From: a virus
IMG/VR virus record: IMGVR_UViG_3300028549_003662
Coordinates: 1 to 64,000 of that record
Strand: one strand, 5' to 3'
Length of the DNA stretch: 64,000 nucleotides
Below, piece by piece: positions 1 through 64,000 of this stretch (its first letter is position 1; the number at the start of each line of letters is the position of its first letter). A program made the position numbers and the translations under genes. The notes beneath the pieces were generated by a model. That model searched no databases, was not told the origin of the DNA, and saw only the letters and a list, made by a program, of their open reading frames with translations.

Positions 1-128
1 AGGCAGAGCTCGCTCAGGTGCATCTTGGTGCGGAAGATGGAAGCCGACGCGTAGCAGCGCGTCCCGTTTGTCGTGACCCTCTCGCGCAGTGCGGCGCAAA
101 CGTGCTGTTCATCAAGGGTCTGGTACAT
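1..128 (-). CDS. Hypothetical protein, partial (runs off left edge)
   Basis: ATG at 128 overlaps the TGA of the upstream gene, with AGGAG upstream; reads MYQTLDEQHVCAALRERV... open to the edge. Confidence 0.55.
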   Translation of the reverse strand, partial: MYQTLDEQHVCAALRERVTTNGTRCYASASIFRTKMHLSELC

Positions 129-625
129 CAGTCCTGCTCCTCACGGTACGGCGACGTCGGGACAACCTTGAATGTTCCGCTGGTGAGGAGGTGGTCCTTG
201 GCGGCGTGCTCGCCCTGGGGGAGGACGCCATGCTTGGCCACGTGCTGCGCGATGCTGGCCAGCCAATCCTCCGGGGAAATGCCGGTGCGTCCGGGGATCT
301 GTCGGGCGAGCAGCGAACGCTTCCGCTCCGCATTCCGCACCTCGGCGTCCAGCATGTACTGCATGTTGTGTTCGACACCGGCCGGAAGGGTCTGGAAGCC
401 CTCGATGCGATCCTTGGGGATGTCCAGTGTGGACACGAGGCCACTCACGGGGTTGAAGGCCTTGTAGACGACCTTGCCGCGCGAGGTGTTCACGCTCCCC
501 GACATCTGCTCGGTGACTTCCAACTCCAGGTAGAACCCGGTGACACGCCAGACCCGTTCGAGCTCTTCCCAGAACCCGGCGGCGACCTTGCCCGACTTCA
601 GAACTGCGCACTGAATCTGTTTCAT
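128..625 (-). CDS. Hypothetical protein
   Basis: 165 aa ORF, start/stop overlaps with both neighbours. Confidence 0.7.
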   Translation of the reverse strand: MKQIQCAVLKSGKVAAGFWEELERVWRVTGFYLELEVTEQMSGSVNTSRGKVVYKAFNPVSGLVSTLDIPKDRIEGFQTLPAGVEHNMQYMLDAEVRNAERKRSLLARQIPGRTGISPEDWLASIAQHVAKHGVLPQGEHAAKDHLLTSGTFKVVPTSPYREEQD

Positions 626-1269
626 TGGTCCTTCTCATGATGTTTGAACGTCTTCACCAAGGCCACCTGCGCGGTTCCGCCGGAGTTCTTGATGACGGAG
701 CGGTAGACTTCGAGGTCGAGGGGATCGTGGATCTCAATGCTCGCCCACGACGGATTGGGGAGGTAGACACCAGACCCGTTGTTGCCGAGCACCGCCAGCG
801 CCACTTCTTTCTGCAGCACAACCTGGCCATTGGCGGGGATGGTGATCTGGCGGTATGGCAGAGCGGCCGACGTCGCCTTGTCATTGACGTGGTTCATGTC
901 CACGGCGTCTATGAGGCTGCCGCTGCCGGCGTAGGTGATGGAGGCGCGGCCGCCGATCTGGTTCTCGTTGAAGTAGACGCGGCCCAGGTAGGGGGCGACG
1001 AAAAAGGTCTTGTTGCTTGGCGGCCAAGTCAGCGCGCCCGTCCAGGATTCCGATGTGCTGTAGTCCTTCACCAGCATACCGGCGCCGCCGTAGGCGGTGA
1101 TGGGGGCCTCGAAGATCCGGGCAACGCCGATATTGGCGCGCACCGGATCTTCGACGATGGGGACGATGTCGGTGCGGATGACGTACTCGCCGGATTCCGT
1201 CGGGCTCACGCGCCTGTTGACGACGGGGAGACGCGGGCCATCAGCGGTCGATGCGGTGTACTCGCTCAT
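622..1269 (-). CDS. Putative virion structural (tail/baseplate-like) protein
   Basis: ATG 1269 overlaps upstream TGA; beta-rich, FFVAPYLGRVYFNENQIGGRASITYAGSGS resembles phage tail protein segments. Confidence 0.45.
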   Translation of the reverse strand: MSEYTASTADGPRLPVVNRRVSPTESGEYVIRTDIVPIVEDPVRANIGVARIFEAPITAYGGAGMLVKDYSTSESWTGALTWPPSNKTFFVAPYLGRVYFNENQIGGRASITYAGSGSLIDAVDMNHVNDKATSAALPYRQITIPANGQVVLQKEVALAVLGNNGSGVYLPNPSWASIEIHDPLDLEVYRSVIKNSGGTAQVALVKTFKHHEKDQ

Positions 1270-2135
1270 TTCAGTCCTCGTGCGGTTGAAACTATCTTGA
1301 AGCAACCGCTGACAAACTTGTTTTTCGTTGTCGGGTCAAAATCGTCGAGGATCTTCCACGCCCCTTCCTGCAGTGCGCCTTCGTGCAGCGCCAACCCGGA
1401 AAGGATGTCCGTTCTGATACGCTCTTGCAGCCGTTCCGCAAGTTCCACCCAACCGACTTTTTGTAGCGCATCGTCGATCGCTTTGGCAATGTCGGTGAAC
1501 GACGCCGTACCTGCGGTCAATGCCGAATACAGGTTCTCGGCCACCTTGTTTTCTTTGCGCTCTTCTATCATTTTCACAACCCTCGCGGCAGTGGCCTCGT
1601 GCTGGCTGGCACGGATGACATTGACGATCTTGGCCGGGACACCATCAGTGTACCGATACACGGGCTCCAGCATATCCTTGTGGTAGGCCCAGGCGCACTT
1701 CTTCGAAAGCCTCTTCAGCATCACTTCCAGATCCACCAGGGACAGCGGGAACATGCTGAAGTCGACGCTTGGGATGCTGAGCCGCGATGTCGAGCACACG
1801 AAGAACATGTTGTCCGCCGTGTACTCCAGAAGTCCGAGCAGGCGCTCGCGCTGCATGAAACCGTCGTGCACGGATATTGTCACACCGCGCTTCTTACCAT
1901 CCACGCGCCGTGTGACAAGCGAGTTCAGCACTTTGTCGGCGCGCATCCGCAGGTCCATCCAGCCGATGAACACCGACTGCAGCCCCATCGCCTCCACGCA
2001 CAGCTTTGCGACATCACGCTTCAGGCACCCGGCGGGGCCGTGAAGCTGGATGATGTCGACGCCGTGCAGGCGGTCGGAGTTCATGGCGTCGAAGACCCGG
2101 CATGCTGCCGGGTACTCCTGGATTACGGCGTCCAT
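1266..2135 (-). CDS. Clamp-loader / DNA pol III delta-prime-like AAA+ protein, degenerate P-loop
   Basis: IIQLHGPAGCLKRD is a degenerate Walker A; FFVCSTS strand; DGVPAKI lid; 289 aa. Confidence 0.45.
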   Translation of the reverse strand: MDAVIQEYPAACRVFDAMNSDRLHGVDIIQLHGPAGCLKRDVAKLCVEAMGLQSVFIGWMDLRMRADKVLNSLVTRRVDGKKRGVTISVHDGFMQRERLLGLLEYTADNMFFVCSTSRLSIPSVDFSMFPLSLVDLEVMLKRLSKKCAWAYHKDMLEPVYRYTDGVPAKIVNVIRASQHEATAARVVKMIEERKENKVAENLYSALTAGTASFTDIAKAIDDALQKVGWVELAERLQERIRTDILSGLALHEGALQEGAWKILDDFDPTTKNKFVSGCFKIVSTARGLK

Positions 2136-2377
2136 CAGAATGCCTTCGGGTTTCTCGCAGCTTCTTCGGGTGTGCGAATACCGTAGAAGAGCAGGTTGAG
2201 ATCCATTCGCACACCTTCAAGGATGTACATCGGGCAGTCGGTGTCGTGGAGCTCGTCCTCAGCGGCGCCGCACTCCACGCACTTGCCGTCCTTGGTGCGC
2301 AGATGCTTTTTGAGCCGCTTGCTGGCGCGCACGAAGTTGGCGGTCTTCCCGATGACCCGTTCTTTCAATACAGCCAC
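2135..2377 (-). CDS. Small Zn-binding protein
   Basis: CVEC-x7-H-x3-C motif; overlaps neighbours. Confidence 0.6.
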   Translation of the reverse strand: MAVLKERVIGKTANFVRASKRLKKHLRTKDGKCVECGAAEDELHDTDCPMYILEGVRMDLNLLFYGIRTPEEAARNPKAF

Positions 2378-4206
2378 TACAGCACCTCACGCGCGAACGA
2401 GGTCTGCAGAACAGACTCCCCGTCGCTGTTTACGAATATGTTGATGACCCTGTCGGCACCGATGGCGGCGGAAAGCGCCGGCTGGTGCGAGATCATGATG
2501 ATGTTTCTGAAGAAGCTCTTCATGTGCGTCGAGAGCAGCAGCGCCAGGGCCTGCACGCCCTCATTGTCGAGACCGGAGTCGAATACCTCGTCTATGAAGA
2601 GCGTGTCCGTACCCGGCGCCATAAGGGAGAACGCGAGAGTTGTGGCGATGCGCACGCGCTGCCGCTCACCCGATGAAAGCTGCTTTACCTCTTTGTCGTT
2701 GACCTTGATGGTGATGCCGTCCTCATTGGCGCCAAGCTCTAGCTGCATCGTGGAGATCTGGCTGAGCAGGAAGTTGCAGAAGTCGTTAAGGCGGCTCAGG
2801 AAGATGTTGAAGTACACGCTCGGCATGACCTCGTTCATCACCACGTTGGCCTGCCGCAGGCGGCCCATCAGGCTCTCAATGGCGGTGATGGTTTTGGACT
2901 TCCGCGCGATGGTGGCGTTTACGTCTTCGAGACGCGCAGCGATGGTGCGGATGTTCTTCAGCAGCCGCTGCAGGTGCTCCCTGTGGTCGGCGACCTTGAA
3001 GAGTTCCTGTGCGCGCGCATTCGCGACATCGTACTCGTGGACGCTGTCACCGAGCAACTTGATGCGGCTGTCGAGGCCGGTGATCTCAATTCCGAATGCC
3101 GCCACGGCGTCGATGACACCCTGGATCTCTTCCTGCGTCACCGCGGTGAGCTTGCCCTGCAGGCGCTGCTGCAACTCCTCAAGGCCCGCCTTCTCGCGTG
3201 CAATGGTGGCTTCGAGTTCACCGCGGCGCTTCTCCAGCTTCTGCTGCTTCTCCGCGCCTGTGACGATGCGCTTGCCGCAAGCCGAGCACACCATGACTCC
3301 CTGGCAGGACGGACACGACAGCGCCTCTGCGGCGTCGTTCAACCGCTCCAGCACACCTTGCAGCTCCGTCTCCGCGACAACGATGGCGTTCTGGGTGCGC
3401 GAGATCCCGGAGGCGGCATCGGCGACGCGCTCATTGTGCTTGTACGCCTTCTGCACCCAGTCCGTGCCCTGCTTGACGCGCGTGCGCTTCAACTCAACAT
3501 CTTCCTGGTCGCGCTGCCGGTCAAGGATGGCCTGATTGTACGCGTCGGGGGTCATGGGAAGCCCGACGGTGGCCTGGGCCATCAAGGAGTCGATGCGCCG
3601 CTTCTCGCTGCTGGCGGTGCTGCGAGCTTCGATGAGCGAGGTCTCGATCTCCTCGCGCAGGATGTACATGCTGTCGATGTCGTGGCTGACCTTGATCTTC
3701 TTGTCATTCAGCGTCTCAAGCAGCCGCTTATTGTAGGGCACGCACTTGTTGCGCAGGAAGTCGACCTCGCGAATGAGTGAGGTCAGCATCTCCTTGCGCT
3801 TGAACTCCTGCACGTCGACGAAGTGGGCCTGCTCCGCAGAGAGGAAGGAGAAGCTGGTGGCGAGCTTGACGCGATCCATGAAAGATGCGTCGCGAACACT
3901 GTACTCCTCGCCCTGCTGCTGCACCGACGTTCCACCCTTGCCACGCTTTATCGTGGTCGGCTTGCTGTCGATGGTGCAGTTGATGGTGACGCCAAAAGCA
4001 GCACCGGAACTGGTTCCGTTGCGCTGCAGGTCGGACTTGCGCAGGTTCGGCACAGCGCCGGTGAGGGCGTACTGCGCGGAGTGCCTGATGGAGGTCTTGC
4101 CGGCGCCGTTGGCTCCGAGCAGGACAGTAAGTCCGGGCTCGAAGACGAAGCTCAGCTTCTTCCAGGATCTAAAGTTTACTGCCGTCAAGCTCTGCAGAGT
4201 CAGCAT
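2377..4206 (-). CDS. sbcC: SbcC/Rad50/gp46-like SMC ATPase
   Basis: Walker A GANGAGKT, coiled coil with CPSC/CSAC hook, signature LSSGE, Walker B LFIDEVFD, ISH. Confidence 0.92.
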   Translation of the reverse strand: MLTLQSLTAVNFRSWKKLSFVFEPGLTVLLGANGAGKTSIRHSAQYALTGAVPNLRKSDLQRNGTSSGAAFGVTINCTIDSKPTTIKRGKGGTSVQQQGEEYSVRDASFMDRVKLATSFSFLSAEQAHFVDVQEFKRKEMLTSLIREVDFLRNKCVPYNKRLLETLNDKKIKVSHDIDSMYILREEIETSLIEARSTASSEKRRIDSLMAQATVGLPMTPDAYNQAILDRQRDQEDVELKRTRVKQGTDWVQKAYKHNERVADAASGISRTQNAIVVAETELQGVLERLNDAAEALSCPSCQGVMVCSACGKRIVTGAEKQQKLEKRRGELEATIAREKAGLEELQQRLQGKLTAVTQEEIQGVIDAVAAFGIEITGLDSRIKLLGDSVHEYDVANARAQELFKVADHREHLQRLLKNIRTIAARLEDVNATIARKSKTITAIESLMGRLRQANVVMNEVMPSVYFNIFLSRLNDFCNFLLSQISTMQLELGANEDGITIKVNDKEVKQLSSGERQRVRIATTLAFSLMAPGTDTLFIDEVFDSGLDNEGVQALALLLSTHMKSFFRNIIMISHQPALSAAIGADRVINIFVNSDGESVLQTSFAREVL

Positions 4207-5059
4207 TGCGCACCACGCTTCTGATAATCCGTTTCGTGAGGGGTTCTGTGCTCACCATGTCAAGGCACTCGTCGACGCGCATCGTGTTGTTCTTGATGTC
4301 CTCAATCACCAGGGCGATGTCCTTGTACGTGGCTTCCTTCTTCTCCGAGCGCGTGCGCGTCATGGCGAAAGATGTGGCGTCAGGGGCGTCGGAGTCGGCG
4401 GTGATGTTGAGTTCGTGCCGCACGTAGGAGCCATCAGCGTTGACGACGTACGCGAAGCGGTTGTTCTGGTACTCGTCGCTCCACGTGCAGGGGTAAGGGG
4501 AGCCGACCTGGATGAGCTTCTTATCTTCCTTGGCGATCTCCGCGTTCTTGTGCAAGTGGCCGTTGAAGAGCAGCGGCGCATCCGGCATGCCGTCGAGGCT
4601 CAGCGCCCATTCCTTGTCGCTGTACGGGTTGAGCTCAACGATGTCCTTGTGCATGAACGCCATGCGGTACTGCCCGGCACCCCAATCCTTGGAATAGTAA
4701 GGGAGGAAGAGGCAGTCGTCGACGACGGTTGGCTTGCTGATGACGTTGACTCCAGCCAGCTTGAATATGTCCAGCAAGGAATAATCGTAGCCCTTGATGG
4801 GGGTGTCGTGGTTGCCGACGATCAAATAGATGCTGCTGAACATCTTGAAAATGGCGGCAATGGCCATGATCTGCTGGATGCTCACCATCGTATTGCGGTC
4901 GTAGAGGTCGCCGAGGACGACCAGAGACTTGCACTGCGATTTCACGGCGATGACACGCAGCTTGCGCATGAGGATGTTGAATTCCTCAATTCGTGTACGC
5001 GGCAGCCGCTCATGCAAATGCGTGTCAGTGATGACAAGAAGTGGAAACATCGAACACAC
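4169..5059 (-). CDS. sbcD: SbcD/Mre11/gp47-like metallophosphoesterase nuclease
   Basis: DTHLH, GDLYD, GNHD, GHLH motifs; adjacent to sbcC. Confidence 0.9.
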   Translation of the reverse strand: MCSMFPLLVITDTHLHERLPRTRIEEFNILMRKLRVIAVKSQCKSLVVLGDLYDRNTMVSIQQIMAIAAIFKMFSSIYLIVGNHDTPIKGYDYSLLDIFKLAGVNVISKPTVVDDCLFLPYYSKDWGAGQYRMAFMHKDIVELNPYSDKEWALSLDGMPDAPLLFNGHLHKNAEIAKEDKKLIQVGSPYPCTWSDEYQNNRFAYVVNADGSYVRHELNITADSDAPDATSFAMTRTRSEKKEATYKDIALVIEDIKNNTMRVDECLDMVSTEPLTKRIIRSVVRNADSAELDGSKL

Positions 5060-5093
5060 CTACTCTCAATCAGCTACAGGTAAAAGGGGTGCT

Positions 5094-5132
5094 TGTTGCC
5101 CGCAAGCTACAGGTGGTTTCCCTGAATGTCAA
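5094..5132 (-). promoter_or_regulatory. Sigma70-type promoter for leftward operon
   Basis: TTGACA(5132-5127)-17 bp-TAGCTT. Confidence 0.7.
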
Positions 5133-5142
5133 GGACAGTTTG

Positions 5143-5181
5143 TTGACAATATCTCACAGCACCTGTATTCATACGGGCAAC
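5143..5181 (+). promoter_or_regulatory. Sigma70-type promoter for rightward operon
   Basis: TTGACA(5143)-17 bp-TATTCA-TACGG. Confidence 0.7.
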
Positions 5182-5205
5182 ACGAGAAACCGAGGTTGAG
5201 AATTT

Positions 5206-5784
5206 ATGAAAAAAGTTGAAAGCTACCCCGTCACATGCGAGGTGCTCTTGTACTCCGCAAAGGAGCTCAAGGCGCAGTTCGGCATTGAGAAGGCGGTGCT
5301 GGATCTGTTGGAGCGCAACGGCCTCGTGCGCCCCGTTCCCGGACAGGGCGGCGCGCTACACCGGTACAGCATCTACGATGTCAAGATCGGTCTGGCCGCC
5401 ATTGCGCAGAGCATCCCTTTGGAAGTGGTGTCTGCGGCCGAGGCCAAGCGCGGCCACGACCTATCAACTGCAGATGGGTGGAAGGCCGCCATCCGTCGCG
5501 CCATCATCGTGAACCGCAACATGCCCTCCCAGGCTCTGGCTGCTGCCATCTACGCCGCCATCGCCGCTGCGGCTGATGAGGTCGCGCTTAGCCAGGTCAA
5601 GATCATCGTCCCCGGCATCGGTCAGTTGCTGCGCGTCACGCAGAAAGCGCGTGTGTGCGATACCATGCTGACGAAGCAACCGATGCTTATACCGGCGCAC
5701 GAGGTGTGGAAACTCCGTGTCTCCGCGCGCCTCAAGAAAGCTGTACGCCAGCAGACAACCAAGAAAACCCGAAACAAGGAGTAA
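5206..5784 (+). CDS. MerR-like HTH fused to HU/IHF-like domain
   Basis: N-term YSAKEL..FGI....LDLLERNGLVRP....RYSIYDV; C-term IIVPGIGQL..QKAR...IPAHEVWKLRVSARLKKAV. Confidence 0.65.
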   Translation: MKKVESYPVTCEVLLYSAKELKAQFGIEKAVLDLLERNGLVRPVPGQGGALHRYSIYDVKIGLAAIAQSIPLEVVSAAEAKRGHDLSTADGWKAAIRRAIIVNRNMPSQALAAAIYAAIAAAADEVALSQVKIIVPGIGQLLRVTQKARVCDTMLTKQPMLIPAHEVWKLRVSARLKKAVRQQTTKKTRNKE

Positions 5785-5787
5785 GCA

Positions 5788-6264
5788 ATGGCTCAGAAGC
5801 CCGCCAAAACCGCTAAGCCCAAGAGTGGCGCCAAGGTTTCCATGTTCCCCAAGGCCCATCCCGCCCCGCAGCCCGTGAAGGCGCCCATGACCGAGACCGA
5901 GATGATCGCTCGCGCCGCCATCCGCAGCGCCGCCGCCATCAAGGGCGCCCGGTGCGTGGACAGCAACTTCCTCATCGGGAAGCGCGTCAATGGTGGCCTG
6001 CAGGACGTGTTCACCATCATCCTGCAGCCCGTGCAGACCCCTGAAGGCGCCACCAACATGCGCCTTCAGCTCATCCCCTTCGTCCCGCCGTTCTTCATCC
6101 GCGACACCTCGCGCCCTGAGATCGGCGACCGCCACCTCATCGAGGTCTACGACGTCCCCGACGAAATCGCCGACCACTACCTGGAGAAGCTCGAAATCGC
6201 CGCTAAGGCTGCCGCTGTCGTTGCACCGGTTCTTGGCGCGAGCGCTCCGGCTGTTGCGGAGTAG
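5788..6264 (+). CDS. Hypothetical protein
   Basis: 158 aa, AAGGAG RBS. Confidence 0.75.
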   Translation: MAQKPAKTAKPKSGAKVSMFPKAHPAPQPVKAPMTETEMIARAAIRSAAAIKGARCVDSNFLIGKRVNGGLQDVFTIILQPVQTPEGATNMRLQLIPFVPPFFIRDTSRPEIGDRHLIEVYDVPDEIADHYLEKLEIAAKAAAVVAPVLGASAPAVAE

Positions 6265-6269
6265 CCGTC

Positions 6270-6596
6270 ATGGCCCTCATCCGCAAGAAAGACATCACGG
6301 AGAAGCTCCTCACGACGTCAAAACGCCGTGAACGCATCGGCTCGCACGCCGCTGCCGACGACATCGTCACCGACGTCTTCAACATCATCATTGCTGAAGT
6401 CATGCGCGGAAACGATGTCGCCATCGCAGGCCTGGGGAAGATCCGTGTGAAGACCTACAAGGGCCGCAAGTGTCGCAACGTCCACACCGGGGCCGAGATG
6501 TTCGTCCCCCCGACGCTGAACGTGAAGTTCGACGTCGAGCCCGCTGCGAAGCGTGAACTCAACCGCGTCCACTGCAGCGGCGTATTCTCGAAGTAG
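6270..6596 (+). CDS. HU/IHF family DNA-binding protein
   Basis: VAIAGLGKIRVKTYKGRKCRNVHTGAEMFVP...VKF signature. Confidence 0.9.
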   Translation: MALIRKKDITEKLLTTSKRRERIGSHAAADDIVTDVFNIIIAEVMRGNDVAIAGLGKIRVKTYKGRKCRNVHTGAEMFVPPTLNVKFDVEPAAKRELNRVHCSGVFSK

Positions 6597-6652
6597 CCCA
6601 TAACGGGCCGGGGACGATAAACCCGGCCCACACCTCAGAAAGGAGTATACTG

Positions 6653-7825
6653 ATGAAAATCACCAAACAGTCTGTCGTCGTGTTGGATTGCGCTTCGCAG
6701 TCCCCGGCCATGAACATCGAAGCTGCCGCGCGCACCTGCTACAAGAGCGAGGATCGCATCACCGAGGGCTCGGCCGAGACGCTCCTCGCTGCGCTCATCA
6801 AGCGCAAGCATTTCCCGATGCTGGAGTTCGCACACCTTGCGCTGTGCATCCGTGACCACAACCTGCACTTCCACCTCTCCAAGGCTATGGCCAGTGGTAA
6901 GTTCCTCGGCCTGCGCATGACGAGCAACTACGACGTGGTGGAACCGCGCGTGGAGAACTTCGGTCGCAAGGACATCGCCGACGAGTTCACGAAGTTACCG
7001 CGCTTCGTCATCTCTGGTAGCATCCGCGCCATGATGCAGCTCCTGGTCGGCGCTCGCGAGTTCGCCAGGAACGACAACGACCACAAGCTCATCACGCGCG
7101 CCGAGCGCTACCTCGGAAGCGAGTGCGGGTTCTTGAAAATCGTCGACGCGTACGATCCGGGGTGGCTGATGTCGGCCGCAACCATCATCGCCCGCGATGG
7201 GGCCTTCGAGCCCATCTCCCTTCTCAACCACGACCCCCGTACCTGGGAGCAGTGCAGCGACGAAGAGATCCGCGCCCACACCTACGCCGTGCTGCGCTTC
7301 ATCACCGACCGCGGCGTCACCCACGAGATGGTGCGGCACCGCGTGTGCGGCTTCGCCCAGGAGAGCACGCGCTACGTCAAGTACGACGACGCCGAGTTCA
7401 TCCTGCCGGTGTGGTGCAACGACGAGATGATGCGCGTCCACAACGAGGGCGGAAACCTCGAAGAGCTCACCGCCCCCATTGCGGATGTGATGTGGCTGCA
7501 CAACTGCACCACGAGCGAATGCGGGTACGGCGACCTCGCGGCGCAGAAGTGGCAGGCCCAACAGGCTCGCACCGTGCTCAACAACTCCCTGAAGACGGAG
7601 ATCGTCGTGGCGGCGAACCTCGAAGAGTGGGGGCACATCATCAACATGCGCAGCATCGGTGTCAGCGGCCCGCCGCATCCGCAGATGCAGGACCTGGCGC
7701 GCAAGGCCCACATCCTGCTGAGCGAGAAGTACGGTGAGTTCGTCCCTGCCGTCCCCGCTGACGGGCTCGTGTTGCAGCGCAACACCGACAAGGACTCCCT
7801 CACCATCCAGGCCGCTTACATCTAA
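6653..7825 (+). CDS. thyX: FAD-dependent thymidylate synthase (long form)
   Basis: AARTCYKS, H.PMLEF, RGVTHEMVRHR-x7-S(TRY), HPQMQ. Confidence 0.92.
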   Translation: MKITKQSVVVLDCASQSPAMNIEAAARTCYKSEDRITEGSAETLLAALIKRKHFPMLEFAHLALCIRDHNLHFHLSKAMASGKFLGLRMTSNYDVVEPRVENFGRKDIADEFTKLPRFVISGSIRAMMQLLVGAREFARNDNDHKLITRAERYLGSECGFLKIVDAYDPGWLMSAATIIARDGAFEPISLLNHDPRTWEQCSDEEIRAHTYAVLRFITDRGVTHEMVRHRVCGFAQESTRYVKYDDAEFILPVWCNDEMMRVHNEGGNLEELTAPIADVMWLHNCTTSECGYGDLAAQKWQAQQARTVLNNSLKTEIVVAANLEEWGHIINMRSIGVSGPPHPQMQDLARKAHILLSEKYGEFVPAVPADGLVLQRNTDKDSLTIQAAYI

Positions 7826-9141
7826 GCCGTAGCGGCCGCGCACCCATCAACGCCAGTGTCTGTGAACCAGACACTGGCGTTTTTGATTGGTGTGTAGTCG
7901 TAGTCGGGGTTGCCGCTGCGGATCTCAGAGATGACCTTCCTGCGGAACGCCAGCATGCGCTCGCCAAGGCACGAATTCACGAACGCACCCTTGAGGGCGC
8001 GCGTCACCAGCGTACAAATGAACGCACCGCGATTCCGTATGCCGTCGTCCAGAGCCTCCAGGGCTATCTGAAGGCACGTTTCCCGTGACAGCGCACCGGT
8101 GTGGTCGGCAACGAGGTCGGAGAAGACCTCGCGCACCTTGGCGACTTTCTGGCACTGAGAGGGGAGGTCGGCGAAGTAGGCGTCCGCGCGCACTGCCCGG
8201 CGCGGGGCCTGCACCCCAACTGTGGGCTCAAGGGCGTTTTGGCTTTCCTGCCTTTCTTCTTCAGAAACCACCACGGCTGTTCCCGCCCCGCCTAATACGT
8301 GGTGGTTTGCAGAAGAAGGGGAGGAGGCGTTAGCCTCCGACTCTTCTGATGCAGTCTTATAACTGAGTCTAATATAGTTGTGTAACGTCTGTTCAGACAG
8401 TGTGTTTATCTGCCCATGTGATGGGTAAAAAGGCTCTTCTGACTTGTGTATAAATGCTCCATCTATGTCGATCAGTTTAGGGTCGCGGAACGTGAATCTA
8501 AACACAGGGTGCTTCAGTTTGTTTTCCGGGGTATTCTTTTTCAGCACCTTTATGACGCCGTTGTACTCCAAGTCACGCAGACGCGTTTTGATGCAGCGCA
8601 GCGATATTCCGAGGTCGGCGCAGATGTCTTTGTACTTCGGCCAGACATCGCAGTTGCTGACATCGTGGTCTGCCAGATACGCGAACAGCAGCTTAGTGCC
8701 CGGTGTGAAGTTCGTCAGCAGCATGAAGCGCGGCAGGCGCATGAAGCGAAAAAGCCCAGTCGGGTCGAATGGCTCTCCGAACTTGAGATCCTTCGCGGCG
8801 GCGTTGTTCGTGCACGCCGCCCAGATGGGATGCCAAAGCAGGGTGTAGGTGAAGCCGGTTCTGGTAGACGTTCGCTTTGCGGAGAACAGCCCCATCTTGC
8901 GCAGGTTCCCCATCGCGACACATACGGTTTTGTTGGAGCGTATTCCGCAGAGCTCGTTTATCTTTATGAGCCTGGGGTGGCAGGTGCCTTTATTGTTGGT
9001 GGCGAGGCTCAAAATTGTGGAGGCTACCAGGATTTCGTTTGACCTCGAAAGTTGCTGAGAGAGCCCTTTCGGTATGGCGAGAAAACTTGAAATCTCCAAA
9101 ACTTTTTTCTTGCTTTCTGCGTTTACGAACGGTATAAGCAT
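7822..9141 (-). CDS. Replication-initiator-like protein with two winged-HTH domains
   Basis: Two units (CHPRLIKINELCGI..KTV..AMGNLRKMG; VWPKYKDICADLGISLRCIKTRLRDLEYNG) typical of HTH_36/phage initiators; AGGAG RBS; lower GC. Confidence 0.6.
   Translation of the reverse strand: MLIPFVNAESKKKVLEISSFLAIPKGLSQQLSRSNEILVASTILSLATNNKGTCHPRLIKINELCGIRSNKTVCVAMGNLRKMGLFSAKRTSTRTGFTYTLLWHPIWAACTNNAAAKDLKFGEPFDPTGLFRFMRLPRFMLLTNFTPGTKLLFAYLADHDVSNCDVWPKYKDICADLGISLRCIKTRLRDLEYNGVIKVLKKNTPENKLKHPVFRFTFRDPKLIDIDGAFIHKSEEPFYPSHGQINTLSEQTLHNYIRLSYKTASEESEANASSPSSANHHVLGGAGTAVVVSEEERQESQNALEPTVGVQAPRRAVRADAYFADLPSQCQKVAKVREVFSDLVADHTGALSRETCLQIALEALDDGIRNRGAFICTLVTRALKGAFVNSCLGERMLAFRRKVISEIRSGNPDYDYTPIKNASVWFTDTGVDGCAAATA
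7849..7884 (+). terminator. Rho-independent terminator after thyX
   Basis: 14-bp stem AACGCCAGTGTCTG/CAGACACTGGCGTT ending in a T-run; lies inside the 3' end of the antisense gene. Confidence 0.75.
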
Positions 9142-9142
9142 T

Positions 9143-9253
9143 TCCGTAAGCTCCTGGGGTTAGGGGTTTTCGCCATGAGGGCGGGAGGCGGTCGGTCGCT
9201 TTCCGCCCTTCCCTGTATCTGGCGTCCGCTAACCCTTACGGACACCGTGGCGA
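9143..9253 (-). promoter_or_regulatory. Structured 5' leader (three-way junction with alternative SD-sequestering pairing)
   Basis: Stems 9170-76/9247-53, 9221-28/9239-46, 9178-90/9197-9209; 9229-9242 complementary to both flanks of the SD. Confidence 0.5.
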
Positions 9254-9265
9254 CTACGTTGGGCA

Positions 9266-9296
9266 CATTTACATACTTGATAGGCACTTTGTCAAC
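9266..9296 (-). promoter_or_regulatory. Promoter for initiator-like gene
   Basis: GTTGACAA; TTGACA-18 bp-TAAATG. Confidence 0.55.
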
Positions 9297-9337
9297 CTTT
9301 TAAAAAATTAATGTTCGTCGGCTCATCTAAAATGGTG

Positions 9338-9372
9338 TTGACAACTCCTCGTACACGGCGTAAATATACGGC
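9338..9372 (+). promoter_or_regulatory. Promoter for resolvase-recA operon
   Basis: TTGACA-17 bp-TAAATA-TACGGC. Confidence 0.7.
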
Positions 9373-9418
9373 TGTTTTGTTGATGTAGCCACTTTCGGGC
9401 TGTAGGAGTTTTCAAGCA

Positions 9419-9982
9419 ATGAGCAACCTTCGCGTCATGGGGATCGACCCCGGCGTCACCGGCGGTATTTCCTTGTTCGGAGTCGATGACGGCAGCTACG
9501 CCGTGATTGCGATGCCGCACTCCAATGAGGAAGTCGCACTCACCATCCAGCGCTTGTCTCGGCGCTGGAACATCGTCATGGCCGGTATTGAACGCGTGCA
9601 GAGCATGCCCAACAACGCCGCTGCCGCGATGCTCAGTTACGGAAAGCATAGCGGGTTCATCGAGTGCGCGTGCCTGCTTCTCAACATCCCCCTGCGGAGC
9701 TTCGTCCCGATGTCGTGGCAGAAGACCGTCACCGGACTTCTCGCTGAGCGCCCGAAGCCTCCAGAGAAGAAGGGTGTCGCGAAAGCGCAGCTCGCCGACA
9801 TTGAGAAGGCGCACAAGGCTGCGCTGGCCGCGCACCGCAAAGCCACCAAGGCGCGTAGCATCCAGATCGCGAAGTCCAGGTACCCGAACTGCGCCCGGCA
9901 ACTCGGCGCGCAGAACAAGGACGGCCTCGCGGACGCTTTGCACATCGGGCGCTACGCGTTGTCGCTGTACCGCGAGGGGTAA
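9419..9982 (+). CDS. ruvC: RuvC-like Holliday junction resolvase
   Basis: VMGIDPGVTGG, GIERV, P..WQK, DGLADAL. Confidence 0.85.
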   Translation: MSNLRVMGIDPGVTGGISLFGVDDGSYAVIAMPHSNEEVALTIQRLSRRWNIVMAGIERVQSMPNNAAAAMLSYGKHSGFIECACLLLNIPLRSFVPMSWQKTVTGLLAERPKPPEKKGVAKAQLADIEKAHKAALAAHRKATKARSIQIAKSRYPNCARQLGAQNKDGLADALHIGRYALSLYREG

Positions 9983-9985
9983 GCT

Positions 9986-10315
9986 GTGAGCCGCTTCGAG
10001 ACCATTCATGGATACACATCCATCAGAGATGAGCTCTTGGAGTGCTGCATGTGCACCGTGTTATCCCGCAGAGTTTCTTGGAAAGGCTATATCAACCCAA
10101 TAATACACTCTGAGATTACAAGTATGACGCTGTCTCCGAGTGGTGAGACTTTGTACATAAGCGACGCTCTGTACGATGCAATCGAAAGTACGCATCTCGG
10201 AATGTGGGCGTGCTTCATTCCAGGTACAGACCGCGACATGAAGGGGCTGATACCGAAGCCGCGGCGGGTGTACAAAGAGATACTGGAAAAGTTGGATAAA
10301 GAGTTCTGGACATGA
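9986..10315 (+). CDS. Hypothetical protein (AT-richer)
   Basis: 109 aa, GTG start, GAGG RBS. Confidence 0.6.
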   Translation: MSRFETIHGYTSIRDELLECCMCTVLSRRVSWKGYINPIIHSEITSMTLSPSGETLYISDALYDAIESTHLGMWACFIPGTDRDMKGLIPKPRRVYKEILEKLDKEFWT

Positions 10316-10348
10316 TCGACGGCAGATACAAACAGGAGGCTACATCAG

Positions 10349-11506
10349 ATGAAGATTGATCCCAAGATGATCGCGGCGCTGCGCCGCACGTACAGCAATC
10401 CTTTTGACACTGATGGCCGCGGTGATGTTGTCAGCACCGGTGTCGCCGGGCTCGACCTCATCATGCAGGGCGGGTTCAACTTCGGCAGCGTCCACGAATG
10501 CTTTGGCTTGTCGAAGACCGGAAAGTCGCTCATCATGCAGCTTTGCGCCAGGAAGGCGCAGCAGACCTACGAGGACTGCATCGTTGTCATCCTTGACCGC
10601 GAGAACGCCTACGACCCCGCGCGCACTCTCAGCCTGGGCCTGGACCCCGATCGCACCGTCATCATCCCGTCGCGCAAGATTCCTTTCGTTGAGGACTGCT
10701 ATATCGCCATCCTGGAGACCATGTACATCATTGAGGCCAGTGTTGACGGTGACAAGAAGAGTGAGAGCGAGGACGAAACTTTGGATGCCGGCGCCAAGGG
10801 CGGCAAGTCCTCGAAGGGCATCGGCCGCAACTTCCGCAAGACCAAGAGCCCGCACATCGTCTTCCTCATCGACTCCATGCCGGCGTTCGCCGAATCCGAG
10901 AACTACGTCGAGGACATGGGCCGCCGCGCCAAGGCGTGGCATGCCGTGTTCCGCCGCCTCATGGCCGCCCTCGACCCCCGCGTCATGATTATGGTGAGCA
11001 ACCACATCATCTACAAGCCCACCGCTTACGGCGACGGCGAGTCCAAGACCACCGGCATCGCCATCAATTACTACCGCGACTGCGGCATCAAGCTCTCCAA
11101 GCTGTGGAAGATCTTCGACGCCAACGGTGTCGTCGTCGGGGAATGGCTGGGTGCAGAGACCGACAAGACCCGTCGCGGCGCCATGTACGCCGCCACGATG
11201 TTCCCGGTGTTCTTCAACAGCACGCCGACCAGCTACTTCACCGGCATCCTCCCGTACTGCCAGTACCTCGGACTCGCCGAGCTCGCCAACAAGACGGGTT
11301 GGGAGAAGGACCGCGGCAAGAAGAACATTTGGCCCAACTACCGCATGTGCGACAAGGCCATCAGCGAGCGCGACCCTGCGGCGCTCGAAGCGTTCTGTAA
11401 AGAGCACAACGTCTTTGAGCTCATCAAGGCCAAGGAGTCCGATGTCTACAAGAGCGTGAAGGTCGCTCCCGTCACAACCCCGGTGGAGGAGGTTGCGCAG
11501 AAATGA
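10349..11506 (+). CDS. recA: RecA/UvsX-like recombinase
   Basis: STG..GLD...GG, Walker A FGLSKTGKS, DRENAYD, FLIDS. Confidence 0.9.
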   Translation: MKIDPKMIAALRRTYSNPFDTDGRGDVVSTGVAGLDLIMQGGFNFGSVHECFGLSKTGKSLIMQLCARKAQQTYEDCIVVILDRENAYDPARTLSLGLDPDRTVIIPSRKIPFVEDCYIAILETMYIIEASVDGDKKSESEDETLDAGAKGGKSSKGIGRNFRKTKSPHIVFLIDSMPAFAESENYVEDMGRRAKAWHAVFRRLMAALDPRVMIMVSNHIIYKPTAYGDGESKTTGIAINYYRDCGIKLSKLWKIFDANGVVVGEWLGAETDKTRRGAMYAATMFPVFFNSTPTSYFTGILPYCQYLGLAELANKTGWEKDRGKKNIWPNYRMCDKAISERDPAALEAFCKEHNVFELIKAKESDVYKSVKVAPVTTPVEEVAQK

Positions 11507-12249
11507 GCAAGCACGTCGACCTGCGGGTGCTTGAATACGACGCGCGGTTCCTCGCGGCGCTCAAGGACTTCTCCGACGACTACGTCGACGAGCCGGAGAG
11601 TAGCATCCTTGCTGTCGCAGAGCCCGACGTCGCCGTAAAGGTGTGGCAGTCCGCCAACCGTTGGGTGGACAGCGGAGCCGCCTGGGGGAGCAACATCCCC
11701 GGCATTGCTGTTGACTGTGTGGGGAGCGCGCTTGCTGTGGCCATTGAAGCCAAGGTCATCAACATCCCGGCGGCTGTGCGCCAGGTCGCGATGTCGGCGC
11801 GTTCCCGCAGCGGTGAGCTCACAGAGTCCGCCTCGGTGCTCAATCGACGCATGCAGGCCTTCTTGATGTACACGGCGATGAAGTGCACAGCCCCTGGCGT
11901 TCTTGTCGTTCCGGTGGCGAACCCAACTAAGGTGTACCCGCTGGACATCTTCATCACCCCTTACACCCTTGTCGCCAACGGGCACGTCATCATGCCGCAC
12001 GCGATGGTTTGTGTGCGTGAGAACAAGTTCCTCACGGCCAACCAGGGTACGGGGACGCTGCAGCTCGTGGAGATCGACAAGGCCGACGGGCTGACGCAGA
12101 ACTTTGAGCTCCCTGGCGACGATTTCGTTGCCGCCTTTGTCCTGCGGTTTCGCAGGATGGTGGCTGACGACATGTACATCCTGCACAAGCACAGGATTTT
12201 GTCGACAGCCCTGACTTACTACGCGGAAATGCGAGGTCTTAATATTTGA
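11503..12249 (+). CDS. Hypothetical protein
   Basis: 248 aa, ATGA overlap with recA, GGAGG RBS. Confidence 0.75.
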   Translation: MSKHVDLRVLEYDARFLAALKDFSDDYVDEPESSILAVAEPDVAVKVWQSANRWVDSGAAWGSNIPGIAVDCVGSALAVAIEAKVINIPAAVRQVAMSARSRSGELTESASVLNRRMQAFLMYTAMKCTAPGVLVVPVANPTKVYPLDIFITPYTLVANGHVIMPHAMVCVRENKFLTANQGTGTLQLVEIDKADGLTQNFELPGDDFVAAFVLRFRRMVADDMYILHKHRILSTALTYYAEMRGLNI

Positions 12250-12268
12250 AGGTTCGTCAACTTTCGTG

Positions 12269-12302
12269 TTGACAATCTGTCGAAACGCCCGTATCTTTTC
12301 GG
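12269..12302 (+). promoter_or_regulatory. Promoter for SSB operon
   Basis: TTGACA-17 bp-TATCTT-TTCGG. Confidence 0.7.
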
Positions 12303-12365
12303 TCATCGGATGAGTGCCTGATAGTTGCCAGATTGGATAAACACTAACCGCAAAGAGAGGTCATC

Positions 12366-13169
12366 ATGGCTGGTTGGAATGGTGCAGACGATTTCAAGAA
12401 GAAGCTCGGCGGCAAGGGCGAAAGCGTCCCCTGCATGTACAAGATGTTCGGCATCGACGGGTGCCCGCATTGCGCGAAGGCGAAGGCGCTCTTCGACGAG
12501 AAGAAGGACGATGAGGGGCGTAAGGTCTACTTCAAGAAGCAGATCTACGCGCTCATCCACATGATCGAGTGCCCCGACACCGGGAAGAACAACAAGATCC
12601 TGCTTTCCGCGCTGCCTTCGCGCCAGGTCGAGCACGTTCTCAAGAAGGTGCAGGAGACCGATCCCGATACCCGCTGGAGCACCCCCACGGATCTCGCCAC
12701 CGGCCGCATGCTCGTGCTGAGCAAGGACAAGGGCAACGACGAGTACCCCGTGTACGGCATCGACATGATCGACAAGGTTCTCCCGCTCGACCCCGCGTGG
12801 TGGGAAGCGACCAAGGTTGCGCTCCCGCGCGTCGATGACTTGCTGAGCCTGCTGCGCGCGGTGAAGACCTTCGACGCCGCGAACTGCTTCTCCCCCACTG
12901 CGGACATGAAGGAAGGCACCAAGGCCAAGTTCCGCTTGCTGCCGGTGCCCTTCGATGAGAACGCCGTTCCCTTCGGCTGCTTGCTCATGCACTACGTCCC
13001 GGCGCTCACTCCCTGGGACAAGGCCTGGGCGGACGTCCAGTTCGATCCGCAGCGCCACGCTGAAGTGCTGCGCGCCATCGGCAACCAGGGTCCGGGCTGT
13101 GCCGAAGACGAGGCCCCCGGAATCGGCGGCATGCCCGGCATGCCCGGCGCTCCCGGCCGTCCCTGGTAA
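12366..13169 (+). CDS. gp32-like single-stranded DNA-binding protein (apparently circularly permuted)
   Basis: C-x9-CPHC Zn motif, PTDLATGRMLVLSK, and KFRLLP...PF....HY placed at the C-terminus. Confidence 0.7.
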   Translation: MAGWNGADDFKKKLGGKGESVPCMYKMFGIDGCPHCAKAKALFDEKKDDEGRKVYFKKQIYALIHMIECPDTGKNNKILLSALPSRQVEHVLKKVQETDPDTRWSTPTDLATGRMLVLSKDKGNDEYPVYGIDMIDKVLPLDPAWWEATKVALPRVDDLLSLLRAVKTFDAANCFSPTADMKEGTKAKFRLLPVPFDENAVPFGCLLMHYVPALTPWDKAWADVQFDPQRHAEVLRAIGNQGPGCAEDEAPGIGGMPGMPGAPGRPW

Positions 13170-13250
13170 GCATCCGTTTTAAGGGGGCGGCTGCATACGT
13201 GGCCGCCCCCACAACCCAATCTTCAGAAAACAAAACAAAAGGATGAACTC

Positions 13251-14147
13251 ATGAGCACGCGTACTTGTGGTAATTGCGTCAATAAGGCTGTTTGCGGCGC
13301 TGTGTCCGATGATGACACCCCGGAAAGCATGATGTGCGAGGACTGGACGGATGCTGCCGCCGCTGGCCAGCAGAATGTGGCCGCCCAGGCTCCCGTGACC
13401 CCCGCTGCGCCCCCGGCCGCGCCTCCCGCTGCTGCGCCCCAGGCCCCTGTGGCTCCTGCTGCGCCGCCTGCTGCGCCCCCGGCCGCCGCTCCTCCTGCTG
13501 CGCCTCCCGTGCAGACGCCGCCTCCTGCCGCGCCGCCTGCCGCTCCCGGAAACCGCATGGCCACTCCCCAGGAGTTGCCGGATACGCCGCCCCCGGCCGC
13601 GCCTCCCGCCGCCACTCCCCCGGCCACCCCGCCCGTGCAGACGCCTCCCCCGGCTGTGCCACCCACGGACAACGAGTCCCCGGACATGGAATGGAACCCG
13701 TTCACCGCCGAAGTCATGACGCGGTACGTCAAGCCCAAGGTGCTGCGCCTGCAGTTGGAAGCCCAGCGGCTCGGCCTGGACCTTACCGGGATCTCCGGCG
13801 CCAAGGCCTTGCACGAGACCATCAAGAGCTACCAGCCCGCGGCCCAGGCTCCGGTCCAGGCCCCTGCTGCACCTCCCGTGCAGACGCCGCCCCCGGTTCA
13901 GGCTCCGGTCCAGGCCCCTGCTGCACTTCCCGTGCAGACGCCGCCCCCGGCCGCCGCTCCCGCACTGGTTCCGCAGACGTTCAAGGATAACGCGGCTGTC
14001 GCCATGTCCTTCAAGAACTGCGGCGGCAATGCCGCTGCTGCGGCGCTGTTCGGCGTCGGTGACATGCTGCACGCCCTGGAGGTGCAGATCGCTGAGATGC
14101 GCGGCGCCTACAATGCCGCCATGCGCGTCCTTGAAGCCGGCGAGTAG
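13251..14147 (+). CDS. Pro/Ala-rich low-complexity protein with N-terminal Cys4 module
   Basis: CGNC-x5-C-x13-C, long PAAPP tracts, small helical middle domain. Confidence 0.75.
   Translation: MSTRTCGNCVNKAVCGAVSDDDTPESMMCEDWTDAAAAGQQNVAAQAPVTPAAPPAAPPAAAPQAPVAPAAPPAAPPAAAPPAAPPVQTPPPAAPPAAPGNRMATPQELPDTPPPAAPPAATPPATPPVQTPPPAVPPTDNESPDMEWNPFTAEVMTRYVKPKVLRLQLEAQRLGLDLTGISGAKALHETIKSYQPAAQAPVQAPAAPPVQTPPPVQAPVQAPAALPVQTPPPAAAPALVPQTFKDNAAVAMSFKNCGGNAAAAALFGVGDMLHALEVQIAEMRGAYNAAMRVLEAGE
13845..13950 (+). repeat. 54-bp tandem direct repeat (QAPVQAPAAPPVQTPPP) x2
   Basis: CAGGCTCCGGTCCAGGCCCCTGCTGCAC... at 13845 and 13899. Confidence 0.85.
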
Positions 14148-14175
14148 ACACGCGGCCACAGCGTAGAGTGATTCA

Positions 14176-14211
14176 ACGGGGCTGCAGGGATTTGTTTTCT
14201 TGCAGCCCCGT
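14176..14211 (+). terminator. Intergenic stem-loop (terminator or mRNA stabiliser)
   Basis: ACGGGGCTGCAGGGA/TCTTGCAGCCCCGT; similar hairpins at 6605-6629 and 13183-13210. Confidence 0.55.
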
Positions 14212-14233
14212 ATAAATTTCAGAGGGTGGCGCG

Positions 14234-14581
14234 ATGGACGACGACAGACGCAGGTTGCTTGAGGGTCTCCTTACGGAGATCGTGTCCGACCTGGCGCAGC
14301 CTCCTCAGATAGTTCCAATCCCGACGTCAGAGCACGAACTCGTACTCATCAAGACGTTTGTTCGCAGAGACACAGTTCGGCTGCTCAACGCCCTTGCGGA
14401 AACCTACGGGGTGAGGCGGGCAAAAATGGTGAGGTGTATCTTAAATGCCGTGGGGAAATACTTGGACAAGGCAACTCAAGGAGTCGATAGAGCGGCATTA
14501 CTCAGCGACGTTCGGTCGCGAGTTGGTAGTGGATGCGGTGGCGCTGGAGGAGTTCCTGCAGTCGAAAAAGCTGAAGACTGA
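14234..14581 (+). CDS. Ribbon-helix-helix-like DNA-binding protein
   Basis: LIKTFVRRDTVRLLNALAETYGVRRAKMVRCILN fits RHH pattern. Confidence 0.55.
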   Translation: MDDDRRRLLEGLLTEIVSDLAQPPQIVPIPTSEHELVLIKTFVRRDTVRLLNALAETYGVRRAKMVRCILNAVGKYLDKATQGVDRAALLSDVRSRVGSGCGGAGGVPAVEKAED

Positions 14582-15335
14582 GCAGGCGGCGTTCGCGCAC
14601 TTCTGCCGGGTGATGAAGCACTACAAGGACAAGTATGCTTTTGTTCCGCGCTTCTCGCACTTGCTGTCGGCGAAGATCCCCACTGTGGAGACCACGGGGT
14701 GGGAGGCACGGCTGTATTCGGACTTCCCTGGGTTCTCCCCGGTGGCGTATGTCCCGGCCAAGTCGGCGCTGAACGGTGACGTGGAGTACAGCGGCCTCTT
14801 TGATGCCCACCGCAGTGCATACTTCTTTGAGTTCGCCTGCAGGATCTCGGAGCACCCGCGTCCCTTGTACTGCTACAACGCTGCGTACTTGGTAGAGCGC
14901 CTCATCTTCTCTCTGGCCAAGACGCGCAACCAGACCAGGGACCGGCTTCCTGTGGCCAGAGCAGTGGCGGCGCACGGCATCCTTATGGGGTTGCGCAAGA
15001 GCTCGCGCGACACCAACAAGACGTGGCGGTACGTGCACTTTTCGAAAGCGCTCGTCCGTCATCAAGTAATCCAGCTTTTTGGGCAGTATTTCAACTTCTG
15101 GGAATTGCCCAAAATGCTTATAGACTCTGAGTTTGCTTCACAGATTTTGAATTGCAGGTTGACTCCTGCGCACAGACAAGCTATCTACGATGTGCTTTCC
15201 ACGTATGGGTACACGCACAGGGCTTACCTCCCGTTCATCATCAGAACCAGAGGGAACTACATCCTGCGGTTGGCTTCCGAGAAGTCCGCCTGGGAGAAGA
15301 TGAAGCCCGACTTCGTTTGCGAATACCCATTTTAA
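14445..15335 (+). CDS. Hypothetical protein
   Basis: 296 aa ORF; start uncertain (overlaps previous gene). Confidence 0.65.
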   Translation: MPWGNTWTRQLKESIERHYSATFGRELVVDAVALEEFLQSKKLKTEQAAFAHFCRVMKHYKDKYAFVPRFSHLLSAKIPTVETTGWEARLYSDFPGFSPVAYVPAKSALNGDVEYSGLFDAHRSAYFFEFACRISEHPRPLYCYNAAYLVERLIFSLAKTRNQTRDRLPVARAVAAHGILMGLRKSSRDTNKTWRYVHFSKALVRHQVIQLFGQYFNFWELPKMLIDSEFASQILNCRLTPAHRQAIYDVLSTYGYTHRAYLPFIIRTRGNYILRLASEKSAWEKMKPDFVCEYPF

Positions 15336-15356
15336 AGTGTTCAACGTAACGGAGGC

Positions 15357-15596
15357 ATGATGGGACCGGAATTCATCGCGTATGCTGTTCCTGAAACAGG
15401 GGATGACCTGTTTTCAGAGATGATGCGCTACTACTGGCAGTTTACGCTCAGCGACCGCGTCATCAGTGAGGACTTTGCTGCACGTTTCAAGGACGGGCTC
15501 ATGAACGGCGCCAGGTCGCTACGTCACATACCAGAGGGCGGTATGCGCGCGGCAGTGCTGTGGTTCCGCTTGCTGTACGGAGAGCTTGATGGATAG
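15357..15596 (+). CDS. Hypothetical protein
   Basis: 79 aa, GGAGG RBS. Confidence 0.65.
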   Translation: MMGPEFIAYAVPETGDDLFSEMMRYYWQFTLSDRVISEDFAARFKDGLMNGARSLRHIPEGGMRAAVLWFRLLYGELDG

Positions 15597-17328
15597 CCCG
15601 CTAGACTTTGTGAAAGATCAGAAGTGGGAGCACCGCATGGAGGGCGACCAGATCGTCGTCAAGGAATGCCCGCTCTGCCACTCCGACGATTTCAAGTTCT
15701 ACATGAACGTGAAGACGGGCATGTGGGATTGCAAGCACCTTAACAAGCACGGGGGCAACCTCAAGTCGCATGGGAACATACACGGGCTTCGTAAGGCGCT
15801 CGGCCTGACATCCGACGTGAAGACGGCTGCTGTGGATGAGAAGTTCCGTCCGCTCGGCTACAGCGAGCACAACATGGTGGAGCAGGCCCACCTGCGCCTG
15901 ATTGGCAACCCCATGTACAAGCAGACGCTCATGGATGAGTGGAACATCACCGAGGAAGCCATCCGGCATTTCAAGCTCGGCATCAAGCAGCGCCACGACA
16001 ACCGCATGTGGCTGGTACAGCCGCACTTTGTCGACATCGGTGATGGGGAAGGCGAGCGCCTGTACTGCATCAAGTACAAGACGTGGTTTGGTGAGAAGAA
16101 GGAGTTCGCGCGCGAGACCGGTGCGGCGTCGGTGCTTCTGAACGAGAGCCTGTTGCATTCCAAGGAGCCCATAAAGCAAGTAGTGCTGTGTGAGGGCGAG
16201 AAGGACGGCATCGTGGCCTGGAGCAACGGTGTCAAGAACATTATCGGCATGACCGGCGGCGCAGGCACGCTCAAAGGGCGCTGGTTCGATCTGCTGGAGC
16301 GCGTCGAGGAGATCATCGTCGCGTACGATGGTGACATCGCTGGTGCTGAGGGGACGCAGAAGCTCATCCAGCGCCTGGGGGTGCACCGCGTGAAGATTGC
16401 GGAGATCCCTGCCGGTGAGGACGTTGCGGACGTTGTGGCCAAGTACGGCCCGGAGCGGCTGCAGACGATCCTGCGGTCGGCCAAGCTGCCAGAGATACCG
16501 AACGTCCATTCCATCGCCGACGTCGCCATGAGCATGCTCACGACGGACCCACCACCGGTCATCCCGACGTACTCCATGCGGCTCAACGACATCCTCAATG
16601 GCGGCTTCCGGTCCCCGCAGCTCATCACGCTGACGGCACCGCCGAAGATCGGCAAGACCAGCTTCGCCATGTCGCTGGGCCTGGACTTCGCCTGCCGCGG
16701 CATCCCCACGCTCAACTACTGCATGGAGATGAGCGAGGAGGACATCACCACGATGGCTTGCGGGATGTACCTCGGCGTGGGGCGCAACCCGACGAAGGCC
16801 GACTACTGGGCGTTCACCCAGGAGGCCAGCCTTCCACTCTTCTTGGGCTTCAAGTCCTCGATAACCGTCGAGGCCCTCATGCAGACTTTCAAGGACGCCT
16901 ACAGCCGGTACGGCCTGGGGATGATAATCTTCGACAACATTCACTATTTGGTGCGTAACGTCTCCGGCCGTGAGGGAAAGGTCGAGGCGATGGAAAACGC
17001 CTACAAGTCGCTGAAGATCATTACCATTGAACTGAAGATACCCATCATCGTCATCGCGCAGCCCAAGAAGATCAACGTCTCCAAGGGTGCAGACATGAAC
17101 TACTACGACGTTGCGTGGTCGAGCGCCGCAGCATCGGACTCCGACACCGTTGTCATCCTGCATCGTGACCGCAGCCAGGACAGTGACCGGTCGTTCTCAC
17201 AGAGCATGATGGTCAAGACGGACGCAGGGCGCTTCACACAGGGCGGCCGGGCTTTTATGCAGTATCGCGAGAAACACGTTTCGTTCCGCGATTTGAGCTA
17301 CGGTGAACAAACCAGCATGGAATCGTAG
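15589..17328 (+). CDS. Primase-helicase (T7 gp4/Twinkle-like)
   Basis: Zn finger CPLC..CKH, TOPRIM CEGEKD and YDGDIAG, SF4 helicase APPKIGKT, IIFDNIH, AQP. Confidence 0.92.
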   Translation: MDSPLDFVKDQKWEHRMEGDQIVVKECPLCHSDDFKFYMNVKTGMWDCKHLNKHGGNLKSHGNIHGLRKALGLTSDVKTAAVDEKFRPLGYSEHNMVEQAHLRLIGNPMYKQTLMDEWNITEEAIRHFKLGIKQRHDNRMWLVQPHFVDIGDGEGERLYCIKYKTWFGEKKEFARETGAASVLLNESLLHSKEPIKQVVLCEGEKDGIVAWSNGVKNIIGMTGGAGTLKGRWFDLLERVEEIIVAYDGDIAGAEGTQKLIQRLGVHRVKIAEIPAGEDVADVVAKYGPERLQTILRSAKLPEIPNVHSIADVAMSMLTTDPPPVIPTYSMRLNDILNGGFRSPQLITLTAPPKIGKTSFAMSLGLDFACRGIPTLNYCMEMSEEDITTMACGMYLGVGRNPTKADYWAFTQEASLPLFLGFKSSITVEALMQTFKDAYSRYGLGMIIFDNIHYLVRNVSGREGKVEAMENAYKSLKIITIELKIPIIVIAQPKKINVSKGADMNYYDVAWSSAAASDSDTVVILHRDRSQDSDRSFSQSMMVKTDAGRFTQGGRAFMQYREKHVSFRDLSYGEQTSMES

Positions 17329-17967
17329 GTGTATGTCATGGTTGTGACTGAAATAGCAGACAATGTAATTGTATTTGAATTCTCACGTGGCGATCATTGG
17401 ACGATAAAAAAGAACATGCGTGTGCGCGTGAAGATGCACGCGCTCCCCGTGGACATCGTAGCAGCTTTCTTTGGCAAAGACACCGATTGGCTTAATGCGA
17501 ATATGGAAGAGGAGCACTACTGCAACGGCAGGACTCCTCGCGAACTCATCGTTGCTTGCAATGATAATAAGGTCTGGGGGTGGTGCGCTTTCGGCAACGA
17601 GTTCACAGAGAGCCTTGTGCATCTCTGGTACGACTTCAACGCGCCTTACGACAGGATCGCTGAAGACGTCATGGAGATGATAGCGCACGAACAAGGCCAT
17701 CTGTATGGTACTCCGCTGACGCGCTACGCCGAAGAAGAGAAGCGTGCGCAGTCTTACGGTCGCATTGCCGTGATAGCTAAGAAGATCACTGCGGTGCTGG
17801 TGCACGAGCCCACGGGCTACGAGAACATGGATTGGAGCGACCTCATGTTCGCGCTGAAGCAGCACACGGAGTTGCTCGTGGATCTCGGCGAGGCCGGTGT
17901 GCACAACTACAGCACGCAGATTGCGGGCATGACGCGTGAGCTGCAGCGCCGGGTAGGTATGGAATGA
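17329..17967 (+). CDS. HExxH zinc metallopeptidase-like protein
   Basis: IAHEQGH followed by EEEKRA; start uncertain. Confidence 0.5.
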   Translation: MYVMVVTEIADNVIVFEFSRGDHWTIKKNMRVRVKMHALPVDIVAAFFGKDTDWLNANMEEEHYCNGRTPRELIVACNDNKVWGWCAFGNEFTESLVHLWYDFNAPYDRIAEDVMEMIAHEQGHLYGTPLTRYAEEEKRAQSYGRIAVIAKKITAVLVHEPTGYENMDWSDLMFALKQHTELLVDLGEAGVHNYSTQIAGMTRELQRRVGME

Positions 17968-20651
17968 AATCCGAAGACTGCCTGAAGTGCAAGTACGTCA
18001 CCCAGATCAGCGTTGGGACACGCGGTGACGCCACGACGTCCGGGCTCCTCATTGCCACGGAGTACCCGCAGAAGCGCGATGCCAAGAAGGGGTACCTCTT
18101 CGCTGGCAACGACGGCGACATCCTTTTCAACACCCTGCGGAGGCACATCGACCGCAACAGTTGCTATGTCGTACCGATGATCCGCTGCCAGCCCCCGGAG
18201 CGCAAGTTCCCCGACTCCCCTATCGCGCAGAAGTGCTGGAAGCTGTACGGCGAGGAAGCGTTTAAGCAGTACACGGGGCAACTCATTCTCTGCGTGGGGT
18301 ACTGGGCGATTCGGATGCTCACTGGCCGCGAGATGAAAGAGGTGCACGGCAAGGTCATCGACTCCGGTGGCCGCCGCTACGCCTGTATCGAGCACCCGCA
18401 GATGTACGTGAAGAAGTTCGTGAAGTGGGAGAAGACCGAGGCCGGCTACTATGCCCCGGCGGCAGGCACCCTGGAGCGCGCAGAGAAGGCCTTCAGGCAG
18501 AATGAGGGGTCGACTATCGCCGCGCTCTACAATGACTTCTCCGACATCAGGATGGACGACAAGCCGGAGATACCTTTCACGCGTGTCGTCAGCATCGACG
18601 AGATGGTCAACCGCATTGACGAGCACCGCGGGAACATTCTCTTCCATGACTACGAAACCATGAGCACAGTTCCTCCGGCGCAGGCCAATGGGCGCACGGC
18701 GCTGGATTGGTTCTACGGCGCCGACTACGTGCAGCCGATGTGCACGGGGTTCACGTTCTTCAACAATATTTCCGAGATCGGCTACCGTGAGGGTCAGCAC
18801 ACTGTAAACTACGACCGCAACAAGGTTTGCGTCCTCACGGTTCCTCTCGAAGAGCGTGTCGCCAGGGCGATGCAGCAGTGCAAGATCATGGCCTTCAACG
18901 CCAACTACGATACCGGCGTCACGCTGGTGAACACCGGTATCCGGCACGACATCTATGCCGACCCGATGGACGCCGCCTACGTCGTCAATCAGGCCCGCAA
19001 GAAGTACAATCTGGCCAGCCTCGCTTTCGAGCACGTCTCGGAATTGGCATCCTGGGCGGGGTCCATCAAGACCGGCGGAAAGAAGTCCAAGGGTGAGAAC
19101 TACGCCAAGATGTTCCGCCCCGACTTGTGGAAGTACTGCGCCGGTGACTGCGTCATCAGCATGATCCTGTTCTGGAAGTGCCTGGAGAAGATTTATCAGG
19201 CCAACCAGGACTTCCTGTTCTGGACGATCATGTGCGGCACGCGCACCATCCTGCGCGACATGGAGGCCCGCGGGGTCAAGGTCAACTACGACGTGCTCCC
19301 GCAGATTCAGGAAGAGTTCGGTATCAAGCTCGTGCAGACCGTCGACGAGCTCGAAGTGCAGCCGGAGGTGATGTGGCTGCGCGAGCAGGGCACGATGTGG
19401 AACCCGAATGCCAGTGGCCAGATCCTGCGCATCTACAACGACTACCTTAATGCGGGCCTGGAGGGCACGGGCAAGGAGATCCTGAAGGCGTACAACGAGA
19501 AGGTGCACGACGAGGGCCACAAGTTCACCAAGCTCATCCTGGACTACCGCAACTACTCCAAGCTCAACAGCACGTTCGTTGTCGGCCTGAACAAGCGCCA
19601 GCAGAACGGTATCGTGTACGCGTCGTTCAAGACCAACACCACCGACACCGGCCGCAGCTCGTCTGGTGGCAGCGACACCGTCGGCCTGGGGAAGACCAAC
19701 CAGATCAACATCCAGAACATCCCTCGCGGCTCCTCGATGCGGCGCCTGTACCGCGCGCGCCCCGGACACTACCTCGCCTACGCCGACTACTCGCAGATTG
19801 AAGTCCGCGTTGCCGGGGCGTACGCGCATTCCAAGGAGATCTACGACGTCTGCGTTTCCGACGCCGACTTCCACGGCATGATGGCCGCCCTGGCGTTCAA
19901 GATGCCCTACGACGAGGTCATGGCAGAAGATGAGGCGATGGACGCCGCAGCAAAGCGCGGAGAGGTCATAGGGACCGGCACGAGCACACGCACGCGCTCC
20001 AAGGCCATCACCTTCGGCTTGCTGTACGGTATGACCGCAGAGGGCTTGGCGAAGCGTCTGAAGCTCTTCCAGCCCGACGGCTCTCTTGACCTGGCTGCCG
20101 CTGACGCGTACATCGTTGCCTACTTCGCCGGTATGCCGAGCGTGAAGCAGTTCATCGACGACACGCATGCCTTTGTGAAGGCCAACTACCACGTTCGCAC
20201 GGTGTTCGGGCGCATCCGCAAGTTCGACTGGATCAATGGCTCTGCGCTGCGCAAGAGCGTCAACACGCTCGTGCAGGCCACGGCGAGCGACATCTTCATG
20301 CTGTCGCTGCAGTCCACCGCAGCAGTGCTCAAGAAGCGCAAGTTCGTGGTCAAGGTTGCCGGAACAGGCCCGATGGCGGACGTCCTTACCGTGTCCAGCC
20401 CCGGAGGCGCGGATCTCGGAACCGTCAGGCGCATTGTGAAGCCCCTGTACGGCAACCGCGTCCACCCCTGGGCGGAAGTCCACGACGCCATCACTTGGGA
20501 AGCCCACAAGAGCATCCCCAAGGATGAGGTGCACGACATCATGGAAACCGCTATGGTGACTGGCGTGCGCACCATGTTCAAGCCGGTAGACGAATTTCTT
20601 GGAGACATCCCCCTGCACATCGCGTTCAAGGGCGTCGAAGTGTGGGTGTAA
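17964..20651 (+). CDS. polA: Family A DNA polymerase with N-terminal uracil-DNA-glycosylase-like domain
   Basis: UDG4-like CLKC..RCQPP..C..HP; exo DYET/NANYD/YCAGD; motifs DYSQIEVR, KAITFGLLYG, VHD. Confidence 0.93.
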   Translation: MKSEDCLKCKYVTQISVGTRGDATTSGLLIATEYPQKRDAKKGYLFAGNDGDILFNTLRRHIDRNSCYVVPMIRCQPPERKFPDSPIAQKCWKLYGEEAFKQYTGQLILCVGYWAIRMLTGREMKEVHGKVIDSGGRRYACIEHPQMYVKKFVKWEKTEAGYYAPAAGTLERAEKAFRQNEGSTIAALYNDFSDIRMDDKPEIPFTRVVSIDEMVNRIDEHRGNILFHDYETMSTVPPAQANGRTALDWFYGADYVQPMCTGFTFFNNISEIGYREGQHTVNYDRNKVCVLTVPLEERVARAMQQCKIMAFNANYDTGVTLVNTGIRHDIYADPMDAAYVVNQARKKYNLASLAFEHVSELASWAGSIKTGGKKSKGENYAKMFRPDLWKYCAGDCVISMILFWKCLEKIYQANQDFLFWTIMCGTRTILRDMEARGVKVNYDVLPQIQEEFGIKLVQTVDELEVQPEVMWLREQGTMWNPNASGQILRIYNDYLNAGLEGTGKEILKAYNEKVHDEGHKFTKLILDYRNYSKLNSTFVVGLNKRQQNGIVYASFKTNTTDTGRSSSGGSDTVGLGKTNQINIQNIPRGSSMRRLYRARPGHYLAYADYSQIEVRVAGAYAHSKEIYDVCVSDADFHGMMAALAFKMPYDEVMAEDEAMDAAAKRGEVIGTGTSTRTRSKAITFGLLYGMTAEGLAKRLKLFQPDGSLDLAAADAYIVAYFAGMPSVKQFIDDTHAFVKANYHVRTVFGRIRKFDWINGSALRKSVNTLVQATASDIFMLSLQSTAAVLKKRKFVVKVAGTGPMADVLTVSSPGGADLGTVRRIVKPLYGNRVHPWAEVHDAITWEAHKSIPKDEVHDIMETAMVTGVRTMFKPVDEFLGDIPLHIAFKGVEVWV

Positions 20652-20671
20652 CCAATCAGAAGGAGGACGGT

Positions 20672-21064
20672 ATGGAAGAGACCAATTTGGAAGAGATGCG
20701 TGCGCGCATCGAGGCGTGTGCGGTAGAGGCGAAGAACGCGGAGAAGGCCCTGGAGATGCGCAAGAACCGGCTGTACGCCGCGAAGATGGCGCTCGCCACC
20801 GCGACAGCGCCCTTCAAGACCGGGGATGTCGTGACAGGCCTGAAGGGCGACCGCATGCCCATCGGTGTCGTCATCGCTGTCATCCCGCCGCCGGATTACA
20901 AAGACCCCGACCACGGCGCCGAGTACAGCTACGCCATGCGCAGCGTCAAGAAGGACGGCGGCATCGCTGACGTCTACGTCAGCCCGCTGCGGGTGTGGGC
21001 GTCGATCCCGACCTTGCAGAAGACCGGAGAGATGATCGTTCCCGCCGAGGCGCTGCTGGCCTAG
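20672..21064 (+). CDS. Hypothetical protein
   Basis: AGGAGG RBS; PFKTGDVV...KKDG SH3-like phage motif. Confidence 0.7.
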   Translation: MEETNLEEMRARIEACAVEAKNAEKALEMRKNRLYAAKMALATATAPFKTGDVVTGLKGDRMPIGVVIAVIPPPDYKDPDHGAEYSYAMRSVKKDGGIADVYVSPLRVWASIPTLQKTGEMIVPAEALLA

Positions 21065-21112
21065 AGTTGACAAGCCCGTGTGATGATGCAAAAGAATTCG
21101 GGGAGGTGAAGT

Positions 21113-22564
21113 ATGGCAGCGACCTATCCGAGTGACATAAAAACAGAGCACCCATTCTATGAGGCCAATAAGGCAGATTGGGAGCTCATCTACGCCGCGT
21201 TTCATGGCGGCTCGGAGTTCATCTCTTCGACCTACATTGTCAAGCACCCCCACGAGAGCAAAGAAGCCTACGACGCGCGGATATCCCGCGCGTTGTATTT
21301 CAACTTTACGAAGCAGGCCCTGACGAAGATGGTCCGCCTCATCATGATCGAGGGCATCATCCGCAAGGGCGTCACCGACTTCACGCAGTTCCTTGATGAC
21401 TCCAATGGCTACCAGACCACCTTCGACGCCTTCATGCGCGACGCAGGTGTTGTGGCGGCGCTGTACGGGAAAGCGCACATCCTCGTCGACTACGCGATCA
21501 GCGAGGAAGAGAACGACATCACCTCCCTGGCGGACATCCTCTACGGGAACATTTACCCCACGGTGGAGCTCCTCACGCCGCTGCAGATGACGAACTGGAA
21601 GCGCCGCCGCCGGCGCGGGTATGAGTGGTGCATCTTCCTTGTCAAGCGCATCGTCGAGGACAAGGAGAAGGACGTCTACATCAAGGTCGACTACGAGAAC
21701 ATCGAAGAGGTCGACAGTGACGGCAACGTGGTCTCGGCCTCGTTCACGCACGGCCTCGGCTACTGCCCGGTGTTTGACCTCGCGTACGCCGACGTCCACC
21801 GCAGCGACATGCAGCGCGGCCTGGGCACGGATCTCGCGTACGCCGCCAAGTCCATATTGAACATGACCTCGCTGGCTGAAGAGGTTGCCAACCGGCACTC
21901 CTTCACGCAGCTCGCGCTGCCCGACGACGGCGCCATAGAAGAAATGCAGGCCCGCCAGAGCGACTACATCGACGTCGACGCCCCTGGGTACTACGACTTC
22001 ATCACCAGTGGCCAAGACCCCACGCTGCAGCGGCTTTCGAACAGCACCGTCATGACCTTCCCTGCCAACACCGGCCACCCGCCGAGCTTCATTTCCCCGG
22101 ACAGCAGCCAGCTCGCCGACATCTGGACGATGGCCAAGGAGTCTGTTGACATCGCGCTGTACCTGTCGGGGATCACAGACAAGGCCGGAAAGGTGGACGC
22201 AGAGGGTACGGGCGCCGTGCTGCTGGAGCTCGCAAAGAACATGCAGGAGGTCGAGAAGGCCATCCTATACACCGTCGGCGCCTATATGGGCGTGACGCCG
22301 CAGATCGACGCTATAGACGTCGTGTACCCGACATCGTTCTCCGTCCTCCCCTTCGCGGATTGGATGAAGAACTTCTCCAGTGTCGCTGGACTTGCTACGG
22401 TGAGCGAAGATTTCAAGCTGGGTATCCTGAAGGGCATGGTGCTCACCATGCCTGGGAACCTCACCCAGAAAGAGAAGATGGCCTACTCCGATTCTCTGAC
22501 CCTTGTCGCACCGGTGGTTGAAGAGCCAACCGGCGGCAGCGGGTCAGGATTCGGTAGCGCATAG
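21113..22564 (+). CDS. Phage portal protein (SPP1/DUF4055-like)
   Basis: HPFY...W......GG..ES..AYDARISRALYFNFT; YGKAHILVDY; HGLGYCP; 483 aa. Confidence 0.85.
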   Translation: MAATYPSDIKTEHPFYEANKADWELIYAAFHGGSEFISSTYIVKHPHESKEAYDARISRALYFNFTKQALTKMVRLIMIEGIIRKGVTDFTQFLDDSNGYQTTFDAFMRDAGVVAALYGKAHILVDYAISEEENDITSLADILYGNIYPTVELLTPLQMTNWKRRRRRGYEWCIFLVKRIVEDKEKDVYIKVDYENIEEVDSDGNVVSASFTHGLGYCPVFDLAYADVHRSDMQRGLGTDLAYAAKSILNMTSLAEEVANRHSFTQLALPDDGAIEEMQARQSDYIDVDAPGYYDFITSGQDPTLQRLSNSTVMTFPANTGHPPSFISPDSSQLADIWTMAKESVDIALYLSGITDKAGKVDAEGTGAVLLELAKNMQEVEKAILYTVGAYMGVTPQIDAIDVVYPTSFSVLPFADWMKNFSSVAGLATVSEDFKLGILKGMVLTMPGNLTQKEKMAYSDSLTLVAPVVEEPTGGSGSGFGSA

Positions 22565-22595
22565 CCTGCGCGTATTCCACACGCAGGAAATCAAC

Positions 22596-23645
22596 ATGAG
22601 GAGCATGGACATGCTGCGCAAGAAGAAGAGTTCCCGGAGTCTGTTTTACCGTTTGCTGCTGACCGCCCTGATGCTGCCCGTCATGGGTGTGATGGCCATC
22701 CCGCCCGATGGTGATGGCGCCGGTGGTGGTGGTGATGGCGACGAAGCCGCCAAGGCCGCCGCGGAAGCCGAAGCCGCCAGGAAGGCCGAGGAAGAGGCCA
22801 AGAAGGCGGAAAACGACAAGACCCACATCCCCCGCGAGGAGATGCAGAAGGTCATCAATGAGCGGCAGGCCGCCAAAGAAAAAGCGCGTGCTCTGGAAAA
22901 GGAGCTCGTTGATGTCAAGAAGAAGGCCGGCGACACCGAGGCGCTGACCGCTGAGCTGGAGAAGCTCAAGGAACGCGACAAGAAGCTCGCCGAGATGGAA
23001 GCCGCCGAGGAAGAGCGCAAGATCAAGGACATGACCGAGATTGAGCGCCTGAAGCACGAGAACGAGAAGCTCAAGGGCACCGTCGGCGAGTTGCAGACGC
23101 AGGCCGAAAAGGCCACCGCGGAGATCACCAAGAAGATGCAGGATCAGATCGACGGCCTGTCGGCGCAGAACAAGAAGCTCCTGGAGCACAAGCTGGGCGG
23201 CGAGATCATCGACGCCGCAGCGAACTCCGGCGCCCACAATCCGAAGGTGCTGGTGAAGCTGCTCAGCGACCAGTTCCGCGTCAATGAGGACGGCGAGTAC
23301 GTCGCCGAGGTTGACGGACCCAAGGGCGGCAAGCTCGAAAAGAGCGTCAAGGAGATCGTGGAGACCTACCTCAGCGACACCTCGAACGCCTACCTGCTGC
23401 AGCCCGGCAAGGGTCCGCGCAAGGGTGCCGAGCCCGGCGATGGCCCGACCAAGAAGGACAGCGAGTTCAAGGGCAAGCTCAGTACGTCCGAGAAGCGCGA
23501 CGCCGATATGCGTGGCATGACGGAGAAGGACTACTACGAAACCGTCATCGCTCCGCGCGAGAAGGCCCTTGAGGGGCAGCGCAAGAAGCGCGCCGAAGGC
23601 GGCAGCCCCCTGCTTCCTGGCCAGCTCAAGATGGCTGACCGCTAA
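22596..23645 (+). CDS. Capsid scaffolding protein
   Basis: Follows portal; E/K/A-rich coiled coil, IPREEMQKVINER, AHNPK, AYLLQP. Confidence 0.8.
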   Translation: MRSMDMLRKKKSSRSLFYRLLLTALMLPVMGVMAIPPDGDGAGGGGDGDEAAKAAAEAEAARKAEEEAKKAENDKTHIPREEMQKVINERQAAKEKARALEKELVDVKKKAGDTEALTAELEKLKERDKKLAEMEAAEEERKIKDMTEIERLKHENEKLKGTVGELQTQAEKATAEITKKMQDQIDGLSAQNKKLLEHKLGGEIIDAAANSGAHNPKVLVKLLSDQFRVNEDGEYVAEVDGPKGGKLEKSVKEIVETYLSDTSNAYLLQPGKGPRKGAEPGDGPTKKDSEFKGKLSTSEKRDADMRGMTEKDYYETVIAPREKALEGQRKKRAEGGSPLLPGQLKMADR

Positions 23646-23663
23646 GCCAGGTCAAAGGGCAAT

Positions 23664-23706
23664 AAAAAAAAGGGCCGGAGGAGTGATCCCCCGGCCCTTA
23701 TGTTTT
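23664..23706. terminator. Bidirectional rho-independent terminator between convergent arms
   Basis: A8-GGGCCGGAGGA-GTGA-TCCCCCGGCCC-TTATGTTTT. Confidence 0.85.
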
Positions 23707-23715
23707 GTGCGCGTT

Positions 23716-24186
23716 TTAGTCACGGTTTCCCCATGTCTCGTGCTCTACCGATAGCGCGTCCGCGTAGGCGTCGCCTTGCGCGTACGACACACGCTCCGCG
23801 CGTTCCATGTTGCAGTCCTGCTGGAACCCGACGTCGTTCTCCAACACCTCCTGCAGCATCTGCTCTGCGGCCGCCGGCCACAGTTCGTCCATCGTTGAGG
23901 AGTCGCCGGTGCTGCCGATGCTGTCGAGATCGCGCATGGTCTTTTCGGCTCTGCACTTGGCGAACGTGGCGGCGACGTAGATGGGGTTGCTGGGGTTGGG
24001 CGACTTCAGCAGCCACAGGATGTAGCCGGGGTCGACCTTTGTGACGTGCGCGATGCTGCAGCCATCCCATTTGCCGAAGTTGATGATCGTCGTGAGGGCT
24101 TGCGGCATCGTCTTCGGGATCTCCGCGCGCGGTGCCGTGGAGAGCTTCGCGGACTTGATGAAGCTGTCGGCGTTGTTCCAGGCCAT
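23716..24186 (-). CDS. Protein with FGK-motif (DUF3820/ExoX C-terminal-like) domain
   Basis: INFGKWDGCSIAHV..VDPGYILWL; GGAG RBS. Confidence 0.65.
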   Translation of the reverse strand: MAWNNADSFIKSAKLSTAPRAEIPKTMPQALTTIINFGKWDGCSIAHVTKVDPGYILWLLKSPNPSNPIYVAATFAKCRAEKTMRDLDSIGSTGDSSTMDELWPAAAEQMLQEVLENDVGFQQDCNMERAERVSYAQGDAYADALSVEHETWGNRD

Positions 24187-24190
24187 TGCA

Positions 24191-24721
24191 CTACTCCAGG
24201 GGTATGATGATAACGGGTTGCCGCCCAAAGCGCACAGCCTCTTTGGTGCTCTCGAAGAACACGTCGATGCTCTGGCGCTTGTCCTTGTGCATGACGTCCT
24301 CGACAACACGCTCACCCAGGCCCGGTATGAGCACGCGCTTCCCGCGTAGGTCGTGCTCTTTGAGCAGGTCGCGCGACACCGCGATGGTGCGCCCGCCTTT
24401 GGCGCGCGTCTGGGTGGCGGTCTCCCAGGGGTCGCCGTTGGTCTCTGAGCGGCGCGGGCTGTATGCGGTAGCCGTCACGAGGTGCCCGGTGAGCACTGCT
24501 CGGTTCTGGTCGGTGATGGCTTCTTCGAGCCGGATGATGTCGCTCTCCATGCGCAGCGTGCGCTTCGTGACAGTGCGCAATGCGGTCAGCGACAGTATGA
24601 ATGAGGCGATGAGCATTATGAACGTGAGCACTCCGAGTGCGATTCCTGCCTTCTTTAATTTACCCACTCCAACCTTCCTTGTTTGGCCGGGTGCGCATTG
24701 CTGCCACACCCGGCCGTTCAC
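24191..24721 (-). CDS. Membrane-anchored 3D-domain (MltA-like) cell-wall protein
   Basis: N-term TM helix; VTATAYS, IAVSRD, VEDVM, IDVFF; real start probably GTG 24667. Confidence 0.85.
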   Translation of the reverse strand: MNGRVWQQCAPGQTRKVGVGKLKKAGIALGVLTFIMLIASFILSLTALRTVTKRTLRMESDIIRLEEAITDQNRAVLTGHLVTATAYSPRRSETNGDPWETATQTRAKGGRTIAVSRDLLKEHDLRGKRVLIPGLGERVVEDVMHKDKRQSIDVFFESTKEAVRFGRQPVIIIPLE

Positions 24722-24730
24722 ATCAGTGAG

Positions 24731-25927
24731 CTACTCAGGAGCGTCCGCAGCAGCGGCCGCCTGCAGCATGGTGGCAGCGAGCTCGTCGGCGTAGCCGCGT
24801 TCGCACTCAGGCGCCGAGGCCTCCAGCCACACGTCGATGGCCTTGCGGGTCTTCACCCACCTCGCGGTGAGGCGGGTCTTCACGAACAAGGCGTACATGT
24901 CATCCATGAAGTTCTGCGCGACGTCAAGCAGCGCCATCTTCTCCATGAAGGGACTCTCGTTGAGCACGCTCTCGCCATTGAGCTGGATGGGCGGGGTTTT
25001 CACAGTGATCGCGAAGGGCTTGGCGGCGTCAATGTCGTAATCGAAGGTCTCACCGTTGCGGTCCACGCTGAGGCGCATCTTGTTCACGGTGCGCTGGAAC
25101 TTCCACAGGCCGTACTTGACGTCGCTGAACTCGTTGTCTTCCTGGCTGGTCTTGGTGTCGACGCTGCTCACGACGCTGCGGCCACTGAATTCCACGACAG
25201 AGACCTTGCCCTCAACCTGCGCAGCGTACTCGCCGCTCTGCAGGGTGAAGTTGCCGGCCTTGTAGGTGTCGGTCTTGTACCACAGCCAGAGCAGGAAGTC
25301 GCAGTACAGGGGGTACTCGACGCTGCCTTCGCCGACGTGGATGCTGGAGAGCATCTCGGTGACGCCGTCACCCATGATGGCGACAGCGGCGTCGGAGGGG
25401 GTGACGACCATCGGGAGGGATTCGAAGGTGGCGTGGAAGAGCTCTTCGAAGTTCAGCATGTCGGCGTTGCTGGTGCTGCCGAAGTAGATGGTGTTGCGGG
25501 CGCTGTCGTAGACGCACTGGTAGATCTTGGGGACAGCGGGGATGCGCGCGAGCAGCCGCAGGTAGCACTGGTCCTTGATCTCCTGCTTGCGCTCGCGCGA
25601 GAGGAAGTCCTTGCCGCTGCGTTTGATCTCCTGAGCGATGGTCTTGGAGACCTCGTTGCGCAGGACAGCAGCGGGGACGCTACGCTTGTCGAGGCGCATC
25701 GCCCAGACAAGGAAGTTCCCGGTGGCCACGCAGCTCGCGGAGAACGTGGTGTCGTTGATGTCGAGCGCGCTCGTCCACCCCAGGCTCTTGGTGTCGCTGC
25801 CCTCGTCGATGGGCTTGAAGGCCATCTTGCGCAGTCGCTCCTCGAACTCGATGGTGGTGAGCTTGGAGAGCACGTCCTCCTCGATGGAATACCGTGCGAA
25901 GGCAGATTTCCTTGTGGTGATAGGCAT
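24731..25927 (-). CDS. rdgC: RdgC-like recombination-associated protein
   Basis: AFKPID...SLGW, MRLDKRSVPAAVL, SRERKQEIK..L.LLAR; C-half DFLLWLWY. Confidence 0.75.
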   Translation of the reverse strand: MPITTRKSAFARYSIEEDVLSKLTTIEFEERLRKMAFKPIDEGSDTKSLGWTSALDINDTTFSASCVATGNFLVWAMRLDKRSVPAAVLRNEVSKTIAQEIKRSGKDFLSRERKQEIKDQCYLRLLARIPAVPKIYQCVYDSARNTIYFGSTSNADMLNFEELFHATFESLPMVVTPSDAAVAIMGDGVTEMLSSIHVGEGSVEYPLYCDFLLWLWYKTDTYKAGNFTLQSGEYAAQVEGKVSVVEFSGRSVVSSVDTKTSQEDNEFSDVKYGLWKFQRTVNKMRLSVDRNGETFDYDIDAAKPFAITVKTPPIQLNGESVLNESPFMEKMALLDVAQNFMDDMYALFVKTRLTARWVKTRKAIDVWLEASAPECERGYADELAATMLQAAAAADAPE

Positions 25928-25941
25928 GATGGGCTCCGTGG

Positions 25942-26532
25942 TTAAAGGATGGCGAGAAGGACGCGCCGGGCCTCGTCTTCGAGGTGTGCCACCCAGGCGT
26001 TCGCATCTGCGGTTTCAGGGAAGTCCCTGTTGGTGACGACGATGTCGTATGTGAAGTTCTCGACGTTCATGTCGGCGTCGTTGTTGGCGCGGCCGCTGTT
26101 CTCGCGCTGCACGAACAGCGTCTTCGCGTTGAACCCCGGCTTTCCGCCCATGCTGGGCGTCCACTGCATGAACAGCGGGCCGCCGAAGGCTTCCTTGAAG
26201 CGGGCAAGCTCGGCGGGCTCGCGGCTGTCGACGAGCACGATGCAGTCGCTTTCCATGCCGTCAGCGATGTTGAGCGCGCGCTGGACGTACTGAAAGGAGC
26301 CGTCCATGTGCTTCGACCACGACATCTTCATCTCGTGCAGCATGGCTCGCGCGGCCTCGTCCTTGGTGACGCCGTCCCACCCCAGGACCATCAGCGCCTT
26401 CTTGGGAAGGTCGACGGTGGAGATCTTCAGGACGTGCACGTCCTTCTCCCTGCAGATGACTTTGAGGGCGTCGGCGAAGCTGTCCTTGCCCGACAGCGGG
26501 TAGCCATTGACGAAGAGGACGGCTTTAAGCAT
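25942..26532 (-). CDS. dNMP-kinase-like P-loop protein
   Basis: VNGYPLSGKDS, STVD..KKAL..LGWDG..KDE..R, DSREP.E, YDIVVTN. Confidence 0.7.
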   Translation of the reverse strand: MLKAVLFVNGYPLSGKDSFADALKVICREKDVHVLKISTVDLPKKALMVLGWDGVTKDEAARAMLHEMKMSWSKHMDGSFQYVQRALNIADGMESDCIVLVDSREPAELARFKEAFGGPLFMQWTPSMGGKPGFNAKTLFVQRENSGRANNDADMNVENFTYDIVVTNRDFPETADANAWVAHLEDEARRVLLAIL

Positions 26533-26905
26533 TGGTGGTCTCCCGGCGGTCGATGTCGTCGAAGTCCGGCACAGGGATGCTCTCGGCGTCGGTGTAGGTC
26601 TGGCAGTGCGCGACGAGGGAGTCGAGGTCCAGATCCGCAGGCGCCTCGGTGGACCAGATGACGGCGACAATAGTGAGCTTCGTCTGCACCTGTTCCCAGG
26701 CTTCGGCGGCGTTGTCGGCCTCGACGTAGGAGAAGATGGCGCACGTGCCGTCAGCGCTCTTCGGGCCGTTGATGAACACCGGGGGGATGAACCCGCCGTT
26801 CTCGAAGTCGATGGTGTTGATGGTTTTCAGCAGGCGCATGGACTGCTGGGTGTTGACCTTGTAGCAGAGAAGGAACGGTTTGATCTTGCGGTTCTTCGTG
26901 AACAT
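26525..26905 (-). CDS. Hypothetical protein
   Basis: 126 aa, AAGGAGG RBS. Confidence 0.7.
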   Translation of the reverse strand: MFTKNRKIKPFLLCYKVNTQQSMRLLKTINTIDFENGGFIPPVFINGPKSADGTCAIFSYVEADNAAEAWEQVQTKLTIVAVIWSTEAPADLDLDSLVAHCQTYTDAESIPVPDFDDIDRRETTNA

Positions 26906-26923
26906 TCTGAAAGCCTCCTTGGG

Positions 26924-27265
26924 TTATTGTTTCTTGTCCGATCCGGGTGCGAGCCCAAAGTCCAAAATGCGCTGAGCGACGTCGGCGTCACCGGCGAGGA
27001 ACAGGCCGCTGCGCTTAGCGTTATCGTTGATCTCTTCGACCTGCGTCATGTAGGCGCGCAGTGCGAGGAGGTTGTCGAGCAGGAACTCAGCCTGCTCGGC
27101 TTCTTCCTGGGAACCCTTCGGGCGGGCGCGCATCTCCTCGATGTACGCGTCCAGCGTCCCCAGCCCGATGCCACCCATAAACCCGCGAATCTTTATCATC
27201 TCCTCGACGATGCGCATCCCCATCAGGAGCAGCTTGCCGCGGCGGACTTCAGCGCTATCTTGCAT
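26924..27265 (-). CDS. Hypothetical protein
   Basis: Start at 27265 overlapping helicase stop, AAGGAG RBS. Confidence 0.65.
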   Translation of the reverse strand: MQDSAEVRRGKLLLMGMRIVEEMIKIRGFMGGIGLGTLDAYIEEMRARPKGSQEEAEQAEFLLDNLLALRAYMTQVEEINDNAKRSGLFLAGDADVAQRILDFGLAPGSDKKQ

Positions 27266-28824
27266 CAATGTCTCCTTGTAGCCACAACGGCCTTGTTGCT
27301 GACGTACGTTGCCATGATGGAGCGTGTCATCTTCGCCTTCCCCTTGGCGACGTTGATGAGCATGATGTCCGCGGTGTCCTTGGTGAACAGGAACCACACG
27401 TGGACCTTGTTGACCTGGCCGTCGCGGGCCGTGCGGCATACCGCCTGTTCGATGATGGTCGGCGCCCAGTCCGACTCCACGAAGATGTTCTTGTTGCACA
27501 TCTGCAGGTTCAGCCCGGCGTTGCCGGATCGAATCTGCATAACCAGGACGCGCACCCGGCCCGCCTTGAAGTCGTCGATGACGCGCTTGCGCTGTGTCTT
27601 CGAGGTCTGCCCGAAGATGCACTCCGCACCAGGGATGGCCCGTGTCAAGCGCATGGTGGTCTCCTGGAAGTACGTCCAGATGATGAACTGGTTGTCCGGG
27701 TACGCCTTCATGATCTCCAGGGTCTTCGCGAGCTTCGGGCTGGGGAACTTGAGGATGTCGTCACCGGCCTTGAGGAAGCCGCTGCTGACCTGCAGCTCCT
27801 TCATGACTGCCGCCTTGAGCTCAACCATCGACGCCTGCTCCTTACCGCCCAGCAACTCCTTGCGGCGCTGGATGCTCAGGTAGCCCTTGGCGATGTCCTC
27901 AATGGCGCGGCGCTGTTCGTCGCTCTGTGGGCACTCCACAAAGCTCCTGGTGACATCGACGTCCTCGGAGGTCGAGGACTGGATGATAGCGCTTGCGATG
28001 ACGCGGTTGTGAATGATGGTCTCGTTCTTCGCGAGGAAGAACTCCTTCTGGAATCCGCCGACGAACTTCTTCTTGAAGTACGTGGACTTCATGTACTCGT
28101 AGCTGAAGTTGAACGCGTAGGGGTCGATGATGCTCATCTGCGGGAACAGGTCGTCGGGCTTGTTCGTCATCGGCGTGCCGCTGAGAACGAACCGGTAGTA
28201 CATGTTCATGTCGATGAGCTCGGCGATCATCGCGAACGTCTTCGTCTCCAGGTTCTTCGCGCGGTGGCTCTCATCGAGGATGATGCCGCCGAACTCTTCC
28301 TTGTACGGCAGCAGGTTTTCGAGCTGCTCGTAGTTGGTCACGATGATGTCGGCGTCGAGGTCACGGGTGTCGGGGAACACGTTGACCGTGCACTGGAAGA
28401 ACTTGGGAAGCTGTGTCTTCCACTCGTCCGTGACCGACTTCGGGCACACGACGAGGAACTTGTTGTTGGGAAAGCGCTGCGAGAGCGGCGAATACCGCAT
28501 CAGGTAGTTGGCCCAATATCCACCCAGGAAGGTCTTGCCGCGCCCCATGCCGAGGAACATCGTCCCGCGACCGAACGTGGCGCCGATGGTGAGCGGCACC
28601 ATCTGCTTCTCGCGGATCTGCGTGCCGGGCTGGAAGAAGTCCGTCACCGGCTTCACCAGGATGGGGTTGGTGAGGTCGATGTTGCCGGTGCGGTTGTAGG
28701 TCAGGCACATGTTGGAATAGACGTGGTGAAAGCTGCGGCACTTCGCGCGGTAGGCGCGAGCCGCTTCCGTGTTGCTGGATTCCTTGAGCAGAAAGCTGCC
28801 CTTATCGGCGGTGAACGTAAACAT
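27265..28824 (-). CDS. SNF2-family (SF2) helicase
   Basis: GMGRGKT, VVCPKS, DESH, SGTP, GNAGLNLQ, QAVCRTARDGQ. Confidence 0.92.
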   Translation of the reverse strand: MFTFTADKGSFLLKESSNTEAARAYRAKCRSFHHVYSNMCLTYNRTGNIDLTNPILVKPVTDFFQPGTQIREKQMVPLTIGATFGRGTMFLGMGRGKTFLGGYWANYLMRYSPLSQRFPNNKFLVVCPKSVTDEWKTQLPKFFQCTVNVFPDTRDLDADIIVTNYEQLENLLPYKEEFGGIILDESHRAKNLETKTFAMIAELIDMNMYYRFVLSGTPMTNKPDDLFPQMSIIDPYAFNFSYEYMKSTYFKKKFVGGFQKEFFLAKNETIIHNRVIASAIIQSSTSEDVDVTRSFVECPQSDEQRRAIEDIAKGYLSIQRRKELLGGKEQASMVELKAAVMKELQVSSGFLKAGDDILKFPSPKLAKTLEIMKAYPDNQFIIWTYFQETTMRLTRAIPGAECIFGQTSKTQRKRVIDDFKAGRVRVLVMQIRSGNAGLNLQMCNKNIFVESDWAPTIIEQAVCRTARDGQVNKVHVWFLFTKDTADIMLINVAKGKAKMTRSIMATYVSNKAVVATRRH

Positions 28825-28852
28825 GTGCCTGACCTCCTTTGTCGCGGAGTCC

Positions 28853-29263
28853 TTACTCCTTCACAGGCTTCGCAGCCTTGAAGGAGTAAGAGACAGCCCC
28901 GACGAATGTGCGAATGGCCTTGCGCTCGTTGAGCACCTTCAGTTCCTGGGACGTAGCTGCCTTTTCGAGATCGGTCTTCGTCACCTTGGCGACTTCCATG
29001 AAGCGCTTCTGGCCAAGGACATCCGCGACGGTTGCGGCGTCGACCTCGTACTTCATGGAGGTGGTCTGCGTGAGCACGCCGAGGTTGGGGGCGTCCCAGA
29101 CCTGCGGGGCGTACTTGGTAGCGAGCACCTCAGACTTCAGTGTGTCAAAGCGGGCCTCCATCGCCTTGATCCCCACCTTGAGCTCGGCCATCTCCTGGAG
29201 CTTTTTCTTTATAGGTAAGGGCAAAGGGGACGTGGCGGCGGTTGTTGTGTTCTTCGACGACAT
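28853..29263 (-). CDS. Hypothetical coiled-coil protein
   Basis: 136 aa, GAGGAG RBS, own promoter. Confidence 0.7.
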   Translation of the reverse strand: MSSKNTTTAATSPLPLPIKKKLQEMAELKVGIKAMEARFDTLKSEVLATKYAPQVWDAPNLGVLTQTTSMKYEVDAATVADVLGQKRFMEVAKVTKTDLEKAATSQELKVLNERKAIRTFVGAVSYSFKAAKPVKE

Positions 29264-29675
29264 AGCGGTACTCCTCGTTTAGGGTTAGGGTGAGAACATT
29301 TACGAATGCTTTTTCGTGAAGTCTGGCGACACGCGCAACTACTGCGGCGTCGCGGTCGGATTCCAACCAGCGGTAACGGCACTTGCGCCCATTGCTGTAG
29401 AGGTTGGTGATATTGACGCCGCATGCCGTGAGGTAGCTGCGAACTTTGTAGGTGTTCACCATCGCAATGAGCGGCATGCGGTCGTTTGTGATGATGCTTT
29501 GCCGCGCCACTTCCATGAGATCTAGAACCGCACATTCCCCCCACTGCACACGCAGCTTTATTCCGAACAGCATCGCTTTCGGAGCGAACAACATGCAGTG
29601 AGTGCCATGCCCGTATACGCTTGTTCGTGTAAGCCCAACGCGCTTGTAGGCCCAGATGACGAAGTCGCGGCGCAT
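29145..29675 (-). CDS. Hypothetical protein
   Basis: MRRDFVIWAYK...; fills the gap, 3' end overlaps next gene. Confidence 0.45.
   Translation of the reverse strand: MRRDFVIWAYKRVGLTRTSVYGHGTHCMLFAPKAMLFGIKLRVQWGECAVLDLMEVARQSIITNDRMPLIAMVNTYKVRSYLTACGVNITNLYSNGRKCRYRWLESDRDAAVVARVARLHEKAFVNVLTLTLNEEYRYVVEEHNNRRHVPFALTYKEKAPGDGRAQGGDQGDGGPL
29297..29325 (-). promoter_or_regulatory. Putative promoter
   Basis: CAGACT-17 bp-TAAATG; overlaps a 20-mer repeated at 41251. Confidence 0.4.
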
Positions 29676-29680
29676 AGCTG

Positions 29681-30265
29681 CTACCCGGCGGTGCGCTGCC
29701 GCAAGAGCTTGCGCAGCCGTGCCATGATCTCCACTTGCTTCTCCGGCTTCGGTGAGCGGTGGCCGCCCTTCCAAGCGTTGATGGTGCCGTACGGGACTCC
29801 GAGGTACTCCGCTTTAGGCAGCTCCGTCACCGTGAGCCCTGTTGCGGTCAGATCGTCCACTGCGCCGGAGAACTCAGCGGTGAACCCCTTTCTGGGTTTG
29901 GGAGCAGTGGCGGGAGCGATAGGCCACACCAAGCAGTAGGGTGCGAAGGTTTCAGATCCGTTCTCCCTGATACGACTCACGATGGTGGCGACGTCCTCGC
30001 TGTGCGGGGTCTGCCACCCGGCGAGTCCCATGTGGAGCGCCACAGCGAGCCGTGCGTCGAGCAGTGGGGTTCCAAGCGCACGCGCTGTCAGGACGACAGC
30101 GGCGACGAAGATGTTCTTCCCGCCGCCGGCCACACAAAACTCGTCAGTATGCCCGGTGGTGTGCATTGTGACAGCCATGCGCACCACGGTCTCAGCGACA
30201 TTGAGCACCGGGGAGCAGTCCCCGATGAGCTCAATGAGGCGGTCAATGTTTGGCGTTTCGTTCAT
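29681..30265 (-). CDS. Protein with C-terminal XRE-like HTH
   Basis: AEYLGVPYGTINAWKGGHRSP. Confidence 0.65.
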   Translation of the reverse strand: MNETPNIDRLIELIGDCSPVLNVAETVVRMAVTMHTTGHTDEFCVAGGGKNIFVAAVVLTARALGTPLLDARLAVALHMGLAGWQTPHSEDVATIVSRIRENGSETFAPYCLVWPIAPATAPKPRKGFTAEFSGAVDDLTATGLTVTELPKAEYLGVPYGTINAWKGGHRSPKPEKQVEIMARLRKLLRQRTAG

Positions 30266-30280
30266 CGCGCTCCACCTTTT

Positions 30281-30502
30281 CTATTTCTTGAACAGCCAGT
30301 AGCCGATGACGTACACGATGAAGAACAGCACGTATCCAACAACGACATGTCGCATCATGGAGATGACGCTGTCGTACAAGGAGCGATGCTTGCGCTGCGC
30401 CCATGCCTGCCCGACTTCGCCAGTATACGCGGCCAGCTTATCTTTTGTCAACCAGCGCAAACCGTCGAGATTTGCGCGTATTTCAGCCCACGTCTTGCGC
30501 AT
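30281..30502 (-). CDS. Small membrane protein
   Basis: C-terminal TM helix, GGAGG RBS. Confidence 0.65.
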   Translation of the reverse strand: MRKTWAEIRANLDGLRWLTKDKLAAYTGEVGQAWAQRKHRSLYDSVISMMRHVVVGYVLFFIVYVIGYWLFKK

Positions 30503-30507
30503 CTCTT

Positions 30508-30687
30508 TTACACCTCCAGAGGGGTGCGGCCGGAGTGCAGCACATCAACAGGTTCTGGCATGATCGCCATGCAGGCCTCGCAAACCACGTAGAGTACTTG
30601 CGGGTTTGCTTTCGGGCTCACGAGGATGAACGGCACGCCTTCTGTAATGGTCAGCGCGTCAGCCGTGGCGACCATCTTTGCAATCAT
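30508..30687 (-). CDS. Hypothetical protein
   Basis: ATGA overlap; CxxC. Confidence 0.5.
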   Translation of the reverse strand: MIAKMVATADALTITEGVPFILVSPKANPQVLYVVCEACMAIMPEPVDVLHSGRTPLEV

Positions 30688-31157
30688 TTCTTCCGCTGGG
30701 GTATGTCCCACTTGATCCTCCTTTCGGGGTTCCGGTTGCTGACACACGCGGCGATGCCCAGTTTGTTTCTGCGGTCTCGCACTGCTGGCGGCGAGCACCC
30801 GACGAGTATGGCGAGCTCGGTGTCCTTAATCGTCCCCAGCAGGGCATCCCACTTCGTCCAGTCAACGACTGCACGATCAAGTGCGAATGCCGGTATGCTC
30901 AGCTTCTCGCGGCGCTTGCACACCCGTGACGGCGTGCATCCGATGCGCCCCGCCAGGTCGACGTCGGTCACGGTCCCCAACAGCTTGTCCCACACCGTCC
31001 AGTCGATGTAGGAGCGCCAGTTCTTCAGGCCCGCCTTCTTTCGCATCCTGGCCACCTTGCGTGTCGAGCACTCTGCGGCGGCTGCGATGACGGTGTCGTT
31101 GTGTGTGGCCAGCATCTCCGCGATGCGCGCATCCGCTGGTTTAGGTGCTCTGCTCAC
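30684..31157 (-). CDS. Protein with three tandem HTH-like repeats
   Basis: (DW..WD.LLGT..D..LA..IGC....V..RR.KLGI) x2 plus a degenerate first copy. Confidence 0.75.
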   Translation of the reverse strand: MSRAPKPADARIAEMLATHNDTVIAAAAECSTRKVARMRKKAGLKNWRSYIDWTVWDKLLGTVTDVDLAGRIGCTPSRVCKRREKLSIPAFALDRAVVDWTKWDALLGTIKDTELAILVGCSPPAVRDRRNKLGIAACVSNRNPERRIKWDIPQRKK

Positions 31158-31160
31158 TTC

Positions 31161-31667
31161 CTACTCCTCCAGGCAGTTGCCGTGCTCGTCGAAGTCGTAC
31201 ACCGAGATCTCGATGAACTCCGCGTACGCCGCCGTGTGGTCTCTGCCGCCGGGCATGACGAGGCCGAGGCGGTCACGTATGCTGCGCGCGGTGCGTTGGA
31301 TGAAGTCGTCGTAGTGGTGCTGCAGCCGGAACAGCGCCGTCATTGCAGACTCACGACGCTTGTTGTCTGGGGTGATGGCGCTCACGGCGACTCTGTTGTT
31401 GGCCATGACTCGGAACTTCGGGGCGTGCAGGTGCTGCGCCGCGAAGAGCACTTCGTGCGGGAGCTTCGTGAACTCACCGAGACCGTGCACGGCGACCGCA
31501 TCCGCGTTTGTGGCGTCGAAGTACACGATGTCGGGGTTGATTCCGGCATGGCCGAAGGCGGCCTCGATGCTCAGTATGGTCTGTTGCTGCACATGCTCGT
31601 AGAAGCGCGGCATCAGGAAGACGTCGGCGCACTTCTGTGCTTCCGCTGTGAGCTCCTCGTACATCAT
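31161..31667 (-). CDS. Hypothetical protein
   Basis: 168 aa, overlap and RBS. Confidence 0.7.
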   Translation of the reverse strand: MMYEELTAEAQKCADVFLMPRFYEHVQQQTILSIEAAFGHAGINPDIVYFDATNADAVAVHGLGEFTKLPHEVLFAAQHLHAPKFRVMANNRVAVSAITPDNKRRESAMTALFRLQHHYDDFIQRTARSIRDRLGLVMPGGRDHTAAYAEFIEISVYDFDEHGNCLEE

Positions 31668-32002
31668 CTTGCACCTCTCAGTTCTTCAAGCACGCGCGCC
31701 GCCTTGATGCGTGCAGTGTTGAGGACACCGGCAGTGGCGCGCTCGGCGTGTTCCTTGTCGGGGGACTGCGCTGTTGTCACCAGGAACACCACGACGGCAT
31801 CGCGGTAATGGGAGACCGCGCGGGCGATGAAGGCGTCATCGCTCTCGCCGTTCCTGGTGACGCGGGTCAGCATGGGGCCGTTGTAGTAGACCACGAAGGT
31901 GCCGTCGCTGGTGTGGTAGTCCAGGGTGATGAGGATCTTGCTCTGAACGGACTTAGTTTCAGCGACGCGCATCACCGGCTTCGTTTCCCCGGCGCGGCTC
32001 AT
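31664..32002 (-). CDS. Hypothetical protein
   Basis: ORF in operon; start uncertain. Confidence 0.55.
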   Translation of the reverse strand: MSRAGETKPVMRVAETKSVQSKILITLDYHTSDGTFVVYYNGPMLTRVTRNGESDDAFIARAVSHYRDAVVVFLVTTAQSPDKEHAERATAGVLNTARIKAARVLEELRGAR

Positions 32003-32144
32003 CGTGATTCGTCTTCTGCTCAGCATTGTCGTTCTCCTTGCGCTTGGCGCCGTACGCACGCAGCGTGGCGCTGTTGATGTCGTCAGTGGCCAGGATGGCG
32101 GCGAAGTAGGCGTTGATGGCTTCATGCAGATTAGGCTTGTTCAT
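31959..32144 (-). CDS. Hypothetical protein
   Basis: GGAGGAG RBS. Confidence 0.55.
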   Translation of the reverse strand: MNKPNLHEAINAYFAAILATDDINSATLRAYGAKRKENDNAEQKTNHDEPRRGNEAGDARR

Positions 32145-34527
32145 TGCTCCTCCATTCTTGCAGGATGCGCTGTCCGATGAACTCCATGACTTGGCGCACC
32201 ATGCTGTTTCCGAGCATGCGGTAGCGATGCCCGTTTGGCATCATCTTGCCCTTCGTCCAGGGCACCAAAGTGAACCCGTCCTCGTAGCCCATCAGGCGCT
32301 CACACTCCGTCGGTGTCAGCCTGCGCACACGCAGCCGGTTGCGGAGATCCGCGTAGGATACGATGATGTGCTTCGGAGGGTCGTGGCGTTCGTCCCAGCC
32401 ATTCAGGTACGCCGCCAGGTCGGTCTCTGTAAACGTGGGGGCCTCTGCGGCGCTGTGAGGGTTCGTACCCTTCACGTAAGCGATGGCTGTCGGGTTCTTC
32501 GCCCCCAGGGCGGGGCAGATGTTCTCAGCGGCCGCATATTGTGTCGAGCTCATGTTGCCGGGGAAGGCCACCAGCAACGTGCCGGCCTCGAAGTCGCCGG
32601 GGTTGTGGGTGCCGCGGTTGGTTGTGAGAGCCGGTGTTACGTCGATAGGCCCTTGGGTGTTATTTCCTCCGAAGGCGAGTGTGCGCCCGACACAACCGTC
32701 AGTGCCAAGTCCAGCAGCGTCGGAAGCTGCTTTTCTGCTGTGCTCGCGCGATGGAGGATTCCCGCACAGGCCTTCGGGCTCAAATAGAATTCTTCGGGGG
32801 TCGCATCCTCCGCTTCTAGGACAGCCCACAACGAACACACGCGAGCGTCGCTGGGCGACACCGAACCATTGTGCGTCGAGAACTCTCCAGGCAATAATCC
32901 TTTTGGGTCCGACAACCCACCCCGCAGGCGGCCACTTTGGAACATGGCAGGCGCGTTTCTTGTCCCACTTCCAGAACTGCGAGCTCTTGCCTTCTGCGGG
33001 CCGGTCTCCGGGAGTGGCGGGGTCGTCGTCCCCAGCGAGGTATCCGATGAGGCATCCGAATGCGTTGGTGTGGTCGCTGAGCACGCCGGGGACGTTCTCC
33101 CACACGAACGCTCCGGGGTCGATTTCGTCAGCGAGCCTGACGTAGTGCAGGGTGAGGTTTCCTCTTGCGTCGTGGAGGCCTTGCCGCAGTCCCGCTTTGC
33201 TGTAGGACTGACAATTGTGAACAACGATAGCATCGGCGACATACGAGTTGTCTTCTTCGACTTCAAAGTTGTACACCTCCTTAACTTCGTTTGTTTCGAA
33301 AACACTGCGAACTTTACCCCACATGAACTGCTGTGACACAAAAGCGCTACGCGACTTTTCGTACATAGACACAGAGTATAGCGGCTTTTCGTTAACAGCG
33401 CGACCCTCTATAAGAAGCCTTCTCTTAGGGTAGCTTAGTACCACTGTGGTACTTACTCCGAGAGACGCAGCGATAAGGCGGACTCCTACAACCAAAGATT
33501 TGTTAACTGTGGCTATTTTACGAACAGTACCTCCGCCACATTTTTGTATTCCGACGCACCCATCAGCGAATAGATAGCCGTCGAGGAAGGCTCTTTTGTT
33601 CTCTTCTGACTCTCCGAAAAGCCACGCCGGTATTGTCTTGCCGGAGCACCCTTTACCGAAGTTGTCTACGAGCCAACGTGTAAGTGGTTTGGAACTTATT
33701 TGAAAACGTACAGTTGTACGTTCTTGTGAAACGCTGGCGTGCAATCCTGTAGCCGCTATGCGCTCAGCTAAGTAGTGCTGGTCTTTCTTGTTTCCGCAAA
33801 TGCACACGTAACCTGACGTTTGCCCTTCTGGGCGTTTACTACGTTGCGCATCGCGCACCCACCCGTCGCCTACCCACGCCCCGACAAGCCAAAAGAAGTC
33901 TTTCCCTAAGCTCGTAGGCATGTTTCGGCCTTCGTGGTTGCGCGTGTCGTCTATTTGCGGCGTACCTACTTCAGAGACCGCAGTAGGTGTCGCCCAGAAA
34001 CGACCAAGCATGTCTCCTGCGTTGGCCCATTCTGGATCTGAAACTATTTTGTAGTTGAGCGTCTTACCTGCGCGGCTTGTGGCGCTGAACTTTTTAGTAC
34101 GACTCCAGAATGGGTGCTCCCGTGTTGTTTCTAGCCCGTTGTGACCCTGGCCGCGCAGAATTACTGTTGGCGCGTTTTTACGCATCGTGGCAGTTACTTT
34201 GCGCCATCTGTTTTTATGCGTAAGCACCTCATCACCTACGACTACCGATTCGATAGGTACTAGCCCGCGTTTGGCGAGTATGAGTGTCCCCGCAACGAAA
34301 CAGGGAGTGCCACCAACGAGAACATCGACAAGGCCACGATACGCTCTCCCGTCGATCTCGGTCATGTCGCCGAGGTTAGGTGTTGCTGTGTAGCGGTGCC
34401 GGAGCACAGCGCATGGCGCGGCTTCTATCTCAGAAAACGCCACGGCTGTGAAGTCCGGTTCCTTCCAGGCCGCGCTCGCGCAGTCGATGCCGCTGCACAC
34501 GGAGAGGAAGCGTAACGGGTCCATCAC
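32131..34527 (-). CDS. dcm: DNA (cytosine-5) methyltransferase containing an intein
   Basis: LSVCSGI, GGTP|CQSYS, WENVPG, QRRSRVF, RRLTPTECERLMG, LGNS. Confidence 0.92.
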   Translation of the reverse strand: MMDPLRFLSVCSGIDCASAAWKEPDFTAVAFSEIEAAPCAVLRHRYTATPNLGDMTEIDGRAYRGLVDVLVGGTPCFVAGTLILAKRGLVPIESVVVGDEVLTHKNRWRKVTATMRKNAPTVILRGQGHNGLETTREHPFWSRTKKFSATSRAGKTLNYKIVSDPEWANAGDMLGRFWATPTAVSEVGTPQIDDTRNHEGRNMPTSLGKDFFWLVGAWVGDGWVRDAQRSKRPEGQTSGYVCICGNKKDQHYLAERIAATGLHASVSQERTTVRFQISSKPLTRWLVDNFGKGCSGKTIPAWLFGESEENKRAFLDGYLFADGCVGIQKCGGGTVRKIATVNKSLVVGVRLIAASLGVSTTVVLSYPKRRLLIEGRAVNEKPLYSVSMYEKSRSAFVSQQFMWGKVRSVFETNEVKEVYNFEVEEDNSYVADAIVVHNCQSYSKAGLRQGLHDARGNLTLHYVRLADEIDPGAFVWENVPGVLSDHTNAFGCLIGYLAGDDDPATPGDRPAEGKSSQFWKWDKKRACHVPKWPPAGWVVGPKRIIAWRVLDAQWFGVAQRRSRVFVVGCPRSGGCDPRRILFEPEGLCGNPPSREHSRKAASDAAGLGTDGCVGRTLAFGGNNTQGPIDVTPALTTNRGTHNPGDFEAGTLLVAFPGNMSSTQYAAAENICPALGAKNPTAIAYVKGTNPHSAAEAPTFTETDLAAYLNGWDERHDPPKHIIVSYADLRNRLRVRRLTPTECERLMGYEDGFTLVPWTKGKMMPNGHRYRMLGNSMVRQVMEFIGQRILQEWRSNEQA
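33214..34302 (-). mobile_element. Intein with LAGLIDADG homing endonuclease (363 aa)
   Basis: Begins CFVAGT, TREHPF block B, LVGAWVGDG and FLDGYLFADG, ends VYNFEVEEDNSYVADAIVVHN|C; lower GC. Confidence 0.93.
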
Positions 34528-34724
34528 ACCCCCAGTTCGTGGCCGTGCTCGATGAGCTCATCAGCGACATCAGAAGAAGTCATGCCGTGATAGCAGTGCC
34601 GTGACGCCCAATCACGAAGGCGGGCGTTGCGCGCCCGCTCGGTGTCGTAGCGCTTGGCTTCCTTCTCGTTCTCGAACACCTTTTCGTCCGCCGTTTTGTA
34701 GGCGGTTATTACTGCGATACCCAT
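34524..34724 (-). CDS. Hypothetical protein
   Basis: AYKTADEKVFENEKEA..Y common phage motif. Confidence 0.65.
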   Translation of the reverse strand: MGIAVITAYKTADEKVFENEKEAKRYDTERARNARLRDWASRHCYHGMTSSDVADELIEHGHELGV

Positions 34725-34735
34725 GTCGGTCCCCC

Positions 34736-35185
34736 TTAGAGCAGTTTTGCTGTGCTCAGCCATTTCGCAGGGCCTTCGGCGATGATCTCCTCGGCGAGTT
34801 CGAAGTCCTCGACGAATTGTCCGATGAGCTCTTGCGCGTACTTCAGCCACCGCTTCGGCGGGCTGGTCTTGCGGATGGCGCAGCGCACCGCCCACTCCAT
34901 CGTGACGGCCTCGCGCCAGCCCTTGATGAGGTCGTAGAGGCCTTTCGGCCCCTGGCGCTCACGCTCCCAGAACCATGTAAGGCTCACCGAGGAGCTTGCA
35001 CCGGCGCCGGCGTTACCGACACGAATGCGTGTCGACTCCATCAGCATGACGATGCGGTCATCGGGCAGGATGGCCAGCAGCCCGTCCTCGGTACGCTCAA
35101 GTTCTTCAGGCTGCGGTGGGTAGCCGTACTTGTCGATGATGCTGCGCTGTAACTTATCGTCGGTCACTTCTTCTTTCGTTATCAT
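34736..35185 (-). CDS. Hypothetical protein
   Basis: 149 aa, GGAGG RBS. Confidence 0.7.
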   Translation of the reverse strand: MITKEEVTDDKLQRSIIDKYGYPPQPEELERTEDGLLAILPDDRIVMLMESTRIRVGNAGAGASSSVSLTWFWERERQGPKGLYDLIKGWREAVTMEWAVRCAIRKTSPPKRWLKYAQELIGQFVEDFELAEEIIAEGPAKWLSTAKLL

Positions 35186-35199
35186 GGTACCTCCGGGGG

Positions 35200-35583
35200 T
35201 TAGTACTCATCTTCGATCCGTATGGCGGGGAACACCCCGTGCATGTGCTGTGTCTGGTAGTTGTTTTCCGCGCAGGATTCAGACACTGCGCGGAGAGTGG
35301 CGTTGGCGATGTCCTGCATCTTCGTGGCGTGCCGGATCTGTGCGCGCTTGCGTGCCCTGAGACTTTCCAGGGCTTCTTCCGGCGTCGGGTAGGCGTACCG
35401 CTTACGTGCGGTCTTGCTCACCCAGACGTGGCACTCGCTGCTTTCCATCCAGTGGCTCAGCCACTACCCCTTGGGGGTCTCGCGCACCATGTAGTATCGC
35501 GTCATGTACACCTTCACGCTGCCATCAGTTAACGATACCGCATCGAAGCGGTAGAAGAGATCACCAACAGCTACGTCAGGCAT
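35200..35583 (-). pseudogene. Phage protein interrupted by in-frame TAG (pseudogene or readthrough)
   Basis: GGAGG-ATG 35583; ...MVRETPKG*WLSHW...WVSKTARKRYAYPTPEEAL; TAG at 35466-35464. Confidence 0.7.
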
Positions 35584-36022
35584 TGCAGTCATCCTCCGTC
35601 GGTTTGCTGGCCATGTGCAGGGACGCCAGCACCTTGGCGATGTCGCCCTTGCTGAACAGGCTGCAATCCGTCATCATGTTCATGTAGGCGCTGAAGTAGG
35701 GTTCGAGTGCCCTGGGGTCGCGCTTGCAGCAGGAGACGATAACGTCCGAGACTTCGCGCTCCACGTCCGTTGTGCCGTTCTTGGAAGGCCTGGCATCTTC
35801 GAAGACAGGGAACGAGAACTCCGCGCACGTCTTGCGCCGGATATCGTCTCCCGGAATGATCTTCATGCATGAGGTGGCATACGAGCAGTTCACGCACACC
35901 CTGGCGGTGCGCATCAGCTTGTCGAAGTCCTCGCACATCATGGCTTCCGGTGTGTCACTCTCCTTGACAACAGCACACAATGAGAAATTGCAGCAGTTGC
36001 CGCATTTGCGCTCCTCACTCAT
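35576..36022 (-). CDS. Protein with two tandem Cys4 modules
   Basis: CGNC..C..C and CVNC..C..C; first module matches N-term of 13251 gene. Confidence 0.7.
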   Translation of the reverse strand: MSEERKCGNCCNFSLCAVVKESDTPEAMMCEDFDKLMRTARVCVNCSYATSCMKIIPGDDIRRKTCAEFSFPVFEDARPSKNGTTDVEREVSDVIVSCCKRDPRALEPYFSAYMNMMTDCSLFSKGDIAKVLASLHMASKPTEDDCNA

Positions 36023-36027
36023 GGCAG

Positions 36028-36285
36028 CTACCGTCCTTCCACGTGGCCATCAAGGCGGCCCGTTACCAACCATGCGGTCATGTACCGCATGAGCTCCTCG
36101 ACCTCAGCGGCGTCGAGGTGGTGGTCGCCCAGCCAGAGGCGGCTGCTTCCGGGGATGTCGTCGTGCCGGGAAGTCCCGTCACACGCCGACGACTCCTTGA
36201 TGATGGTGATGTCGCAGGGCTTGCCCATATGCGAGATGGGGTTTGTGACGTAGTTGAATCCGCGGTCGGTCTTTCTGAGCTTCAT
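36028..36285 (-). CDS. Conserved phage hypothetical protein
   Basis: KTDRGF..ESSA..LWLG..HL...V..L...W..TG.L. Confidence 0.7.
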   Translation of the reverse strand: MKLRKTDRGFNYVTNPISHMGKPCDITIIKESSACDGTSRHDDIPGSSRLWLGDHHLDAAEVEELMRYMTAWLVTGRLDGHVEGR

Positions 36286-36296
36286 TGCGTGCTCCT

Positions 36297-36620
36297 TCAG
36301 TACGGCGCCTTGGCGCCGGGGTAGATGTTCTTGCAGTTCATCGGAATCGCCGAGTGCACGTAATTCTTTGTATGCCCGTGGTCGGTGTAACCGTTTTCGT
36401 CGGTGGTCCGGTAGGTGATGATGGTGTCGACGACCGGCGTCAACACCTGCGTGAGCTCACCCTTGTCGTTAATCAGGAACTGCATTCCGTACACGCACAC
36501 AGCGCGTATGGTGCGCTGCGAGTCCTTGTACACGATTGTTGCGTCGTCATCAGCGGCGTACCCGAAGGAGTAGATGAGGCAGATGACGATGGCGATAAGC
36601 GTGGCGATGAAGTAACGCAT
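36297..36620 (-). CDS. Secreted/periplasmic protein
   Basis: Signal peptide MRYFIATLIAIVICLIYSFGYA; AGGAGG RBS. Confidence 0.65.
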   Translation of the reverse strand: MRYFIATLIAIVICLIYSFGYAADDDATIVYKDSQRTIRAVCVYGMQFLINDKGELTQVLTPVVDTIITYRTTDENGYTDHGHTKNYVHSAIPMNCKNIYPGAKAPY

Positions 36621-37171
36621 TATGCATCCTCCTTTTCTGTTTTGAACTTCAACTCCGGTATGACATCCTGTTCCCAACCACGTACCGTCGACACGTGGAT
36701 GCTCTGCGTGGTCGTGATGACTACGACGTGGCCGCACCAGTACGGGTTCTCCGTGCAGTCGCGGATGAACTTGAGGGCCTTGGCGGGGTCTGTAGTGCGC
36801 CCGGCGAAGTCCTGATGCGTTCCGCGCGGATCGCCGTCCTCGGATTCAGCATCATACATGATGAACCACGCATCATCGGCGTACACTTTCCGCACACGAT
36901 GTTGCTGCGCATCACGTAGTTGCTTCAGCATCTCCTCGGTGTGCACGAATATGGCGTACACATTCCCCGCGTTGTCTTGCAGCGCGCACTCGCTGACATC
37001 GAAGGTGCGTCCGTGCAGCTTCTCGAAGTGCAGCATCATGTCGTTGACTTGGTGCTCGAACATCACTGCCGTGAACTTTTTGGTCAGGCTGTTGAAGCAC
37101 GGCCGGTGGACGTCAACTACATATGTGGCGTCGGAATGCTCTTTCACGTAGGACTTTAGGCGGTATCCCAT
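36620..37171 (-). CDS. Hypothetical protein
   Basis: 183 aa, RBS. Confidence 0.7.
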   Translation of the reverse strand: MGYRLKSYVKEHSDATYVVDVHRPCFNSLTKKFTAVMFEHQVNDMMLHFEKLHGRTFDVSECALQDNAGNVYAIFVHTEEMLKQLRDAQQHRVRKVYADDAWFIMYDAESEDGDPRGTHQDFAGRTTDPAKALKFIRDCTENPYWCGHVVVITTTQSIHVSTVRGWEQDVIPELKFKTEKEDA

Positions 37172-37593
37172 CGCTCCTCCTTTTCTTCAGGGTAGTGCGT
37201 ATCCAGCCACTCCTCTATGTTTTGGAGACAGATGTTCATTGCGGCGCGGTGTTTGCGCGCTGAGGTATGCGGGTAGCGGTCCTTGATTGCGTTCATGGCG
37301 TCGCACATCTCCTGTGAAGGCGGCGAGCTGAGGATGTTGATATCACGCAGACGCGTTTGGCTTTCGTAGAATGCGCAGAACTCGCTGTCGTTTTTGCGAT
37401 GCTCAGCTATGCGATTCGCTAGGTGCTGCACGCTTTTTTGGTGCTCCGTCGCTTTTATCAGTGCACGCCCGGCATGGCGCAGAGCATCCTGTAGCCGCAG
37501 CCTCTTGTTTCGCGCCGAGATGACGTGCAACAAGTAGGCTACCGCTGCGATGCCCAACACAATGAGCGCGATAACTTTTGCGGCGGCCATCAC
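37156..37593 (-). CDS. Membrane-anchored hypothetical protein
   Basis: N-term TM helix. Confidence 0.65.
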   Translation of the reverse strand: MMAAAKVIALIVLGIAAVAYLLHVISARNKRLRLQDALRHAGRALIKATEHQKSVQHLANRIAEHRKNDSEFCAFYESQTRLRDINILSSPPSQEMCDAMNAIKDRYPHTSARKHRAAMNICLQNIEEWLDTHYPEEKEERWDTA

Positions 37594-38036
37594 AACACCT
37601 TACTGAGCGCCTTGAACCAGCAGTCCACAGCCATCTCCGGTTCTTGACTGCAAAAGGCGTCACCGTGCTCGCATGACGCGCTGTGTGTGCGCGGGCAACC
37701 ACGGATACTGGCCATCGTGACCGCGGCGTCGCGCAGTCGCCGCATCTGCCCCGCTTTCTTAGCATCTGCGCAGCCGGGCAACGCCGTGTATATGAGATGC
37801 CCAAAGTTCGCGTTCGTGGGGTAGAGGAGGTACTTCGCTGCGGCGTCAGCGGCCGGATGCGCTATGTACTCCACGACTTTCTCCGGCGGCGGGGCCTCGT
37901 AGTTGCGCAGCGCATCGGCGTTGCGAACCAGCCGGGCAGCGACGGCCTCCAGCAATCCGGCGCTGCATTTATTCCCGAACTTCTCAAGGGCCTTGGCCAT
38001 GTCGTACGAGGACATGCGGTTGTAGTCGTTGCTCAT
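37590..38036 (-). CDS. Hypothetical protein
   Basis: RBS, overlaps. Confidence 0.65.
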   Translation of the reverse strand: MSNDYNRMSSYDMAKALEKFGNKCSAGLLEAVAARLVRNADALRNYEAPPPEKVVEYIAHPAADAAAKYLLYPTNANFGHLIYTALPGCADAKKAGQMRRLRDAAVTMASIRGCPRTHSASCEHGDAFCSQEPEMAVDCWFKALSKVL

Positions 38037-38293
38037 TGCTCCTCCAGGTGCAGGGCACCGATGTGTGTAGTGGTGCGCATGACGAGTTGGTTGGCCAGCT
38101 TTTCACCGAAGCGCTTCTTCATCGCGGTGACGACCCGGCGCATGTCCGACGTGATGTCGTCGCCGTATTCCTTCGACGGCGCGGTGGCGCGGAGCTCGCG
38201 CAACTCAGCGAGCCTCGCGACCTGGCTGGCCAACCAGCGCAGGTCGTTGTCCTGGGCCTTGCGGTAGGTGCGTTCGAGGTCAGCAGCTTTCAT
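38033..38293 (-). CDS. Hypothetical protein
   Basis: RBS, overlaps. Confidence 0.65.
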   Translation of the reverse strand: MKAADLERTYRKAQDNDLRWLASQVARLAELRELRATAPSKEYGDDITSDMRRVVTAMKKRFGEKLANQLVMRTTTHIGALHLEEQ

Positions 38294-38960
38294 CGGCGTC
38301 CTCCGCGATTACGCGGCCGTTGAAGTAGCTCGCCAGGGTGGTGCAGGAGCGTTCCTCTTTAGGCAACAGGTTGCACGTGAAGAAGACGTCGATGTGCCCA
38401 TCACAGTCTTCAATGACCTCGATGAGTTTCTCCGGGTGCTTGCACGACATCTTGATGGCGACGTCGTGGTATTCGCCGAGGCGCTTGATGAGTTCCGGGA
38501 TCGCGGCAGGCGGGGTTCCGAGCTTGCCGTCCATCCACATGAGGGCCTCTTCGAGACTGCGCTGGTGGGTGCAGCCGCTGCGGCCGGTCTTGTTCAGCCA
38601 CGCGTTGACGTTCCTGGCGGCGCAGATGAGGTGCTCGACCTTCTCCAGGAAGCGCTTCACCGGCACGGCGCCGTTCCACGTAGCGGGTTCGCCCTTGGCG
38701 CCGGAGATGAGCTGGTAGATCTCATGCACCGTCGAGGAGTGGCAGCGCGCCTCCCCGGAGTGGATCTGCGCTTCCAGCTTCAGGCGCTCGGTGAGGTCGC
38801 GCAGCTTTTCGTTCTCGGCCAGCAGGGCGCAGACACGCTGCTCGACCTCGTTGAGGTCGACGGTGATGAGCCCGGTAGCGGTGTCGTAGCTGACGTTGAC
38901 GTGGGTATCGGAAAGGCTCTCGCAGAGCATGGAGCCTTGGCGGCGAGTGGTGCGTCTCAT
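38280..38960 (-). CDS. Hypothetical protein
   Basis: LKLEAQIH..EAR...VHEIYQ..SG..GEP..WNGA.PV phage motif. Confidence 0.65.
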   Translation of the reverse strand: MRRTTRRQGSMLCESLSDTHVNVSYDTATGLITVDLNEVEQRVCALLAENEKLRDLTERLKLEAQIHSGEARCHSSTVHEIYQLISGAKGEPATWNGAVPVKRFLEKVEHLICAARNVNAWLNKTGRSGCTHQRSLEEALMWMDGKLGTPPAAIPELIKRLGEYHDVAIKMSCKHPEKLIEVIEDCDGHIDVFFTCNLLPKEERSCTTLASYFNGRVIAEDADESC

Positions 38961-39466
38961 ATCTTCTCGACCTCCTTGAGGATGGTGGTTACGGCTGCGG
39001 TGTTGCCGGCGCGGGCCTGAGAGGATGCGGCGGCGATGTGCCCGCGTATTCTTCCCAACTTTTCCAGTACGACCCCCAGGCTGGCGCGGGAGTCGTCGAT
39101 GTCGCGTTGCATGTTCTTTTCGCGGTGCTGGTAGTTGCGAACGTGCGAGCGCATGCGGCTGATGTCCCTGAAGGCGGCTTCGAGGGCCTTGTAGAGCGCG
39201 GGCGAGCACATGTAGTCGCTGTCCGCGATGGTCACGCTCTCTGATGTGGCGTCGTGGAGTTCGCGGCGCATGTGCGCGATCTCGTTGCAAAGCTCCCGCA
39301 GGTAGCCGGGGCGCTTGATGTGCGCGATGTCGGCGGCCTCAATGCTCTCGCCGTTGTTGGTGTACACGTGCTTGCCGTCCTCAGACACGCGGTGGATGAT
39401 GACGACGCGGCGCTCGGATATCTGCAAGGCGATGTCGTCACGTATGAACTCAGCGGTCATGTTCAC
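38957..39466 (-). CDS. Hypothetical coiled-coil protein
   Basis: 169 aa, RBS. Confidence 0.65.
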   Translation of the reverse strand: MNMTAEFIRDDIALQISERRVVIIHRVSEDGKHVYTNNGESIEAADIAHIKRPGYLRELCNEIAHMRRELHDATSESVTIADSDYMCSPALYKALEAAFRDISRMRSHVRNYQHREKNMQRDIDDSRASLGVVLEKLGRIRGHIAAASSQARAGNTAAVTTILKEVEKI

Positions 39467-40124
39467 GCTCCTCTATGCGCAGCGCGTCAAGCGCGCTTTG
39501 GAAGGCTTCGTCAGTGGCCTTGGAGAGCTCGGCGCGCACGCCAGGGATGTCGTAGACGCTCTTGAGCATGAGCTCCAGTATAAGCACCCGACGCTCCGCG
39601 ACGTGCCGGGCGTCCATCTCCGCGATCATGCGCAGAAGGTCAGGGTGCTCGACGGCATAAATGATGTTGTCGAGCTTGCTGATGATGTATCTCTGCGCGG
39701 CGATGGTCTGATCGCGCTTCGCCACAGCATCTTTCTGGCAGATGATCTCGGCGCGCAGAGCGGCCATGTGATCTCCGAGAGAGGCAACATAGCCCATGAG
39801 CTCACGCATGTTTTCGTGTGCAATGGCGCAGAAGGCAGCATGGTAGTTGCTGTCGAACTCCACGGGGTTGTGTCCGGGGATGGTGAGCATCCCGTCGGTT
39901 TTGTCGGCCGCCCACCCCTGCGAGGGGCAGTTGTTCCAGGCCCGCCAGACCTGTCGCAGCGCATCAGGAGCGTCCGGCATGGCGGTAAAACGGTCCTCGT
40001 GGGCCTTGCACGCTGCGTGCGCATCTTGCAGCGCTTGCTCGCCAGCATCGTCGGTCCAGTCATGGCCGGGGATGGCCAGTGCAAGCATGTTCTTCATCGC
40101 CATGTAGAGCTTGTGTGCGCTCAT
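39450..40124 (-). CDS. Hypothetical protein
   Basis: 224 aa, RBS. Confidence 0.7.
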   Translation of the reverse strand: MSAHKLYMAMKNMLALAIPGHDWTDDAGEQALQDAHAACKAHEDRFTAMPDAPDALRQVWRAWNNCPSQGWAADKTDGMLTIPGHNPVEFDSNYHAAFCAIAHENMRELMGYVASLGDHMAALRAEIICQKDAVAKRDQTIAAQRYIISKLDNIIYAVEHPDLLRMIAEMDARHVAERRVLILELMLKSVYDIPGVRAELSKATDEAFQSALDALRIEEREHDR

Positions 40125-40546
40125 TGTTCCTCCGTCACGGCTTCTTCGCCGAGCTTGGTGAATTTTACCACGAACTCCGAGTACTCGCGGCAGAACACGC
40201 GGCCCGTGCGGTCCATGTACACCGCCATGCGCTGCCCGTCCTGTGCGTTCGTGGCGTTGGTGGCCTCCGTGTACAGGACCACGTAGAGCTTCTTGTTCTT
40301 GTCGTTGCGGTAGATGTTGTCGCTCACCAGTTTCTCCCCGCGCAGCACGCGCTTGTAGCGGTCCAGTTCAACTTGCAGCGCAGCGCCCGCGCCGTTCTCG
40401 CCGCGAATGTGCGCCCACACCTTGCGGAGCAGCACCTGCACATCGCGGACACGCATGAGGCCACCGCCAGGGCTCTTGTGGAGGGCCATCTGGCCCTGAT
40501 CGCCAAGAGAGTACTGAAACTGCTTGATGAGTGCTTTGTTGCTCAT
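40121..40546 (-). CDS. DUF1653-like domain protein
   Basis: IYRNDKNKKLYVVL...ATN...MAVY....VFCREYSEFVVKF. Confidence 0.7.
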   Translation of the reverse strand: MSNKALIKQFQYSLGDQGQMALHKSPGGGLMRVRDVQVLLRKVWAHIRGENGAGAALQVELDRYKRVLRGEKLVSDNIYRNDKNKKLYVVLYTEATNATNAQDGQRMAVYMDRTGRVFCREYSEFVVKFTKLGEEAVTEEQ

Positions 40547-40776
40547 TCCGGCATCTCCTTGACGTACTGAAGGAGTTCCGCAGCCAGGGCCGCCATGTCC
40601 TCCCGGCACCCCGACAGCGGCGGCGTGTTCGGCGGCGTCGCCCACTGGCGGATGCCGTCAATGCTGACGGCCTCTTGGTACTGGATGCACACCATGCCAC
40701 CGTCGTTCTCGGAGATGCGGTAGCGGTAGTCGGGCAGCGTGATGAAGGACTCGCGGTAGACTTCAGGAGTGGCCAT
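40543..40776 (-). CDS. Hypothetical protein
   Basis: RBS, overlap. Confidence 0.65.
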   Translation of the reverse strand: MATPEVYRESFITLPDYRYRISENDGGMVCIQYQEAVSIDGIRQWATPPNTPPLSGCREDMAALAAELLQYVKEMPE

Positions 40777-40777
40777 G

Positions 40778-41182
40778 CTAGCCCTCCTGCGTCGCAGCGA
40801 TGCGGGCGTCGATCACCAGCAGCTCTTCAGCGAACTCTCGCGTCTTCACCATCCGCAGGTGCTCCAGCGCCAGCGCTTCTTCATCGTAGAACCGCATGCC
40901 CCTGCGGCTGTCAGGGTGCTCCCACCGCTGTTCAGGAAACCATGTGTTTCGTTCCTCGCTGAAGTGCCTGACGCCTTCGCGGCATATCAGGTGCTTGGAG
41001 ACACGGCCGGTGTGGATGTTGATGGTGTAGCGCGTGACCGCCAATTCCGGCGGGACGCCGCCGAAGTGTTCCGATCCGAAGCTCTCCGAGTCAGCGTAGG
41101 TGGGGAAGCGCAGCGCACGGTGCAGCGCAAGCTCGTGCTCGACGCGTTCCAGTTCGGCACGCTCCTTCTTTGTCATCGCCAT
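40778..41182 (-). CDS. Hypothetical protein
   Basis: MAMTKKERAE..; first gene after promoter. Confidence 0.7.
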   Translation of the reverse strand: MAMTKKERAELERVEHELALHRALRFPTYADSESFGSEHFGGVPPELAVTRYTINIHTGRVSKHLICREGVRHFSEERNTWFPEQRWEHPDSRRGMRFYDEEALALEHLRMVKTREFAEELLVIDARIAATQEG

Positions 41183-41214
41183 GATGACCTCCTGTGGGGT
41201 TAGTGTTTCGACAC

Positions 41215-41250
41215 GCCGTATCCTTACGGTGTTTTTGTGCTGTTGTCTAC
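41215..41250 (-). promoter_or_regulatory. Promoter of the phage signature type
   Basis: TAGACA-17 bp-TAAGGA-TACGGC. Confidence 0.65.
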
Positions 41251-41269
41251 AACATTCTCGTATGCTTTT

Positions 41270-41467
41270 TTACATCCGAGGCGTGAAGGCTCCGACGTCG
41301 GCCTCGTGACTGCAAGCGCGGCACCGGCAGGGGTCGCCGGGCAGGGGCTCGTAGGGATCGTTGGAGAGGCCGATGCCGGGGCCGTTGTAGTAGACGTTCA
41401 CCGTCATGGTGATTTCGATATGGCCGTTCTCACCATCGTTTCCGCAGTTCGGGCACACATAAGGCAT
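41270..41467 (-). CDS. Zn-ribbon mini-protein (paralog 1)
   Basis: CPNCGNDG...PCRCRAC. Confidence 0.7.
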   Translation of the reverse strand: MPYVCPNCGNDGENGHIEITMTVNVYYNGPGIGLSNDPYEPLPGDPCRCRACSHEADVGAFTPRM

Positions 41468-41470
41468 GGG

Positions 41471-41767
41471 TTACTTACCCTCCTTGAGTTGGCGCGCGAT
41501 GGCCTTCAGGACGCAGACGCTCGTGGACTTCGTCACGCTCTCTCCGGCAGCCTTCATGGCGTCCTTGTTCGCCAACATTCTGAAGGCAGGGTAGAGGTTG
41601 TCCCACCACACCAGGAAGATGTCGTTGAAAGCGGGGTCGGTGCTGGCCTGGATGGCATCCAGACCGATGTGCTGCCCGACAGCCTGCTTCAACTCTTCGG
41701 TGGCGAACTGGATGTAGTAGTCGTTGTGTGCGGCCTTGCCGCTGATGTACTCGCTACGCGTAATCAC
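41471..41767 (-). CDS. Conserved phage hypothetical protein
   Basis: TRSEYI....HNDYYIQF...STDPAFNDI.L..WD. Confidence 0.65.
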   Translation of the reverse strand: MITRSEYISGKAAHNDYYIQFATEELKQAVGQHIGLDAIQASTDPAFNDIFLVWWDNLYPAFRMLANKDAMKAAGESVTKSTSVCVLKAIARQLKEGK

Positions 41768-42224
41768 CGTTGTCTCCCATGTGGTGGTTGATGTGCTTGA
41801 GAAGGCCAAACTGGCTGTCGATGAACCCCGCGTTGACCTCGGCCATGCATCGGGCAGTGAAGCGCTCTCCGGGGCTTGTCGACCACCCCATGCAGCGCGC
41901 TGCCGACTCGTAGTGGTTGCGGTGCAAGCGCGCCACGACGCTACTGTGCCAGTGCCGGATGCTGTTTTCCTTGCTGGGGTTGGCGTCGTTGTTGTTGTTG
42001 TTGAAGCCACCCTCCAGGATGCGGTTGAGTTCCGCGAGGAAGCGTTCATAGATGCGCAGCCGGTGCGCGGCCTTGGTCATCTCGACGAGATGCCACTCCA
42101 GGGCCTCCATGATCTCCCAGCCCTTCTCGGATTGCAGCAGCTTGGCGGTGCTGTGCGCTTCCTCGTAGGCGTCGTTGGCGCACTTGATGAGGTAGTCGGC
42201 GACGGCGTAGGCGCGGCTAAGCAT
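41754..42224 (-). CDS. Hypothetical protein
   Basis: RBS AGGAGG. Confidence 0.65.
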   Translation of the reverse strand: MLSRAYAVADYLIKCANDAYEEAHSTAKLLQSEKGWEIMEALEWHLVEMTKAAHRLRIYERFLAELNRILEGGFNNNNNDANPSKENSIRHWHSSVVARLHRNHYESAARCMGWSTSPGERFTARCMAEVNAGFIDSQFGLLKHINHHMGDNGDYA

Positions 42225-42522
42225 TCTTCACCTCCTTGCGGCGCACGAAGAACCAGCCGTTGACCCAGAACCCGGTCTGCCCGCCGTCCCCGGAAGGCAC
42301 GATGAGCGGAGCGACGTCGATCTCGATGTCGTTGTCACTGGGCAACTCGTACTTCTCGCGCGCCAGGTCGACGTAGGGCTTGAGTTCGTCGAGGTCGAGC
42401 AGGCTTTCCCGCATGGCGACGACGTGGCGCTTGATGTCGGCAACGCGTTCCGCGCACGGCGGGTCACAGGATTCGGTGAAGCCTTCAGCGGCAGCGATGA
42501 GGTGCTCGATGTGTTCGCGCAT
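42217..42522 (-). CDS. Hypothetical protein
   Basis: DIEID...GFWVNGWFFV motif. Confidence 0.65.
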   Translation of the reverse strand: MREHIEHLIAAAEGFTESCDPPCAERVADIKRHVVAMRESLLDLDELKPYVDLAREKYELPSDNDIEIDVAPLIVPSGDGGQTGFWVNGWFFVRRKEVKNA

Positions 42523-42782
42523 TATTTCACGTCCTTCAGGTTTGTGACGCTCTTGGCGTCGTAGTGGGTGTGGAACTGATACAGCTTCCGCGTCTCGCGG
42601 GGCAGCGGGCACTGTGCCTCGTTGCAGTTGCCCTCAACATCGCTGGTGTTGTCGTCGTGGATGCAGAACACCAGTTCAGGTGTGCAGGTGTTTTCGTAGT
42701 CTGGGGTGTCGCGGCAAGCCACCTCCCAGAGACCCCGGAAGTACGGGCAGCCTTTGCCGAACCAGTAGGGGGATTCAGGCAT
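42522..42782 (-). CDS. Cys-rich hypothetical protein
   Basis: FCIH...EGNC..QCPL. Confidence 0.65.
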   Translation of the reverse strand: MPESPYWFGKGCPYFRGLWEVACRDTPDYENTCTPELVFCIHDDNTSDVEGNCNEAQCPLPRETRKLYQFHTHYDAKSVTNLKDVK

Positions 42783-42785
42783 TGT

Positions 42786-43136
42786 CTACTCCTTGAGCGC
42801 GTCGTTGAGCAGCGCGATGTGAATCTCGACGGTCTCCATAGCTTTCTTCATGCGCTTCGCTCCAGCGATCTTCTTGTCGCGCATGTAGATGATGGCCTCA
42901 CGCTCCGTGGGCCGCCAGGGCTGGTCGTTGTTCGTGACCTGTGCGCGGTTCAGCCACAGGCTCTGCTTCTCGACGTCGCGCAATCCCGTAAAGAGGTTCT
43001 TGCGCTCGAACTCCACGTCCAGGTAGTTGCTGTTGGCAGTGGGCACCTTGACGACGGTGCCGGAGATGACGTTGAACTTCTTCTTTCCGACGGAAGTGAC
43101 CGCGTATGCGGTCTGGCCGATCTGGAGATTAACCAT
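42786..43136 (-). CDS. Hypothetical protein
   Basis: RBS. Confidence 0.7.
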   Translation of the reverse strand: MVNLQIGQTAYAVTSVGKKKFNVISGTVVKVPTANSNYLDVEFERKNLFTGLRDVEKQSLWLNRAQVTNNDQPWRPTEREAIIYMRDKKIAGAKRMKKAMETVEIHIALLNDALKE

Positions 43137-43148
43137 GCTGTGCTCCTT

Positions 43149-43427
43149 TTAAGCGTCGAGCACGTAGACGACAACATCCACATGCTCACGCTGCTTGCGC
43201 GTTATTTCTTCTCGCTCCAGTTTCCAACCCGCCTTGCGTGCGATCTCTGCTGTGTAATCAGCTAGCAACTCCTGCGCTTTTCCAAGCGTCGGCGCTCGCA
43301 TATTGCGGTACGAGCCGTTGTGGTTTTCACAGCGCAAAGCGCGCCACTTCGTGCCCCAGAAGCTGGTTTCTTGCGTCTGCACCTCGAAGCCGTAGAGGGG
43401 TCCGCGATCAATGATTCTGTAGAGCAC
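43149..43427 (-). CDS. Hypothetical protein
   Basis: GTG start after upstream stop. Confidence 0.55.
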   Translation of the reverse strand: MLYRIIDRGPLYGFEVQTQETSFWGTKWRALRCENHNGSYRNMRAPTLGKAQELLADYTAEIARKAGWKLEREEITRKQREHVDVVVYVLDA

Positions 43428-43429
43428 GG

Positions 43430-43990
43430 CTACAACCCCAGTGCGGTGAACTTGTCGCGCAGCGCGTCGAAGCGCATGCGCTCTTCGCCGGTGAGGGTGA
43501 GGTAACGGCAGGAGAGGTGGAAGAACTCGCGCATGTCCTCGAACAGCGAGCCCTGCGCGAGGATGGGGTGTGCGGCGGCTATTGCGGCCGTCCCGGTCTT
43601 GTACAGCTCTTGCGCGGTCTCTCGCGTCATTGGGGAACCCGCGGTGTTGCCGCACACTGCGATGTACGCCCCCAGGGCGCCTTGCAGCGTAGCGAGCACC
43701 GCGGCGACCTCGCGTCCCCACCAGTGGTCGTGCTTGCTGCACGGCTCACGCATACACAATGCTAGGTTGCCCCTGTTGCCGCAGTGGCCGCATTCATCGG
43801 TTTCGAATGCGTTCTGCTTCCGCGCCACGTACACGGTAACGGTGAATGCGTGGGCGTCACCCATCGTCTTAAATTGGTACTCAGTGCGGTCAGGGAGGTG
43901 CAACGCGTCGATGGTATAGCCATGCGTGTTCACGAGATGCGTGATGATGGCATCCAGCGCTGTGTTGTCAATGGCGATTATGCGGTTCAT
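43430..43990 (-). CDS. Hypothetical protein
   Basis: RBS, CxxC. Confidence 0.65.
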   Translation of the reverse strand: MNRIIAIDNTALDAIITHLVNTHGYTIDALHLPDRTEYQFKTMGDAHAFTVTVYVARKQNAFETDECGHCGNRGNLALCMREPCSKHDHWWGREVAAVLATLQGALGAYIAVCGNTAGSPMTRETAQELYKTGTAAIAAAHPILAQGSLFEDMREFFHLSCRYLTLTGEERMRFDALRDKFTALGL

Positions 43991-44002
43991 TGTCGCTCCT
44001 TT

Positions 44003-44281
44003 TCAGTAGTTCTTGTGGGCGTCCCAGCCCTGGTCGTCGTCCTCATCGGATTCAGCGGCGACTTGCCGCGACGCGATGAGTCGTGCTTCTTCCAGGGGGA
44101 GGACACGAGGGTTGTTGTACTGCAACTGCGCGACCTTCTTATCGGCGGCTGCCCGTGAGGCGTACACGAAGGCGTCATCGAGCGTCCGCGACCAGAAGCT
44201 CTTCTGGCAGACGTGGCGGTTCACCATGAAGATCGTCTCCGCGTTCTTGAACGAGTAGGTGGCGATGACGAAGCCGCTCAT
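44003..44281 (-). CDS. Hypothetical protein
   Basis: RBS. Confidence 0.65.
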   Translation of the reverse strand: MSGFVIATYSFKNAETIFMVNRHVCQKSFWSRTLDDAFVYASRAAADKKVAQLQYNNPRVLPLEEARLIASRQVAAESDEDDDQGWDAHKNY

Positions 44282-44523
44282 CCGTGCCTCCTTGCGCCCT
44301 CAATAGCGGAGAGCTTCATGTCCGCGCTTGCCTTGCGCAGCCCCGCAGCCAGGTCGCGCAGCCTGACGATGAGGCGCATCTGGTCGGTGCTGAGCGCCCT
44401 GATTTCCAGCTTTTGCGCCTTGGCGTCGTGTGCGGTCAGTCCGGGGTCGCCGGTTTCGATGGTGTTCGCCCACATGTCCAGGGCGTAGGCGGACAGTTCG
44501 CGGTCATCCATGTTCATTGGCAT
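44278..44523 (-). CDS. Hypothetical protein
   Basis: ALDMWANTIETGD motif. Confidence 0.6.
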   Translation of the reverse strand: MPMNMDDRELSAYALDMWANTIETGDPGLTAHDAKAQKLEIRALSTDQMRLIVRLRDLAAGLRKASADMKLSAIEGARRHG

Positions 44524-44995
44524 TGCTGGCCTCCTGCAAGTTCTCCGCGAGTGCGATCCGCAGCACCAGCAGCCGGTTGTACTCCACCCAGAACCTGTCG
44601 TCTTCCGGCTTGACCAGCGTGCTGCCGAACACCTTGAGGCGCTCCATGCGGTGGAAGATGATGCAGGTGTAGAAGCACCCGTTGTTGCCGCCCACGGTGC
44701 GGGTGTCGCAGGGGCAGAGGTGATGATTGAGACGGTACAGCGGAGCGATGCGGTCGTGCTTGGTGAACTGATCCGGCCAGAGGTGCATGGCGGGCTCCGG
44801 CCACATCTCCTTGGCCTCACTGCACAGCCCCCACGTGCAGTTCGTGTACTTGTCACCGATGCAGTCGCTGTTCTCGTAGTGCAGCGGGAGCCCGGAGAGC
44901 ACAAGCGCCTGGAGGCGTTGCAGCGCCTCCAGGTAGCCCTTGTCGGTCATGTAGAGGGAGCGCGAGCGCTCCTGCATGTTATTCACTGTCAGCAT
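44504..44995 (-). CDS. Cys-rich hypothetical protein
   Basis: IGDKYTNCTWGLC, CPCD, GCFYTC. Confidence 0.65.
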   Translation of the reverse strand: MLTVNNMQERSRSLYMTDKGYLEALQRLQALVLSGLPLHYENSDCIGDKYTNCTWGLCSEAKEMWPEPAMHLWPDQFTKHDRIAPLYRLNHHLCPCDTRTVGGNNGCFYTCIIFHRMERLKVFGSTLVKPEDDRFWVEYNRLLVLRIALAENLQEASNANEHG

Positions 44996-45404
44996 CGTCG
45001 TCCTCCTCCGGGGTGCGAACCCCGAACACCTGTTCGTTGTTGAGGCCCATGACATCGACGGCGTAGTCCTGCACGGCGTCGATGAGGTTGACGATGCCCT
45101 CGATGGCCTCTTGCGGTTCCTCATCGAGGAGCGCATCCAGGGTCTGCACGTTCATCAAGGCCATCTTCTGCTGCCGCAGCAGCGGCCAGTCCATGCGCAG
45201 CATGAACTCCGGGTGCGTGGCGTCGAGGTCACGCACTCGGATGCTGCGGAAGACCGCGCAGGCCGCGCAGTCGTCCTTGGCGGCGAGTTCCGCAGCCAGT
45301 TCCTTGGCGCGCTCATTCGCGCCGGTCTCGTTGATGTACGGCGTGGGGTCGATGCGGTCCCAGCCGCCGTTGCCGTTACGCATTTCGATCACGTACAAAG
45401 GCAT
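44979..45404 (-). CDS. Hypothetical protein
   Basis: MDWPLLRQQK..L...EGIVNLIDAVQD. Confidence 0.7.
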   Translation of the reverse strand: MPLYVIEMRNGNGGWDRIDPTPYINETGANERAKELAAELAAKDDCAACAVFRSIRVRDLDATHPEFMLRMDWPLLRQQKMALMNVQTLDALLDEEPQEAIEGIVNLIDAVQDYAVDVMGLNNEQVFGVRTPEEDDDADSE

Positions 45405-45405
45405 G

Positions 45406-45756
45406 TCAGGCTCCTTCGGTTTCAGGGTGGTGGATGTCCAGGTAGGTGAGTAGCTTTGCCAGCATGAGCCGTGACGGCGCGCTGTGCATGCGGAGCGTGT
45501 ACTCCTCGTGAAAGCGGTCGCCCTTTCGGGGCAGCAGATCCGCTACAGCTTCTCGCGCTCTCTGCATTTCTCTCTGGCAGTCGAGGTAGTATGTGAGGAA
45601 CTCCATGTCGCTGCGCAGGTAGCGGCGCACACGCTTGTTTGCGATAGGCGCGCACACCCGTCGCGGCTGCTTGCGCTTCGGCGGCCCGCAGTAGTTGCGG
45701 TCACGTTCGCAGGCTATGACGACAGCGATTACGACCAGGATGAGGAAGAACTCCAT
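45406..45756 (-). CDS. Membrane-anchored/lipoprotein-like hypothetical protein
   Basis: MEFFLILVVIAVVIAC. Confidence 0.55.
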   Translation of the reverse strand: MEFFLILVVIAVVIACERDRNYCGPPKRKQPRRVCAPIANKRVRRYLRSDMEFLTYYLDCQREMQRAREAVADLLPRKGDRFHEEYTLRMHSAPSRLMLAKLLTYLDIHHPETEGA

Positions 45757-45768
45757 AGCGGCCCTCCA

Positions 45769-46755
45769 CTAGCAGGCACGGGTGAAGACGATGCGCCCGG
45801 TGGTGATGAGTTCTTCTGCGGCGCTGGTGGTTTCGTACTGTGGGTACCACCACAGCGCCGCCCCGCCCTCGGCACCATCATCGCCGTCACCCTGGTTGGT
45901 CAGGATCGGAGCCTCGGTGAGCGCGCCGATCCGTTCGGGACGGACGAAGGCGAGATGGTCATTGCAGGTGATGGGCTCCAGCAGGTCGATGAGCATGGCG
46001 GATTCACTGCGGTCAGCGAGCGCGTCCCGCAGGAGTTGCACTTCCACAGCCGGGGTGAAGGTGAGTTCCAAGTCGCCGCCGATGTCCATCTCCGCGATGC
46101 GGATGACGCCGTAGTAGGATTCCCCGGTGACGTGGATGGGAGCCCTGGGGACATCGCCGGGGTCGACATCGGCCTTGCGCAGCACCGTATAGATGTCGGT
46201 GAGGAGCACGTCTGCGCTGTCCTGCGAGTACTTGCTGTACCCGGCCTTGATGCTCTTCAGGAACTCGTAGACGTTGCCGAGCACGACCGACATATCGGGC
46301 GCGGCAGCATGGAAGTCCCGCGACGGGCAGTCGCCTTCAGGGCAGTACCCGCCGGGCTCAATATCGCCAGCGTCATCGGTGGGGTCGAACTCGCGTCCGC
46401 AGTACTCGCACACGCAGTTGGCATCGAGCGCGAGGATTTTCGTGACGTCGAATTCCAGAACCGGCTTCGGCCGCACATACACGCAGCCCCCGCCGGGCGC
46501 CGCAACCGGAACGTGTTCGGCGTGGCGGGTCAAGACGGGCCGGGTGCCGACACAGCATTCGGCGTGGATGTACTTCAGCAGCTCCACGTAGTCGTCAGCG
46601 AGTTCCTGCGGGGCGTTGTCGAAGAGCACAACACGCTTGCCCTCACACAGCGTATGCAGCTTGCTGGCCTCGACGCTGGTGAAGACGTTGGCGAGCAATG
46701 CAAAGATGGAGTTGAAGTCAACGTAGGGTCCGAGGTAGAGAATGAGCGGGCGCAT
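45769..46755 (-). CDS. Multi-domain hypothetical protein
   Basis: 328 aa; CEYC...CP..DCP; IGALTEAPIL..WWYPQY. Confidence 0.75.
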   Translation of the reverse strand: MRPLILYLGPYVDFNSIFALLANVFTSVEASKLHTLCEGKRVVLFDNAPQELADDYVELLKYIHAECCVGTRPVLTRHAEHVPVAAPGGGCVYVRPKPVLEFDVTKILALDANCVCEYCGREFDPTDDAGDIEPGGYCPEGDCPSRDFHAAAPDMSVVLGNVYEFLKSIKAGYSKYSQDSADVLLTDIYTVLRKADVDPGDVPRAPIHVTGESYYGVIRIAEMDIGGDLELTFTPAVEVQLLRDALADRSESAMLIDLLEPITCNDHLAFVRPERIGALTEAPILTNQGDGDDGAEGGAALWWYPQYETTSAAEELITTGRIVFTRAC

Positions 46756-46765
46756 GATGGCCTCC

Positions 46766-47353
46766 TTACGCCGTGATGGGGATGATGGTGAAGATGGGCG
46801 CGGTGTCGGGGCTGAACACGGTGTCGCTGATCCAGGACTCCCTGATCTCGCGCACGATTTCCTGGGTGTCGCCGTAGTGTGGGAATGTCGGGACGGTGTC
46901 GCTGGTGTCGGTCTGGAACGCCCTGGTGACGCGAAGGTGGTCCTTGTCCTTGTTCTCGTTGCGGCAGCGGTATTCGGTGATGAAGACGCAGTACATCTTG
47001 ACCTCGTAGGGCTGCATGCATCGCGTGAACTTGCGGGTGTAGTCGATCCCCATCACGTTGGCCATCGTGACGTACTCCGTGATGGGGTCGCAGCATTCCG
47101 GCATCAGGAACACCGCAAGGTCTTCAGCGTATTCGATGTCGCTGACGAAGGCGTACAGGATTTCCTTGTCGGTGGCATTGGCGGCGCGGAGTTCGACAGC
47201 TTGCACACCAGGGGCGTTCACCGCCCAGGCCCTCGCGCAGCCGAAGTCAGATCCGGCAGCAGCAGTGAAGGTGAAGTCGGCCCGCACATGGTGGCGGTGC
47301 ATGAGCATGACGACGTCTTCGGCTTTCTTGTCCGACTTGGTAATCTTTTGCAT
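46766..47353 (-). CDS. Hypothetical protein
   Basis: RBS. Confidence 0.7.
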   Translation of the reverse strand: MQKITKSDKKAEDVVMLMHRHHVRADFTFTAAAGSDFGCARAWAVNAPGVQAVELRAANATDKEILYAFVSDIEYAEDLAVFLMPECCDPITEYVTMANVMGIDYTRKFTRCMQPYEVKMYCVFITEYRCRNENKDKDHLRVTRAFQTDTSDTVPTFPHYGDTQEIVREIRESWISDTVFSPDTAPIFTIIPITA

Positions 47354-47372
47354 GATGCGCTCCTTGCGCGGA

Positions 47373-47672
47373 CTACATGTGGATGTAGTAGTTTTCGATG
47401 ATGCGGTTGATGCGCCGGTTCGGGTTGGGGCGGCGGTACTGGTGCATGCCCTCCTTGCACAGCGCGACAGTGAAGTCCTTCGGCGTGGCGAAGTTGCAGC
47501 CGTTGTCGAGGTGGTCGCTGATGAGGCCGCAGCCGGAGGCGTCCAGCTTCTCGATGCGCTCCAGCGCCATCTTGGCCATGTCCGCCATAAGGCCGCTAAC
47601 CTTGGTGATGAGGTCGGCCTTCGCTTCTGCGCGCTCGGCGTCCGTGTACTCTCTGCGGGGTTGCTTGCTCAT
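47373..47672 (-). CDS. Hypothetical protein
   Basis: AAGGAG RBS at 47672 start. Confidence 0.65.
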   Translation of the reverse strand: MSKQPRREYTDAERAEAKADLITKVSGLMADMAKMALERIEKLDASGCGLISDHLDNGCNFATPKDFTVALCKEGMHQYRRPNPNRRINRIIENYYIHM

Positions 47673-47682
47673 GCCGGTCTCC

Positions 47683-47895
47683 TTATTCCGTGATGTCGCG
47701 CACAATGGAGGCGATAGCGTCTTCACAGATGGTGTGCTCGATGTCGCATTCGCCCTCGCCCACACGCAGCATAAGCAGCTTGTTGGCGGTGTCTGTGCCT
47801 TCCACACTGCCTTCGATGACGCGCCTGTCGCGCAGTGTGATGATGATTCCGTCGTCGATTTCGTACTTGTCCTCAATGTACTGGATGATACCCAT
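47683..47895 (-). CDS. Small Sm/LSm-like beta protein
   Basis: IIITLRDRRVIEGSVEG...LLML...ICEDAIASI. Confidence 0.5.
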   Translation of the reverse strand: MGIIQYIEDKYEIDDGIIITLRDRRVIEGSVEGTDTANKLLMLRVGEGECDIEHTICEDAIASIVRDITE

Positions 47896-47907
47896 GATGC
47901 ACTCCTC

Positions 47908-48705
47908 CTACTCGTCACGGACGAGGTAGCTGGTTTCTCCGTAGAAGACTTCACTGTAGTCGTAGCGCACCCGCGCCGCCGTGGCCTCCCAGTCGACGAC
48001 CAGGACGTTTTCGGCTTCTTCGCTGATAAGCCCCAGGCTGCGCAGGTCTTCGCGGACGAAGTCCTCGAAGTTGTCGGACTTGACGATGCTGTTGCCGTTT
48101 TGCGGGTTAGCGTGCTGCTTGACGTCCTCAAGGAAGTCGGCCAGCTTGTCGCGGTCCTGCGCTTCCGTGAACGTATCGCAGCGCGTTTGCAGGCGGTCGA
48201 CGAGTTCACCGAGACGTGTCTTGACAGCACTGTCGGGCTTGTCCTTGTGCCGCACCCACGCATTCGTGGCGCGGTCCAGCCGCTTTTCCAGGCGCAGGAA
48301 CGGTGCGTGGTACATGCGGTCCATGTACGCCAGGGCGTCGACGAGTTCGCGGGGGTCGAGCACGTTGCTCCCCTCCTCGTACTCATCGCTGGGCTCGTCG
48401 GGGAAGTCCTTGACGCGCTCCATGAGCCACACATCAACGGCCTCTTGCATCCCGTTGATGAAGGCGTAACCGGCAGTCGTGAGGGGTGCGCACCCGGTAT
48501 CTTCGCCCTCCGGGGCGTCTTCCAGCCACAGCCCCTCATAGCGAGGGTTGTCTTCGCAGAGACCTATGAGGCAGTTGGCGTCGATGTGGTCGTGGAGATC
48601 GCCGAAGCACTTCACGTTCTCCGGTATGTCGCCGAACTCCATGTGCTTCAGGATTTCGATCTTTGCCTGGGCGATGGCGTTACGCAGATTCATTGGCTTG
48701 CGCAT
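47908..48705 (-). CDS. Antirestriction ArdA-like acidic protein (C-terminal) with extra N-terminal domain
   Basis: DNFEDFVREDL...VDWEATAARVRYDYSEVFYGETSYLVR; N-term FGDLHDHIDAN. Confidence 0.55.
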   Translation of the reverse strand: MRKPMNLRNAIAQAKIEILKHMEFGDIPENVKCFGDLHDHIDANCLIGLCEDNPRYEGLWLEDAPEGEDTGCAPLTTAGYAFINGMQEAVDVWLMERVKDFPDEPSDEYEEGSNVLDPRELVDALAYMDRMYHAPFLRLEKRLDRATNAWVRHKDKPDSAVKTRLGELVDRLQTRCDTFTEAQDRDKLADFLEDVKQHANPQNGNSIVKSDNFEDFVREDLRSLGLISEEAENVLVVDWEATAARVRYDYSEVFYGETSYLVRDE

Positions 48706-48967
48706 CAGATTGCTCCTTTTCGCGTTCGTTTGTAAACACTGGGCCGTCTCCGTGTAGCAGGTACTGCGGACGTACTCCGCGAGTCATGTAGAGGTGCAGC
48801 ACCCAGTCGCTCCTCACTATGGCGCGCTTTTGCGAACCTTGATACGCGCAGTACGTTACTCCGAGGGCGCGAGCTATCTGCGGCATAGACTTCACGCCTG
48901 TGATTTCTTTGACGCGCTCCGAGAAAGCCACAAACGCGGCTTTCTCTTCAGGCGTTGGTTCGCTCAT
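48680..48967 (-). CDS. Phage CI-repressor-type (186 CI-like) HTH protein
   Basis: ERVKEITGVKS..QIARALGV......KR.IVRSDW...GVRPQYLLHGDGP. Confidence 0.75.
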   Translation of the reverse strand: MSEPTPEEKAAFVAFSERVKEITGVKSMPQIARALGVTYCAYQGSQKRAIVRSDWVLHLYMTRGVRPQYLLHGDGPVFTNEREKEQSDAQANESA

Positions 48968-48970
48968 GTG

Positions 48971-49462
48971 CTAGACCTTCTTTCCGAGTGCGATCTCGGC
49001 GCTGAATGCGTTGAGGCGATTGAGAACGTCCTGCGCCTTGACCGCGCCTTCCTGCATGTCGTGGGCGGCCGCGTCCTTCTGGCGCTGCAAGCCCTCCGTG
49101 GTCGTCTTCAGGACTGCCATGCTGTCGTTGTAGCAGTCCACGAGGCCGCGCATTTCGTCGATGAGGCCTGCAAGGCGGTCCTGGAACTTGCGCAGCACGA
49201 CCTCGTCGGCTCCGGCGATGAACTGCGGGCCAGTGCCGGTTGCCAGCCACATCGCGATGACGCCGTACTTGCCTTCCAGCTTGAGCAGCCAGTCCGAGGG
49301 GATGCTGGCGCGGCGCTTGGCGTCACTGATGCTGCTCTGCCGGACATCGAGGACGCCAGCGAGTTGCATCTGCGTCTTCGCGCCGGTGATGGCCTGGATG
49401 CGGGACATGATGGCCTCGTAGCGGGTGATGTCTTCCGGGGCGGCGGTGAGGGGCTTCGCCAT
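48971..49462 (-). CDS. Phage CI-repressor-type HTH protein with coiled-coil tail
   Basis: RIQAITGAKTQMQLAGVLDVRQSSISDAKRRASIPSDWLLKL...WLATGTGP. Confidence 0.85.
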   Translation of the reverse strand: MAKPLTAAPEDITRYEAIMSRIQAITGAKTQMQLAGVLDVRQSSISDAKRRASIPSDWLLKLEGKYGVIAMWLATGTGPQFIAGADEVVLRKFQDRLAGLIDEMRGLVDCYNDSMAVLKTTTEGLQRQKDAAAHDMQEGAVKAQDVLNRLNAFSAEIALGKKV

Positions 49463-49471
49463 GATGTTCTC

Positions 49472-49933
49472 CTAGATGTCGCCGTTGTAGGTGGCGGTTG
49501 CGGTTTCAACGATTTTTGCGTCCTCGATGACGTAGTGGCGGCCACCGAGAATGACGTCTTGGCCGCCGACGTTCGCGATGGTATCGTTCGTAGGGTCGAC
49601 GTCCGCCAGATCAGCATCGGCGACGCGGTAATAGGAGGGAGCGTCTGCATAGACATCCTGCACGAGACCGCCGTCGAGCATGACAAGCAGCTCGACGCGT
49701 TCAAGGGGGCAGTCCACCGCCCCAAGGACACAGCCTTCGAGGTTGTCGGGGATGTTGTTGTCGTCCGCGCCTTCGCGCAACCATGTCACGAACGCGACGT
49801 CATCGGGGTCGATGAGCTGCGTGTCGATGAGCACGACCTTGTCCTCGTGCTCGACGAACTCCAGGCTGTTGCCGGTACCCGCGACGAGTGCCATCACGGC
49901 TTCCAGGGCTTCGCGCTTGATGAGCTTCTTCAT
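49472..49933 (-). CDS. Acidic hypothetical protein
   Basis: VMLDGGLVQDV motif. Confidence 0.7.
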   Translation of the reverse strand: MKKLIKREALEAVMALVAGTGNSLEFVEHEDKVVLIDTQLIDPDDVAFVTWLREGADDNNIPDNLEGCVLGAVDCPLERVELLVMLDGGLVQDVYADAPSYYRVADADLADVDPTNDTIANVGGQDVILGGRHYVIEDAKIVETATATYNGDI

Positions 49934-49937
49934 GGCT

Positions 49938-50171
49938 TTAGAACTCCTTCGTGCTGTAGGGGACGACTTCCACGATGCCTTCCGGGGCGTCGTCCATCGT
50001 CACCGGGGTTGCGCCGTGGAACCAGTCTTCGAACTCCGGGTCTTCGGAGCTGATGTGGTCGGGGTTGTAGATGACGCACACATCGTCCTCGATGAACGCG
50101 CAGACGGGGAAGTCGCGCTCCATCGCCTGGATGATGCCCAGAAACACTTCCTGCGGGATGTAAGTCTTCAT
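49938..50171 (-). CDS. Acidic hypothetical protein
   Basis: RBS. Confidence 0.65.
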   Translation of the reverse strand: MKTYIPQEVFLGIIQAMERDFPVCAFIEDDVCVIYNPDHISSEDPEFEDWFHGATPVTMDDAPEGIVEVVPYSTKEF

Positions 50172-50190
50172 GTGTGCAGCGCTCCTTGTA

Positions 50191-50400
50191 TTAGGCGTCG
50201 GGGTTGAGGTCGGAAGCGAACTTGAACTTCGGGAAGGCGGTGCGCAGATCGCGCAGGTTGCGCCAAGTTGCCTGCATAGCCTCCCTGCGGTTGTCGGTGG
50301 TGATGATGGTGTCTTGCAGATGCGACACCACGTAGCCGCTCACACCCATGTGGCTGGCGCGGACAACGACAGCGGGTTGGTTCTTGCGAAGCAGCGCCAT
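50191..50400 (-). CDS. Hypothetical protein
   Basis: GAGGAGG RBS. Confidence 0.6.
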   Translation of the reverse strand: MALLRKNQPAVVVRASHMGVSGYVVSHLQDTIITTDNRREAMQATWRNLRDLRTAFPKFKFASDLNPDA

Positions 50401-50401
50401 G

Positions 50402-50701
50402 CTAGGCCTCCTCGGCTTCGACTTCGGTGGTGTAGTTTTCCAGCGCCGCTTCGAGCATGCCCGCCACGGCGGTGCTGACATCAAACACGCGGCCCTCGAA
50501 GCGGATGTACACGGTACCGTCGCTGGCCAGATTCGGCAGCCTGTCCGTGAGGTGGAAGGCGTCCGCGATGACATCGCAAACTTCCTCATCGAGCACGATG
50601 CCGATGTGGTCGAACGTGTTGTCGGTGTGCTGCACAGGAGTCTGGTTGGGGTAGCCTTCAATGCGCGCCGCGACACGCTTCGCCTTTTCTTCGTTGGTCA
50701 C
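50402..50701 (-). CDS. Hypothetical protein
   Basis: RBS. Confidence 0.65.
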   Translation of the reverse strand: MTNEEKAKRVAARIEGYPNQTPVQHTDNTFDHIGIVLDEEVCDVIADAFHLTDRLPNLASDGTVYIRFEGRVFDVSTAVAGMLEAALENYTTEVEAEEA

Positions 50702-50702
50702 G

Positions 50703-50930
50703 CTAGGCCTCCTCTATGGCGAACTCGCTGTAGATGCCGTCGTAGTCACACTTTGCGCAGACGCAGGGGCTATCAGGCCCCCACTCGTCGACTTCGGTGT
50801 CCGTGATCCAGGCCTGCTCGCCGTTGAGTTCCGGGGTGTCGTTGGGCACCGCGTACAGGCTCGCCTTGACACAGATGCGGATGACGGCTTCGTTGCCGTC
50901 GTTGCCGCACTTGGGGCATTTGAAGCTCAT
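50703..50930 (-). CDS. Zn-ribbon mini-protein (paralog 2)
   Basis: CPKCGNDG...EWGPDSPCVCAKC. Confidence 0.7.
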   Translation of the reverse strand: MSFKCPKCGNDGNEAVIRICVKASLYAVPNDTPELNGEQAWITDTEVDEWGPDSPCVCAKCDYDGIYSEFAIEEA

Positions 50931-50934
50931 GTGC

Positions 50935-51294
50935 TTAACCCTCCTTGTGCTGTGCGAGTTCGTCGATTTCCGGCAGATTCAGGAAACGGAAGTCGTGATG
51001 GCCGGTAGCCACCGCGAGGAGCCGGCAGGCCTCCATGTCGCTCTTCAGGATGTCGCCGTTCACGGCGTTGCAGGACACGCACCGGGCGAGTTCGCGCACC
51101 AGGGCGGGGATGAGGGCGCTTTCGCCCTCGTAGGTCGTGAACTGCACGACAACAGTCTCTCCGTCCTCGCTCACGATGCCGTTCACGGTCATGCCATGAA
51201 GGAACTCGGCCGCGACGACATCGTAGCCGAGTTCCTTCACGAGTTCGATGAGGTCGCTGAATCCGAGGTGGTTGAGTTCAATACGCTTGCTCAT
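50935..51294 (-). CDS. Hypothetical protein
   Basis: AAGGAG RBS. Confidence 0.65.
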   Translation of the reverse strand: MSKRIELNHLGFSDLIELVKELGYDVVAAEFLHGMTVNGIVSEDGETVVVQFTTYEGESALIPALVRELARCVSCNAVNGDILKSDMEACRLLAVATGHHDFRFLNLPEIDELAQHKEG

Positions 51295-51307
51295 GTTGGG
51301 CTCCTTT

Positions 51308-51424
51308 TTATCTGCGCCAGATGAGCGCAAACACGGTTTTCCAGATGGTGATGCAGAGCCAGTAGTCGGTGATGCTGATGGCGAACTCCCAGGACGGCCC
51401 GTGGCGGAACACACTGACGTACAT
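51308..51424 (-). CDS. 38-aa hydrophobic peptide (not in ORF track)
   Basis: MYVSVFRHGPSWEFAISITDYWLCITIWKTVFALIWRR; exactly fills the gap. Confidence 0.5.
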   Translation of the reverse strand: MYVSVFRHGPSWEFAISITDYWLCITIWKTVFALIWRR

Positions 51425-51426
51425 CG

Positions 51427-51696
51427 CTAGTCACCGGCCTCGGCATCGGTGATGGCATCGTTCTCGTAGTTGTCCTTGGCAATGCGCGCCAGGTCGTCGA
51501 AGTCCAGGCCGCCGAGTTCGCAGAGGTGCATGAGGTCAGAGAGGACGTCGACAACAGCGACACTGTCCACGTCCGCCCGCACAACATCCTCGGTGAAGAT
51601 GTCGGCGATGACGCGGAAGTCGAAGCCGTCAGGGTAGTTGGCGATCTGGCTGTAGATGCGCCGGGCGCGCATGATGTTCTTCACGGTCATGGTCAT
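51427..51696 (-). CDS. Conserved small acidic helical protein
   Basis: DVLSDLMHLC..GLDFDDL..IA..NYE. Confidence 0.7.
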   Translation of the reverse strand: MTMTVKNIMRARRIYSQIANYPDGFDFRVIADIFTEDVVRADVDSVAVVDVLSDLMHLCELGGLDFDDLARIAKDNYENDAITDAEAGD

Positions 51697-51710
51697 GGTG
51701 GCCTCCTTTT

Positions 51711-52052
51711 TTAGCCGAGCAGGCGGACGATGATCTCCGCGCTCAAGATGTAGCCCTCGGTGGGTGTGTGCTGCTTCTTTTCCAGATTGTAGGCGTTGCC
51801 GTTGCGGAGGTTCACCACCAGCGGCGTTGTCCAGCTATCCTGGCGCAGACACTGCTGGAAGCCCTCGTTGTTCGCCTTGAGCTTCATGTAGATGCTGAAC
51901 TTGTCACCGCCGCCCAGGATGGTTTGCGGGGAGTGGTAGGCGTTCACGAACACGGTGCCGGGAGGCATGTCGGCGATGCGCATCTTCTTGAACGACGGGA
52001 GCGGGGTGGCGATGGTGATGACGGGGGCGGGGGTGTTTCCGTGGTTGCTCAT
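51711..52052 (-). CDS. Hypothetical protein
   Basis: RBS, overlap. Confidence 0.65.
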   Translation of the reverse strand: MSNHGNTPAPVITIATPLPSFKKMRIADMPPGTVFVNAYHSPQTILGGGDKFSIYMKLKANNEGFQQCLRQDSWTTPLVVNLRNGNAYNLEKKQHTPTEGYILSAEIIVRLLG

Positions 52053-52315
52053 TGTGATGCTCCTTCCGGCGCGCTGTGCTTGCGCTTGCCGGTGTTGCGG
52101 GTTTCTATGTACTTGCGCACAAGGGGGATGAGGTCGTTGCTCGTCGTGAGGTGGTCGCCGCGCAGCCGCCAGTACACGGGCAGGAAGTGCCCCTTGTAGC
52201 GGACCTGCATGACTTGGTACTCGCCACGACCATCGCGGACCTCATAGCCGTTCTCGACGCACCATGCTTTGAACTCTTCGAGTTTCCTCGGATGCAGGGT
52301 GCAGCGCTTGCTCAT
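52049..52315 (-). CDS. Conserved phage hypothetical protein
   Basis: LHPRKLEEFKAW....GRGEYQVMQV. Confidence 0.7.
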   Translation of the reverse strand: MSKRCTLHPRKLEEFKAWCVENGYEVRDGRGEYQVMQVRYKGHFLPVYWRLRGDHLTTSNDLIPLVRKYIETRNTGKRKHSAPEGASQ

Positions 52316-53721
52316 TCACACACCCTCGCGGCCAGGGTGGTGATGTTCCGCATCAGCAGGCGGTGGCAGCCCACGACGATGATGCCGGTCTCGCGGTCAT
52401 AGCTGTGAATGCGGTAGCCCGCCATGAGCTTACGCAGGCCTTCAGGGATGTCAGCGACCGCCATCGTGCCGTCATTGAGCGCGGCGATGATGGGGCAGTA
52501 GCGCTTGAACTCCTTCAGCGTGATCTCGCTTTCCATGCTGGTGCGGATGCGCTGCGTTTCCGGTATCAGCCAGATGACGGCGTTCGGGAGGTCACGCGCA
52601 TCGCTGTTGTAGGTGGTGTCACCGATCTTCGGCACAGGACCGCCGAAGGCGCAGCGCAGGATGACAAAGCGGTGCAGGTCGAAGTGCGCTTCCAGAAGGT
52701 CCGAGTAGCGGGAGTCGAAGCCCTTGCGGCCATTCTCGACCAGTTCGGCGTATGCGGCCTTCGCGCCCTCATGCAGCGCGGCGTAGTAGGCCGTGATGGG
52801 CGCGGTGTCGACGTCCAGGTACACAGCGGCACGGTAGATGTGCCCGATGTTGAGCACGTTCAGGGGCGCGTTGGCATCCAGGTATTCCGTCTTCGAAACC
52901 GTCAGCAGCTGCATCATTTCCGGCAGCTTGGCAGTGATGCGCTTCGCGCACACCGTAAGCGCGCCCAGGATGGTGGTGCGGTCGTCGTCAGGGAGTTCCC
53001 GCGACTCCAGCACCCCCATCGCTTCGCTGACGGCGTTAGAGACCTCCATCCCGACCTGCGCGGTGTTCTGAAGCATGTCGATGATGTCGCCCATCTTCTT
53101 GCGGTACTTCTTGATGCGCTTCTCGCGCATGACCGCCTCACGTTCGTCCTGTGCCCTCTCGCTGGCTTCGAGGAGGTTCGTGACGTAGTCGTCGGCCATG
53201 ACGCGGTCGATCAGCGCCTGCGCCTCCGCAGTGATCTTGCGCTTGTAGGTATTGAAGGCCAGGGTGAGCAGCCGCACATTGCCGCGCACGGCGTTAAGCT
53301 GTTCGGGTCCGTAGATGTTGCCGTGATTGACCGCAGACAATGCATCCCGTTCCTCATCAAGCGCCAGGGTGTGAATGAGGTTGATGATCTCCTTGGGCGC
53401 GGCGGCGTCAAACGAGAACGTGGCGGCGTCGTCGACGGTGATTTCGAGCATAGACTTGCGGTCGATGGCATGCCAGAGGTCGTTCTGGTGCCCGGATGTT
53501 GTGATGCTGTACTGACGCTGGGAGCGCACGATGACGCGGTCGTAAGCGCCGATGGGGCGGGGCAGCATGTAGAGCTTTCCGAGCACGTAGTGCGTCCCGT
53601 AGCTGTAGATGGTGCCGCGTTCGTAGAATATTGTGCCCTTGCCGTTCTTGCCCGAAATGCGCCCGTGACTCACGTCCTGGTGAACGAAGGCGTGGCAGAC
53701 TTCCTTGTTGGTCATTGACAT
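52312..53721 (-). CDS. Large hypothetical early protein
   Basis: FYERGTIYSYGTHY..YSITTSGHQ; C-term IVVGCHRL. Confidence 0.8.
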   Translation of the reverse strand: MSMTNKEVCHAFVHQDVSHGRISGKNGKGTIFYERGTIYSYGTHYVLGKLYMLPRPIGAYDRVIVRSQRQYSITTSGHQNDLWHAIDRKSMLEITVDDAATFSFDAAAPKEIINLIHTLALDEERDALSAVNHGNIYGPEQLNAVRGNVRLLTLAFNTYKRKITAEAQALIDRVMADDYVTNLLEASERAQDEREAVMREKRIKKYRKKMGDIIDMLQNTAQVGMEVSNAVSEAMGVLESRELPDDDRTTILGALTVCAKRITAKLPEMMQLLTVSKTEYLDANAPLNVLNIGHIYRAAVYLDVDTAPITAYYAALHEGAKAAYAELVENGRKGFDSRYSDLLEAHFDLHRFVILRCAFGGPVPKIGDTTYNSDARDLPNAVIWLIPETQRIRTSMESEITLKEFKRYCPIIAALNDGTMAVADIPEGLRKLMAGYRIHSYDRETGIIVVGCHRLLMRNITTLAARVCE

Positions 53722-53738
53722 AGCTGTGCTCCTTATCG

Positions 53739-53939
53739 CTACAGGGTTGTGGCTTTCACGTGAGCGCTGTGAGTGCGGATGCGCTCGGCTGCGCTCTCAA
53801 GGACGCTGGCGTAGAAGTCCGACTTGTCTTCGAACTCACGCTCGCTCACAGTGGCGATGGCGTCTTCGAGCAGCACGTCGATGCGTCCGCGCACGGCGTT
53901 GAACTGTTCGGCGGCGGTTTCTTTCGAGGGGAATCTCAT
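53739..53939 (-). CDS. Hypothetical protein
   Basis: RBS. Confidence 0.6.
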   Translation of the reverse strand: MRFPSKETAAEQFNAVRGRIDVLLEDAIATVSEREFEDKSDFYASVLESAAERIRTHSAHVKATTL

Positions 53940-53944
53940 ACCAG

Positions 53945-54250
53945 CTACCTCTTCAGCATACCGGAGAGCGCCAGCTTATCCTGCACACGCGGCCACCAGT
54001 CCGGGTTGTGGCCGTAGGCGACGTGGCCCACGACCTCATCGGGGAAGGCCTTGTAGAGCCGGGCCAAGTTGGTGAAATCGGCGCGGATGATGGCCTCGGT
54101 GAGCGCGGTGCGGAAGCTGCCCATTGCGCGCTTGTACTGCCAGTTGAAGACGAACTTTTCGGCCTCGGTGAGCGGTGCGTCCACGTCCACGGTGAGGTCG
54201 TTGGCGGCGGCGAGAAGCGTTGAGGAATCCATGAATTCTTCGACAGACAT
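53945..54250 (-). CDS. Conserved phage hypothetical protein
   Basis: GSFRTALTEAIIRADFTNLARLYKAFP. Confidence 0.7.
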   Translation of the reverse strand: MSVEEFMDSSTLLAAANDLTVDVDAPLTEAEKFVFNWQYKRAMGSFRTALTEAIIRADFTNLARLYKAFPDEVVGHVAYGHNPDWWPRVQDKLALSGMLKR

Positions 54251-54259
54251 GATGGCCTC

Positions 54260-54541
54260 CTATTCTGTGCGGGTGACGACGTAGCGCTGCGGGGCGTCCG
54301 CAACGGCTTTGATGTCCTCGTAGGTGAGTTCCTTGCCCCGCAGCGCCTGTGGGATGTGCAGGGGGACGACGGTGACGCTCTCCGCACACGCTGCCAGGGA
54401 GAGCGGCACAACGCCGCAGATGTGCTTGCCTTTGACGTCTTCAGGCCGTGCGTGGGCAACGATGGGGGCTTTGATGCCAAGGCCACGCAGATACGTTGCC
54501 AGGGCGGGATGGCGAGTGATGATGATGTCGATGTGCTGCAC
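54260..54541 (-). CDS. Csx16 (Cas_VVA1548)-like protein, candidate viral ring nuclease
   Basis: GGAGG-GTG; IITRHPA...L...H..P.D.....G..P..LAA.....L.IP..LRGKELT.EDI......Y.V; 93 aa. Confidence 0.7.
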   Translation of the reverse strand: MQHIDIIITRHPALATYLRGLGIKAPIVAHARPEDVKGKHICGVVPLSLAACAESVTVVPLHIPQALRGKELTYEDIKAVADAPQRYVVTRTE

Positions 54542-54555
54542 TGTTCCTCCTGTGT

Positions 54556-54975
54556 TTAGTAGCGGTCGAGCCAGAACCCCGTGATGAGTTGCTGCGATGC
54601 GGCGTCGGCGACTTCCAGGAAACGCTTCCTGGCATACGCGCGGGCCTCCTTGGGCGTTGCAATGTGCTCCGGTACGATCTCCTGGCAGTAGTCCTTGCTC
54701 CACAGGGTGTAGATGGCGTGGTAGCGCGCCCCAGGTACGGGGTAGTTTTCGAGTTGCGAATCTGTGTACTTCGCGTTGTAGGGGAGCGCGTCGGGCTCTG
54801 CGGCCTCTTTCTGCTCTGCCATCCACGCATCGAGGACGGCGTTGTTGTAGTGCTCGCTCACGACCTCGTAGATGCCGGGGATGGCGAGGAGCGCGCTGGG
54901 GCTCACCTCCTCGTCCATCGCGCCAGCCAGTAAGCGGTCGAAGTCTTCAGTGGTCATCGCGCTGTAGTCGTTCAT
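54556..54975 (-). CDS. Hypothetical protein
   Basis: LLAIPGIYEVVSEHYNNAVL..W. Confidence 0.7.
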   Translation of the reverse strand: MNDYSAMTTEDFDRLLAGAMDEEVSPSALLAIPGIYEVVSEHYNNAVLDAWMAEQKEAAEPDALPYNAKYTDSQLENYPVPGARYHAIYTLWSKDYCQEIVPEHIATPKEARAYARKRFLEVADAASQQLITGFWLDRY

Positions 54976-54978
54976 GGT

Positions 54979-55890
54979 CTAGTCCTCCTCGGCGAAGTGA
55001 TCGGACACGGCGTCATTGCGCAGCTCCATGCGCTCACGCTGGATGCGCTTGGCGTCTTCCAGCAGCTTCGCCAGGGTGATGGGGCTGATGTCCGCGCAGT
55101 TGTCGCGCAGCAGCTTGTACTGCTTGCGCAGGTCGACCTCGTGGCGGCGCATGGCGGTGAAGGTGTCGTCGACGAACTTCGCCCGCCCCTTGGTGTCCGC
55201 ATTGGCCAGTAGGCTCTTCGCCTCTTCCTTGGCGTAGTCGCTGCCGTAGAACCCCCAAAGGGAGTCGACTTCCTCGCCGTAGATGTCCTCGACAACAGCG
55301 CCCCACACGTCCTCGGTGAGGTACTGGTCATAGGTCTCGACCTCGTCCCGAAGCAGCTTCGTCGCCTTTTCACGGATGGCCTTGGTGGTGATCTTGCCGC
55401 CGTACTCCTTGCGGATCATTTCCGGGGTCGCATAGATGTACCCGACCTGACCGCTATCCCACGGGCAGGCGAAGCCGGAGGTGTTCATGCTGATGCCGCT
55501 GTGGTCGTAGAGGTACAGGGGCAGGATGACGCCCTTGTCGAGAACCTCCCACATTGCCTTCCTGATAGCGGCATCGGCTGTCTTCCCAGCCGCGATGAAG
55601 TTGCCGGGGTGGGCGCTCTGTGCGCGCTGCCAGCCGTTGCCGTTCTCCCAGTAGTCGATGATGTCTTCGAACTTGGGGTCGATCTCTTGCGCCAGACCCC
55701 GCAGGAACTCATCCACGTCGTTGAAGGTGTGCTCCTTATCACCCAGGCTGTAGTTGCGGTGCTTGATGCAGGCCATAATGCCAAAGTTGCTCCAATCACG
55801 CGGGCCGTCGTCCTGGCGGTCGTCCTTCACGACCTTCACGTAGTGGTAGGTGCCGGTGTCCTCGAAGTCGATGTACTCGTTACTGCTCAT
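54979..55890 (-). CDS. Conserved early-region protein
   Basis: LPLYLYDHSGISM..F.CPWDSGQVGYIY..EVETYDQYL..DS.WGFYG. Confidence 0.8.
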   Translation of the reverse strand: MSSNEYIDFEDTGTYHYVKVVKDDRQDDGPRDWSNFGIMACIKHRNYSLGDKEHTFNDVDEFLRGLAQEIDPKFEDIIDYWENGNGWQRAQSAHPGNFIAAGKTADAAIRKAMWEVLDKGVILPLYLYDHSGISMNTSGFACPWDSGQVGYIYATPEMIRKEYGGKITTKAIREKATKLLRDEVETYDQYLTEDVWGAVVEDIYGEEVDSLWGFYGSDYAKEEAKSLLANADTKGRAKFVDDTFTAMRRHEVDLRKQYKLLRDNCADISPITLAKLLEDAKRIQRERMELRNDAVSDHFAEED

Positions 55891-55895
55891 GGCCG

Positions 55896-56309
55896 TTACT
55901 CCTTCGTGTAGATGTGGATGCGGGCGGCGTTGAAGACCTCGTTGAGCTTGGCGTCGCGCAGCGGCATACGGTCGCCACGGTAGCCGACGACGCCGTCGTA
56001 GAGGTTTTCAAGCAGCGTCTCTGCCCGGAAGATGCGCGCCACCGTCGGGGTCGGCAGGTGCTTGCACAGGAACGCGGTGATGGCTGCGGCTTCGAGGTCG
56101 TAGTCCACCGCGAGGCATGGACCGTCGGGGTTCTCTTTCACGTACCGCTCAAGCGTGGTGAGTGTCAGCACCGCCTTGCCGCAGGTATCCGACGCAGCAT
56201 GTAGGGCTTGCAGATGCGCAACAGCGCCCTTCTTTACGAGCGGGTTGTCCTGCATTGCGCCTTCGATCAGTTCGGCCAGCTTGTGCTTTGCTTCCTTGAG
56301 TTCGCCCAT
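55896..56309 (-). CDS. Hypothetical protein
   Basis: RBS. Confidence 0.65.
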   Translation of the reverse strand: MGELKEAKHKLAELIEGAMQDNPLVKKGAVAHLQALHAASDTCGKAVLTLTTLERYVKENPDGPCLAVDYDLEAAAITAFLCKHLPTPTVARIFRAETLLENLYDGVVGYRGDRMPLRDAKLNEVFNAARIHIYTKE

Positions 56310-56319
56310 GATGTTCCTC

Positions 56320-56550
56320 CTACAGGCTCACGTGGCTGTGAGGTTCGGGTGCGTCGATGCGCTTGTAGGCGCGGTCCTCGCGGAACAACTCCAGCACGTA
56401 GCCCTTACCCGCAGGGAACGCGGTAGCTGCGAGGTGGTGCATGATGTTCCCAGCTTGCTTGAATTCGACACAGACGCGGCAGACCTGCACAAGCGGGGTT
56501 CCGTCAACGGTGCGCTTGCGTCTGCGGGAGACGTTGATGAAGTAGCACAT
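56320..56550 (-). CDS. Hypothetical protein
   Basis: ORF in operon. Confidence 0.55.
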   Translation of the reverse strand: MCYFINVSRRRKRTVDGTPLVQVCRVCVEFKQAGNIMHHLAATAFPAGKGYVLELFREDRAYKRIDAPEPHSHVSL

Positions 56551-56554
56551 GGGT

Positions 56555-56704
56555 TTACTTGTCCTCCTTGCGTTTGAGCACGACGTACTGCCCGGCGATG
56601 ATGATGGGCTTACACGCCTGCATCAGGTGGTTCATGAGGTTTTCGTTCATTCTGTGCTTGATCGGCGGCACGAACTTCGAGCGGGCGTTAGGATTGTGTC
56701 CCAT
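56555..56704 (-). CDS. 49-aa protein (not in ORF track)
   Basis: MGHNPNARSKFVPPIKHRMNENLMNHLMQACKPIIIAGQYVVLKRKEDK fills gap. Confidence 0.5.
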   Translation of the reverse strand: MGHNPNARSKFVPPIKHRMNENLMNHLMQACKPIIIAGQYVVLKRKEDK

Positions 56705-56705
56705 G

Positions 56706-56885
56706 CTATTCCACCCGGCACGTGCCAACGGTGTTGCCGTTGCTGTCGCGGATGAGGTGCGGTATCACGTTGTCGCGGAAGGCTTCCGCGAGGTTGTCCA
56801 AGATGCTGGCGACTTCAACGCCGGGATGCGGGCCGTCCGCGAATGCGGCGTTCTCGGTTTCGATGACGATGGTGACTTTATGCAT
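56706..56885 (-). CDS. Conserved small phage protein
   Basis: IETENAAF...EVASIL..LA....IRDSNGNTVG. Confidence 0.7.
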   Translation of the reverse strand: MHKVTIVIETENAAFADGPHPGVEVASILDNLAEAFRDNVIPHLIRDSNGNTVGTCRVE

Positions 56886-56895
56886 GATAGCGCTC

Positions 56896-57174
56896 CTAGA
56901 GGATGTTGATGTCGTTGATGAGCTTTTGAGCGCGCACCACATCAGGATGCGCGGGGCCGAGTTCGTCGGGGTTGGACTGCACGGAGAGCGTAAGCGCCTT
57001 GAGTTCCGCCAGCAGCCGCTCCGCGTTAGCGAACATCGTCGCGTAGCACTCGGCCTCGTGCTGGTTGGGGAATGCCTTGACGTTCATGGTGGCGTAGACG
57101 ACCGCGCTGTCGCCCTCGCTGACCACCAGCGTCTTGGTCCTCGCGGTGAACTGGTAGTGGACTTCCATGTTCAT
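56896..57174 (-). CDS. Hypothetical protein
   Basis: RBS. Confidence 0.65.
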   Translation of the reverse strand: MNMEVHYQFTARTKTLVVSEGDSAVVYATMNVKAFPNQHEAECYATMFANAERLLAELKALTLSVQSNPDELGPAHPDVVRAQKLINDINIL

Positions 57175-57186
57175 GCTGTGCGCCTC

Positions 57187-57801
57187 CTATGCGCTGAAAC
57201 CGTCGAGATCGTTGATGAGGTGGTCGTCCCAGGCGTCTGTGCCGAGCACGTCGAGGTTCCAGGAGAACTCGGCGTCGTCACCTGTGATGCTCCAGAAGCG
57301 ACCCTTGTTGCCTTCGCTGTCCACGAGGCTGAACTCGTACGTGGGCAGCTTGGTGTTGCGGACGTAGTGCTCGAACTCGCGTTGGAACTCTTCCCACCAG
57401 AAGTCCTCATCGGGCGGGAAGTAGCCCTCGCAGCATATGTCGTCGTCATCGTTGCTGCGGTACGCTGCCGGGAATTCCATCGCGGTCACGTTGGCCGCGT
57501 CGATGTCTAGCAGCCAGCGGTCCATATCGTCGAAGATGCCGCCTGTGCTGCCCACGACCTTGCTGCGCTCCAGGAGCGGGATGGTGATTGTGCAAGATTC
57601 GGTGCCTTCGTGATAGCCCGTGCTATTGTAGCCGGGCCGGGTCATGTACACCTCAAGCCGGGGCTCTTGCGTGTCCGTGATGAACGTGTTGAGGCGCATG
57701 GACGGGTTGGTCATGCTGTTCTTGCACAGCGGGCCAACCATCAGCAGCACAGCGCGCAGGCTGTAGTACATCTTGGTGATGGTCGTGTTCTCGTTGCTCA
57801 T
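57187..57801 (-). CDS. Acidic hypothetical protein
   Basis: 204 aa, D/E-rich C-half. Confidence 0.7.
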   Translation of the reverse strand: MSNENTTITKMYYSLRAVLLMVGPLCKNSMTNPSMRLNTFITDTQEPRLEVYMTRPGYNSTGYHEGTESCTITIPLLERSKVVGSTGGIFDDMDRWLLDIDAANVTAMEFPAAYRSNDDDDICCEGYFPPDEDFWWEEFQREFEHYVRNTKLPTYEFSLVDSEGNKGRFWSITGDDAEFSWNLDVLGTDAWDDHLINDLDGFSA

Positions 57802-57877
57802 GTTGTCCTCCTGGTGGCGAACGCAGCTTCGCCTTTTTGGGTTTCCCCGACTGGTTGCAAACAGTGTCTCACGATTC

Positions 57878-57921
57878 TAAACACCTGTCATACTCCCCTT
57901 CGGGGAGTTGACAGGTGTTTA
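57878..57921. repeat. 20-bp near-perfect inverted repeat (long hairpin)
   Basis: TAAACACCTGTCA-T-ACTCCCC-TTC-GGGGAGT-TGACAGGTGTTTA. Confidence 0.85.
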
Positions 57922-58641
57922 TGCATCAGTAGCAATAGCTTTACAAACGGTGTTGCGGCTCACGCCTAGCAGTTTAGCCACCTGCACTTTGTTCATGTTG
58001 CTGCGGTAGGCCTCACGTATCGCAGCGTAGTCGCTGTAGGCGCGCTTCACGTCGATGTCCTCCACGAGTGCCATGATGGTCGGCCTGCTTATCAGAAAGC
58101 GGCGGCTGATCTCTGTTGCGTTGCCGCACTTGCGGTATGCGGCCCTGATGGCGTCCACGGTGACTTGCGGCGGGCTGTTCTGGGGTCGCGTGGTGCGCTC
58201 CCCGTGCTTGAGCACGGTGATGACGTTTACGTTGCCCGGCCCATACGGCTGCGTGGCGTCCTTGAGCCGGATGATGTGCTTGGCCGTCACGGTGTAGCTC
58301 TGTGCGAGCCACCACGCCTTGAAGTCCTTGTAGTCTAGCCACTTCAAGCAGACACCTTGCGGGCTGCCCAGCATGTTGCGCCAGCGCACATAGAGCTTGT
58401 TGCGCTGTTTCGCGCTGGCATCGTTGCCCTGCTTTCCTGTGCGCTCATTGCGCAGGCACCCGCATGACTTTGTAGCGCCTCTGCGCAATGACTGCGACAC
58501 CGTGCAGATGATGTTCCCGCAGTCGCATTGGCAGTACACACCGACGCGAGCGCAGAAGAGCTTGCGTGACCTTGTGAAACCGATGACGGTCAGTCTGCCG
58601 TAGCGGTCATCGACCGCCACAAGCGTCTTGCGCCCCGCCAT
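57919..58641 (-). CDS. Degenerate HNH-homing-endonuclease-like protein with C-terminal HTHs
   Basis: YGRLTV, CQCDCGN, TKSCGC, VCLKW..F..W, PYGPGN; two HTHs. Confidence 0.7.
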   Translation of the reverse strand: MAGRKTLVAVDDRYGRLTVIGFTRSRKLFCARVGVYCQCDCGNIICTVSQSLRRGATKSCGCLRNERTGKQGNDASAKQRNKLYVRWRNMLGSPQGVCLKWLDYKDFKAWWLAQSYTVTAKHIIRLKDATQPYGPGNVNVITVLKHGERTTRPQNSPPQVTVDAIRAAYRKCGNATEISRRFLISRPTIMALVEDIDVKRAYSDYAAIREAYRSNMNKVQVAKLLGVSRNTVCKAIATDA

Positions 58642-59144
58642 CACGCCCACCGCATGAGGACTTCACCTTCCGGCAGCGGGCAGTTCGCTATCCACACGAT
58701 GTCGCGCTTGATGGTGAAGATGTCCGAGACATCAGGCACGTCGATGCCCTCGAAGACGTTCAGGCGCATCGTCTTGCCCTTCACGCCCTCGGTGTGCACC
58801 AGCCACTCGTAGAGGCGCATGAACTGCGCGACATCGTCCTGTTCGTGCAGCGTTATCGTCATGCCGTCGAGCAGCCACAGCACCCTGGAGACGGCGTTGA
58901 TGGTGTAGTGTGCGGTGTAGAGGAGCAGCCGCGTGTCGGGGTCGCAGACGCTGCGGATGCCGCGAACGAGTTCCCGCACCATGTCCGGGTACAGCAGCGG
59001 CTCACCGCCGGTGAGGATGATGTCCTTGTACCCTGTGAAGCCTTCAGGGCGCGGCAGCGCTTCGTAGTTGAAGCTCTTGTTGCAGCAGCCGGGGCAGTCA
59101 CGATTGCATTCCGGCCATAGTATCAGGCGCATTTTGTCGGGCAT
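58641..59144 (-). CDS. Short radical SAM protein
   Basis: CNRDCPGC, ILTGGEPLL, LYT. Confidence 0.85.
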   Translation of the reverse strand: MPDKMRLILWPECNRDCPGCCNKSFNYEALPRPEGFTGYKDIILTGGEPLLYPDMVRELVRGIRSVCDPDTRLLLYTAHYTINAVSRVLWLLDGMTITLHEQDDVAQFMRLYEWLVHTEGVKGKTMRLNVFEGIDVPDVSDIFTIKRDIVWIANCPLPEGEVLMRWA

Positions 59145-59350
59145 GTGCTCACCACTCCTTTTGCGCGATCCCGCGCATCTTTGAACGCGTTGGCCATTAC
59201 GAACATGCTCGGCGCGATGTCGCTGCATTCGAAGCCGAACTTGAACAGTTCGAAAAGGCTTTCGATTTCGTACACCTTCGGGTCTTTGTCGCCTATGAGC
59301 GTGATGCGCCGCACGAGTTCTTCGTGGTCGCCAGTGAAGTGTGCCAGCAT
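59123..59350 (-). CDS. Hypothetical protein
   Basis: RBS. Confidence 0.6.
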   Translation of the reverse strand: MLAHFTGDHEELVRRITLIGDKDPKVYEIESLFELFKFGFECSDIAPSMFVMANAFKDARDRAKGVVSTCPTKCA

Positions 59351-59353
59351 CGT

Positions 59354-59995
59354 TTATTCCTCCTCACGCTTGCGGATGTAGACGGTCCAGTTGGTGTCGA
59401 ACTGCCCGCTGTCGGTGATGACGAACAGGAAGTCATGCGCGGGAAGCTCTCTGCGCAGCGTCTCGGCTTCGACCTTGGGGTCGTCGTTCTGTCCGGCGTG
59501 GAAGCCGGTCTCGTAGCGCACACAGCCGTTGGTGTCGCGCTCCATGCACGTCCACCCCTCTGCGACCAGCACAGGGGCAAACCATCCCCAGACCGCCTTT
59601 GCGGGGTCGTTCTTGTAGGCGTCGATGATGCCACCGCGGCTGCTGTGCGCGCATTTGTAGCACCCAGCGCCTTCGCCGGGTATGTAGATGTAGTTGGGCT
59701 GCCACCCCCAGCCCGTCGGCGAGGTGTTGACGAACGCGCCGCAGTCGCAGCAGCCTTCGATTTCGTCGTAGAAGGTGCGCCTGACGGCGGGGTAGTTGCG
59801 GCGCAGGAAGCGCCCCAGGCGGTTGAATTCGGGCTTGTTCCAGTTCGCCACGACGACAAGCTCACCGCCGTCGGCTTCTTGGTAGCGGCCCCAGTTGAAC
59901 TCGCCGCTGTCACCGTCACCCCTGGCGTAGTGGTAGTCCATGAGTGCGGTGAACACGTCCTCGGTATCGCGATTCAGCTTCTTGCAGCCCATCAC
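59354..59995 (-). CDS. Conserved phage protein with CxxC pairs
   Basis: ANWN, CCDCG, SP..WGWQP, YETGFHAGQNDDP, SGQFD. Confidence 0.75.
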   Translation of the reverse strand: MMGCKKLNRDTEDVFTALMDYHYARGDGDSGEFNWGRYQEADGGELVVVANWNKPEFNRLGRFLRRNYPAVRRTFYDEIEGCCDCGAFVNTSPTGWGWQPNYIYIPGEGAGCYKCAHSSRGGIIDAYKNDPAKAVWGWFAPVLVAEGWTCMERDTNGCVRYETGFHAGQNDDPKVEAETLRRELPAHDFLFVITDSGQFDTNWTVYIRKREEE

Positions 59996-60001
59996 GACCT
60001 C

Positions 60002-60214
60002 CTAGAAGCAGCGCAGGGCGTAGCGGATCGCGCCCTTGCTCATCACGCTGCCGTCGGGGAGCGTCGTGGAGTTCGTGCTCTCCAAGTCCTCGTAGATGGC
60101 TTCAGCGGCCTTGTCCTTGTTGCCGTACTTGCGCACAGCGCGCCGCGCCATGTCATAGAGGCCTTCGTCGTTCGCGATCCAAAGGCTGACGTTCTCGTAG
60201 TTCGTGCTTGCCAT
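60002..60214 (-). CDS. Conserved small early protein
   Basis: NYENVSLWIANDEGLY. Confidence 0.7.
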   Translation of the reverse strand: MASTNYENVSLWIANDEGLYDMARRAVRKYGNKDKAAEAIYEDLESTNSTTLPDGSVMSKGAIRYALRCF

Positions 60215-60218
60215 GTCG

Positions 60219-60464
60219 TTACCCCTCCAGTCTGTAGTTGATGATGACGCGGGCGAAGTCGGCGGCGAAGGGCATGTCGTTGCGGAACTCCCGCCACGGC
60301 CCGTTGTCGAGGCTGCACATGAGCCCGCCAGCGGTATCGACGACAACATCGAAGCTGTGCCCGTTGCCCTCGTAGCTGTAGCGGGGGAGCACCTTCACGC
60401 TGCCGTCGCCGTTGTCCATGTTGAACTTGCCCTGGCTGAATCCGTTGTCGCTATTAGAATTCAC
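60219..60464 (-). CDS. Hypothetical protein
   Basis: RBS GGAGG. Confidence 0.6.
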   Translation of the reverse strand: MNSNSDNGFSQGKFNMDNGDGSVKVLPRYSYEGNGHSFDVVVDTAGGLMCSLDNGPWREFRNDMPFAADFARVIINYRLEG

Positions 60465-60792
60465 GCTGCACCTCCACGGCTTTGCCGTCCTTGTTCACCC
60501 AGGTGACGCTGTACGTGCCCACACAAGCGCACATGACGCCTTCGAGCCGCAGCACCTCCATAGCCAAGTTAGGAATCTTTATGCTGCCGCAGTCGTCCAC
60601 GATCTTGCCGTCGGCATCCGTGAACACGCTCGTGCCCATGTAGGCGTCGTAGCACTTCAAGCGAGGATGCCGCTTGAAGACACGTTCGACCTCCTGCCGC
60701 AGTATCTCCTTGCCCGCTTCAATCAGCACCGCCACAGCGTCGTCCCAGCGCCGTTCAGCGCGGCTCACGTAGTCGTGCTTGCGTCGCTTCAT
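60454..60792 (-). CDS. Hypothetical protein
   Basis: ATGA overlap. Confidence 0.6.
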   Translation of the reverse strand: MKRRKHDYVSRAERRWDDAVAVLIEAGKEILRQEVERVFKRHPRLKCYDAYMGTSVFTDADGKIVDDCGSIKIPNLAMEVLRLEGVMCACVGTYSVTWVNKDGKAVEVQREF

Positions 60793-61061
60793 CCCGGCAG
60801 CCCGCCGAAGAGAGCGTCCTTGAGCGCCTCCAGCGTGTCTGCGGGCAGGTTGATGCGTAGGAAGGAAGCGATGTGCGCGGCCTCCATGCGTGGCTGCGGC
60901 GGCAGGTACTGGCCGGTGATGGCCTCATAGCTGCGCTGGGTGAAGAGGGTGAGGACGGCCTCGCCGGGTCCGACATCGTTCTTGCGCGTTGTCACGACGT
61001 TGCGTCCGTAGAGGTCCATCTGGACTCCATTTTCCGTGGTGATGATGTCGCTGCTTTCCAT
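60789..61061 (-). CDS. Hypothetical protein
   Basis: RBS. Confidence 0.65.
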   Translation of the reverse strand: MESSDIITTENGVQMDLYGRNVVTTRKNDVGPGEAVLTLFTQRSYEAITGQYLPPQPRMEAAHIASFLRINLPADTLEALKDALFGGLPG

Positions 61062-61070
61062 GCTGTCCTC

Positions 61071-61718
61071 CTAGCGGTTAGCGGTTATGGCGTCTGCCAG
61101 CGTGGAGTAGGTGCCGTGGCCGTCCTTCTCCGGCTTGTCACACAGAACCATCATGGAGTTCGTGTACTGCGTGGCCGCCCAGAACCGGCATATGGCGAAG
61201 TGGCTGCTGATGCGGGTGACGTGGCCGTCGAAGCGGAAGATGAACAGTTCCCCGTTTTCGGTGTCGTGGTAGTAGTGCTCATCAACGGCGTCGAACATAC
61301 CCAGGCACTTGATGATTTCGTTGTTGGCCACCATAGCGGAGCACGCCGCATTGAGCATGTTCGTGCTGTGCCGGGTATCTTCCTGGCTGTTCACGATCAT
61401 GAATCCGCGCTCGACGAACACGCCGTTGGTGTAGTGGATGACGACAGGCATTGTCATCCCCAGGGCCGCCATGACCATGTGCAGTTCATCCGCGAACATG
61501 TCGATGATTTCAGCGCCATTCTCCGTGAAGGCGTACTGGCCTTTGCCGGGCTGCGAGGTGACGACGACACGGCTGGGCTGGTAGTCGTCACCGTAGATGC
61601 TCTTGAGTTCGCGGATGATTTTACGTGCCGTCTCCGGCCCGTCCTCCCAGCCCTCTGCGACGTTGCGCAGCACGATGAGTTCGTCGAAGGTGAAGCTGCC
61701 CAGATTGGCGTGAAGCAT
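61071..61718 (-). CDS. Hypothetical protein (directly downstream of ribozyme)
   Basis: AAGGAGG RBS; 215 aa. Confidence 0.75.
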   Translation of the reverse strand: MLHANLGSFTFDELIVLRNVAEGWEDGPETARKIIRELKSIYGDDYQPSRVVVTSQPGKGQYAFTENGAEIIDMFADELHMVMAALGMTMPVVIHYTNGVFVERGFMIVNSQEDTRHSTNMLNAACSAMVANNEIIKCLGMFDAVDEHYYHDTENGELFIFRFDGHVTRISSHFAICRFWAATQYTNSMMVLCDKPEKDGHGTYSTLADAITANR

Positions 61719-61736
61719 GTTGCCTCCTTTGTGCGG

Positions 61737-61813
61737 GTGTCTGCCTCGTCAGCGCCGGGAGACTATCTCCGGCGTATCGCCCCTGCTCCTACAGGGGCGA
61801 TTTCGGCTCACAC
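61737..61813 (-). ncRNA. Type II hammerhead ribozyme
   Basis: GUGUGAGCC-GAAA-UCGCCCCUG[UAGGAG]CAGGGGCGA-UA-CGCCGGAGA[UAG]UCUCCCGGCG-CUGACGA-GGCAGACAC: full core and three stems. Confidence 0.88.
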
Positions 61814-62149
61814 TTCCTTGTCGCGTCTCCAGTACTTCTGCACGATGCCGCTGATGGCCTCGGTGATAGCGTCGTGCCCGGCGTCGCCCACATGCTGCCA
61901 GTCGTCCATGCACAGCATGTCGCTCACGGTGTCGTCAACGACAGCGCGCTGGGCGTCTGTGAGTTCAGCGTAGACCTGGCGGGCGTGTTCTTCCCGGACA
62001 CGCTTGGCGATGCCGCTGATGAGCGCGCCCAGCTTCTTGTGCGCGGCCAGGAAGCCGTTGTCGAACTCGTTCGCGCAGGGCATGTTTGCGATGATCTCAT
62101 CGCAAGCAGCGGCGATTTCCTCCAGGGCTGTGATGTGCTTGTCTTCCAT
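61808..62149 (-). CDS. Hypothetical protein
   Basis: RBS; stop codon lies in ribozyme stem II. Confidence 0.7.
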   Translation of the reverse strand: MEDKHITALEEIAAACDEIIANMPCANEFDNGFLAAHKKLGALISGIAKRVREEHARQVYAELTDAQRAVVDDTVSDMLCMDDWQHVGDAGHDAITEAISGIVQKYWRRDKEV

Positions 62150-62152
62150 GTG

Positions 62153-62791
62153 CTAGGCCTCCTTGGTGAGGTACTCTGCGTAGATGCAGCCGTCGGGGCC
62201 GTCCTCGTAGTCCTGCTCGGCAGCGCGCTGGATGAAGTCCATGTCGCTCTCGCCTTCCGCGACCTCGTACCCGGCGTTCTGGTAGCCTTCGTAGGCGTTC
62301 TCGGTTCCGGCGATGTAGTCGGCGATGATGGCGGCAACGAACTCCTGGCGGGTGCGTCCCGTGGCGGGAACAGCGGCGGCGAGTTCGTTGTATGCTCGCA
62401 TGAGGCACTCGTTGCTCCAGCGCGCGCCGCCAAGCCCGCATGTACTGTTCACCACCGCCCAGCCCGACCCGGCTTCACCGCCTTCTGCGTTCGGGCTGTA
62501 GTGAACGGTGACGACATCGTTGATCTTCGCGTACTGCATGAGCAGTTCGAGTTCAGCTACGAAGGCGTCGATGTCGCCGCAGTCGCAGTGGTAGGCCTCC
62601 TTGCGGATTTCGAACACGTCCACGTAGCTGGGTGCGTATTCGGCACCGTGTGCGTCCTTGAGGGCTTCCGTGACCTCGCGCACCCAGGTGCCTACGATGT
62701 CGTCCTCGTCGCAGAGTTCGTCGTGCGTGATGTACTTCAGCGCCAGGATTTGTTCCGGCGTCCAGCCCGCCAAGCTAACGATAATACCCAT
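62153..62791 (-). CDS. Highly acidic hypothetical protein
   Basis: GAGGAGG RBS; D/E-rich. Confidence 0.7.
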   Translation of the reverse strand: MGIIVSLAGWTPEQILALKYITHDELCDEDDIVGTWVREVTEALKDAHGAEYAPSYVDVFEIRKEAYHCDCGDIDAFVAELELLMQYAKINDVVTVHYSPNAEGGEAGSGWAVVNSTCGLGGARWSNECLMRAYNELAAAVPATGRTRQEFVAAIIADYIAGTENAYEGYQNAGYEVAEGESDMDFIQRAAEQDYEDGPDGCIYAEYLTKEA

Positions 62792-62792
62792 G

Positions 62793-63122
62793 CTACCCCT
62801 CCTCGGTTGTGTACTTGAGGCCGTTGCTGGTTTCGTTTTCGAGCACATGCTTCAGCGCGTTTATGGAACTCGCGCTGTAGTTGCTCCTGATGAGGCTACG
62901 TGCGAGGTCGCACACCGCGTCGTAGTTGTTCAGGGCTTCCAGGATGTGCTCGGCTTGCGCGTTCTTGGGCAGGCGCTCCGTGCACAGGTGGCCCACGAAG
63001 GTCGGGCCGCCTTCGCCGCCGCAGCACTCGCAGCGCGGCAACGTGTAGGTCAGCGTCTGCGCCCTGGTCGGGGTGCTGTGCGGTTCAGACAGCGCCCAGA
63101 GTGGGTTGCGTTTATTGGTCAT
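62793..63122 (-). CDS. Hypothetical protein
   Basis: RBS, CxCC. Confidence 0.6.
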   Translation of the reverse strand: MTNKRNPLWALSEPHSTPTRAQTLTYTLPRCECCGGEGGPTFVGHLCTERLPKNAQAEHILEALNNYDAVCDLARSLIRSNYSASSINALKHVLENETSNGLKYTTEEG

Positions 63123-63124
63123 GC

Positions 63125-63394
63125 CTATCCGCCCTCCAGGCGATTGAGTAGTGTGCGGATGCGCTTGCCGTCGAACTCCGGGTCGAGCGAACCCTGCTCA
63201 AGCAGGTGCAGGACGGTCTTGAGTTCGTCGCGCATTTCGGGCGCGGCCACAAAGAGCTTGGCGTAACGCTCCGTCTCGGCGATGGACAGGTCAGGCGCGC
63301 TTTCGCTATCCATCAGCGCCACGCAGCGCACAGTATCCTCGTCCAGCTTTTCGTAGATGCCGAAGAAGTCATCGGTGTAGAACAAGTCGCCCAT
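63125..63394 (-). CDS. Hypothetical protein
   Basis: AKLFVAAPEM..L motif. Confidence 0.7.
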   Translation of the reverse strand: MGDLFYTDDFFGIYEKLDEDTVRCVALMDSESAPDLSIAETERYAKLFVAAPEMRDELKTVLHLLEQGSLDPEFDGKRIRTLLNRLEGG

Positions 63395-63399
63395 GTGCT

Positions 63400-64000
63400 T
63401 TAGCCCTCCAGGATGTAGCTGATGGCCTCTTCCAGCGTGTCCACGGTCTTGACAGCGTAGCAGTCACCCTCTGCGCCCAGGAAGGTGATGAGGCTGGAAG
63501 CGCGCAGGATGCTGTAGTCCGCTGTGCCGGTGCGGATAAAGATGCAATGGCAGTCGTCGTTGCCGCGCTGAATGTACAGGCGGTCTTGGATGTCGTCGTA
63601 GTTCCATTCGATATCCACGCGCTCCGGCAGCCAGTCACCGACGCCGCTCTCCTGGTACTCGAACTTCAGCGGGTGCATGAGCTTGCGGATGTGCGCGGCC
63701 TCGTTGGGTGTGATGCGGCCCATGTCCACAACGTCCATCGTGTCCTCGGCCACAACGACTTCACCGTCCTCGCTGATGGGGAAGCTGTAGTAGGTGCCGC
63801 CCTTGTAGCTGAACATGGTGCCCGTTGTGGGGTCATAGACGACGCGGTCGCCGATACGCAGCGGCTCCCGTGACGTTTCCGTGAACTCTCTGACAGTGCT
63901 GTCATGGCCGCAGTTGATGCACATGCAGGAGCTATCAGGCGTCCACTCGAAGCCGTCGTGGTCGTCGGTGCCGCTGTCGCGGACCTGCACATTTGTGGTG
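63400..64000 (-). CDS. Protein with Zn-ribbon paralog domain, 5' end beyond window
   Basis: ..TTNVQVRDSG..EWTPDSSCMCINC...VREF; frame open to edge. Confidence 0.65.
   Translation of the reverse strand, partial: TTNVQVRDSGTDDHDGFEWTPDSSCMCINCGHDSTVREFTETSREPLRIGDRVVYDPTTGTMFSYKGGTYYSFPISEDGEVVVAEDTMDVVDMGRITPNEAAHIRKLMHPLKFEYQESGVGDWLPERVDIEWNYDDIQDRLYIQRGNDDCHCIFIRTGTADYSILRASSLITFLGAEGDCYAVKTVDTLEEAISYILEG

Follow-up and report, generated by a model that had tools for sequence, protein, structure and literature searches.

A type II hammerhead ribozyme in an intergenic gap of a phage genome and its probable role in transcript cutting

Introduction

The closest described counterparts of the element reported here are the type II hammerhead ribozymes of bacteria and phages. 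The core criteria for hammerheads have been listed, and a pseudoknot between loop I and the 3′ tail of the type II members has been described and tested by mutation (PMC3088659). Type II hammerheads arranged in prophage clusters cleave in vitro, where native fragments of about 2 kb were used, and those of A. tumefaciens also cleave in vivo (PMC3088659). A 5′ end mapped in the haloviruses HF1 and HF2 falls no more than 3 nt from a hammerhead cut that precedes an early gene by 13 nt (PMC3088659). The idea that phage hammerheads cut long RNAs into gene-length messages dates from 2011 (PMC3088659); a 2019 review regards their purpose as still undefined, for every example (PMC6765202).

The window, meaning the whole 64,000-nt stretch of DNA analysed here, covers the initial 64 kb of an IMG/VR record from a microbial mat, 146,098 bp long, that CheckV rates as about 91% complete. 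A sequence-only reading of it had pointed to an intact type II hammerhead on the minus strand, wedged between two genes, and had proposed an Rfam model search and a look for covariation in related phages as checks. Identity, fold, conservation, covariation and placement of the element are established below, and the element probably works as a hammerhead that cuts a long minus-strand message.

Genome setting

The record clearly belongs to a phage, since it encodes a DNA polymerase, a primase-helicase, a helicase, an SbcC-like protein, a methyltransferase and NrdD. A plus-strand structural block lies near 116–143 kb of the record, and the ribozyme sits within a block of about 90 kb (approximately 24 to 115 kb) that is confined to the minus strand and holds non-structural genes. 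Genes were mapped with weighting by GC3; a longest-ORF map is misleading in this GC-rich DNA. Neither flanking gene matches a Pfam or PHROG family, and the same applies to most neighbours. That the flanking genes are “early” is plausible.

No promoter-like site is found in the 56–64 kb region, and the terminator-like sites there are all on the plus strand, fewer than in shuffled sequence, with none on the minus strand. The same orientation of genes on both sides, together with this lack of promoter-like and minus-strand terminator-like sites, suggests that the two flanking genes are co-transcribed.

Two further features of the phage are recorded here. The gene block that holds the ribozyme also encodes, roughly 3 kb further downstream, an HNH-endonuclease-like protein that has a helix-turn-helix at its C terminus (57919–58650, minus strand; phrog_374, E 1e-20); its gene overlaps by 10 nt that of a small protein with a 4Fe-4S/radical-SAM-like domain (58641–59228, minus strand; PF13353, E 5e-6). 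Outside the window, positions 70433–71434 of the record (minus strand; L169:6433-7434) encode a 333-aa relative of adenylosuccinate synthetase, which among solved structures comes closest to 6fm1, 6fko and 6tnh (E 1e-55), all short enzymes from phages, and to 7odx, named PurZ (E 8e-43); its similarity to cellular PurA is far weaker (E 1e-16 and weaker). Judging from this PurZ-like gene, the phage may make 2-aminoadenine (Z) DNA. Pfam finds no DatZ- or MazZ-like domain in the eight ORFs neighbouring it.

Identity and architecture of the element

A scan of the whole window with 4227 Rfam families gives one match at the gathering score, to RF02276 (Hammerhead_II). The match lies on the minus strand at 61735–61808, reaches 46.2 bits (gathering score 37) and spans the full model (positions 1–66), with an E value of 2.8e-6 for the window and 1.5e-9 for the genome. 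The remaining 82 kb were also scanned, and no further Rfam family reaches its gathering score in the 146,098-bp record, which thus carries a single hammerhead. The parts of the element and its surroundings are listed below in the order of transcription.

61808..62149, minus strand: upstream gene, 113 aa, from the ORF list (GC3 0.82); its TGA (61810–61808) adjoins stem II
61805..61807, minus strand: stem II 5′ strand, GCC (11.3–11.1), partner of 61743–61745; from sequence and Rfam alignment
61802..61804, minus strand: core G12 A13 A14, invariant in 117 aligned family members among the matches listed
61776..61801, minus strand: stem III hairpin, A15.1–U16.1 plus 9 bp, loop UAGGAG (61791–61786); from fold, compensatory changes and covariation
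61775, minus strand: H17, here A, with the predicted scissile bond on its 3′ side; from sequence and Rfam alignment
61753..61774, minus strand: stem I hairpin, six basal pairs CGCCGG/CCGGCG and an apical part with GUCU; from sequence, Rfam and double changes
61760..61763, minus strand: loop I half of the predicted pseudoknot, GUCU, partner of tail AGAC 61742–61739; from tail covariation
61746..61752, minus strand: core C3–A9, CUGACGA; from sequence and Rfam alignment
61743..61745, minus strand: stem II 3′ strand, GGC (10.1–10.3); from sequence, Rfam and family alignment
61739..61742, minus strand: 3′ tail AGAC, the tail half of the predicted pseudoknot; from family pattern and covariation
61716..61729, minus strand: RBS AAGGAGG (61729–61723) and ATG (61718–61716) of the downstream gene; from sequence
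61071..61718, minus strand: downstream gene, 215 aa, whose homologues in two other contigs (L002 and L174) are also preceded by a type II hammerhead

The minus-strand letters of 61735–61813 are those transcribed in the sequence-only reading, and its claim of an intact type II hammerhead stands. The core is complete, with C3 U4 G5 A6 N7 G8 A9, G12 A13 A14, A15.1, U16.1 and H17 all present (61752–61746, 61804–61801, 61776 and 61775). All three Watson-Crick pairs next to the core are kept, namely G61745–C61805 (10.1–11.1), C61774–G61753 (1.1–2.1) and A61801–U61776 (15.1–16.1). [quoted passage not shown] The minimum free energy (MFE) fold of the 79-nt RNA is a three-way junction of −42.8 kcal/mol (z-score −5.6 against 200 shuffles). 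Stem I has a one-nucleotide bulge. The predicted cut lies between 61775 and 61774, as in the sequence-only reading.

The cleavage triplet is AUA, in a family where GUC is near-universal: position 17 is C in 99 and position 16.2 is G in 98 of the 104 distinct family sequences among the matches listed. Under the NUH rule AUA is cleavable, usually more slowly. N7 is C in the window, as in 38 of the 104 family sequences among the matches listed, the other common base being U (63/104).

Relatives at the same locus

Close relatives of the locus are few. A blastn search with 61000–62900 against GenBank phages gives no match, a search of IMG/VR for related loci with either flanking protein finds none, and exact or near-exact DNA patterns of the window copy are absent from IMG/VR and from JGI metagenome contigs. 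A large protein collection yields one homologue for each flanking gene.

The closest relative, L002, a contig of 980 nt, encodes a downstream protein with 86% identity and has a hammerhead that scores 56.9 bits. In its stem III, G-C replaces C-G in one pair and another pair has been deleted on both sides, and the two basal pairs of stem I have changed from C-G and G-C to U-A and A-U. H17 is C in place of A, and the core is unchanged. The second relative, L174, is a 30.7-kb contig in which the upstream protein is 83% and the downstream protein 37% identical (E 7e-37); its hammerhead (48.3 bits) stands directly before the homologous downstream gene. The outer pair of stem II has changed from G-C to A-U in a compensatory manner, stems I and III differ again with compensation, and N7 is U.

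Both relatives carry compensatory changes in stems I, II and III, and the changes at N7 and H17 are permitted ones only. The ribozyme is kept 5′ of the downstream gene across considerable divergence. Since it is retained before the same gene with compensatory changes, selection has probably acted at this site.

Two features of L174 stand apart from these comparisons. An additional 60-aa ORF (4332–4514) separates the hammerhead from the upstream-gene homologue. The difference in identity between the upstream (83%) and the downstream (37%) protein may mean that the ribozyme marks a recombination boundary between modules.

The wider family and covariation

A search of IMG/VR contigs with a pattern of stem II GCC, GAAA, 30–60 nt, CUGANGA, GGC and AGAC finds at least 119 contigs. 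A variant ending in AGCC adds 47 more, for more than 150 contigs with the same architecture. From the AGAC set, 104 distinct sequences among the matches listed were parsed, and in these, apart from the invariant A15.1–U16.1, all pairs of stems I and III occur as several pair types.

A MAFFT alignment of 117 sequences among the matches listed bears out the covariation strongly in stems I and III. Of the cells, 91.5% are paired, compared with 72.6% in shuffles, and the covariation score is 0.456 against 0.117, a level reached by none of 500 shuffles of these listed sequences. When the partners are slid by one to three columns in the same listed set, the score is at most 0.105. All six stem I family pairs show double changes in this alignment of listed matches.

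Parts of the element recur in other settings. Contigs from four wastewater runs (labelled RNA-Seq; probably DNA) have only 36 nt of stem I and core in common with the window; beyond this part their stem IIIs and downstream genes are different ones, and each of these genes has an RBS of its own. Across these contigs and IMG/VR, a near-identical stem I and core (36 nt, with one to five differences) is present in many unrelated gene contexts.

Some family members carry more than one copy. Two or three hammerheads about 300–600 nt apart are seen in L078 (three copies), L039, L044, L066, L079, L088, L092, L098, L109, L141 and L148; each lies between a stop codon and the next RBS, and the arrangement resembles the single-gene “punctuation” arrays of prophages. 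In eight other contigs (L090, L093, L097, L100, L106, L113, L008 and L053) the hammerhead is followed by a common 3′ sequence with a short GC-rich hairpin (gccgcgcc-gtaa-cgcggc). Lying before the next gene, this sequence may represent another conserved RNA element, placed after the ribozyme.

The loop I–tail pseudoknot, stem II and the stem III loop

[quoted passage not shown] About 95 of the 104 family sequences among the matches listed have a G-U-Y motif at a distance of 11–12 nt from the 3′ end of hairpin I, and 60 of these listed sequences have exactly GUCU. Loop and tail covary. Among the matches listed, loop GUC accompanies a GAC tail in 86 of 107 cases and a GCC tail in 4 of 32, and loop GGC, conversely, accompanies a GCC tail in 16 of 32 and a GAC tail in 9 of 107 (Fisher p = 3e-12 for GUC and 1e-6 for GGC, kinship being ignored). 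In L174, two of the four pseudoknot pairs are left in the same register.

The sequence-only reading had instead extended stem II (3 bp, a 2x2 loop and 4 bp) by pairing GUGU (61813–61810) with ACAC (61740–61737). The complementarity is real in the window, and the helix is present in the nested MFE fold, so that the pairing is physically there. As a structural feature of the family it was rejected, since it stands at chance level: the 104 sequences among the matches listed form 1.12 of 4 pairs on average, against 1.11 ± 0.05 with shuffled partners. All four pairs are found in the window only, and the closest relative, L002, has two of four (104 sequences among the matches listed). The helix and the pseudoknot exclude each other, as 61740 and 61739 are used by both. 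The reading thus saw a pairing that exists in this copy and overlooked the conserved one; the conserved tertiary contact is predicted to be the known loop I–tail pseudoknot and not an extension of stem II.

Pairing of the tail with the catalytic core does not apply to this copy. CCUC or CCUU is found no more than 8 nt from the tail in 40 of the 104 sequences among the matches listed and is missing there from this copy, whose tail reads ACCCGCAC.

The AGGAG exposed in the stem III loop had been suggested as an SD-like or protein-binding site. This does not hold for the family, in which the loop is confined to the lineage of the window, and a conserved protein- or ribosome-binding site was rejected. 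Stem III loops of the family are mostly tetraloops, with UUCG the commonest among the matches listed; the loop of L174 is ACAU, and outside the window and L002 a GGAG loop occurs in one other of the 104 sequences among the matches listed.

Placement between genes and proposed working

The element fills most of the 89-nt gap, as had been claimed. The TGA abuts stem II, the ribozyme and its tail end at 61739, the RBS follows 9 nt and the start codon 20 nt past the tail. No repeats or mobility genes lie beside the ribozyme.

The family is placed in the same way, as 158 contexts among the matches listed indicate. In 128 of 148 listed cases the stop codon of an upstream frame of at least 40 codons ends between −15 and +3 relative to the base at which stem II begins, and among these listed members the stop is at 0 or +1 in 72 of 128. 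Downstream, an ORF of at least 50 codons begins within 120 nt in 138 of 150 listed cases, at a median of 20 nt, and a Shine-Dalgarno-like motif precedes 109 of the 138 ORFs (matches listed). With a stop at 0 and a start at 20, the window is a typical family member. An A precedes stem II in 90 of 104 sequences among the matches listed, and also in 21 of the 34 listed copies that lack an abutting stop codon.

The cutting of a transcript into hairpin-capped messages is the most likely role of such an element. This processing hypothesis is not new, as it is already contained, along with the type, the pseudoknot and the phage context, in PMC3088659. Applied to the window, the element is probably a working type II hammerhead within a long minus-strand message, cutting the transcript into uncoupled messages with hairpin ends. 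We infer cleavage, the nature of the product ends and the effect on expression from the features described above.

Once the polymerase has passed 61739, stems III and I would form hairpins and the 3-bp stem II (GCC with GGC) would close the three-way junction. The pseudoknot between loop I GUCU and tail AGAC would hold stems I and II side by side, and the core would cut after A61775. The upstream RNA would then end in the GC-rich 10-bp stem III hairpin with a 2′,3′-cyclic phosphate, and the downstream RNA would begin with a 5′-OH exactly where the pairing of stem I starts, 56 nt ahead of the start codon. The two products would be joined by the 3 bp of stem II alone and would separate quickly, with religation unlikely; the topology suggests this because only these 3 bp join the products and the pseudoknot lies wholly in the 3′ product. 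The two cistrons would be uncoupled, and their hairpin-capped ends would be expected to resist exonucleases and attack by 5′-monophosphate-dependent RNases. A 5′-OH is not always protective; in Bacillus, the downstream fragment of the cleaved glmS ribozyme is broken down by RNase J1. With one hammerhead per 146 kb, the element is therefore not a general processing system for the phage. Also counting against the transcript-cutting explanation are the AUA triplet, the competing GUGU/ACAC helix and the mere two of four pseudoknot pairs in L174.

Alternative explanations

A real ribozyme might instead be gated, so that the cut reports or tunes translation; this is unlikely. The gate would be either translation itself, with a ribosome stopped at the UGA covering stem II and GAAA and a 30S subunit on the RBS reaching the tail, or competition from the GUGU/ACAC helix. 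The tight spacing in the family fits such a gate (stop at 0 or +1 in 72 of 128, start at a median of 20 nt after the tail, among the matches listed), although plain genome compaction would also yield it. The two bases common to the helix and the pseudoknot (61740 and 61739) would permit competition, yet the helix is not conserved even in the closest relative. The slower-looking AUA would leave a time window for regulation, and regulated cleavage of phage hammerheads has been raised as a possibility (PMC3088659); against this, the element has no conserved ligand- or protein-binding feature, the AGGAG loop being lineage-specific.

A bolder form of this idea, also improbable, is that the ribozyme is built into the translation signals, so that a terminating ribosome would keep it unfolded and the cut would come only when upstream translation ceases. 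The first stem begins at the last base of the upstream stop codon, many relatives form the stop from UA and the G of stem II, and the tail end lies one 30S footprint ahead of the next start codon. If true, phage hammerheads would be sensors that couple message cutting to ribosome traffic, and AUA and the GUGU/ACAC helix would widen the time window.

There is likewise little chance that a real ribozyme lowers expression through the decay of one flanking message, or that it is a hitch-hiker of little benefit. A mobile or dispensable character would agree with the near-identical stem I and core in many unrelated gene contexts, with the varying neighbouring genes and with the single copy in the genome; for decay, RNase J attacks glmS-type 5′-OH products in some hosts. 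The hammerhead is nevertheless retained before the same gene down to 37% protein identity with compensatory changes, which speaks against both. Both new ends would be flush hairpins, the opposite of a decay entry site, and a hitch-hiker would have to do without flanking repeats or mobility genes.

A chance or decayed motif that does not cleave, to which the unusual AUA triplet and the one-nucleotide bulge of stem I might point, is very improbable in view of a score above the curated Rfam threshold (genome E 1.5e-9), the complete core and the retention of the motif, with compensatory changes, at this position in two relatives. Cutting of the transcript by a working hammerhead remains the preferred explanation.

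Significance and comparison with known systems

The element adds one well-supported type II hammerhead to a class of thousands and matters little alone. Its modest value is that of a clean test case, with a single ribozyme in a 146-kb phage, retained before one gene down to 37% protein identity, and with two defined flanking genes and translation signals. The statistics of the family (abutting stop in most copies, start at a median of 20 nt, covariation of pseudoknot and tail) lead to concrete constructs for the functional question.

The RNase III sites of the T7 early mRNA offer a functional analogy only: they are hairpin sites between cistrons at which a polycistron is cut into stable single messages. 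In T7 the cut is made by a host protein enzyme at a double-stranded site and leaves 5′-phosphate and 3′-OH ends, whereas the RNA of the window would cut itself and leave a 5′-OH and a 2′,3′-cyclic phosphate. The HHphage hammerhead of HF1 and HF2 stands before the first gene of a transcript, and the ribozyme of the window stands between genes.

Closer still are the hammerhead clusters in the prophages of Agrobacterium tumefaciens, Azorhizobium caulinodans and Clostridium scindens, which are likewise placed between cistrons of one transcript (PMC3088659). There two or three copies surround a gene, in contrast to the single copy in the 146 kb of this phage, and arrays with copies about 500–600 nt apart do occur in the family members L078, L039, L044, L066 and L079. 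Compared with the type II hammerheads of bacteria and phages as a class (RF02276, PMC3088659), the element has the same core, topology, loop I–tail pseudoknot and intergenic location in a phage, and nothing essential is different. The minor differences are that AUA replaces GUC, that stem III is longer, with 10 bp closed by a 6-nt loop, and that stem II could be extended in this copy alone. The element is an ordinary member of the class that has been found between phage genes since 2011.
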